This document shows positions 1 through 64,000 of a stretch of DNA of 64,000 bases, in pieces. The position numbers and the translations under genes were made by a program. Source of the DNA: Somniosus microcephalus (lineage: Eukaryota); NCBI GenBank assembly GCA_052327205.1, contig CM126208.1, positions 207,576,001-207,640,000 on the forward strand. Direction: 5' to 3'. Each line of letters opens with the position of its first letter. Position 1 is the stretch's first letter. The notes under the pieces are model-generated. The model worked only from the letters and a program-made list of their open reading frames with translations, did no database searches and had not been told where the DNA came from.

Positions 1-11930: not shown

Positions 11931-12714
11931 TGCTTTCTTTTTTGCATACTTTCTTTCCACTTCTGGTATATTGCTTGGTAGAACCCAGGGAGCCCACCAG
12001 AAACATTCAGAGGATCCAAAGCTGAAAGATGAGCTGGGATTGGTGTGTATCTATGTCCTGCCACACCAAACCTGTGCCTCATTTTGGCAGAAGGGGAAGA
12101 AGTAGGTAGCCCTGTATCTGAATACTCAAGTCTGCTATGCTACTGGATTGCTTGTTCTGCCGTGAGCAGCGGATAGGTTAGTTTCCTGTCCCCAATATCT
12201 TCCCGGTCTGGGAACTGGTTTTGTTATAACAATCATGGGTTCAGTGCTCAGAGCTCATTTGAATCTTTTTAGTAAAGTAAAAGTGATGCAAATTCTCAAA
12301 GTACTGCAGGGTTTAGAGAACAATTCAACAAATCCACACTAAATCTATTGTGAAGCTTCATGTGCAGCTTCTCCTACCTCGAGCTCTGTCCCCTTTTGCT
12401 GAAATGTAAAGGTTCCCTGTCTTCGTGGGATATCTCCATTTTCAGCCTTGTTTACTTTGCTTGTAAAGAGAAAAGTTAGAAGAGCTTTTCTTCATTTCCA
12501 TCATGATGTTACATGCAATTAGCACAATGAGGCATTTTGAGAATCTCAGTGTGTTGCATGTTCATAATCAAATGGAAAAAGGTTTGCAAAGCACTTTTAT
12601 GTAAATCGGGTCCCTTTCTCTTAAACCCAGATTTGCTCACTTTTTCCTGGATTGTGTATGGGAAATCTTATGACTTATCTATGGGTCCAATTTTTTGAAT
12701 TTTGTCAGGTTTTC

Positions 12715-13330
12715 AGCAGATCACAAGGGCCATTCGGGCCTTGTTTTTTATTGCTCTTTATTGTTGCACCCAGAAAGACTGTAAAGCCCCTCCCACCCCC
12801 ACCACCCAGCCGTTGCTGTATCCAATTGTTTCTTAAACTATTCCAGTCTTTTGCCTTCAATTACTTTATCTGGAATAAAGTCCATTCTATGTGGTAATCA
12901 CTCTTTCTTTATGTGAGGAAGAACTTTCTGATATCAGTTCTAAAGTTACCTCTTACTAGTTTGAACCCATGTCTCCTTGTCCTACCCCCACAGTTTAATT
13001 TAAGTAATATTCCACATTAATCTTTTCTATAATGTTTACCATTTTGTATACCTTTGTATCATCATGTCTCAGACACTTCCTTTCCAGGCTGAAAAACCAA
13101 AGTCTCTTCAGTCTATATCCTTATAATACAGACCTTTTACACTAGGGATCAGCCTTGTGCCATGGCTCATCTCTGCACTGCCTCAAACACTGAAATGTCT
13201 TCCTTCTTTCTCGGCGACGCAGTATTCAAGGTGTGGTCTGTACAGTTTGATCATAGCTTCATCTGTTTTGCCTACGTAGTTCAATATTCTGTTGGCTTTA
13301 TTGGTTGCTGCTCTGTATTAGTTGGACCTG
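12715..13330 (-). mobile_element. Old degenerate CR1 3' fragment (probably continues at ~14160-14550)
   Basis: Decayed CR1 3' UTR and RT C-terminal motifs on the minus strand. Confidence 0.55.
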
Positions 13331-13469
13331 GTGAGTGTCAAGTCCAAGACTTCTCAGTGGATGTCAGCTGCATCCTTTAACTATTTCAACACCATTCATG
13401 GAGTATATATTGCCAATTTTTCCTTCCGTTGTGCAGTACTTTACTTTTGTTTGCAGCAAATTTCATATG

Positions 13470-14160
13470 CCTTCCGACCACATAGCCACGCCATCACTAA
13501 GACCGCCTATTTCCAACTCCGTAACATCGCCCGTCACCGCCCTTGCCTCAGCTCATTTGCTGCTGAAACCCTCATCCATACCTATTTTACCTCTAGACTT
13601 GACTAGTCCAACGCACTCCTGGCCGGCCTCTTACGTTCTACCCTACGTAAACTTGAGGTCATCCAAAACTCAGCTACCCGTGTCCTAACTCGCACCAAGT
13701 CCCATTCATCCATCACCCCTGTGCTTACTGACCTACATTGGCTCCCGGTTAAGCAATGCCTCGATTTTTAAAATTCTCATCCTTGTTTTCAAATCCCTCC
13801 ATGGCCTCGCCCCGCCCCATTTCTGTAATCTCCTCCAGCCTCACAACCCTCTGATATCTGCGCTCCTACAATTCTGGCCTCTTGAGCATCCCTAATTATA
13901 ATCGCTCTGCAATCGGTGGCCATGCCTTCAGCTGCCAAGGCTCTAAACTCTGGAATTCTCTCGCTAAACCTCTCCTCATCGCTACCTCTCTTTCCTTCTT
14001 TTAGATGCTTCTTAAAACCTACCTCTTTGACCAAGCTCTGCCCTAATATCTTCTTAGGTGGCTCGTTGTCAAATTTTATTTTATAGCCCTCCTGAGAAGC
14101 ACATTGAGACGTTTTACTACGTTAAAGGTGCTATATAAATACAAGTTGTTGTTGTTGTTG
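13470..14160 (+). mobile_element. L2-clade LINE 3' fragment
   Basis: AITKTAYFQLRNIARHRPCLS..AETLIH..TSRLD; LHWLPV motif; tail aaggtgctatataaatacaag(TTG)n. Same family as 61120-61636. Confidence 0.85.
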
Positions 14161-15379
14161 CCATTGTTTAGCCCACTCTCATAATTTGTTTAACTCATTC
14201 TTTAACGGCTGGGCTGCCTCCTTCAATTCCATTGCCCTTCCTAGTTTGATATTGTCTGTAAACTTGACCAATTTGCGTTGAGATTATGATGTGAATTAGA
14301 AATAGTAGTGGTCTCAACACCAAACCCTGGAGCACCCCACCCCCAACTCCTCTAACCAGTACATGTTGTTTTCTACCGTTCAGCCACTTTCTTACCCGTT
14401 CCCAGTTTTACCCTGAATTCTAACTATTTTAGAATGTTATCAAATGTCTTTTGGAAGTTTAAGCATACAATATTGCAGGGTTTACTACAATCCACTCGGG
14501 TTGTCATTTCCCCAAATCAAGGACGTTGGTCAGGTAGGGCCTATCCCTTCTAAAGCCGAGATTGCTATCTACAGTTCTGTTTTGCTGTACTTTGTTGGTG
14601 TAGAATTAATATTATTGTTGTTTGTCCCTATATTTAAAGAAATAACCCTATTACTAGGTCTAACCTTGAGCGGAGACAACAATCACTGAAACTAGTATTA
14701 AGATTACTAAGCACTATATTTGATTGCCAGACAACAATAAGCAACAGATTTGGACAATACGCACAAATGAAATACAGTTCAGAACATGGCTTGACCAAAC
14801 CATTTTGTTCTGGAGGAGGGAGCCCTGGAATGGCCGTGATTCCTCCTCGTCTTGGTCTTCTGCTTCTCCTTCATGTTGCCACTCCTAGACAGTCGCCTCT
14901 CCTGACAATAGCACAGTTCGTTCGCCTTTTATACATTTTTCAGGCGAGCTTGATCCATACCGTTTTAAGGATATTTTCTTTGTCCATGTCTTTTGACTAC
15001 CATAAAAGGGGTCGTCTTCGCCTTATGGCAGTGCAGTGTTCAGAGTCACACTATTTGTGTTTTCTGGGTTTTTATCAGCAGATAGAAGTCTATGGTATGT
15101 GGTTATCTGAACAGGCTGAGTTGCCTTTCCATTAATAACATCTCCAAAGCTAAAAGTGACCAAGCTGACAAATTCCGAAAATTCCATATCTTACCATGGG
15201 TAACTACTTAAACAAAAAAGGCTTTGTTGCCTTAGAATGGAGTTTTTCGATCTGGTTCCATCATGGCCATAGCCTTTATCTGCTAGAAGATGAGACACAT
15301 CATCTGCTGCAACACAAAGTGCTCAACAACGCATTTGTTTAAAAAAAAAAATACGAATACATTTGTGGCAATGGAGGTG

Positions 15380-15810
15380 ATTGGCTTGATTGGCACCCCA
15401 TCCACCACCTTAAATATTAACTCCCTCAACCACCGGCGTACCGTGGCTGCAGTGTGTACCATCTACAAGATGCACTGCAGCAACTCGCCAAGGCTTCCTT
15501 CGGCAACACCTCCCAAACCCACGACCTCTACCACCTAGAAGGACAAGGGCAGCAGGCGCATGGGAACACCACCACCTCCAAGTTCCCCTCCAAGTCACAC
15601 ACTTGACTTAGAAGTATATTACCATTCCTTCATCGTCACTGGGTCAAAATCCTGGAACTCCCTCCCTAACAACACTGTTGGGAGTACCTTCACCACACGG
15701 ACTGCAGCGGTTCAAGAAGGCGGCTCACCACCACCTTCTCAAGGGCAATTAGGGATGGGCAATAAATACTGGCCTTGCCAGCGACCCCACATCCCACGAA
15801 CAAATAAAAA
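15380..15810 (+). mobile_element. LINE 3' end (CR1/L2-group family)
   Basis: RT C-terminal remnant SLNHRRTVAAVCTIYKMHC, WNSLP motif, A-rich end. The same sequence recurs at ~24700-24820. Confidence 0.7.
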
Positions 15811-15814
15811 GAGT

Positions 15815-18800
15815 AGACATAGGAACAGGAGTAGGCCATTCAGTCCCTCGAGCCTGTTCCGCCATTCAATGAGATCATGGCTGATCTGCGACCTAACTCC
15901 ATATACCTGCTGACATAAATCGTGCCATTCATGTAGAAATGACTTATGAAATATACTGGGCGGCCTGTTGATGGCGCTGTCCAGGGAGAGTATAAATACT
16001 CTGGCACAGGCCCAGCTTGCTCAGGGACATTTTGTAAACAGGAACTAGTGAAGGATAACTAGACTTCCATGTTGTGAAACAGTCGATTAAAGCCTTGTTT
16101 AATACTCTGACCAAGTGCCTAGTAGTTTTCTTACATCAATTTAATCGACTGTTTGCTGCTCCAAACTCTGAGTGGTTTTGGGAACAGATGGCTACGACTC
16201 AAACGGTAGAAGGGAACCAGAGGTAGTAATCAATCCATCATGGAGAAACTACTCTGACCCGCCCGTCTTGACATGGTCCCGAATTCACCTACAGCGACTA
16301 AGGTATGGAAACACTGGTATTGTACCTTCAGCAACTTCCTCAGGGCGTGTGGTGAGAATGTTCCCGTTAAGTTAGAGATACTTGCCAATTATGTTATCCC
16401 CTCATGTGTTTGACTATATCGAAGACTGTGTAGACAATGACTCCGCTATCCAAATACTACAGCAACTATATGTTAAGGCCCCAAACACAATTTTTGCTCG
16501 GCATCTACTGGCCACAACTCGATAACAACTTGACGAATTCCTTCAAAAGCTTTGCAGGCTCAGCAAGGATTGTAATCTCAAAGCTGTCTCAGCTGAGCAG
16601 TACCAGGAGGAGTTAATTCGTGATTCCTTTATTAACGGAATTGCGTCTCCTTTCATATGCCAGCGTCTGTTGGAGAATAAAACCCTCAAGTTACAAGCTG
16701 CCTATGACCAGGCATGTTCTTTGGACTCAGCAAAAAAAAAATGCAGATGCCTATCTTTTACCGCGTGCACGGACTGCTGCTATCACTTTTGGTGACTCCT
16801 CCAATGGGCCTCGGGCGGAAGCCCTCACTGATGACTACTCTATCCTAGCCGATGACGACCCTACCCTAGAAGCCCTCACTGATGACGACCCTGCCCTAGC
16901 GGCATCTTGGCAATCTGGAAGGAAGTGTTTCTTCTGTGGAGGTGCATTCCACTATAGGAAATTTTGTCCTGCTCGTAACGCAACCTGCAGTCATTGCAGT
17001 AAGAAAGGTCACTTTTCTAAGGTATGCCAGCCAAGAGCCCCTGTTAGTTTTGCAGCTGCTACCTATAAAACTGCTCCTCCCCCAAGAGCCACTACTAAGG
17101 TTACAGCTGCTATCTATAAAACTGCTCCTCCCCCAAGAGCCACTACTAAGGTTACAACTGTCAAGGGTAAAACTACTCCCATCACAGCTGTTTTTCCCCA
17201 AAGCGTGTCCCATGCAGCCACGAAAGTTTCGGTAAATGGACACATTTTGAGTGCACTAATCGACTCATGCAGCTCTGACAGCTTCATCAGTGAGCAGGCT
17301 GTCAGTAAGTTAAAACTGCATATTTACCCCTCGGACAGGGAAATTGCAATGGCTCTGACAACACTGACCACCAACTTTTCCGGCTTTTGTCTTGTCGACC
17401 TTATTCTCAATGGCCGCACTTATTCCTCCACCTGGCTCGGGGTGCTCAAAAACCTATGCAGTGATGTGCTCCTGGGACAGGATTTCCAGAAACAACACAA
17501 AAGATTCACTTTTGAGTTTGGAGGGTCAAAACCGGAGCTTACTATTTCCAAAGTACCGTTTTGTGCACTTCGACGGCTTCGCTCAATGAGCCCTCCTTGT
17601 TTGCCAATCTTTCCCCTCGATGTAAGCTAAGTCACTAAATCACAATGTTTCAGCCAAGATGATCTATCCTTTATCGAGGCAGAGATCTCTCACCTTCTAG
17701 CTGACGGTATCATTGAGCCATGTTCATCTTCCTGGCGGGCTCAAGTCGTTGTTAAAAATCCTCTAAAGCAACACAAGAAACGTCTTTGCATCGATTACTC
17801 GCAAACTATTAACCAGTATACCGACCTGGATGCCTACCCACTACCACGTATCGATGACATGGTCAATAACCTTGCCAACTACAAGGTATTTTCAACTTTT
17901 GATTTAAAGAGCGCATACCATCAAGTACTGTTAAAGGACTCTGACAAAAAGTATGTGGCCTTTGAGGCCAATGGTCGGCTTTACCAGTTTTGTCGCCTTC
18001 CATTTGGGGTCACCAATGGGGTGGCCGTCTTCCAACGGGCCTAGTCAAACAGGAGAACTTAACGGACACTTTTCCATATCTGGATAATATCACCATTGCT
18101 GGTCATGACCAGAAGGAACATGATGTCAACCTCCAGAAATTTCTTGACGTTCTCCGTCGTCGCAACTTAACCTTAAATGAGCCCAAATCTGTGAAATCAG
18201 TACCATCAGTCAACATCCTTGGCTACTGGGTGGGCAATGGTGTCATCAAACTGGATCCGGAGCGACTTTGTCCGCTTCAGGAGCTCCCTCCTCCTATGAA
18301 TCTCTGCTCTCTTCGTCGGGCCCTTGGCATGTTTGCCTATTATGCGAAGTGGATACCCCACTTTTCCAACAAGATCCAGCCCATGCTTCACGCGAAGTCA
18401 TTTCCGTTGAAGGCAATGGCTATTTCAGCTTTCGACCTCCTCAAGCAACAACTGGAAAAAGCCACGCATTGTTCCATCAATGAAAATCTCCCTTTCGTGC
18501 TCGAGTGCGATGCATCGGATGTGGCGATCTCGGCTACCTTGAATCAAGGTGGTCGACCCGTAGCATTTCTGTCCAGAACTTTGCAGGGTAGCGAGCTCCA
18601 TTATCCTCCTGTCGAGAAGGAGACTACGGCTATCATTGAAGCAGTACATAAATGGAGTCATTGTCTCGCTCGTCGCCATTTCACGCTCCGTGGCCTTTAT
18701 GCTGGATAACTGGAAACGCACTAAGATCAAGAATAACAAAGTACAGCTGTGGAGGATGGAATTGGCCGCCTTTGGCTACACCATACATTATCGACCCGGC

Positions 18801-20780
18801 AAAGAGAATGTGGCCCTGGATACCCTCATGTGCATTCTGCTCTTCCATGTCAACTTCGACTCTTGCGGATCTTCATACTGACTTATGCCATCCTGGCGTT
18901 ACCCGTATGTTACACTTTGTGCGATCTAAAAATCTCCCATTTTCTACGGAAGATGTGAGAGGAACATGCTCCACTTGTAGAATTTGCGCGGAATTAAAAC
19001 CGCAATTCTTCTGTCCGTCGGATGGCTCACACGCTACACAGCCTATGCAGTGACTCAGCATTGACTTTAACTTTAAGGGGCCACTGCCTTCCTCAACGCG
19101 AAACACCTACTAACTTACTATGGTGGATGAATATTCACGCTTTCCCTTTGCTTTTCCTTGTCCCAATATGCTTACTTCCACAGTGATCAAATGCCTCGAT
19201 CAGGTCTTTTCCCTTTGCGGTATGGCCAATTTCATCCACTCTGATCGGGGTCCCTCTTTCATGTCAAGCGGACTCAAAAGTTATCTTTCCCAACGGGGAA
19301 TCGCCACAAGTAGAACGACACCATATCATCCTATTGGAAATGGACAGGTTGAGAGATACAACGCTATCATTTGGAACGCTGTTCGACTTGCACTGAGGTC
19401 ACACAACTTATCAGACCAGCAGTGGGAAACTATGGTCCCTGACGCATTGCATTCCATCAGGTCTCTTCTTTCTACATTCACCAACGCTACTCCTCACGAA
19501 CGATTCTTTGGGTTCCACCGTTGCTCCACTCATGGGACGTCCCTACCATCATGGTTGGCAGCTCCTGGCCCCGTGCTGCTCCGAAGATTCGTCCGATCCT
19601 CTTAAGAGTGATCCCCTCATCGACGAAGTGGAACTGATGGATGTTAATCCCACGTACGCATACGTGTGGTACCCTGATGGCCGGGAATCCGCAGTGTCAC
19701 TTCGGGATCTGGCTCCCTGCCCAACCGGTCCCACGGACCCAATCGATGGTGGGACCCATATCAATGACGCCGATACCCTGCGCTCCTCTGAGGATGACGC
19801 CCTGCCCGGGACGTCGAGGGATCTGCCAGCTATTCCGCCGGATTAACCCGGGGAACAGAGCGCTCCCCGCGGAATGGCCACCCGAAGCCAGGACGCCGGT
19901 CAGTCACCGACTACTGGGCAGGGTGAAGCTAGCTCTGCACCTGTGGGGACCCGCACCCGGAGCCATGATCTCCCCAGTCCCCCTCGGGTCGATCAAAGCG
20001 ATACGGACTCTGCCAGCCCGCTGGTATGAACTAAGCGACCCAGATACCAAAATATGGTCCGAGGAGACGTGCCTGCCGACCACCGACTGAGATCCAAACG
20101 ACTGCGTCTATTCTTAGTCCGACTAATTCTGTAGAAAGAAGCCGCCGGACTTCCAATCTTTCAGGCGGGAAGAATGACATAAATCGTGCCATTCATGTAG
20201 AAATAATTTATGAAATATACTGGGCGGCCTACTGGTGGCACTGTCCAGGGAGAGTATAAATACTCTGGCATGGGCCCAGCATGCTCAGGGACATTTTGTA
20301 AACAGGAACTAGTGAAGGATAACTAGACTTCCATGTTGTGAAACAGTCGATTAAAGCTTTGTTTAATACTCTGACCAAGTGCCTAGTAGTTTTCTTACGT
20401 CACCTGCCTTTGGCCCATACCCCTTAATAACTTTAGTTAACAAAAAGCTATCAATCTCAGATTTAAAATTAACAATTGATCTAGCATCAATTGCCGTGTG
20501 GGGAAGAGAATTCCAAACTTCTACCATCCTTTGTGTGTAGAAGTGTTTCCTCATTTCACTCCTGAAAGGTCTGGCTCTAATTTTTAGACTATGCCCCCTA
20601 GTCCTAGAATCCCCAACCAGTGGAAACAGTTTCTCTCTCTCTACCCTGTCTGTTCCCCTTAATATCTTGAAAACTTTGATCAACTCACCCCTTGCCCTTC
20701 TAAATTCCAGGAAATATAACCGTAGCTTGTGTCATCTCTCCTCGTAATTTAACCCCTGCCGTCCAGGTATCATTCTGGTG
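15815..20780 (-). mobile_element. CR1 3' fragment (15815-15910 plus 20403-20780) split by Gypsy B
   Basis: 3' UTR lies left of the LTR. ORF remnant FKILRGTDRV..WNSLP..KGYGPKAG lies right of the other LTR and rejoins across the CCTGC duplication. Confidence 0.88.
15911..20402 (+). mobile_element. Gypsy LTR retrotransposon B: full length, decayed (stops and frameshifts), TSD CCTGC
   Basis: 228-bp LTRs at 15911-16138 and 20175-20402 (TG..CA, ~11 differences by eye). CCTGC at 15906-15910 and 20403-20407. gag ATG 16240, CCHC, protease LIDSCS, RT YLDN, RNase H ECDASD, integrase HPG..C..C, VDEYSRF, HSDRG, GNGQVER. PPT aggcgggaagaa before the 3' LTR. Confidence 0.97.
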
Positions 20781-20934
20781 ACCTCACATGATGGTTGACA
20801 CTCACTCTTTAGTTCACACATGAAGCAATGCCATTCACGGGAGGTACTCGAAGGCACCAAGTGTCTGTGTTTGTCCCCCAGCACTAGCTAAAACTTTCAG
20901 GAGATTTGGTGGGAATGAACGAAACAAAGTTCTT

Positions 20935-21330
20935 ATTCTTGAGTTTAGAAGGTTGAGGGGTTCTAAGCATGGTCTTTAAAATGATAAATTGATTTGACAG
21001 GGTAGAAAGCAAGAAACTATTTTCTCTGGTGGGGAATCCAGAACTATGGGGCAAAACTTTAAAATTAGAGCCAGGCCATTTCAGAGTGAAATGAGGAAAG
21101 CCTTTTTACACACGAAGGATAATGGAAATCTGGAATTCTGCCCTAAAATGCTTTAGATGCTGAGTCAATTGTAATTTTGAAGACCAAGATCGATAGACTT
21201 TTCTAGGTAAGGGTTTCAAGGGACATGGAGCAAAGGTGGGTAAATGGAATTGAGGGATAGATCAGCCATGATCAAATTGAATGTGGCACAGGCTGGAGGG
21301 AATGAATGGTCTACCCCTGTTCCTATGTTT
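20935..21330 (+). mobile_element. Degenerate CR1 3' fragment
   Basis: gagtttagaaggttgagggg... through atcagccatgatc...cctatgtt 3' UTR. Confidence 0.75.
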
Positions 21331-22907
21331 TTTTAAAAATCCCTACTTATCGTGAGTAAAAGTAAAAATCAGACATGTCTTTTTGAACTTTACAGAAAGG
21401 TCACACTTTGAGGCAATCCCAGAGATCGATTAGAAAGAAAGCAGAATGCACTGCCTTCACCAGTTTTATGTTGAGATTTATCTTGTTTTACTACCTCCAT
21501 GATATTTCTTGCATGGAGAAAGGATATTTACCCGTAGCCTGTGACATTTCTGTTGCCATTATACGTTATTAAAGTCCACCCTGGGCAGGGAGCTGTCAGT
21601 AGTAGTTTTGACAGGCTAAATCTTGCTAACGGAGTATTTCCGAGTGTTGATTAAACACAAGTTCTGTGTGTTTGCTTTATGCTTTGTGACCATTTGTGTT
21701 CCATTTGACAGAGAGCAACATTACAGTAAAGGTTGCTGCCTTGGCAGTTTTTCTTCCCTTTTAATCCACTGTGAAATCTTCACTGACTCTCAATGAGAAT
21801 GAAGGGCTCCCAACTTAACTATTTTCTTTCTACCCTCTCCCCTACATGCTAGCTGAAATGAAGGGTGTACTTTTGAGGAAATAAAATTAAGAGCATAATT
21901 TTTTTTTAAATGTGTGGTCAGATTTGTTATCACAGTACAGCATTGTATGTGACCTTGTAAAGTAAGTTGTGGTAAGTACAGAATTATTTCTGAAATAGGG
22001 AGCATTGAATGTATTCTGGAAAATACATACGTGACTTGATTGCTGCTGGAATTTGTGACCCTCATTTCTGAGCAGGCTGAGGGTGATGAGATTGTGTTTA
22101 CAGATACTATAAATTCCTCATGTGACCAACTGTGCAAACTGGGGTTTATGCACCTTCATAGAAGGCTTTTGTGTCCTCTGATTAAAGGTGTAGCATTTGT
22201 ATGACTTTACTGAAAGAGTGACCATAAAATGAGGATCTGGCTTGGATGCCACATTTTGGGGGCTCTTCAAGATGATGGAGTTTCCCTGTTAGGAACAGAA
22301 TGTGCCCCTTTCTATTTTCGGATACTAAGCATTCCCAAGTCTGTTTTTTGAATCTCCACTGTAAATTTGATTGTGGGCCTGATTTTTCCTTTTAAAAAAT
22401 CTAGGCCTGGATATTGGATGCGCTATGCAGCTTCCTAAGTGATCAAAATGGTGGCCAGGAAGCGGGAGCACTCTTTCAACCCCCATCCCCCGAGCTCTGG
22501 CATCGACCACCTGAGGCCATCGCTTACCTCTGTGCTCAAACTTCCTTCACTTTGCTGATTGGGGCTCCCCCACAGCTCCGTATCTACGGGAATGAGTTCT
22601 GAGACTCCTGCTCCTCGCACCTCATCATTTATGCGCGGGGTAACTTCATTGTGCTGGTTTTGGATACCCTGAATTTCTAGCACCATGTGTTTGTCACATT
22701 CATGCTGCCTGCTAATCAACATGATTGAAGCGCTGAGCACAATTGTTGGTTGGCTGAGCGCTCAGCAAGGCGACCAATTTTGTGGGAAATGATTTCTATT
22801 TAAAGCTAGCCTGCAGTTTGAAACACAGTCTGCACTTCTTAAAGGGAAGGTGCTTTCTGAAATAAGCACCTCATTGTAATTGTTACAAAGGAAACTGTAA
22901 GGTAGCT

Positions 22908-24665
22908 ATGGCTCAACAGGGCAGAGAAAGGGCGCCTAGGTTCTCATAGATGCAGCACTGGAGGCTTTAGTGCAGAGGGTCGAAAGGAGGAGACTCTACC
23001 TGCAGGGGGCCAGGAAGCCCTTCAGACAGAGTGTAAGAAGGCAGTGGGAGCAGATTGCTGAAATGCCACCAGTCTTTCCCCCAGGACCTGGAGCCAGTGC
23101 TGAAAGAAGTTTAATGACCCCATACGAGTGGTCAAGGTCAGTGAATGCATCTTCAAATGTCATCCCACCAACTGCACTACTAGCCTCAGCCACTGCTCAA
23201 TGCACCACACCCCCATCAATCTCTCTCAATCACCATTCATACCTCACAATCATAGCTTCACCTCATCCTTACACACTTACCACTGTTGCAAGCCTCACAC
23301 CCACATCTCACACTTTGCACACATTGTCAGTTATTCAACCATGACAGGCACATCACCCAAACACATTGCACCACACTCACTGACACACTTCCCTTTCTCT
23401 TGCAGGCCAAGGTGGCACATAACCGGCGCCAGCAGCAGCTAACAAGTGGGGGGCAAGCACGGCTGCATATCCTGACCCATCTGGAGGCAACAGTGCTAGA
23501 CATCATTGGACGGGCTGTCACTGAGGCCGTGGTGATCGGCGAGGCTGAAAACATTGATGATGATGGCATGCTCATACCTAATCCTCCTTCTCACATCCCA
23601 CTTTCCCCTCATCCCACAATCTCTTCTCACAAGCTGCTGATGGTGTAAGCATGCACCTCTTCCTTGCCCCCACCCCCCCCCCTTCACCACAACCCTACCC
23701 ATGTGCCTTTCTCTTTTCAGATACCCAAGAACTCTGACAAGCACAGCCTGTGCAGGAATAACAAGAGGAGAGTGATAAAGAAGAAGCGACACCATCGCTC
23801 GATCTGACACTTGCAGGCACCAGCTCAGAAACTGGCACTGTGCGTACTTTAGAGGATAGGTTAGAGGCAGGATCTGCACATGGTGAGTTACCGGGCATGA
23901 GTGGCCTGCAGCCAGGCCAGGGGGAAAGGGTAGCGCGGGTGTCGGTTCCCCGCAGGGCAAGGTCGCACAGGAGTTCTGCTGCAGAGAACTCAGATGATGA
24001 CTTTGATGGGGCGGCCTTCACAAGAAGGATGATGGACATGCACACAGAAGTGTTTGGTGCATTGGCAGGCCTGCCAGAAAGCCTGTTGTCACGGTCGAGT
24101 AGCGTGCAGGTGTCCGGCTCCAACCTTGCATGGGGCTTTGCGCAGAGCTTGGAGCCCATGGTTTCCATGATGGAAATGATGGGCAACTCCATTAGCGCAC
24201 TCGTGAACCCAGCCATGATGCAGGGTCTGCTGGGCGATGTTTCAGCTTCTATTACAGCACAAGCGGAAGCCACCCAACATCAGTGGAAGCTCAGACTTCT
24301 GATATGCAGGCTCAGCTTGCTGCAACGCAGGTTCAGCCTTCTGCTATCGTTGTGTGGAAAGGGGTTTGCAGGGTGTCACAGCAGTCCAGGAATCTGTCCT
24401 TCAACAGATTACTAGGAATGCTGAGGCACCACCCCCGGGGGAGTGGCAATGGCTCTGTGGAGCACGACCCCGCTGTCCTCTCTCAGGATGACACCAGTCA
24501 TACTCCCACCACTGCCACTCTGCCAGTGCCTTGCTGTTGCCAGTCAACCAGCCAGCCCAGACTGCTGCCACCTATGCCGAGGTGGTGCAGTCTACAGCCA
24601 GGCCTTCTAGGCCCAGAGCTGCTCAGGGTCATCCTGCAAGGCCATCTGTAGTCTCCCCCACTGAA
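22908..24665 (+). pseudogene. Harbinger Myb/SANT-like DNA-binding protein gene, intron-containing and decayed
   Basis: MAQQGRERAPRFS..ALEALVQRVERRR..RRQWEQIA; probable introns ~23138-23405 and ~23567-23720 (pyrimidine-rich AG acceptors); second exon AKVAHNRRQQQLTSGG; low-complexity C-terminal exon. Confidence 0.7.
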
Positions 24666-24699
24666 AGTCAGCAGCCTTCCACCAGCCATGCTGCAGCCA

Positions 24700-24820
24700 G
24701 CCAGCCACACAAATCCGCAACCTCTACCACCTAGAAGGACAAGGGCAGCAGGCGCATGGGAACACCACCACCTCCAAGTTCCACTTCAAGTCATACACCA
24801 TCCTGATCTGGAACTATATT
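24700..24820 (+). mobile_element. Short LINE 3'-region fragment between the two Harbinger genes
   Basis: acctctaccacctagaaggacaagggcagcaggcgcatgggaacaccaccacctccaagttcc matches ~15523-15587. Confidence 0.75.
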
Positions 24821-24829
24821 GCAGTGGCT

Positions 24830-26020
24830 TTCATTTCAGCATTGTGGCCAAGAGGACGCTATGATGTTCCGTGACACAGGGATGCTAAGGTGGGAAAGTG
24901 CTGAGCAACGGAGATCTGGGGTTTCATTCAGGGGAAGCGGACAGCCCATCCAGAACGGGATTATGCAGGCTGCTCCCTCCCTTACTCCTCCTCCTCCTGG
25001 GATGGTCGTGGAACCCATGGTGGCAAGGGCTGTGTCCTCATGATGGCCAAGTTATGGAGGATGCAGCAGGCCACCATGAATTTGGACACCCGCTCAGGCG
25101 ATTACTGGAGAGCGTCTTCCAAGTGGTCAAGGCAGTAGAACCGTTGCTTGAGTACCCCGATGGTCTGCTCGATGATGTTCCAGCATGGCTGTCATTATGA
25201 GAGTTGGCCATGAGTGGTGGGGTTCCGGAGGGGAGTCAGCAGCCTGGTGTAGTGCGGATAGCCCTTATTGCCTAGCAGCTACCCTTGGGTTCGATGTGGT
25301 GCCTGGAAGATTGCTGGCGCAGCGGACTAGTGCAGGATGAAGGCATCGTGATTGTTGCCAGGATAGCAGGCACTCACCATCATGAGGTGCTGGGCGTGGT
25401 TGCACAACAACTGCACATTAAGTGAGTGAAACCCTTTACGGTTATAGAACATCTCAGCATTGTTATGCGGCGCCCGCAAAGCCACGTGTGTGTAGTCGCT
25501 AGCGCCCTGCACCATGGGGAAGCCCGATATCCTGGCAGTGTCACATGCACACTCCTCCTGCTTGTCTCTGTTCAGAGAGAAGACAATGAAATCCCCTCTC
25601 CTGGAGTACAGAGCCTCTGTGACCTCCCGGGTGCAGTGATGGATGGCGAATTACAAGATGTTTGCTATGTCGCCTGTTCCAGCCTGGAAGGATCCGATGG
25701 CGAAAAAATTCAGGTCCACAGTGACCTCGAGGGCCACTGGCAGCACTGTCATCTCCCTGCTCTGAGGCTGCAGGTCTGGTTCCAGGAGGTGGCAGAGTTC
25801 TGTGACCACCTCCTTGGTGAAGCGGAGCTGCCGAACACACTGCTCCTGGCTTTGGTGTAGGTAGGAGAAGATCTCCCTGAATACCCTAGATGGGTAAGGC
25901 CTCCTGCTGCGAGCCCTCCTACTCCTCCTCCCTCTGCGAGCAGCTTGTCTTTGCTGCCTCTGCTCCATCTCCCTGTCAAGCTGCTGCGTGAGGGGGACTG
26001 CAACTGAGCCCCCATGACTG
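24830..26020 (-). pseudogene. Harbinger (HARBI1-like) DDE transposase, frameshifted
   Basis: RPYPSRVFR, LRFTKEVVTELCHLL, NFFAIGSFQ, QGASDYTHV (cf. GAIDCTHV), NRKGFHSLNVQL, YPGNNHDAFIL, LGNKGY. Confidence 0.9.
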
Positions 26021-26611
26021 GGAGCAAGTGATGTAGTCAGGGGCCTTCCAGTAACAGCCAACGCCTTCCCAACGTCCAGCAGCACTCCCTGTGCACTTTT
26101 AACAACTTTATAAATCTCTTCCAGCAAACCAGTACTCCTACAAATGCTGCAAGAGCCAACAAGAGCAATAATCAACTTACCTGCAAGCTGGATGTATCCT
26201 TTTAAATAGTGCTGGTGGAGGGGGTCCCTTGTGCAGCTGAACGCACGTTCAGCTGTGCGTGCTTAGGAGAGGGCGTTGTATGGAGCGGCGACGGCGAAAC
26301 ATCAGGTCGTGCATCAAATCAGCGTTACACCCTGACTGATGTCGTGATCTGCCTCCTCTGCTTACTGCCGGCGCGCACACGTTCCTCCTGTGCTATCGCC
26401 CTCGCCAAGATGGCGAACAGCAAGGGCTGTGCCCGAAGTGGGCGGATGCCTTTAAAAACGGCTTGAATTTCGCTGCTTCAGACTTTAATCTGAGCATTAT
26501 GGGAAACTGTGAGGTTATCGTACTTCAATCTGTTGATCAGATTTCTGTGCTTTTTTTTCTTCCATATACGTGTTGACTTATTACCACAATATTTCTGTTG
26601 AGATATGTATA

Positions 26612-27470
26612 CATCATAGAATCATAGAATGGTACAGCACAGAAGGAGGCCATTTGTCAAATTGTGCCTGTGCTGGTTCTTTTGAAAAAACTATCCAGTT
26701 AGTCCCACTCGTCTGCCCTTTATAGCTATGCTAATTTTTCCCCTGCAAGTATTTATCAAAGTCCCTTTGAAAGTTCTTATTGAATCTGCTTCCAACACCC
26801 TTTCAGGTAGAGCATTCCAGATCATAACAACTCACTGTGTAAAAAAAATTCTCAACTCGCATTTGGTTGTTTTGCTAATTCCCTTAAATCTGTCCTCTGG
26901 TTACCAATCCTTCTACCACTGGAAACTCTTTCTCCTTATTTATTCTATCAAAACTCTTCATGATTTTGAACACCTCTATTAAATCTCCCCTGAACCTTTT
27001 CTGCTCTGAGAACAACCCCAGCTTCTCCAGTCTCTCCACATAACTGTATTCCCTCATCCCTGGAACTACTCTGGTAAATTTCCTCTGTACCCACTCCAAG
27101 GCCTTGACACCCTAAAGCCCAGAATTGAACACAATACTCCAGCTGAGGCCTAACCTGCGATTTAGAGGTTTAGCATAACTTCCTTGCTTTTGTATTGTAT
27201 TTAATATTTATAAAGCCAAGGATTTTGTATGCTTTTTTAATGGCTTTATCTACTTCTCCCGCCACCTTCAAAGATGTACCACCCCCAGGTCCTTCTGTTC
27301 CTAAACCCCCTTTAAAAGTGTACCATTTAATTTATTCTTCCTTCCAAAATGCATCATTTCACACACTAAATTTTATCTGCCATGTGTCTGCCCATTTCAC
27401 CAGTCTGTCTTTGTCTTCCTGAAGTCTGTTACTATCCTCCTCGCTGTTTACTACATTTCCGAGTTTCAAA
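26612..27470 (-). mobile_element. Degenerate CR1 3' fragment
   Basis: (CATAGAAT) tail at 26613-26630; VQRKFTRVVPG and RGDLIEVFKIMK remnants. Confidence 0.8.
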
Positions 27471-27624
27471 TACATGAATTTATATATTTATTACACCGTT
27501 TCAACAGTAATGGCACTGTTTTACTTTGAGTATCTGACATTGTACTGTCCCAATAAATGTAAAATTCCCTCAGTGAAGTTAACTCTAGTCTCAGAGGATC
27601 ACTCCCTACTGTACCCTACTGTCT

Positions 27625-28662
27625 TCTTCCGAGTGGCAGGCAGTGACTAGTGGGGTACCGCAGGGATCGGTGCTAGGACCCCAGCTATTCACAATATATA
27701 TAAATGATCTAGACAAGGGAACTAGATGTAATATCTCCAAGTTTGCAGACGACACAAAGCTGGGTGGGCATGTGTGCTGTGAGGAGGATGCAGAGAAACT
27801 CCAGTACGATTTGGACAGGTTGGGTGATTGGGCAGATGCATGGCAAATGCAGTATAATGTGGATAAATGTAAGGTTATCCACTTCGGTGGCAAAAACAGG
27901 AAGACAAATTATTATCTGAACGGCAATAGATTGGGAAAAGGGGAAGTGCAACGAGACCTGGGTGTCCTTGTGCACCAGTCGCTGAAGGTAAGCATGCAGG
28001 TGCAGCAGGCGGTTAAGAAAGCAAATGGTATGTTGGCCTTCATAGCGAGAGGATTCGAGTACAGGAGCAAGGATGTCTTGCTGCAGTTGTACAGGGCCTT
28101 GGTGAGACCACACCTTGAGTATTGTGTGCAGTTTTGGTCACCTTATCTGAGGAAGGATGTTCTTGCCATGGCGAGAGTACAGCGAAGATTCACCAGACTG
28201 ATACCTGGGATGGCAGGAATGACGTATGAGGAGAGATTGGGTCGATTAGGCTTATATTCGCTCGAGTTTAGAAGAATGAGAGAGGATCTCATTGAAACTT
28301 ACAAAATTCTAACAGGACTAGACAGACTAGATGCAGGAAGGATGTTCCCGATGGCGGGGGAGTCCAGAACCAGGGGTCACAGTCTAAGGATAAGGGGTAT
28401 GCCATTTAGGACTGAGAGGAGGAGGAATTTCTTCACCCAGAGAGTGGTGAACCTGTGGAATTCTCTGCCACACAGGGCAGTTGAGGCCAATTCATTAAAT
28501 ATATTCAAGAAGGAGTTGGATATATTTCTTGAGGCTAAAGGGATCAAGGGATATGGGGAGAAAGCAGGGACAGGGTACTGAATTTGGATGATCAGCCATG
28601 ATCTCATTAAATGGCGGAGCGGGCTCGAGGGGCCGAATGGCCTACTCCTGCTCCTATCTTCT
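27625..28662 (+). mobile_element. Young 5'-truncated CR1: RT C-terminal half and 3' UTR
   Basis: Open ORF 27643-28581 (SGVPQGSVLGP, FADD, ..GYGEKAGTGY*); 3' UTR ends ctcctatcttcta. Confidence 0.93.
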
Positions 28663-29375
28663 ACGCTTCTCTAATTTCCCATTGAATGCCATCCCCGACC
28701 TCCGCATTACTGTTTGGAGGTCTATATACCACTCCCACTAACGTTTTCTGCCCCTTGGTATTTCTCGGTTCTACCCATACAGATTCCACATCATCAGAGC
28801 TAATATCCTTCCTTTCAATTGTGTTAATCCCCTCTTTAACCAGCAATGCTACCCCACCTCCTTTTCCTTTTTGCCTATCTTTCCTGAATATTGAATACCC
28901 CTGGATGTTGAGTTCCCAACCTTGGCCACCCTGGAGCCATGTTTCTGTAATCCCAATCAAATCATATTCATTTACCTCTATTTGCGCAGCTAATTCATCC
29001 ACCTTATTATGAATGCTCCTTGCATTAAGACACAAAGCCTTCAAGCTTTTTTTTTAACACTCTTAGATCTTTTAGAATTATTATTTACTGTGGCCATGTT
29101 TGATTTAAACCCTTGATTTCTCTGCCTACCACTTTTGTTTTTCTCCTTCCTCGTTTCCCTTTCCTCTGTCTCCCCGCTCAGGTTCCCAACCCCCTGCCAT
29201 TTTAGTTTAAACCCTCCCCCAGAGCATTAGCAAACACTTCCCCTAGGACATTGGTCCCGGCACTGCCCAGCTGCAAACCATCCGTTTTGTACTGGTCCCA
29301 CTTCCCCCAGAACCGGTTCCAATGTCCCAGGAATTTGAATCCCTCCCCCTTGCACCATTCCTCTAGCCACATACG
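28663..29375 (-). mobile_element. CR1 fragment covering the ORF1 end and ORF2 endonuclease start
   Basis: LNARSIHNKVDEL..GITETWL..GVVYRPP (28661-29044); ORF1 end ..GEGLN* at ~29203-29220(-). Confidence 0.88.
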
Positions 29376-29844
29376 GCCGATCGTGCATGTGACAGATCTT
29401 GGAAGAGCTCTCTAATTCATCCCACTCTCCTGTGAGTGTGGAAATCTCCCTGTGTCCTTGGCCAACGTTGCTCTCAGCCAATATTACAAAAAAAATAACT
29501 GGTCATATATCTCATTGTTGTTGGTACAGAATGGCGCATACTTTATCTCTAGGTTTGAATGTCTCTCTAGTGTCTGAAGGACTGAAATTGGACACAGTAC
29601 TCAAGGTGCAGTCTATTCAGAGCACTGTGCGGTTCAAGCATGGCATCCTCCAGCTTGTCTTAATTAATATCGCTTGAAGTAATATTGCTTAAAGTTGCAC
29701 ATATTATCTCTCCTGCGATTTTCTCCCATTATTGCCACTTGTTGCTTAAGTATGTCATGAACCCTCTCTTTTGGTGATGGGAAGAAAGAGAATTTGAAAA
29801 TCTGGATGAATGAGATAAGATCGTGTTGAAAAAGACAGAAGACG

Positions 29845-30952
29845 TTCGACAAAGTGCCACATAATAGGCTTGCCAGCAAAGTTGAAGCCCATGGAATAAA
29901 AGGGACAGTGGCAGTATGGATACGAAATTGGCTAAGTGACAGGAAACAGAGAGTAGTGGTGAACGGTTGTTTTTCGGACTGGAGGAAGGTATACAGTGGT
30001 GTTCCCCAGGGGTCAGTTCTAGGTCCTTTTCGTGATATATATTAATTACTTGAACGTGCGTATACAGGGCACAATGTAAAAATTTGCAGATGACACAAAA
30101 CTTGGAAGTATAGTGAACAGTGAGGAGGAGAGTGATAGACTTCAGGAAGACATAGACAGGCTGGTGAAATAGGCAGACTCATGGCAGATGAAATTTAACA
30201 CGGAAAAGTGCGAAGTGATGCATTTTGGTCGAAAGAATGACGAGAGGACATATAAACTAAATGGTACAATCCTAAAGGGGGTGCACGAACAGAGAGACCT
30301 AGGGTTATGTGTGCACAAATCGTTGAAGGTGGCAGGGCAGGTTGAGAAAACAGTTAAAAAAGCTTACGGGATCCTGGGCTTCATAATTTTTTGTACTCTA
30401 TACCTCTATTTATGATGAATTTGTATAAAACACGGGGAAAGGCCCCAACTGGAGTAGTGTGTCCAATTCTGGGCACCACACTTTAGGAAGGATGTGAAGA
30501 CCTTAGAGAAGGTGCAGAAAAGATTTACGATCATGATTCCAGGGATGAGGAACTTCAGTTATGTTGATAGACTGGAGAAGCTGGGGTTGTTCTCCTTGGA
30601 GCAGAGAAGATAGAGGAAATTTGATAGAGGTGTTCAAAATCATGAGGGGTCTGGACAGAGTAGATAGAGAGAAACTGCTCCCATTGGCAGTCCCATTGGA
30701 GGACATAGATTTAAGGTGATTGGCAAAAGAACCAAAGGCGACATAAGTGTGCTTAGGATCTGGAATGCACTGCCTGAAAGGGTGGTGGAGGCAGACTCGA
30801 TCGCTGCTTTTAAAAGGGAGTTGGATAAGTATCTGAAGGAAACAAAATTGCAGGGCTATGGGGAAGGGCAGGGGAGTGAGACTAGCTGAGAGTCAGCACG
30901 GGCTCGATGGGCCGAATGGCCGCCTTCGTGCTGTAACCATTCTATGATTCTA
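29845..30952 (+). mobile_element. CR1 RT/3' fragment, decayed
   Basis: FDKVPHNRL, GVPQGSVLGP, KFNTEKCEVMHFG; tail ccattctatgattcta. Confidence 0.87.
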
Positions 30953-31169
30953 AACATTTTATTACAGAATCTTCATATCTAATAGCTGCATGATTTCCAT
31001 GAGACTATGGTCCTGATTTTCACATATTAAACACCTCCTGATTGAGGTTTCCCCTCACTGCAGCACTATTTCCCAACTTAGCAGTTAGAGGAGGCCAGCT
31101 CCCAGACTTCTACCTATGCTACTCTTGACTGATTTGTTAATTTAATGTTACTTCCATTTATATGGTGAT

Positions 31170-31575
31170 TTACAACACTGAAATGTCTCAAAGCACCTCA
31201 TACAATAACAAATTACTTTTGACTGTAGTGACTGCTATGTAGGGAAATCCAATAGCCATTCTGTACCAACAACAATGAGATATATGACCAGTTATTTTTT
31301 TTGTAATATTGGCTGAGAGCAACGTTGGCCAAGGACACAGGGAGATTTCCCTGCTCTTATGTGAATAGCACTGTGGGATCTTTGTCCACCTGAACAGGCA
31401 GATGGAACTTTGGTTTAACATCTTGTCCAAAGAATGGCACCACCAATAAAGCAACAGCATCATCAGTGATACATTGGAGTGCCAGCCGACATTTATGTGC
31501 TCTGATTCCAGTGTGTGGTTCAAACTCTCAACTTCCTGACCCAGAGACAAGAGTGCTACAAACTGAGGCAACTTG
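31170..31575 (-). mobile_element. SacSINE/Deu-SINE-like element, diverged
   Basis: Reverse-complement similarity to 63179-63630 (tRNA head, Deu-like core, tail). Confidence 0.72.
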
Positions 31576-31710
31576 ACATTTCAGTGACTCATTATGAACA
31601 AACACACAGGAACAATGCAGGAAAGAGTCTCTTACTCTTATTTGTAGTAACACAAAAAGACAGTGCAAACTAAGAGATTTAAAGATATGTGTCTTTCTTT
31701 TTCATTGCAG

Positions 31711-31895
31711 GGAGCAGTCAGTGGCGTACTTCTAGTGACCCCCAACAACATCATGTTTGACCCTCACAAGCATGATCCTTTAATAAAAGAACGTGGCTGC
31801 GAGGAATATGGCATCATGTGTCCCATGGAGGAGGTCCTTTCAGCAGCCATGTACAGGGACATTTTGGACAGTAAAATCAAAGAATCTTTGCCTCC
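31711..31895 (+). CDS. OXR1: Oxidation resistance protein 1, internal coding exon (GRAM-like region)
   Basis: GAVSGVLLVTPNNIMFDPHKHDPLIKERGCEEYGIMCPMEEVLSAAMYRDILDSKIKESLP matches vertebrate OXR1 as I recall it. Acceptor ttcattgcag|, donor cc|gtaaga; 185 nt, phase 0 to 2. Confidence 0.95.
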
Positions 31896-33304
31896 GTAAG
31901 ATCCAATACTTACTATCTGCTAACAGTTATCAATGCAACAATAAGCAGCTCCATTTGCAGTGAGCCAAGATATATTGACGGTCATGGGAAAGATGACTAA
32001 CTAAAATCCCCTATTCTTTGCCAATAGCACTTCCTAGCCCACTGGAAAAATACTGGAGTGGCTGTTTAGAGCTTCTGCTTATTATTTGCACAGTCGCTGA
32101 CTGAAATACCAGAAGCTTCTTTTGGAAGCCTAACTTTTGCTCAGAATGTATGATAAGTGATTGATTTTTATAAGACAGTATCTGGATGTCCAGAGTTGTG
32201 AATCCGATGGGGCCTGTATTACACATTTATAATGAGCAGTGAGGTACCCAGATTCAAGTTACTGTGAGTTAAACATCATTACAAAATAATAATAATAATG
32301 AATTGTATTAAAGATAGTTGTACACTGTAGTTGAAGTCACTTAAACTGATTGATTTATTCCGTTTATGCTGCATCATATTTAGGTTTATTTTATTGACCT
32401 GTTCACTCCCTAAGATTTTCATTGTAGAATCAGCTGCCACAGTGGAGTTTATCCAAGCGTGCATTTGGTATATCACTACAGTAACTTGTATGTTTATCTT
32501 TTTAAAAACAAAACAAATTTGTAAACTTGCTTGAAAATGCCAGCAGAAAGTGTTCTAATACCATTTGTTAACAAAATGTTAGTTAGGTAAACTCTTCTTA
32601 AATTGTGCAATGACATATGTTGGATCTCAATAATAATCATGGGGGATTTCAACTACCCTGATATTAATCGGACAGAAGAGGTAGGTAAAGGGGATAAGGG
32701 AATGGAGTTCCTACAATGCGTACAGGACTCCTTTCTAACCCAATATGTAAAAAAGGAGGATTCGGTATTAGATCTAATAATGGGGAATGAACCAGAGCAG
32801 ATAAGAGAAGTAAAGGTAGGGGAACATCTGGACAATAGTGACCATAATATAATATGTTTAAAAATAATAATTGAGAAGGAAATAAGTATGACGAAGACCA
32901 GGGTAATAGATTGGAGAAAAGCTGATTTTTGAGGGGCTGAGAATAGAACTTGGGAAAAAAAAATGGACAACAATATTGGCAAACAATGAACAGCAATGGG
33001 AAACATTTAAAACTGCATTCAACAGAGTCCAGGAAAAATATATTCCACTAAAAAACAAGAACAAGCTAAACACTAATGAGACACCATGGATGAATAAAGC
33101 CATAAGGGAAAAATTGAGGGTAAGGAAAGAGGCATACATTAAGTACATGGACAGCAGGGGAGAGCATGAAGAGGGAAAATACAAAGAGATTAGGAAAGAA
33201 GTCAAAAAAAATTAGGAAAGCAAAGAGGAACCACAAAATTAAATTATCAAGAAACATAAAACAAAACAGTAAAATATTTTACAGGCACATCAATAAAAAA
33301 GGAA

Positions 33305-33440
33305 TATAAAAGCAAGATACTGTGGATGCTGAAAATCCAAAATAAAAACAGAAAATGCTGAAAATACTCAGCAGGTCAGGCAGCATCCGCAGAGAGAGAA
33401 ACAGAGTCAATGTTTCAGGTTGATGACCCTTCGTCTGACA
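33305..33440. mobile_element. Penelope-like element terminal fragment
   Basis: aagcaagatactgtggatgctg..aaatgctg..actcagcaggtcaggcagcatcc matches the end of the Penelope at 44310-44430. Confidence 0.7.
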
Positions 33441-33795
33441 TACAAGATTATGACTGGTTTGGATAGGCTAGACGGGGAAAGGCTATTCCCACTAGTTGAT
33501 GGTACAAGGATAAGGGGACACAGATTTAAGGTTTTGGGCAAGAGATATAGGGGGGACGTGAGGAAAACTTTTTTACGCGGTGAGTGGTGAGGACCTGGAA
33601 CTCGCTGCCGACGGAAGTGGTGGAAGCGGAGACACTCAATGTTTTCAAGGGGAGACTGGATAGGCACTTGAGGGAAATAAACTTGCAGGGCTACGGGGAT
33701 AGAGTGGGGGAATGGGGCTGACTGGATTGCTCTACAGAGAGCTGGCACGGACTCGATGGGCCGAATGGCTACCTTCTGTGCCGTTATGACTCTGA
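33441..33795 (+). mobile_element. Nested CR1 3' fragment
   Basis: YKIMTGLDRLD.., WNSLP, 3' UTR ending ttatgactct. Confidence 0.8.
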
Positions 33796-35644
33796 CATAT
33801 TTAATAATTCATTAGAAAAAGGTGTAGTGCCAGGGGACTGGCGGATAGCTAACATAAAACTTATATTTAAGAAGGGAGATAGAACATGTCCAAGAAGCTA
33901 TAGACCAGTCAGCTTAACATCAGTGGTAGGAAAAATAATGGAATCCCTATTAAAGGAGAAAATAGGAGAACATCTAGAAGCCAAAAATAATAATATGATT
34001 TCAAAAGGTAAAGTCTTGCTTGACCAATCTCATTGAATTTTTTGAAGAGGTAACAGAGAGAATAGACGAGGGTAATGCAGTAGATGTAATTTATCTAGAT
34101 TTTCAAAAGGCCTTCGATAAGGTACCACATAATAGACCAATGATTAAGGTCAGAGAATGCGTAGTCAGGGGACAAGTAGCAGAATGGATTGCTGGCTGGC
34201 TTCAAGACAGAAAGCAGAGAGTAGGAGTAAAGGGTAGCTATTCACAGTGGTAGAAGGTGGATCGTGATGTTCCACAAGGATTAGTGCTGGGACCACTGTT
34301 GTTCACAATTTATATTAACAATTTAGACTTTGCAATCAAAAACACAATTTATAAATTTGAGGATGACACCAAATTGGCAGGGATAGCTAATACTGAGGAG
34401 GACTGCAATAAATTACAGGAAGACATTAATAAACTTGCAGAATGGGCATATAATTGGCAAATGAAATTCAACACCGATAAATGTGAGGTATTACATTTTG
34501 GTAGGAAGAATAGAGCGGTCATATTACTTGGAGGGTGCGAGTCTTGGTGGGGTAGAGGAGCAAAGGGAGCTCGGAGTACAAATACACAAATCACTAAAAG
34601 TAGCGACACAGGTTAACAAGGTCATTAAAAAAAAAAGCAAACCAAGCACTAGGGTTTAGTCCTAGAGGGATAGAATTGAAAAGTAGTGAAGTTATGCTAA
34701 ATTTGTACCACACCTTGGTTAGCCCACACTTAGAGTACTGCATACAATTCTGGTCGCCATATTAGATATAGAGGTACTGGAGAGGGTGCAGAGATTTACA
34801 AGGATGATACCAGAAATGTGAGGGTACACCTATCAGGAAAGGATAAACAGGCTGGATCTCTTTTCTCTTGAAAAAAGAAGGCTGAGGGGTGACCTAATTG
34901 AGGTCTTTAAAATTATGAAAGCTTTTGATTGAGTGGATACAGAGGATGTGATTCCACTTGTTGGGAAGAGCATAACTAGAAGGCATCAATATAAGATAGT
35001 CACCAAGAAATCAAATAGGGAATTCAGAAGAAACTTCTTTACCCAGAGAGTGGTGAGAATGTGGAACTCGCTACCACAGGGAGTGGTTGAAGCGAATAGT
35101 ATAGATGTATTTAAGGGGAGGCTGGACAAGCATATGCGGGAGAAGGGAATAGAGGGTTATGCTGATAGATTTTAGATGAGGAAAGATGGGAGGAGGCTCG
35201 AGTGGAGCATAAATGCCAGCATGGACTGGTTGAGCCAAATGGCCTGTTTCTGTGCTGTATGTCCGATGTAGTCCAGCACTTTTTAATCTCCCATAACATC
35301 ATTTACAGGAATGCAAATTGGGTTTGTGGGACTTTGGTATACTTGTCCATCAGTTTAGTTAAACAGGAATGAAATGTTTTAAAAAGCCATGCAATTTTAA
35401 TAAAAGGAAGAGGGAACCTTCCTCTTGCTGCATAACAGATCACGGCCGAATCTTCTCGCTGTGCTCTACCCAGGCATTCCTTTATGTTCAAGCATAACAA
35501 GAGAAATATCTGTCCTGAAATCTTTCTCAAAGTATTTACATTGGGTCATGGGAGAATTGGACTGCTGGTTAAAACAGCTAAGTAAATGAAATCTTTATGT
35601 GCTTAAAAAAATCAATTTGAGTCTCTAAAAGACCTTGCAACTTT

Positions 35645-36075
35645 TACAATGATGATCTCCGAACTGGGAGCGTCCAACTCTCAGGAAAGACGGAACAGGC
35701 TGGGGCTCTTTACTCCAGAAAACTAAGAGGTGATTTCAAATTATGAAGGGGTTTGATAGGGCAGACGTAGAGAACATGTTTGTGGGGGAGTCCAAAACTA
35801 TGGGCCATAAATATAAGATAGTCATTAATTAATCCAATGAAGAATTCAGGAGAAATGTCTTTATCCAGAGTGGTGAGAATGTGGAATTCGCTACCACATA
35901 GAGTAGTTGAGGTGAATAGTATAGATGCATTTAAGGGGAAGCTAGATAAACACAGGAGAGTGAAAGGAATACAAGGAAATGGTTTTTGGAAGCAAAGTGG
36001 GAGGAGGCTGGTGTGGAGCATAAACACGGCATAGACATGTTGGGCCGAATGGGCTGTAAATTCTATGTAATACTG
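35645..36075 (+). mobile_element. CR1 3' fragment
   Basis: RVVRMWNSLPHRVVEVNSIDAFKGKLD. Confidence 0.8.
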
Positions 36076-36974
36076 TGCCATAATAAAGTCATGCTTCTAG
36101 CATGTGTTTGTCGCATTACACTAAGGTATCGCACCTCAAAAGCAATATGTGTCTTTAGGGCAAAAAATAGTGATTGGTTCATATAACCACCATCATCAAG
36201 TTCATCATATTGATTGGCACAAATCAAAAACTGGTTGCATTCACTCGACAGGTGGGACAAGGTACAAATCAGCAACAAATAATCATAACAAAATCAGCTA
36301 ATGAAAACACTCAATTGTTTTCAGAGTTATCGTTCACATACCAGGAAGTACCACAAAACTGATCAATCATATAGTTCAACATTTTGTCTTTAGGCAGCAA
36401 TGATACTTTTCAAGCTCTGACTATATATAGCTGGTTCTGCTTCATCTTATTTCTTTACAGCTCATTTTCCTGTGTTTTGTCCCCACTTTTCCTCACACTT
36501 TTTCAAGTCTAGTTCTGCTTTGTGTGTGTTTCTTTAATTGTTTCTGTTTCCCTTTCTCTTCCTCGCCCTATTGTGCTGTGTCGTTTTGCTTCCGAGCCCT
36601 TTTTTTAAGACCTGTTGTTCTCTGACTTTTATTCCCTCATGCACTTTTAACCTCTCTTTTTGCACCTTTTCTTTCCTGCAACCTTTCGTACTTTTTTCAA
36701 CACTCTCACCCCGTCTTTTTTCTTCAACACCATATTTGTTTCTGCAACTACCAGCCCAAAGTGTATCCCACTCCACACAATCTAACTCCTCACTACTCCA
36801 CTCCCTTACTACCGAATTACTTCCTCCCCCACCCCCCCGACCCTTCCCAAATATTCACTTGCGCTGGACCCACCGAGTACCAATGGATGGCATGGAATGG
36901 CATTCGGAAGCACCATTTATAGGGGCATCAGTACTCAGATCATTGGAATCTGTTTGCAGTTCAACTGGGTACAT

Positions 36975-38240
36975 TTGGAACAGGAGGAGGCCATTCAGCC
37001 CCTTCTGTCTGTTCTGCCAGTCAGTCAGATCATGGCTGATCTGTGTCCTAACTCCTCCTGCCCACCTTGGCTCCATATCCCTTAATACCCTTGGTAAATC
37101 TATCGATCTCAGATTTAAAATTATTAATTGAGCTAGCTTCTACTGCTTTTTGTGGAAGAGAGCTCCACACTTCTACAACCCTTTGCGTGAAGAAGTGTTT
37201 CCTAATTTCTCACCTGAATGGCCTGGCTCTGATAAGGTTATGTCCCCTTGTCCTAGACTTCCCCCCACCAGCGGAAAAAGTTCCACTCTATCTACCCTAT
37301 CAATTCCTTTCAAAATCCTAAAATCCTCAATCAAATCATCTCGTAACCATCTATATTCCAGGAATACAAGCCTAGTTTATGTAATCTCTCCTCATAATCT
37401 AACCCTTGAAGCCCTGGTAACATTCTGCTGAATCTGCGCTGCACTTGTTCCAAAGCCAATATATCCTTTCTAAGGTGCGTTGTCCAGAACTGTACACAGC
37501 ACTCCAGATGTGGTCTAACCAGGGCTTTGTATATCTGTAGCAAAATTTCCTCACCTTTTCTATTCTAGCCCTCTAATTATAAAGGCTAACATTCCATTAG
37601 CCATTTGGATTATTTTTTGTACCTGAATGCTGCAATGTATTTGATTGATCTGTGTACATGGACCCCTAAATCTCTCTGGACCTCCATTGTTCCTAGCTTT
37701 TCACCATTTAAAAAAATACTTGGATCCAAATGGATGACCTCACACTTGCCTGCATTGAAATCTACAGTTTTGCCCACTCACTTAATCTATCAATGTCTCT
37801 CTGTAAATTTATGCTCCCGTCTACACTACTTACTGTGCCACCAATCTTTGTGTCATCGGCAAACTTGGATATATGGCTCTCACTCGCGTTATCTAAGTCA
37901 TTAATAACAGTGAATAGTTGAGATTTCAGCACAGATCCTTGTGGGACATCACTAGTCACTTCCTTCCAATTCGAGTACATACCCATTATCCCTACTCTGT
38001 CTTCTACTGCCTAACCTCCTAACCAGGTCAATAATTTGTCTTCAGTTCCATGAGCTTTAACTTTAGCGTACAGTCTCTTGTGTGCAACCTTATCAAATGC
38101 CTTCTGGAAGTTCATATAAACTACATCTATAGACATTCCCCTATCTATTACTTCAGATATTTACTCAAAAAAGTCAATTAGATCCGTTAGACATGACCTA
38201 CCCTTTACAAATCCATATTGGCACTGTCTCATCAGCTCAA
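36975..38240 (-). mobile_element. CR1 RT/3' fragment, decayed
   Basis: VPQGSVL, FADDTKIGG, LVRPHLECCVQFW, 3' UTR. Confidence 0.85.
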
Positions 38241-38242
38241 AT

Positions 38243-39260
38243 CAGACAACAGCAGGTGCCTCTCCCATGGAGCCAAAGCCACTGTACTGGGATGACATCT
38301 CTGCACCTCCACTGCTCTGCACTAGAACAGAGTGCAGGAATAATGTGACACTCTGGAAGCCTCTGTCAACAGTGTCTCCCAAAGCCACGATGGCAACCAT
38401 CAGTGATTGCATAGCAGCAGTGTGAGCTGCCATGGAAGCTGTCAACAGAGGCTCCATCATGGTGGGTGCCATTGTGTTAATGGAACTGCCCACTCTGTCC
38501 ATGTTGGACAGAGTGGCCTCCATGCTACGCGCGAAGCCTTAAGACAAATTGGAGCTGGACTTCTTCAAGCTCCACGACATTGTGCACAACCTCTCCGGCA
38601 GGCTGCCTAGTGTACCTGGCATTTCCCGGTGTATGCCCATCAGCGTTCTTTGGTAGGCTGAGTCCTTGAAGTCAGCATCTGAGTCTTCAGAACAACTATT
38701 ATGCAGCTTTGCCCTCCGCACATGTGGCATTCTATTCCCCTGCCCTAACCCCTGCACACTTGTGCCCAGTGTAGACACATCCTCTAACTTAGCTTCTAAC
38801 ATACATGTAGTGCCAATCTCTGAGCTGGTGCTTGCGTGGGTCAGATCGAGTGAGTGCATCTTCAGGAAGGCTGCCGTCCTGTTCCTCCACTGGAACACTG
38901 GCTTCTACATTCTGAGCATCTGAAAAAGAGGGACAAGAATTAGATTTTGGTGTAAAGGGAGCGCACAGAGTGAGAAGTGGGTGGTGAAAGCAGCTGCAGT
39001 GTATGGGATGAGATAGAAGTCAGAAGGGACAAAGATGAGGTATTAAGAAACCCTGAGTGATGTCTCTGCCAGGCTTGCCAGTCATCACGACCACCACTCT
39101 GCCTCTGTACTCTCTCAGGCGGAAAAAGGTGTGCAGTGTGGAAATAAAGCCTATTTGATGTCCCCCACTGCAAGATTGGTTCGCCCTGAGGCAGCCAGCG
39201 CCATGGCCCACTGCACTCGGAAATGAGCCCAACAGAATGGCTGCAACAAATTCTCGCCCT
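38243..39260 (-). mobile_element. Harbinger fragment (Myb/SANT gene remnant) with a probable TIR at the right end
   Basis: HSLDLTHASTSSEIGT..CSEDSDADF..LPERL resembles 23790-24200; end aaattctcgccc is TIR-like. Confidence 0.65.
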
Positions 39261-41230
39261 ATTCCCATATCCCTTGTTCCCCTAGAGTCCAAAAATCTTA
39301 TCTATCTCAGCCTTGAATATACTCAAAGACTGAGCATCCATAGCCCTCTAGGGTAGAGAATTCCAAAGATTCACCACCCTCTGAGTGAAGAAACTTCTCC
39401 TCATCTCAGTCTTAAATGGCCGACCCCCTATCCTGAGACTAAAACTATGAGTTCAAGTCTCTCCATCCAGGGGAAACGGCCTCTGAGCATTTATCCTGTC
39501 AATCCCCCTCGGAATCTTATGTTTCAATGAGATCACTTCTCATTCTTCTAAACTCCAGAGAGTATAGGCCCAATCTACACAATCTCTCATCATAGGAAAC
39601 ATAGAAACATAGAAGATAGGAGCAGGAGTAGGCCATTTGGCCCCTCAAGCCTGCTCCGCCATTCAGTGAGATCATGGCTGATCTTCCAAATTCAGTACCC
39701 CGTTCCTGCCTTCTCTCCATATCCCTTGATTCCTTTAGCCTTAAGAAATATATCCAACTCCTTCTTGATATTTAATGAATTGGCTTCTACTGCCTTCTGT
39801 GGTAGAGAATTCCACAGGTCCACCACTCTCTGGGTGAAGAAATTCCTCCTCATCTCTGTCCTAAATGGCTTACCCCTTATCCTTAGACTGTGACCCCTGG
39901 CTCTGGACTCCCCGACCATCAGGAACATCCTTCCTGCATCTAGTCTGTCTAGTCCTGTTAGAATTTTATAAGTTTCAATGAGATCCCCTCTCATTCTTCT
40001 AAACTCCAGCGAGTATAAGCCCAATCGACCCAATCCCTCTTCATACGTCATTCCTGCCATCCCAGGTATCAGCCTGGTGAATCTTCGCTGCACTCCCTCC
40101 ATGGCAAGAACATCCTCAGATAAGGTGACCAAAACTGCACACAATACTCAAGATGTGGTCTCACCAAGGCCCTGTACAACTGCAGCAAGACATCCTTGTT
40201 CCTGTACTCAAACCCTCTTGCTATGAAGGCCAACATACCATTTGCCTTCTTAACCGCCTGCTGCACCTGCATGCTTACCTTCAGCGACTGGTGCACAAGG
40301 ACACCCAGGTCTCGTTGCACTTCCCCTTCTCCCAATTTATTGCCATTCAGATAATAATCTGCGAATGCTGCAGTATGTATCCAATCGCAGCTCCAGTGCC
40401 GCAATGCGGTCTGCCAGTAGCTGCAGCTGGATACACTTCCTGCACACATGGTCGTCAGGGACACAGGAAGTGTCGCTGATTTCCCACATAGTGCAGGAGG
40501 AGCATACCATGGGGCCGAGCTGTCCTGCCATGACTTACCCTTTAGTTAATTTAAATTAAATCAAATCAATACCACCAATTACACTACAGTTAAATGATAT
40601 ACTTAAGGGCCTGGTTTACTAACAGTCCCTGCTATACCACGGAGAGCTTAGAAACTATAAACCACAGAGTTTAAGTTTGGAAAAAGAGAGAAATACTCAC
40701 CAACCAATCACTTACCTGCTTTCTGGTGACGTCACACTTCGATTACTTTTTACTTCTCTCTCACGCTCCGAGATTGGTAAACCTACCTGCCTCTGCCGCA
40801 TTTTTATATCATCGCTCCTCGGCCGCCGCTCCAACCAGGTCCGCCGCCGCTGTGGGGCCTACCTGCCTCTGCCGCCTTTTTATATCACTGCTCCTCCGCT
40901 GCTGCTCCAACCAGGTCCGCCGCCACTGTGGCAAGTAGGACAGCCCTCTCATCCCAGGAATCAATCTAGAAGACCTTTGTTGCACCGCCTCTATGGCAAG
41001 CATATCCTTCCTTAGGTAAGGAAACCAAAACTGTACACAATACTCCAGGTGCGGTCTCTCCTAAGCACTATATAATGGCAGCAAAACTTCCTTACTCTTA
41101 TACTCCAACCTCCTTGCAATAAAGGCTGATACCATTTGCTTCCCTAATTGCTTATTGTACCTGCATGTTAACTTTCAGTGATTTGTGTACAAGGACACCC
41201 AAATCCCTCTGCATACCAACATTTAATAGT
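39261..41230 (-). mobile_element. CR1 3' fragment (39261-39597 plus 40936-41230) hosting a nested internally deleted CR1
   Basis: Rejoined sequence ..ctctcatcataggacagccctctcatcccagg matches the uninterrupted relative at ~60325-60360. Confidence 0.85.
39598..40935 (-). mobile_element. Internally deleted CR1 with both termini (5' repeats, ORF1 zinc-finger start, RT C-terminus, tail), TSD TAGGA
   Basis: ORF1 start MAGQLGPMVCSSCTMW..HVCRKC (40531) is fused at ~40360 to DYYLNG..QRDLGV; (AACATAGA) tail; TAGGA at 39593-39597 and 40936-40940. Confidence 0.87.
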
Positions 41231-41361
41231 CCAAGAACTATGCAGTTGTACCATGAATGCAGTCTGTGAAACCCATAAAATGTGTTCAGAATACAATCAC
41301 AGAAATAGACCTAATTAAAGCCACACTTGCACTTGACCTTTTACTTTTTTCTTTCCACCAG

Positions 41362-42167
41362 AGACCTAGAATATTCAGCATCAGTCAAAGATGTATACCA
41401 GTTAAACCAAAGAGCGAGAAGTAATACTGATGAGGTTGACCCCAAACTACGAGATACAGGGAATGACAGCACAAGCACAGCACCCCGAAGCACAGAGGAA
41501 TCCTTGTCTGAAGATGTATTCACCGAGTCAGAACTCTCCCCTATCCGGGAGGAGCTGGTCTCCTCTGATGAGCTTAGACAAGATAAATCATCAGGAGCCT
41601 CATTGGAGTCTGTGCAAACCATAAACCAGTCTGCTGCGGAGGGCTGCCCCCAACCTTCATCTGTCGAGTCATTGGAGGCTACTGTGACTGAACAAATGAA
41701 TGCTGAAAAACTATTGACTCATGATGGTGATGTTCCAGGTCCTGAACTGGTTGAAGAGAAGGGAAATGGGAACAAAACTATGGAAAAATCTCGAAATGAA
41801 CACGGCACTGATGATGATAGTAGTGCAGCACATCATGGTGCGGATGAGCCGCATTCCACTCTTCGTCAGAGCTTGGCCAGTGAGCACAAACATGCTGAAG
41901 CTGAGGAGTTGAATGTAGAGTGTAGAGCAAGTCAAACTGCACCTGCTTCAGATTCCACAGGCATGTGCGAGAGAGCGAACACTGATCAGACCAGGAAATC
42001 TGGGGAAGAGCATGTTCCGGATTCTGAGACTGAGGTGGAGGAGCTCCGAAAGCTGTGGAAGAGTCACACTATGCAACAGACTAAAGAGCAGAGGGAAACA
42101 ATGCAACAGGTCACCAACAAAGAAGTCAAACAGAAAACTAGGAAAGCTGCAGAAGGATCTGTAGAAG
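41362..42167 (+). CDS. OXR1: OXR1 large internal coding exon (acidic, low-complexity linker)
   Basis: GNDSTSTAPRSTEESLSEDVFTESELSPIREELVSSDELRQDKSSGAS and EELRKLWKSHTMQQTKEQRE are OXR1 signatures. Acceptor ctttccaccag|, donor gaag|gtatat; 806 nt, phase 2 to 1, compatible with both neighbours. Confidence 0.95.
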
Positions 42168-42934
42168 GTATATTAACCTAATTGAATTACTGTACTTGGG
42201 CTGGGATAATGAAGCAGATTGTGGTAGGAGTATGAAGAGTATTTTTTAAAATTCACATTCTGAGTGTGTTCATTGGGGGCACATATTATGAACTCGGGAG
42301 TGCAGTCCTGGCGTACGCATTTGATATAATGTGGGTCTTATTTTCAGAATAAAAAGAACCAGAGTCTATTTCTTTCCTCCCCTCTGGTTGCCATCTGAAT
42401 TATATTTTCTGTCCATTTAAAAAAAAAAAAATGGATGTAAAATTGTGAGGGGCACATGCCCTAATTCCCGATTAATGTCATTTCTAACATGGGATGTTTG
42501 AGTTCTCAGCTGTGCCACTCTTTCTCTCCCTCCAACCCATCCAGAGGGAATGAGAGGGTTCACGCAGCTCCACAGTAGCCAGTTACAGAGTGGTATTGAT
42601 GGGCGCTGCTGCCATCAGGAAAGTGATTTGTGCCACAGGAAGACTGTAGAAAGAGGGAATTTGGATAAAATACAGAATAACTAAAATAAATTTAAAAATA
42701 ATGCTGCATTTGGATTATACAGATCCTCCACATTCCAATGCTTTCTACACAAGCACAATTTTGAAAGATTACTCTGCTTACAGCTCTTCTGACAGATGCT
42801 GCAGTTCCCAACAGAGAAGTAAGAAAAAGCCCCTTTGAAAGTAGTCCCACTCCTGGCTTGCTCCATTAGCTTCACAGTGGTGGTGTTTTATTTATTATAA
42901 TAAACAAAAGATTTGACTCTGTTGTTTGTGAACT

Positions 42935-43065
42935 TTGCTGCGTGCAATTGGCTGCTGGATTTGCCTAATATAAGCGTGACTGCACTGTAGCTAAGTAATT
43001 CATTGGTTGTAAGGATTTTGGGATGTCCTATGCAAGGCACTATATAATGCAAGCTCTTTCTTTCT
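42935..43065 (-). mobile_element. SacSINE-like 3' fragment (orientation: same sense as 63179 copy, i.e. + strand reading of tail)
   Basis: ttgctgcgtgcaattggctgc..gtgactgcact..ttttgggatgtcc..aaggcactatataatgcaag; diverged, boundaries and strand label uncertain. Confidence 0.4.
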
Positions 43066-43672
43066 TGGCCTTTACTTTCATTTCCCAATTTTAGTGAAAT
43101 GTGAATAGAATTTTGATTGAAATCCAGGCTTCCAAAATCTTCTTTAAAATAACTACTGCAACACCATTGGTTATCTGATATTTTGCCCTCGGCAGTACTT
43201 AGCTGTTATTTTTCGGCACTCATTGTGGGTGGATACGAGCCTAATACTTAACATTGCGACCTTGCTACAATTAAACATTACATTAGTTCATTTCCTTATT
43301 AGCGAGAAAGAACAAACCAACTGCCCAACTAATACAAAACCAGAGTATATCCATCGCTACAGAAGCTTACAGTCACAATATAACCCGCAAACAAACCAGG
43401 TCTCCACGGGGTTTAACACAGCACTTGACAACCCAAGTTGGATTCAGAAATCTCTCTGCATCATGGTCACAGGCTTTCTAATGTTAATGCATCTTCAGTG
43501 CTAAGAAATTGGACCTAGTTATTTTGCAGGGGCAATGAGGGCCAATTTCGGGCACCAGTGTCCTGCGTCCCAATGATGCCTGGAAGGCATCCATCCTGAT
43601 ATTGGGTCAGGCCATTTTTCAGGCATCTCTTGCAGCCGTCTAAAACAGGCACTTCAAGTGCATATCCAAGTA

Positions 43673-43999
43673 CAGGAAACTCTCGTTTAAACGGCACCTA
43701 AATATCCGGAATTCTCTATTAACCGGCAAAATTCATACTCCGAAAACACCTCAATAACCGGAAATGTTGCCGAGTCCGAGTCTCCCACGGTGGCCGAGTT
43801 AGTCAGTGGAGGTAGTTCTCCAAACTGCCACTACTCGGCTTCTTGGCACTGTCAGAAGTCCGAACACTTCAATAACAGGAGTCTGACTCGTTGTTTGTTA
43901 AAAATAGCCTCGGTAGATAACCCCCTCCGTCATCTGGAATTTTTAATCAACCGGCACCATCCCGGTCCCATCGGTGCCGGATACCAGAGATTTTCCCTG
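43673..43999. mobile_element. Tc1/mariner (Tigger/pogo-like) MITE, TA TSD
   Basis: TA|CAGGAAACTCTCGTTTAAACGGCACC ... GGTGCCGGATACCAGAGATTTTCCCTG|TA imperfect TIRs; internal repeated AACCGG motifs. Confidence 0.7.
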
Positions 44000-44001
44000 T
44001 A

Positions 44002-45570
44002 CTTTTTAAATGTGATGAGGGTCTCTGCCTCTACCACTCTTTCAGGCAGTGAGTTCCAGACCCCCACCACCCTCTGAGTGAAAAAATTCTCCTCAAATCC
44101 ACTCTAAACCTCCTACCCATTACTTTAAATCTATGCCCCCTGGTTATCAACCCCTCCGCTAAGGGAAATAGGTCCTCCCTATCCACTCTATCTAGGCCCC
44201 TCAATTAGGTCTCCCCTCAGCCTCCTCTGTTCCAAAGAAAACAACCCCAGCTTATCCAATCTTTCTTCATAGCTAAAATTCCCCAGCCCAGGCAACACCC
44301 TCGTAAAATGATAGCAAAATACTGCAGATGTTGGAAATCCGAAATAACAACAGAAAATGCTGGAAAAACTCAGCAGGTCAGGCAACATCCGTGGAGAGAA
44401 ATTTGAGTTGACGTTTCGGGTTGGACCCTTCTTCAAAACTGGAAAGAAAAGAGACTAGATCGGAGGCAGGGCTGCGATCGGACAAAAGAATAAAAGAAAC
44501 AAAAGAAGTAAAAGAGATTAGAAGCTAGACGAGATGGTGATAGGCTGGGATTAGGTGTAAAGTGTACTGGCAGGGCAAAAGATAGCTGCCAGGTGTGAGA
44601 GAGAGACAAAAGGAAAGGGGGGGGGGAAAAGGAGTGGAACAATTACAAGAGAAAATGAAATGGGGGCCGAGCTTATGATCTGAAATTGTTGAACTCGATA
44701 TTGAGTCCGGAAGGCTGCAGACTGCCTAATCGGAAGATGAGGTGCTGTTCCTCGAGTTTACGTTGAGCTTCCGTGGAACAATACAAGAGGCCAAGGACGG
44801 TGAGGTCCGAGTGGGAATGGAGCGGTGAATTAAAATGACAGGCGACCGGAAGCTCGGGGTCACCCTTACGGACTGAACGGAGGTGTTCCGCAAAGCGGTC
44901 ACCCAATCTGCGTTTGGTCTCCCCAATGTAGAGGAGACCGCATCGTGAGCAGCGAATACAGTATACTAGATTGCGAGAAGTACAAGTAAATCGCTGTTTC
45001 ACCTGGAAGGGGTGTTTGGGGCCCTGGACAGTAAATCTCCTCTGCACCCTCTCTAGTGCAATCTTCTAGCTGCGGCCTAACTAGTGTTTTATACAGTTCA
45101 AGCATAACCTCCCTGCTCTTGTCTTTATTAGCCGAGGCATAGAATATAAGTATCCCGCATGCCTTCTTAACCACCTTATCTACCTGTCCTGCTACCTTCA
45201 GGGATCTGTGGACATGCACTCCAAGGTCCCTTTGTTCCTCTACACTACTCAGTGTCCTACCATTTAATGTGTATTCTCTTGCCTTGTTAGCCCTCCCCAA
45301 ATGCATTACCTCACACTTCTCCAGATTGAATTCCATTTGCTACTGTTCTGCCCACCAGACCAGTTCATTGATATTTTCCTGTAGTCTGCAGCTTTCTTCT
45401 TCATTATGAACCACACGGCCAATTTTTGTATCATCAGCAAACTTCTTAATCATACCCCCTACATTCAAGTCCAAATCATTGATGTATACCACAAAAAACA
45501 AATGACCCAGTACTGAGCCCTGCGGAACCCCACTGGAAACAGCCTTCCAGTCACAAAAACCCCCTTCGAC
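44002..45570 (-). mobile_element. CR1 RT/3' fragment (44002-44305 plus 45032-45570) split by a Penelope element
   Basis: EFNLEKCEVMHLG, LYKTLVRPQLE; host ..VQRRFT|RVLPG is interrupted by the insert. Confidence 0.85.
44306..45031 (-). mobile_element. Penelope-like retroelement 3' part with GIY-YIG endonuclease
   Basis: FTCTSRNLVYCIRCSRCGLLYIGETKRRLGDRFAEH..VACHFN..LGSLQPSGLNIEF (44673-45030). Confidence 0.92.
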
Positions 45571-45644
45571 CCTTGATGTCCATCAAGAACAACTACTTAT
45601 TAACTAACTGCTCTTAGTATTTAGCTGCTGACTCACACCATGAT

Positions 45645-45972
45645 GAAAGAAAGAAAGAAAGAAAGAAAGAACTTTTATTTATATATCGTTCGCATCCTCA
45701 GGACATCCCAAAGTGTTTCACAGTCAATGTATTACTTTTAATGTAGGCAAACACAAAGGCAGTTTTGTGCACCAGTTAATCTTTATTTTTGATGGTGTTG
45801 GTTGTGGGATAAACGTTGGCCAAAGCTCCCCGACTTGTTTGCAAATAATGACGTGGCATATTTTACATCCCGAGGTGTGGCACTGAAGCACCAGCATGTG
45901 CTGGAATCCTGGAGTGGGGCTTGAACCTATAAACTTTGACTCCGAGGCACTACCACTGTGCCAGGCTGAAAC
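45645..45972 (-). mobile_element. SacSINE/Deu-SINE-like element with (AAAG)n tail
   Basis: (AAAG)n at 45645-45672; ctggagtggggcttgaacc..tgactccgaggc tRNA-like head on the minus strand. Confidence 0.65.
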
Positions 45973-47080
45973 TTAAGGTTCAGCAGTGGTACTTGTTGGT
46001 ACACCTTGCAAAGTAATCCAGTCTTCACATTACGGTTATGGCTATCATTTTTGGCAATTTCACAATCAGTTTTGTAACTCACGCACAAACTATTTCTTGC
46101 ACAAATAAGATTTCTAGATCAAAAGGGTAATTTATCTTTTGAAGATCCGACAAATTTAGGATTAAAGGTAGGTCCTGTATTTTACTATCTGGGGACACCA
46201 ACTTTCAGTCGCACTAATTTCTCTCTTTTGCATATCTCCCCCTTTGTCTCTCACATACACGCTCACATTTACACTCGCACACTTCTGTGTGCAGCAGTGC
46301 ACAGTTTTAAAGCAATGAAACCAATGTCGAGACAGATACCATGCTTCCAGTAGTGATATCTGTTCACTGGGACATTTTTGAATGAACTTCCCAAACGTCC
46401 TTTGCTGAAGCTCCTGACAGAAGGGGCTTTTGCTTTTTTGGTAGATTTGACCGAAATCAGAATTAAAACCATTGTAAACCAGAGTTAATTTTAACTCACA
46501 TATCTGCTAAAGCCATTGACTCATGTTAGGTTAAGACAGCATAAGATAGCATGTCTGAGCTCACTTTTCAACCGTGAAAGACATCGCTACCAAGCCCAAT
46601 CCAGTTCCCACTGTAGCCATTCCGCTCCCAATTGTTTGTTGCCACAGTTGAGAATGTTTTACTCTGCATAGATCAGGGACCAAGCTTACAAAGTCAGCTT
46701 TTTAACATCAAGTGTACACAAGTCACCATAACCTTTCTAAAGCATAGTATGAAATGTTCTTGTATTTGTTATTGCATTTATATCAATATATACATCATTG
46801 GAATCATGGAAGCTTATGGCACAGAAGGAGGCTATCCAATTAGTCCCACTCCCTGCTTCTCCATTACCCTACAATTTTGTCACCATCAAATATTTATTCA
46901 GTTCCCTTTTGAAAGTTACTGTTGATTTTGAAAATCTCTGTTCCTGCACCCCGTTTAACATATTGCCTCTCGTTATTCCTACCAAAATGCAGCACTTCAT
47001 GTTTGCTGAACATCTCAAAACAAAAATTTGAGCTTAAAAACAAAAGCGATTAATTTTGTGTTTTTAATATTGAATCTCAG

Positions 47081-47249
47081 GTAGTGTCATAGCAAAAGAG
47101 AAAAGGCGACATCGATCTCACAAGTTCCTGTGTTTGAGAGTTGGGAAGCCCATGAGGAAGACATTCGTGTCTATAGCAAGCGCATCCATGCAGCAGTATG
47201 CCCAGAGGGACAGGAAGCACGAGTACTGGTTTGCAGTGCCACAGGAAAG
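47081..47249 (+). CDS. OXR1: OXR1 internal coding exon
   Basis: Not in the ORF track. Manual translation: (G)SVIAKEKRRHRSHKFLCLRVGKPMRKTFVSIASASMQQYAQRDRKHEYWFAVPQE(R). Acceptor aatctcag|, donor ag|gtaagt; 169 nt, phase 1 to 2. Confidence 0.95.
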
Positions 47250-47311
47250 GTAAGTTGACCTTTCACCTTGGAAGTCCTGAGTCCCGCTATAGCTTTTCTG
47301 AGACTGAAGAA

Positions 47312-50300
47312 AAGAACATAAGAAATCGGAGCAGGAGTAGGCCAATCGGCCCCTCGAGCCTGCTCCGCCATTCAATAAGATCATGGCTGATCTGATCCTA
47401 ACCGCCAATCCACTATCACAGAACCATCTCCTGAATCTAACAGAATTAGACACACGAAATAGGAGCAGGATCAGGCTACACGGCCCCTGGGCCCGCTCCG
47501 CTACCCACAGGGCCATGACCGATCCGAACCTAGACTCATGTCCACATTCCTGCCCGCTCCCCGTAACCCTTAATTCTCTTTACTTCTAGGAAACTGTCTA
47601 TTTCTGTTTTAAATTTATGTAATGATGTAGCTTCTACAGCTTTTTGGGGCAGCATATTCCATGGACCTACCACCTTCTGAGTGAAGTAGTTCCTCCTCAT
47701 CTCAGTTTTGAAAGAGCAGCCCCTTATTCTAAGACTATGCCCCCTAGTTCTAGTTTCACCCATCATCGGGAACATCTTCCCCGCATCCACCTGATCCAAC
47801 CCCTTCACAATCTTATATATTTCAATAAGATCGCCTCTCATTCTTCTGAACTCCAATGAGTAGAGTCCCAATCTACTCAACCTCTCCTCATATGTCCATC
47901 CCCTCATCCCCAGGATTAACCGAGTGAACCTTCTTTGTACTGACTCGAGAGCAAGTATGTCCTTTCTTAAGTATGGACACCAAAACTGTACGCAGTATTC
48001 CAGGTGCAGTCTCACCAATACCTTGTACAACTGAAGCAATACCTCCCTATTTTTATATTCTATCCCCCTAGCAATGAAAGCCAACATTCCATTGGCCTTC
48101 CTAATCACTTGCTGCACCTGCATACTAACCTTTTGGGTTTCGTGCACCAGGACCCCCAGATCCCTTTGTACTTCAGTACTTTCCAGTTTCTTGCCATTAA
48201 GATAATAACTTGCTCTATGATTTTTCCTGCCAAAGTGCATAACCTCACACTTTCCAGTATTGTATTCCATCTGCCAAATCTCTGCCCACTTACTTAGCCT
48301 GTCGATGTCCCCTTGCAGGTTTTTTATGTCCTCCTCACTCACTACTTTCCCTCCTATCTTAGTATCATCTGCAAACTTTGATATGTTACACTCGGTCCCC
48401 TCCTCCAAATCGTTAATATAGATTGTAAAGAGTTGGGGACCCAGCACTGACCCCTGCGGAACACCACTAGTTACTGATTGCCAGTCTGAGAATGAACCAT
48501 TTATCCCAACTCTCTGCCTTCTGTTAGATAGCCAATCCTCTATCCATGCCAGAATATTACCCCCAATCCCGTGATTTTTTATCTTAAGCAATAATCTTTT
48601 GTGTGGCACCTTGTCAAATGCCTTTTGGAAGTCTAAATACACTACGTCCACTGGTTGCCCTTTATCCACCCTATACGTTACTTCCTCAAAGAACCCCAGC
48701 AAATTTGTCAAACATGACTTCCCCTTCATAAAACCATGCTGACTTTGTCCGATTAAATTATGATTATCCAAATGTCCTGTTACTGTCTCCTTAATAATGG
48801 ACTCCAAAATTTTGCCTACCACAGATGTTTTCCAGCCTTCCGTCTACTGCCCTTTTTAAATAAGGGTGTTACATTAGCAGTTTTCCAGTCTGCCGGGACC
48901 TTTGCCGAGTCCAGGGAGTTTTGGAAAATTATTACCAATGCATCCACAATCCCTACCGCCACTTCCCTCAAGACCCTAGGATGTAAGCCATCAGGTCCAG
49001 GTGATTTATCCGCCTTGAGTCCCATTATTTTACCGAGTACCACTTCCTTAGTGATTTTGATCGTGTTTAGCTCCTCCCCCCCTTTAGCCCCCTGTTTGTC
49101 CAGTGTTGGGATATTCTTAGTGTCTTCTACTGTAAAGACTGATGTAAAATATTCATTCAGTGTTTTTGCCATCTCCATATTTCCCACCATTAATTTCCCG
49201 GTCTCATCCTCTAAGGGACCAACATTTACTTTAGCCACCCTTTTTCTTTTTATATAACTATAAAAACTCTTACTATCTGTTTTTATATTTTTTGCTCATT
49301 TACTTTCATAATCTATCTTCCCTTTCTTAATCAATCTTTTTGTTATTTTTTGCTGTCTTTTAAAGTTTTCCCAATCCTCTATCCTCCCACTAGATTTGGC
49401 TACCTTATATGCCCTTGTTTTTAGTCGAATACTATCCTTAATTTCTTTACTTAGCCACGGATGGCTGTCTTTTCTTTTACACCCTTTTCAGTGGAATATT
49501 TTTTTTTTGGAAGTTGTAAAATAACTCCTTAAATGTACACCACTGATCATGTATCGTCTTACCCTTTAATCTATTTTCCCAATCCACTCTACTCAATTCC
49601 GCTCTCATACCTTCATAGTCTCCTTTATTCAAGCTTAGCACGCTTGTTTGAGATCCAACCTTCTCACCCTCTAATTGAATATGGAATTCAACCATGTTAT
49701 GGTCACTCATTCCAAGGGGATCCTTTACTAGGACATTTTTAATTAATCCTGTCTCGTTACACAGGACCAGATCTAAGGTTGCTTACCCCCTGGTCGGTTC
49801 AGTTAAATACTGCTCAAGAAACCCATCCCTAATACACTCAATGAACTCATCCTCAAGGCAGCCCTGCCCAATTTGATTTGTCCAATTAATATGATAGTTA
49901 AAATCCCCCATAATTATAGATGTTCCCTTATTACAAGCCTCAACTATTTCCTGATTGATACTCCGTCCAACAGAGTTGCCACTGTTCGGAGGCCTATAGA
50001 CTACGCCCACTAGTGTTTTTTTCCCCTTATTATTCCTTACCTCCACCCAAACTGTTTCATTATCCTGATCTTTTGACCCAATATCATTTCTCTGTATTAC
50101 AGTGATTCCTTCCTTTATTAACATAGCCACCCCACCTCCCCTTCCTTCCTGCCTGTCCTTCCTGATCGTTAAATAACCTGGTATGTTTAATTCCCAGGCA
50201 TTGTCACCCTGCAGCCATGTTTCTGTAATGGCCACAAGATCATACCCATATGTAGTTATTTGTGCCATTAACTCGTCTATTTTGTTACGAATGCTACGTG

Positions 50301-50520
50301 CATTCAGATAGAGAACTTTCAAATATGTTTTGTGACACTTAGTTCCTGCTTTTGCCCTTTTTATTACTTTACCTTTTACCCCATACCTTCTGCCCCTTCC
50401 TGACACGCTCTGGTTTTTAATTTCCCCACTGCTACCTAAGTCTATGACCTTCTTTGTTGTCATTTTTATTATTTGCTCTCTAGGAACCTCCCCCCCACTA
50501 GTTAGTTTAAAGCCCTCTCT
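47312..50520 (-). mobile_element. CR1 LINE with nearly the whole ORF2 (several frameshifts) and the ORF1 terminus, antisense to OXR1
   Basis: ORFs 49783-50463 (endonuclease), 49477-49710, 48816-49238, 47536-48822 (RT, FADD); ORF1 end GLN* at ~50501-50520; tail aagaacataagaa. Confidence 0.95.
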
Positions 50521-51915
50521 ACATAGTGGAAACCCTCAGGACTGGCTCCTTATGTTAAACCATGACAAATAAGTTAACAGTCCATTTGTCTAGCTTTATG
50601 TGTTTTTATTAAATGGGTGAAGTTTGTGCAGGTTTTGATGAAGCAGAATGGATTCTTTTTTTCTACTTTTCTCACCCAATCTCCATACACCAGGCCAAGT
50701 GTAGTTCAGGCTGGCTGGAGAATGAGGTGCCCTCTACCCTCTCCCAGCAATGTTAGAAGAGTATATACTGCATCAATGGGAATTTTCAGTTTCTACACCA
50801 TCCAAACTAAATTACCAAGTTATGAGTAGCTTTATTACATGAGCTGTGCCCTGTGGGAAGTCGATTGAAAGTGGTTAAAATCAATACTGCAGTTGTTAAG
50901 GTGCTGTACTTCCAACCTCGAGATCCCGAGTTCAAATCCCACCATGGTAAATTGTGAAAATGAATTCAGTTGATCTGGTAATTTGATGGCTGGTACCAGA
51001 AACATAACCATGAGAGCTGCCAGATTTTCATCAATTCCCAACTTGTTTAGTTTACTTCAGGGAAGGAAACCTGCCATCCATGCCGAGTCCGTTCAACATT
51101 TAACTCTATTCGGAAACTACAGGGCTATTTTCTTTTATAATGCACATCGGGGGCGGGGGTGAAGCAAATGAACCACCCACCCAATAGCCAGATGTCAGAA
51201 CCATGTTCAAGGGAGACTGAAAGTCCGTGGCACCAACCCAGAAGTCAAAACTTAAAGGGAGGGCACCGAAGGATTGCCAGCAAGCCAGAAGATATTTGTG
51301 GGGCCAAGATGAGCTTCTCCTGGCCACATACAATTAATGTTGAAAACTTACTTGCAATCTTTCCATAGTGACCACTTCGTTGTTTAGGCCACTTTTCGTC
51401 CAGTACTAGCGGGCAGAGCGTGCACAGCACATGTCCAGTGGTACCAAAAATTGCATTGGGGTCCTACAACTGGTGTATGACTCCAATTTAATTATTGTAA
51501 TATGGCACCTGCCTTTTTCAGGCAAGAGCACTAGCTGCTGATTTCAAGTCCCACTGAAATTAAGTTTGGTGGTGGTATTTATTTTAAAAAATTGGTTTGC
51601 CTATCACTCCGATTTTCATATGCTATTCAGCCTCTCGAGCCTGCTACACCATTCAGTTAGATCATGACAGCTCTGTATCTTAACTCCATCTACCCGCCTT
51701 GGTTCCATATCCCTTTAAACCCTTGCCTAACAAAACCTCCCAATCTGAGGCCAGTTATACAGCCTTACTGTTATCCCAGCAACGATCAGATAACCTAGCA
51801 CAGACCAGTGGATGAAAGCCTGGGACTTTCCTGGTCTGTAAGGCTCAGCCACTTGTTGGATAAACTCACTGAGGCATTGGGAGAGCCATTCTAGCCACTT
51901 ACAGTTAAACATAAT

Positions 51916-53257
51916 GGCCCAGAAATTCAGTTGCTTGCGCCAGCCGGTAGCGCCTTAGGAGGAAGAGATGTTGGGCGCTAGGCGGCTAGCGGCCGGGCGC
52001 AGCGCGATCTGCGCCTCTCCCCAACTTCACTAGAGATTTAGCGTCGGCGCAAAGTCTTTGCGCGCGCTCAGCTGCGCGCGCAGATCCTGACGTCATTTCA
52101 TCGTGCAACGCCCTTTGTGCACCCCAAACCGGAACTTCAGTGGCGCCGCCCTTCTTTGCGCCTGGCGCCCCCAGCGACTGGTAGAGGGGAACGGTTCCCA
52201 GTCGCTGCGGGGTGCGGGGGGCGCTATTTAAAGGGGACTCCTCCTGCATAATAAGTGACAGCCATTTTGTGCCAATCCTTCTGTGTGAGAGACAAAGGCA
52301 GAGAGCTTTCTGGTTTGACTCAGCGCTCGCACAGGTACTTCTGGCTTCAGGCCAGAGCTTTGCACTTGGATTTCACTTTCAGTGCCATAGCCTTGAGTCG
52401 CCACATATATTGTAATGGGGGCTACAATGGGTGGAAACGTTGGCTTTCTGCATTGCATTCAAAGGGATCAGAGACGCCGTGAGAGAGTGCCAGTCATGGC
52501 CAGACGGAGAAGGGCCAACAGGTGTCGGCACAGGAGGCCTTACCCACCCAGGGTATACCGCCAGCAGTTCACATGTCTGAGGAGCAGTGTGTTCGGAGGC
52601 TGTGATTCAGAAGGGAGGTGGTCACTGAGATCTGCCACCTGCTTTGCAGAGATCTGCAGCCACAGCTGAGGAGCAGGACGTCTCTGTCGGTGGCAGTGAA
52701 GGTGACGGTGGCTCTCAACTTCTATGCCACCGGCTCCTTCCAATCCGCTACTGGGGACATTGCCAACATCTCCCAGTTCGCGGTACATTGCTGCATCCGA
52801 CAGGTGAACAATGCCCTTTTCAGAAGGAGACATCAGTACATCTCCTTCCCCATGACCCTGGTCAAGCAGCAAGAGCGTACAATGGGATTTGGAAGAATAG
52901 CGGGCTTCCCCATGGTCCAGGGCGTAGAACTGATGAACCAGCATTGGTCAGGCCTTGCTTCAGGGCTGCAGTGCGCAGGGCATGGCAGCCAGACAAGTCC
53001 ACCCTCCCCCTTTAAGAGCTGACCGGCGCCAGAGTGTCTGCCGTCAATCAGCAACTCGCCGCACCTGCGCTGCGCCCGCCCTTGGGGGTATCGCCCTGGA
53101 CCGCCGGCTTAGCGCCTAATGATAGTCGTGCATCGCCTGTTTTAGCACAGCAGCAACCTCTTGGGGCGATGCGACTGAATATCGGCGAAGGTGGCGCGAA
53201 CTTTAGCGGCCGCCCGACTGTAGCGCCCCGAATGTGGCTATACTGAATTTCTAGGCC
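51916..53257 (+). mobile_element. Internally deleted Harbinger DNA transposon with TIRs and AAT TSD
   Basis: TIR GGCCCAGAAATTCAGT / ACTGAATTTCTAGGCC (1 mismatch in 16). AAT at 51913-51915 and 53258-53260. Transposase N-half at 52415-52925 (PYPPRVYR, VTVALNFYATGSFQ, AGFPMVQG), then truncated. Confidence 0.92.
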
Positions 53258-53664
53258 AATGTTCTTCATTTCCAAGAATTTTACAAATTAAAAAAAAAAA
53301 AAATTAGGGAAGAGAATTGAGTGATTTCAGTGCTGTCGCCTTGCTTCTAGGACCTCGGTTCATATCTATCCTTAATTAACTTGGCCTCTTCATATATATT
53401 CACTTTGTGAAATGAAATTGCAGTCTTTCAGGGCTCTGTCTAAAGCACAAAACTGCCTTGGCACTAAATGGAAAATCTTATTTAGAGACCTTAGGGATAG
53501 CTGATCTGTGAAGTGATGTTGAGATTAAGGCTCCTTTCATTAGAACAGAGCAAGTTAAAGGAGTTCTGATTCTGGTCTTCAAAATTATGTGGCAATTTGA
53601 AAGGTAAATAGAGAAAATGGACGAAGAATAGCCAAAAAAGGAGATATTAGGATGAGTGAGCAAA

Positions 53665-54810
53665 CAGTTAGTTGAAGAGGTGGAGGACTTCCGAGAGAAT
53701 TCCTGAGTGTGGGTTCGGTAGCTGAAGGCATGGCTGCCATGCCAGATTGAAGGGATAGGTGGATGCCCAAGAGGCTGGGCTAAAAGGAACAGAGAGTGAG
53801 AGTTTGGGAGCAGGGTTTGTAGGGCTAGAGGAGGCAACGGAGATGGGGAGGGATAAGGCTATAGAGAGATTTAAAAACAAGGATGAAAATATTGAAGCAT
53901 TAGGGGACCTGAAGCCAATGTAGGTCATCAAGGACAGGGGTGATGAGTGAATGGGATTTGGAGCAGGATAGGATATGGGCAGCAGAGTTTTGGATGAGCT
54001 GAAGTTTACGGAAAGTGGAGGATAGGAGGCCGGCTAGGGAAGCACTGGAGTCTGGAGATGACAAAGGAGTGTTTCAGCAGCAGAAGGGTTAGGCAGAGGC
54101 CGGTGCAGAGTTGGGCGATCTTATGGAGGTGGAAGTAGGTGATCTTTGTGGTGAAGAGGATATGGAGTTGGAAGCGCAGCTCAGGGTCAGCTAGGTTGTG
54201 AACAGTCTGGTTCAGCGCGAGACTTGCTGCGGAGGGGGATTAAATCAGTGGCAAGGGTATAGAGTAATGCGGTAGCCAAAGATAACGAAGCAGACTCAGC
54301 AATGTTTAGGTGGAGGAAGATCTGAGACCGCCTATCGGACAATAGCAGTCTTAACGACATCGAGGCAGTGGAGGGGTCGAGAAAGGTGGTGGAGAGGGAG
54401 CCTGTTGTCATCAGCATACATGTGGAAGATGATCCCTGACTGGGGATGATGTTGCTAAGGGCATCACGTAGATGAAAAAGAGAAGTGGGCAAGGATGGAT
54501 CCTTAGAGGCCTCCTGAGGTGCTGGTGGAGGATGGGAAGAGAATCCATTGCTGGAGATCCTTTGGCTACAGGCGGATAGGTAAGAGTGAAACTAAACAAG
54601 GAAATTCCCACTAAGCTACAATGTGGAGGAGAGGAATTGGAGAAGGATGATTTGGTTGAAGAGAGGATAAGGAGGGATAATGCATTACAGAGAATATTAT
54701 TCTGGTCTTCCATTAAAGCTGTTTTGGTGCTGTGCAAGGGATGGAAACCTGATTGGTGGGATTCAAACAGGGAGTTGTGGGAGAGATGACCACGGATCTG
54801 AGCAGAGACA
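53665..54810 (-). mobile_element. Old L2-clade LINE fragment
   Basis: Reverse-complement similarity to 13470-14040; catcagcatacatgtggaa encodes FHMYADD on the minus strand. Confidence 0.72.
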
Positions 54811-55548
54811 GCACATTTGAGCTGAAGGACAAGGGGAAAATATCTAACTAACTGGTCATGTCATGAGATGACCTGCCGTTGTCAAACTCTGTCATGTTAT
54901 GGTCACTGTTTGTGAGATGCTCCCTTGTGCCCTTACTAACTCTGACTTGAAACTAGCCAGTTTATATGTGGTTCATTAAAGTCTTCTGGAGGCTGTAGCG
55001 CACCTCTAGTATTAGCCTAGATCTTTTTGTATTCGAGATGTATAGCTTGATATACCTATCAATTCGTCCAATGAAAAGCGACGAGTTAAGAAAGTAACTA
55101 TAGGTTTTTATTGACTAAATAACAGAGCCCACCCTCGTGGGTGATCGGATCCAAGAAGGAGGAATACCAGCCAGTCGACCACCTTTATACCTGGGCAGGT
55201 AGGTGGAGCCATGGGCGGAGTCGGCAGTGGTCAGCCCAGGTATAGCAGCGTGACAAGAGGCGACCTCGTACAGTGATACAACAATGTGAACAGTGATAAC
55301 TATAGGGAAACGATCTAACAGTGATAACTATAGTGCAACGATAGTGAACGGTAAAAGTGGTTTACCACATTCACCCCTTGTTTAGATTTGAGTCCGGCGG
55401 GGTGAAGTGTACTACCAGTTCTGGTATGTCAGTCTGTCCGGAGGCCTCATAAGCCTGTCTGATCGTCGCAGCGGCGGTGTTGCGTTCTCCGGTGTTAATG
55501 CTGGCGTCTGCGAGGTAGGCGAAGGCTCTTGGGGTTCCGGCGTACCGT

Positions 55549-56510
55549 CTACCTGGGCTGGAATTGGGGGGGGGGGTGGGGGGGGGGTAGCGGTGGTGTC
55601 TCCGGAGTGCCCGAGGGTGCGAGGTCTCGTAAGGAGACTGTGTCCTCCCGCCCGTCTGGGTATGCCACGTAGGCGTACTGGGGGTTGGCGTGCAGGAGGT
55701 TCACCCTCTCGACCAGGGGGTCCGTTTTATGGGCCCTCACGTGCTTTCGCAGCAAGACAGGCCCCGGAGAGGTCAGCCAGGTTGGTAGCGTGGTTCCCGT
55801 AGTCGACTTCCTGGGGAAAACAAACATTCGTTCATGGGGGGTGGCGTTAATGGCAGTGCAAAGTAGTGACCGGGTGGAATGCAGCGCCGCCGGGAGGACC
55901 TCCTGCCAGCGAGAGGTTGGGAGGCCCTTAGACTTTAAGGCTAAGAGGACGGCCTTCCATACCGTCGCGTTCTCTCTTTCCACCTGGCCGTTCCCTCGGG
56001 GGTTGTAGCTGGTGGTCCTGCTAGTGGCGATGCCTCTCGCTAGTAGGAACTGACGGAGTTCCTCGCTCATGAAGGAGGCGCCCCGGTCACTATGTATATA
56101 GTTTGGGAACCCGAACAAGGCAAAGAGGTCGTTCAGGCATTTAACGACCGTGGTGCTGGTCATGTCTGGGCAGGGGAAGGCAAAGGGGAAACGGGAGTAC
56201 TCATCAACAATGTTGAGGAAGTACACATTACGGTCAGAGGACGGGAGGGGCCCCTTAAAATCGATGCTCAAGCGCTCGAAGGGGCGGGTGGCCTTGATCA
56301 GGCTTGCTCTGTCCGGCCTAAAGAAGTGCGGTTTGCACTCGGCACAGGTCTGGCAGTTCCTGGTCATGGTCCTGACCTCCTCGATGGAGTAGGTCAGGTT
56401 GCGGGCCTTAATGAAGTGGTAAAGCCTGGTGACCCCGGGGTGGCAGAGGTCATTGTGGAGGGTCTGAAGTCTATCAATTTGCGCGCTGGCGCATGTAATT
56501 CGCGATAGAG
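55549..56510 (-). CDS. Gypsy C integrase, disconnected from the polyprotein by a deletion/frameshift
   Basis: LHNDLCHPG..CQTC, IDFKGP, VDEYSRF, HSDRG, GNGQVEREN, GPVLL. Confidence 0.9.
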
Positions 56511-56512
56511 CG

Positions 56513-59317
56513 TTAGGTGGATAGCTCGATTCTCCACCTCAAGATCTTGTCGTTCTTGATTTTACCCCTCAGCTTGTTATTAAACATAAAAGCGACCGAC
56601 CGCTGGTCGGTGAGGAGGGTAAATCGCTTGCCTGCGAGGTAATGCCTCCAGCGGCGTACCGCCTCCACAATCGCCTGGGCCTCCTTCTCGACCGAAGAGT
56701 GTCGGATCTCAGGGCCCTGTAGGGTCCTTGAGAAGAAGGCCACCGGTCTCCCCTCCTGGTTGAGGGTAGCGGCTAGGGCGAAGTCGGATGCATCGCTCTC
56801 CACTTGGAAGGGGATGGACTCATCCACTGCGTGCATAGTGGCCTTAGCAATGTCTCCCCTGATGAGGGAGAAGGCCGTGCGCGCTTCTTCCGTAAGGGGG
56901 AAGGAGGTGGACTTCATGAGGGGTCTGGCTTTGTCCGCATAATTCGGCACCCATTGGGCATAGTAGGCGAAGAGCCCCAGGGTTCTCTTCAGCGCCTTTG
57001 GACAGTGGGGAAGGGGTAGCTCCATGAGGGGACGCATTCTTTCGGGATCGGGGCCGATGATTCCGTTCTCTACTACGCAGCCGAGGATGGCAAGGCGCGA
57101 GGTGTTAAACACACATTTCTCCTTATTGTAGGTGAGGTTCAGCCGTTGGGCCGTACGGAGGAATCTTTCCAGATTAGCGTCATGGTCTTGCCGGTCGCGG
57201 CCGCAGATGGTGACGTTATCTAGATAGGGGAACGTGGCTTGCAGCCCGTTCTGGTCAACCATCCGGTCCATCTCCCTTTGGAAGACCGAAACCCCGTTGG
57301 TGACGCCGAAGGGGACCCTAAGGAAGTGGTAGAGGCGGCCATTCGCCTCGAAGGCGGTATACTGGCGGTCCTCGGGGCGGATAGGGAGTTGGTGGTAGGC
57401 CGACTTAAGGTCGATGGTAGAGAATACCCGGTATTGAGCAATCTGATTGACCATATCAGATATGCGGGGAAGGGGGTATGCGTCCAGCTGGGTGTACCGG
57501 TTTATGGTTTGGCTGTAGTCAATGACCAGGCGGTTTTTATTGCCGGTCTTAACAACTACAACCTGGGCACGCCAGGGGCTGCTGCTCCCCTCGATGATGC
57601 CCTCCTTCAGGAGACGCTGCACCTCAGAGCTAATGAAAGCTCTGTCCCCGGAGCTGTACCGCCTGCTCTTGGTAGCGACGGGTTTGCAGTCGGGGGTGAG
57701 GTTAGCGAACAGGGAAGGTGGCGGGACCTTGAGGGTGGATAGGCCGCAGGTGTTACGCGGTGGGCGATTTAAAGGCTGCTGGTTGTCGACTGTGAGCGGG
57801 GGGAGGGGTCCACCGTATGCTAGAGTGACGCTTTGGAGGTGGGATTGAAAATCCAGCCCTAGTAGGACGGCAGCGCATAGCTGGGGCAGGACGAGGAGTT
57901 TAAAGTTTTTATACTCCGTGCCCTTAACCGACAGGGTCACAACACAGTAGCCGCTGATGTCTGTGGCGTGGGACCTCGATGCCATCGAGATCTGGTTGCG
58001 CGTTGGCTGGACAGTGAGGGAGTAGTGGCTCACCGTGTCTGGATGTATGAAGCTCTCCGTGCTTCCGCTGTCGAACAGGCAGGTCGTGGCGTGGCCGTCT
58101 ACTTTGATGTCCATCATTGACTTGGACAGCTGATGCGGGCGAGCTTGGTCTAGTGTGACGGAGGCTAGTGTGTGGCTGAGCGGGTCGCTGTAGTCTGTAG
58201 GTGAAGCGGTCGTCAGGTCTGGAGGTAAGGTGGCGGTCGAGCGTGGTGGGTAAAATGGAGGCGCCCACGAGGTGGGGCAAAATGGTGGAGAAGATGGCTG
58301 CCCCCACAACCCACATGAGGCACTGCTGGCGTCGGTTGCCTGGATCAAAGATGGCCGCCCCCATTGCTCATCTGTGGCCTTGATAGAAGATGGCCGCCCC
58401 CACAGTTCGCATGAGGCACTGCTGGCCTCTGCTGCTCTCCCTCTGCAGGCCTTCGCGAAGTGGCCTTTCTTCAGGCAGCTGGAGCACGTCGCGCTTTTGG
58501 CTGGGCAGCGCGACCTCGGGTGTTTCGCCTGCCCACAGAAGAAGCAGCCGGCGGCCCGGTCGCGGGGGTCCGAAGTCGCAGCCGGTACCGGGGGTGGCGG
58601 TCCCGATCGGGTCCGGGACGCCGACGCTGAGGTAGGTCCCGGGGGCGGCGCTACGAGGGGTATTGCGGTCGGGGTCGGGCCCGAGTCCCAGAGTCGCGAA
58701 CTGTACCTGGAATACACCTCGAGGTCCCGCTGGGTCACTTCTAGGGAGTAGGCCAAGGCTGCAGCTGTGTTCAGGTCGAGGTCCTTTGATTCCAGCAGTC
58801 TCTGCCGTGAGTAGTCGGACCGAAGGCCTTTCACGAAGGCATCACGGATGTTATCTTCAGTGTTTTCTGCAGCCGATACTGCTTTAAAGTCACAGTCCCT
58901 GCCGAGTGTTCGTAGCGCCCGTAAAAATTCAGCTACAGACTCTCCTGGCTGTTGCGGGCGGGATCTTAGGAGGTGTCTGGCATACATGGAATTTACCGGG
59001 CTCCGGTACTGCTGTTTCAGTAGGTTGATAGCGGCCTCGTAAGTAGTAATGTCCTGGATGAGTGCGTATACTTTAGGGCTCGCTTGGGCGGTCAGAACTC
59101 TCAGTTTGGATCTCTGAGGGACGCCGGATTCTTCCAGGTAGGATTCGAAGCAGCACAGCCAGTGTTTGAAGTCGAGGGCTGCGTTTGTTGCTTGTGGGTT
59201 TAGATCCAGGTACGGTGGTTTGAGGGCTCGCAACCAAGCCGGCTGTTGTAGCTGGGCGTCTGGCTGGTCGTTTGGCTGCTCCGTTGACTGGTTGTTTGGC
59301 TGCTCAAGTGACGACAT
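56513..59317 (-). CDS. Gypsy C gag-pol polyprotein (gag, two CCHC knuckles, protease, RT, RNase H), ending prematurely
   Basis: 934-aa ORF: CFFCGQAKH, CSSCLKKGH, LFDSGS, YLDN, ESDASD, EKEAQAIV, LTDQ. Confidence 0.93.
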   Translation of the reverse strand: MSSLEQPNNQSTEQPNDQPDAQLQQPAWLRALKPPYLDLNPQATNAALDFKHWLCCFESYLEESGVPQRSKLRVLTAQASPKVYALIQDITTYEAAINLLKQQYRSPVNSMYARHLLRSRPQQPGESVAEFLRALRTLGRDCDFKAVSAAENTEDNIRDAFVKGLRSDYSRQRLLESKDLDLNTAAALAYSLEVTQRDLEVYSRYSSRLWDSGPTPTAIPLVAPPPGPTSASASRTRSGPPPPVPAATSDPRDRAAGCFFCGQAKHPRSRCPAKSATCSSCLKKGHFAKACRGRAAEASSASCELWGRPSSIKATDEQWGRPSLIQATDASSASCGLWGQPSSPPFCPTSWAPPFYPPRSTATLPPDLTTASPTDYSDPLSHTLASVTLDQARPHQLSKSMMDIKVDGHATTCLFDSGSTESFIHPDTVSHYSLTVQPTRNQISMASRSHATDISGYCVVTLSVKGTEYKNFKLLVLPQLCAAVLLGLDFQSHLQSVTLAYGGPLPPLTVDNQQPLNRPPRNTCGLSTLKVPPPSLFANLTPDCKPVATKSRRYSSGDRAFISSEVQRLLKEGIIEGSSSPWRAQVVVVKTGNKNRLVIDYSQTINRYTQLDAYPLPRISDMVNQIAQYRVFSTIDLKSAYHQLPIRPEDRQYTAFEANGRLYHFLRVPFGVTNGVSVFQREMDRMVDQNGLQATFPYLDNVTICGRDRQDHDANLERFLRTAQRLNLTYNKEKCVFNTSRLAILGCVVENGIIGPDPERMRPLMELPLPHCPKALKRTLGLFAYYAQWVPNYADKARPLMKSTSFPLTEEARTAFSLIRGDIAKATMHAVDESIPFQVESDASDFALAATLNQEGRPVAFFSRTLQGPEIRHSSVEKEAQAIVEAVRRWRHYLAGKRFTLLTDQRSVAFMFNNKLRGKIKNDKILRWRIELST

Positions 59318-59902
59318 TTTAAAATTTAGTCAATAAAATTGATATACCTATCAATTCGTCCAATGAAAAGCGACGAGTTAAGAAAGTAACTATAGGTTTT
59401 TATTGATTAAATAACAGAGCCCACCCTCGTGGGTGATCGGATCCAAGAAGGAGGAATACCAGCCAGTCGACCACCTTTATACCTGGGCAGGTAGGTGGAG
59501 CCATGGGCGGAGTCGGCAGTGGTCAGCCCAGGTATAGCAGCGTGACAAGAGGCGACCTCGTACAGTGATACAACAATGTGAACAGTGATAACTATAGGGA
59601 AACGATCTAACAGTGATAACTATAGTGTAACGATAGTGAACGGTAAAAGTGGTTTACCACATAGCTCATTTTTGTAGCTTGCCTCCTCCCACAAGATCAA
59701 CGACTTCTTCATTTATCATCCAGATGCCCCTGACAAATAGGGCTACAGCACCTTCTTTCCTGCTCAGTCTAGACACTCTATACTGTTGAATGTTAAACCC
59801 ATTTCCACCATATAGACTAGCCACAATTATGCTAGTTCCATGTCATTATAGTGCCCTACTGCAACCAAAGCCTCCAGTTCTGGCATCAGTGAAAGTGTAA
59901 TC

Positions 59903-60930
59903 AGAACATAAGAATTAGGAGCAGGAGTAGGCCATACGGCCCCGTGAGGCTGCTCCATCATTCAATAAGATTATGGCTGATCATCGACCTTAACTCCACT
60001 TTCCTGCCCGATCTCCATATCCCTTGATTCCCCTGGAGTCCAAAAGTCTATCTTCTCAGCCTTGAATATACTCAAAGACTCAGCATTCACAGCCTTTTGG
60101 GGCAGAGAATTCCAAAGATTCTCAACCCTCTGAGTGAAGAAATTCCTCCTCCATCTCGGTCTTAAATGGCCTACCCCTTATCCTGAGACTATGCTCCCTA
60201 GTTCTAGACACTCAAGCCAGGGGAAACAACGTCTCAACATCTACCCTGTCAATCCCCTTCAGATTGTTTCAATGAGATCACCTCTCATTCTTCTAAACTC
60301 GAGAGTATAGGCCCATTCTACACAATCTCTCATCATGGGACAGCCCTCTCATCCCAGGAATCAATCTAGTGAACCTTTGTTGCACCACCTCCAAGGCAAG
60401 TATATCCATCCTTCCTTAGATAAGGAGACCAAAACTGTGCACAGTACTCCAGGTGTGATCTCACCAAGGCCCTGTACAATTGTAGCAAGACTTCCTTACT
60501 CTTATACTCCAACCCCCTTGCTATAAAGGCCAACATGCCATTTGACTTCCTTATTACTTGCTGTACCTGCATGCTAGCTTTCTGTGTTTCTTGCACGAGG
60601 ACACCCAAATCTCTCTGAGCACCAACATGAAAGTTTCTCACCATTTTAAAAAATATTCTGTTTTTCTATTCTTCCTACCAAAGTGAATAACTTCACATTT
60701 CCCTACACTATACTCCATCTGCCACCTTACTGCCTGCTCACTTGGTCTATCTATTTCCCTTTGCAACTTATTGAATGCCTTTTGGAAATCCAAATATACT
60801 ACATCCACTGGTTCCCCTTTATCGACCCTGCTGGTTACATCCTCAAAAACGCGAATTAATTTGTCAAACACGATTTCCCTTTCATAAAACCATGTTGACT
60901 CTGCCTAATCATGTTATGATTTTCTAATGT
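59903..60930 (-). mobile_element. CR1 RT/3' fragment with internal deletions
   Basis: QSQHGFMKGKSCLTN, DFQKAF, QRDLGVLV, 3' UTR and tail agaacataagaa. Confidence 0.87.
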
Positions 60931-61119
60931 AATGTATGCCAGAGACTGTCCCTGATCTTGTGCAACTCTGGCCATGTTTGATGTAGTGCCAATTGGAAGG
61001 CAGGGAAACTTCCATAATGGCTCTTGGCTCTGAGCCTCCACCATCATGGAGGATTGCTGATCCCTCCACCATTCCCTATGTAGGAGCAAAAAAGCACAGA
61101 GTGATTTTACGCTTTTATA

Positions 61120-61636
61120 TTCGGCTGCCCGTGTCCTAACCCGCACCAAGTCCCACTCATCCATCTCCCCTGTGCTCACTGACCTACATTAGCTCCCGGT
61201 TAAGCAATGCCCCGATTTCAAAATTCTCATCCTTGTTTTCAAATCCCTCCATGGCCTCACCCCTCCCTATCTCTGTAACCTCTTTCAGCTCTACAACCAC
61301 CCCCCCCCCCCCCCCCGCCCCCCGAGATATCTGCGCTCCTCTAATTCTGGCCTCTTGAGCATCCTTGATTATAATTGCTCAACCTTAGGTGGTCATGGCT
61401 TCAGCTACCAAGGCCCTGAGCTCTGGAATTCCCTCCCTAAACCTCTCCGCCTCCCTACCTCTCTTTTGTCCTTTAGGACACTCCTTAAAATCTACCTCTT
61501 TGACCAAGCTTTTGGTCGCCTACCCTAATTTCTTCTTATGTGGCTCGGTGTCAAATTTTTGTCTTGCAATACTCCTGTGAAGTGCCTTAGGACGCTTTAC
61601 TACATTAAAGGTGCTATATAAATACAAGTTGTTGTT
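61120..61636 (+). mobile_element. L2-clade LINE 3' fragment
   Basis: Closely similar to 13670-14160, including the (TTG)n tail. Confidence 0.85.
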
Positions 61637-62720
61637 ATAATAATTTTTACTCATTTAATTTGGGGGAATGCCTTTTTATCTCCAAGGTCTAATTTTATAT
61701 TTAACTTAATGTACTGTTTTTCTTAAAGAAACTTCAGACACAAAGCATGGCTTTATGAAGAAAACAATAGTTTATTATACAACATCTTAGGTTCATGCAC
61801 GATTTAGTATTGCTTTAACAACAAGTAAAGAACACCTTCTGAATTTTCAAAATACATAACCTTTTGCAAATCAAATGTTTTATCTTAGACTAACCCCTTA
61901 ATGAAAGTCTATATACGTATGGTTGGCTCAGGCTTGTCGAGATTCTCTGAATATCTTGATGGTCACAATTGTTGTGTAGCATGGCTTTCACTTGTAGTCT
62001 GGTCAGCCATGCAGAAGCAACCTGTAAATCTGCATCAAGGCACGAAACTGTGAGGGAGAGAGTAGTTATGGAGCCAGGTGAGGAGGCGCCAACAGGAAAC
62101 AAAAGGCAAGACTGGAGCAGCAAAGTGGTGGAGCAGTGATTCACACACTGACTCCTGCTTGAGTCTTTAAAAGTCTCTTTAATTTTGAGCCACACTTCTG
62201 GGACAGTGGTTTGTCAACCTTAGGCTTCTTAACATACAACTCCAAGATTGATAGACAGTCCATTTGCTTTCTCTTAGCGCCTCTGACGTAATCAGGTTAA
62301 GTAGACAGGTGTTCAGCCAATCTTCAGCTGGCATGGAGTCGAGTTCTTGATATGGTGATCTGTGCTTCTCTGTGTGGTCTTTAAAAATGGGTAATTTAAC
62401 AATCCCTTTACTAATTTTTCCTTCAGCCTGCTGGAGCCGATTTTACATCAAACTATCATTTATCAGATGTACAGTCAGAAGTGCCACTTTCTACCAGAAG
62501 AGGAGCACAGAGGGCAATATTATAAACACATGCTCACAGGGCGAGTAGTAGTACAAAAGGAGACCATGAAATGCACACAGCAAGCAAATAAAGGAAGAGA
62601 TATTTCTATTAAACAGCCTGCTTCAGTACTTTATATTGCATCTATTTCTGATTAGCTATAGGGCAGCAGTAAACTCACTTTTGGGTTCTAGGTTATTTTA
62701 GTAGGTGACTAGGTATAACA

Positions 62721-63086
62721 GGCAGCACGGTGGCATAGTGGTTAGCACTGTTGCCTCACAACTCCAGGGACCCGGGTTCGAATCCGGCCTCAGGTGACTG
62801 TCTGTGTGGAGTTTGCACATTCTCCCCGTGTTTGCGTGGGTTTCCTCCGGGTGCTCCGGTTTCCTCCCACAGTCCAAAGATGTGCAGGTTAGGTTGATTG
62901 GCTATGATAAAATTGACCCTTAGTGTTAGGGGGATTAAATACGTGGGGTTACGGGGATAGGGTGGGATATGTGTTGGTGTAGGGATTACGGGGATTGGGG
63001 GTGGGATATGTGTCGGTGCAGGCTCGATGGGCCGAAATGGCCTCTATCTGCACTGTGAGGTTTCTGTGATTTCTGTGATTCTGTGA
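62721..63086 (+). mobile_element. tRNA-derived V-SINE (HE1-like), full length
   Basis: A box tggcatagtgg, B box ggttcgaatcc; V domain tgtgtggagtttgcacattctccccgtg..gggtttcctccgggtgctccggtttcctcccaca; CR1-like tail with (TTTCTGTGA) repeats. Confidence 0.9.
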
Positions 63087-63178
63087 TATCAAGCAGACCA
63101 ATATGTAACATTCTCCTTGGCAAAGAAGATTTCCTTAACTGAAATAAATGGCAATAAGATTATCCTGAACCTTCTATG

Positions 63179-63630
63179 TGTCAGCTGTGGCTCAGTGGGT
63201 AGCTCCCTCGCTCCTGAGTCAGAAGGTTGTGGGTTGAAGTTCCACTCCAGAGACTTGAGTACAATAATCCAGGCTGACACTCCCAGTGCAGTGCTGAGGG
63301 AGTGCTGCACTGTCAGAGATGCCATTTTTCGGATGAGATGTTAAACCGAGGCCCCGTCTCTGCTCTCGGGTGGACGTAAAAGATCCCATGGCACGATATC
63401 AAAGAAGAGCAGGGGAGTTATCCTCAGTGTCCCGGCCAGTATTTATCCGTCAACCAACATAACAAAAACAGATTATCTGGTCATTGTGGGAGCTTGCTGT
63501 GTGCAAACTGGCTGCCGCGTTTCCTACATTACAACAGTGACTACACTTCAAAAAAGTATTTAATTGCTGTAAAGCACTTTGGGACGCCCAGTGGTCATGA
63601 AAGGCGCTATAGAAATGCAAGTCTTTCTTT
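63179..63630 (+). mobile_element. SacSINE1/Deu-SINE-like element, full length
   Basis: tRNA-like head tggctcagtgg..; Deu-like core ttcggatgagatgttaaaccgaggccccgtct; tail aaaggcgctatagaaatgcaagtctttcttt. Confidence 0.82.
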
Positions 63631-63708
63631 CATTCCCTAACTGAAAGGATTTTGAAATCATCATGAGACCAATTTTGCTGTGCTGCTGCTGTGTTTGATA
63701 GAGACCTT

Positions 63709-64000
63709 GGCCACGATTTTATCATTGGTGGTGGGGTGGGTGCGGGTCAGGTGGTCGGTGGGTCCCGGTCCCGCCTCTGCTTTCAGCCAGTAAAAAATTG
63801 CGATTTTGCCCTAATTGGGCAATTGATTCCCTGCGTGTGCGCTCCCCTGGCCAGTTACTGTTTTGGGTCTGGAACTCGCCTCTGCTGATGTCTGTGAGCC
63901 AGCTCCATTTTAAGGGGCCCATGCAGCCTTGGTTCATTCTCTTATTTTTTGCTTCTGGATTGTCTACTCTGCTGACTACTGCTGACATGGCAACCTCAAG
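63709..64000. mobile_element. Probable left end of a non-autonomous Harbinger-like element
   Basis: Starts GGCCACGATTTT, similar to the other Harbinger termini; GC-rich subterminal sequence; other end not in the window. Confidence 0.35.

Follow-up and report, generated by a model that had tools for sequence, protein, structure and literature searches.

The window analysed here, a stretch of 64,000 nucleotides, contains element C, a Ty3/Gypsy LTR retrotransposon on the minus strand, together with elements A and B, and the structure described below sits at the inner end of the 5' LTR of C (Table 1). Element C was recognized as Ty3/Gypsy by its TG...CA LTRs, its TSD and the order PR-RT-RNase H-IN; among solved structures, Ty3 is the closest to its RT. 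The two LTRs, each of 322 bp, differ at 2 positions, and the reading frame of this copy is interrupted between RNase H and integrase. The nearest named proteins are those of rays and sharks, with up to 84% identity, and relatives were found in corals, a nematode and many metagenomes, while none was found in the viral contigs that we scanned. Across the 6.4-Gb genome, an RT motif of the element group has 35,423 matches. In a quick tree that served only for grouping lineages, and in which a long outlier that is likely a different RT (L189) and the RT of a neighbouring element (L193) were ignored, the shark elements, interspersed with metagenome sequences, form three separate groups (A/C, B and L069), a pattern suggestive of several old lineages or of transfers. 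Bacterial MAG contigs (L301-L308) also carry these retrotransposons, for which host contamination is the probable explanation. Elsewhere in the window, a long CT-rich simple-repeat array (5590-9300) abuts the 5' LTR of element A, and LINE-type endonuclease/RT frames lie at 761-3457 and 47536-50535.

Table 1. Features of element C and the corresponding junctions of elements A and B, in window coordinates.
Feature	Position	Strand	Basis or remark
5' LTR of C, TG...CA, 322 bp	59340..59661	-	comparison with 3' LTR
3' LTR of C; arm a perfect complement of the primer site	55048..55369	-	sequence
TATA box (LTR 181-186)	59476..59481	-	sequence
Putative transcription start and primer 5' end (TATA+30/31)	59450..59451	-	pile-up of fold-back tail ends, not RNA-mapped
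LTR arm of P1, putative primer 3' end; 1 mismatch in the 5' LTR of C	59398..59412	-	sequence, alignment
AATAAA inside the LTR arm of C	59404-59399	-	sequence
Putative cut, arm/RCC boundary (P1/P2 junction)	59397..59398	-	fixed register and Tf1 analogy
P2 5' strand, ACCUAU; absent from the first-pass annotation	59392..59397	-	folding
GTTA/TAAC hairpin of the first-pass annotation; kept by only part of the shark A/C group	59377..59390	-	81% of cells paired, few two-sided changes
Middle stem of the first-pass annotation; non-conserved	59356..59376	-	47% of cells paired, A and C registers differ
P2 3' strand, AUAGGU; overlaps and competes with the LTR-end hairpin	59346..59351	-	folding
LTR-end hairpin of the first-pass annotation; possible in most shark A/C junctions, chance level over lineages	59339..59354	-	
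1-nt spacer between LTR-end CA and primer site	59339..59339	-	sequence
Primer-site tract, complement of the LTR arm, without TGG tRNA site	59324..59338	-	sequence
gag, in whose sequence two CCHC knuckles are visible; protease, RT, RNase H	56513..59317	-	
Integrase frame of C, no chromodomain match	55549..56538	-	
Polypurine tract of C	55370..55381	-	sequence
5-bp TSD TAGCT	59662..59666, second copy 55043-55047	+	sequence
Element A junction	5370..5453	-	arm 5453-5440, P2 start 5439-5436, spacer 5384, primer site 5383-5370
Element B junction, 15-bp perfect P1	16077..16154	+	arm 16077-16091, primer site 16140-16154

The junction is closed by a helix, P1, in which an arm inside the LTR pairs with a tract that starts 1 nt after the CA of the LTR end. 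P1 measures 11-19 bp and its two sides change in step across families. The tract contains no TGG tRNA site, and its variation between families excludes one fixed tRNA as the primer. In the genome, the arm/tract pattern has 29,916 matches compared to 67 for a reversed control. The first-pass annotation had described a 15-bp helix in C; the helix stands, although it is not perfect, since one A-C mismatch interrupts it in the 5' LTR and only the 3' LTR arm is fully complementary. We aligned 35 distinct shark A/C-type junctions, picked from 68 distinct junctions for their alignable loops. P1 is paired in 97% of the cells of this alignment, and its RNAalifold consensus contains 13 pairs, 7 of them with two-sided changes; in columns 4-16, 454 of 455 cells are Watson-Crick and none is G-U. 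P1 of at least 11 bp was also present in 16 of 17 shark 5' ends chosen by RT motif alone (the first 20 motif matches, less 3 without a 5' end), and P1 of at least 10 bp in 37 of 44 non-shark 5' ends compared to 1 of 71 internal control windows. Among the seven non-shark ends without a scored P1, four have an imperfect P1 by eye and three have less than 135 nt upstream.

For comparisons beyond sharks we used 24 lineages, hand-picked from the quick tree and the sequences, with the shark A/C group counted as one and the registers of L156, L161 and L162 set by hand. In 20 of these lineages the last four letters of the arm are TAAA or AAAA. A search with the pattern AATAAAB...CAATTTATT gave mostly chance matches (1,384 compared to 836 in the control) and was rejected; we excluded L198 and L199, and also a repeat that it brought up (L181-L183, L200), which lacks P1. 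That unrelated repeat carries a tiny hairpin after AATAAA in two forms, GGC-TAT-GCC and GTC-TAT-GAC. Some individual junctions depart from the common layout: L116 has a tandem duplication of the LTR end and primer site, and in A-type junctions such as L035, L036 and L039 a predicted extra helix, in which the gag AUG pairs to a CAU upstream of it, prolongs P1, an extension not seen in the C copies L001-L030.

Inside P1, the feature that recurs is a short stem, P2, in which RCC(U) pairs with (A)GGY. RCC lies immediately 3' of the arm in 20 of the 24 lineages, usually with such a partner, and P2 is predicted to stack on P1. P2 of at least 4 bp was found in 18 lineages, compared to 12.2 ± 2.0 in shuffled loops whose first 5 nt were held fixed (p=0.004). 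Counting only stems without a bulge, the numbers are 16 lineages and 9.8 ± 2.0, and the summed pairing probability of 15.2 (10.2 ± 1.5 in shuffles) was reached by 0 of 50 shuffles. The partners match in detail: all four ACC lineages have GGT opposite, two RCCA lineages have TGGT, and RCCT lineages mostly have AGGY. In sharks P2 is a long-range stem that closes the whole loop and leaves a bulge of 5-7 nt with the LTR end. Its strength varies. P2 has a probability of 0.21 in window C, it is shorter than 4 bp in 6 of the 24 lineages, and RCC is absent in 4. The loop of element B begins with GCCT and its P2 is bulged; the first P2 pair is an A-C mismatch in an 858-copy C subfamily, and in other C subfamilies the fifth P2 pair is broken and the LTR-end hairpin is kept. 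In L146, L161 and L303, P1 is kept and RCC is absent, with a TGG/CCA-type stem instead in L303. In L069 and L082, P2 has a competitor in a 6-bp stem that changes on both sides (TAGATT/AATCTA versus TAGCTT/AAGCTA), hinting at two alternative folds.

We consider it fairly likely that P2 is functional. The alternative that best withstands the data, though still an unlikely one, is that all inner stems, P2 among them, are chance pairings and that only P1 and the motif UAAA/RCC matter. Short stems are indeed frequent in shuffles (a null of 12 of 24), RNAalifold returns no inner pair, and several lineages lack P2. Chance pairing, however, fits poorly with the enrichment at the level of lineages when the first 5 nt are fixed, with an A that always faces U at the first P2 pair in four lineages, and with the tight local hairpin that P2 forms in many non-shark lineages.

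The first-pass annotation had instead placed a conserved cloverleaf, three stems enclosed by P1, in this region of C and A. All 12 stem halves that it listed for the two elements are at the coordinates given, and the gag ATG lies close behind the LTR as described (22 nt in C, 23 nt in A). The letters of the pairs were correct, but they had been read on the plus strand and both elements are transcribed from the minus strand. On the RNA strand, the cloverleaf is the MFE structure of C (-16.1 kcal/mol), tied with a rival fold only 0.2 kcal/mol away (-15.9 kcal/mol) in which both middle hairpins remain and ACCUAU:AUAGGU takes the place of the LTR-end hairpin; yet the cloverleaf represents 2.7% of the ensemble, and the centroid of C has no LTR-end hairpin. 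In A the best fold is a long rod at -20.7 kcal/mol, compared to -14.7 kcal/mol for the cloverleaf. The enclosed part taken alone folds only modestly better than its shuffles, with z -1.77 and 9 of 200 shuffles equally good in C, and z -2.23 and 8 of 200 in A.

Over the 35 shark junctions, the RNAalifold check for covariation kept P1 and none of the three inner stems. The middle stem, which had been said to keep pairing, is paired in 47% of cells, a lower bound given its different register in A and C. The GTTA/TAAC hairpin is paired in 81% of cells with few two-sided changes, and the LTR-end hairpin in 87%, in the latter case by invariance (12 unpaired cells and zero compensated changes in its first five pairs). 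Mean pairing probabilities are 0.96 for P1, 0.50 for P2, 0.17 for the LTR-end hairpin and 0.16 for GTTA/TAAC. The cloverleaf is not conserved because the LTR-end hairpin is at chance level over the 24 lineages (7 compared to 6.6 expected, p=0.51), only 5 of the 24 have three top-level stems inside P1 in the MFE, and the enclosed loops range from 24 to 79 nt, a spread that also removes the description of the junction as tRNA-sized. Covariation, folding energies and lineage counts together rule out the cloverleaf as a conserved fold, and the region gave no ARAGORN or Rfam match that would mark a tRNA mimic or a known RNA family.

It is improbable that the shark A/C elements work through the cloverleaf, or through its LTR-end hairpin at the least, as a counterpart of the U5-IR stem-loop that perhaps switches with P2 before and after the cut. 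The MFE of C agrees with this proposal, as do the TTG...CAA pairs, possible in 33 of the 35 shark junctions, the few two-sided changes in GTTA/TAAC, and an enrichment of the LTR-end hairpin among 33 representatives at 85% identity (22 compared to 11.1 in shuffles), a less strict set that includes many related shark families. The Tf1 structure, too, includes a duplex beside the primer site (PMC10085805). Against it, the first five pairs of the LTR-end hairpin show zero compensated changes and its 3' side is the integrase end; P2 is the more probable stem on average and in 25 of the 35 junctions individually; the hairpin does not rise above chance over the 24 lineages; and the cloverleaf is unfavourable by 6 kcal/mol in A. 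Among the shark A/C elements, this hairpin may represent an alternative fold.

Two kinds of trace in the genome bear on what the helix does. The first concerns the primer site. Among 7,701 C-type junctions, 12 have U-G hybrids and 410 have C-A mismatches, and nearly all C-A mismatches among the matches listed fall in the 858-copy subfamily. For 100 listed copies of this subfamily, the arm has C in all 100, and the primer site has A in 49 and G in 51. When 10 copies with the A-type site were compared to 10 with the G-type site, a comparison that reached the 3' LTR arm in only 1 of the 20, no other alignment column split them and distances within and between the two sets were equal (0.0906). Unrepaired heteroduplex between the primer copy and the genomic site is established for retroviral plus-strand transfer, and a primer site segregating 1:1 beside a fixed arm is the outcome expected from it. 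From this pattern we infer that the arm is copied into the primer site during replication.

The second trace is left by fold-back copies. Plus-strand synthesis that continues past the paired part of the primer would place inverted LTR sequence from upstream of the arm after the LTR end. We found 307 such junctions for C (0 in the control), 30 for A-type elements and 41 for a third family. Tail lengths were measured in 51 of the 70 C-type loci examined and in 14 of the 30 A-type fold-backs, the remaining 19 and 16 being left out for want of their own arm, TATA or LTR start. C-type tails end at TATA+28 to +32 in 13 cases, at +33 to +62 in 28, at -2 to +27 in 1 and further out in 9; the corresponding A-type counts are 5, 7, 0 and 2. 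Among the tails that end between TATA 0 and +60, those stopping short of +28 number just 1 of 42 for C-type and 0 of 12 for A-type elements (under a uniform null, p 2e-10 and 6e-4). Polymerase II starts about 30 nt after a TATA box. The wall in tail ends 30 nt past TATA coincides with this start; in the simplest reading, the first ~53 nt of the transcript make up the primer. The third family, which lacks a canonical TATA, shows no sharp wall: its tails with an LTR start measure 24-91 nt, 3 of them 86-91 nt, and 5 more reach the LTR start. No pile-up of U5 pieces at the predicted cut was seen in reversed fold-backs. In four loci (L275, L290, L231, L232) the inverted tail ends at the LTR start, giving short near-palindromic inserts with two U3-type ends. 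In RNA reads from two runs of a related species, gag reads are mostly sense and LTR reads run in both directions; no transcription start, cut or poly(A) site emerged from them.

These tails, read from genomic copies, make it probable that the primer comes from the 5' end of the RNA. Self-priming with a copy of the 3' LTR arm, supplied by the RNA 3' end or by a second packaged RNA, is a similarly improbable alternative to that of a working cloverleaf. It would accommodate the 4 of 51 C-type tails that extend through the full LTR and into the polypurine tract (L225, L267, L285, L286), which a strand jump onto the 3' LTR would explain as well as a primer of 3' origin, and the 1:1 segregation of the primer site is compatible with both sources. 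As a check on the source, tail-versus-LTR mismatches yielded only one that was shared, at a CpG, which is uninformative as to the primer's origin. But a 3'-derived primer has no end at TATA+30, where the tails accumulate, and does not account for the near absence of tails that stop short of +28. The suggestion of the first-pass annotation that the region presents the primer and a cleavage site is supported by primer-site segregation and the fold-back data, with the position of the cut itself inferred. It is very improbable that P1 mainly hides the poly(A) signal of the 5' LTR or controls gag translation, with priming by other means: AATAAA does lie inside the arm in both C and A, and the MFE covers the gag AUG in A-type junctions, but a hexamer (AATAAA/ATTAAA) occurs in only 14 of the 24 arms, a purely structural helix would tolerate the G-U pairs that are nearly absent, and such roles predict neither the segregation nor the tails.

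Self-priming is, in our judgement, very probable for these elements. It is likely that the fold-back helix, whose loop this stretch forms, lets the Ty3/Gypsy element prime its own reverse transcription, with P2, predicted to stack at the likely cut site, and not the cloverleaf, as the recurrent inner feature. In the mechanism that we propose, the capped 5' leader would fold back and pair to the primer site through its nt ~39-53, and P2 would stack gap-free on P1. By analogy to Tf1, RNase H would cut at the P1/P2 junction (UAAA/RCCU), a position suggested by the fixed register together with Tf1. The cut would free a 3' end opposite the spacer base, from which RT, again as in Tf1, would copy U5; the RNA between the cut and the poly(A) site would serve strand transfer. 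The primer would be ~53 nt long, with only the last ~14 nt base-paired. For the nuclease, we lean slightly toward the element's own RNase H, whose domain is present.

Priming of this kind has precedents. In the comparison literature consulted here, self-priming is credited to Tf1/sushi chromoviruses and proven for Tf1 (PMC3601003, PMC7175516, PMC6934838, PMC4600332, PMC5445492, PMC6238403, PMC11042837, PMC10085805). Tf1/Tf2, Tj1, Tosmo and the Tf1/sushi chromoviruses are described as having no tRNA site, a primer site that complements their own LTR, and a primer from the RNA 5' end (PMC7175516, PMC4600332, PMC10085805), and C-type elements likewise combine the absence of a tRNA site with a primer site complementary to their own LTR. 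As a further resemblance, a single-stranded cDNA tail in Tf1 receives a copy of the primer site (PMC11042837). The differences lie in the primer and the junction. Tf1 RNase H is reported to cleave between bases 11 and 12 (PMC7175516). The Tf1 primer is the first 11 nt, wholly paired, whereas here it would be ~53 nt, about five times longer, with the last ~14 nt paired. The paired segment here adjoins or overlaps the poly(A) signal and would not be the very 5' end of the RNA, the predicted start lying ~39 nt upstream of the arm; the recurrent stem P2 begins on the primer side of the junction. A three-duplex 'pretzel' is also required in Tf1, its outer duplexes drawing on sequence that flanks the primer site (PMC10085805). 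Neither duplex is enriched in our lineages: the upstream type was found in 7 of 24 compared to 6.6, and the downstream type in 7 of 21 compared to 5.3 (p=0.25). No match to the Pfam chromodomain was obtained in 7 proteins at E 0.1. With no chromodomain match, a longer predicted primer and unenriched outer duplexes, these elements are not Tf1/sushi members on the features tested, though Tf1-like in their working.

Two other known structures invite comparison. The U5-IR stem-loop of Rous sarcoma virus and Tf1 is located just upstream of the primer site (PMC5445492, PMC10085805). The LTR-end hairpin of C is in the equivalent place; it differs in being unconserved across lineages and in competing with P2 in the shark A/C group. 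In the fungal GalEa Copia elements, a Conserved Hairpin Site takes the place of the tRNA site; both of its arms are reported downstream of the LTR, and no LTR complement was found there (PMC5445492). The shark elements also have a hairpin instead of a tRNA site, with one arm inside the LTR.

As to lineage, the shark elements resemble the Mag lineage (A, B and C clades; Jule, Gulliver, SURL) in their short LTRs, 5-bp duplication, two CCHC knuckles, single gag-pol frame and wide metazoan range. These traits, with the lack of a chromodomain, are marks of that lineage. Two CCHC knuckles, short LTRs and no chromodomain were found here, and on these traits membership in the Mag lineage is plausible. 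Our literature search found no report of self-priming in the Mag lineage and none of a P1/P2-like structure outside Tf1/sushi; this search fell short of most subscription papers and supplements and does not establish absence from print. We regard as evenly poised the broader proposition that a metazoan-wide, non-chromovirus Gypsy clade (more than 30,000 copies here) has evolved its own self-priming, using a capped ~53-nt 5' fragment, a cut at a stack of two helices (UAAA/RCCU) and priming by the last ~14 nt, with a genomic fossil record, made up of fold-back walls and 1:1 primer-site segregation, that would allow primer ends to be mapped with no need of an experiment.

The cloverleaf itself is of no consequence, since it is not conserved. 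In the corrected picture, the mechanism is of a known, Tf1-like kind, with a junction and a primer that are precise enough to be tested. P1 and P2 together make a minimal, testable substrate for RNA-RNA cleavage by a retroelement RNase H, and the fold-back wall offers a reusable method for mapping primer ends from genome sequence. If our reading is correct, self-priming would extend to a second clade, found in animals and very abundant, whose primer is long and whose RNA junction differs. Priming without tRNA would then be common and probably of more than one origin, and self-priming elements would escape control by tRNA fragments.
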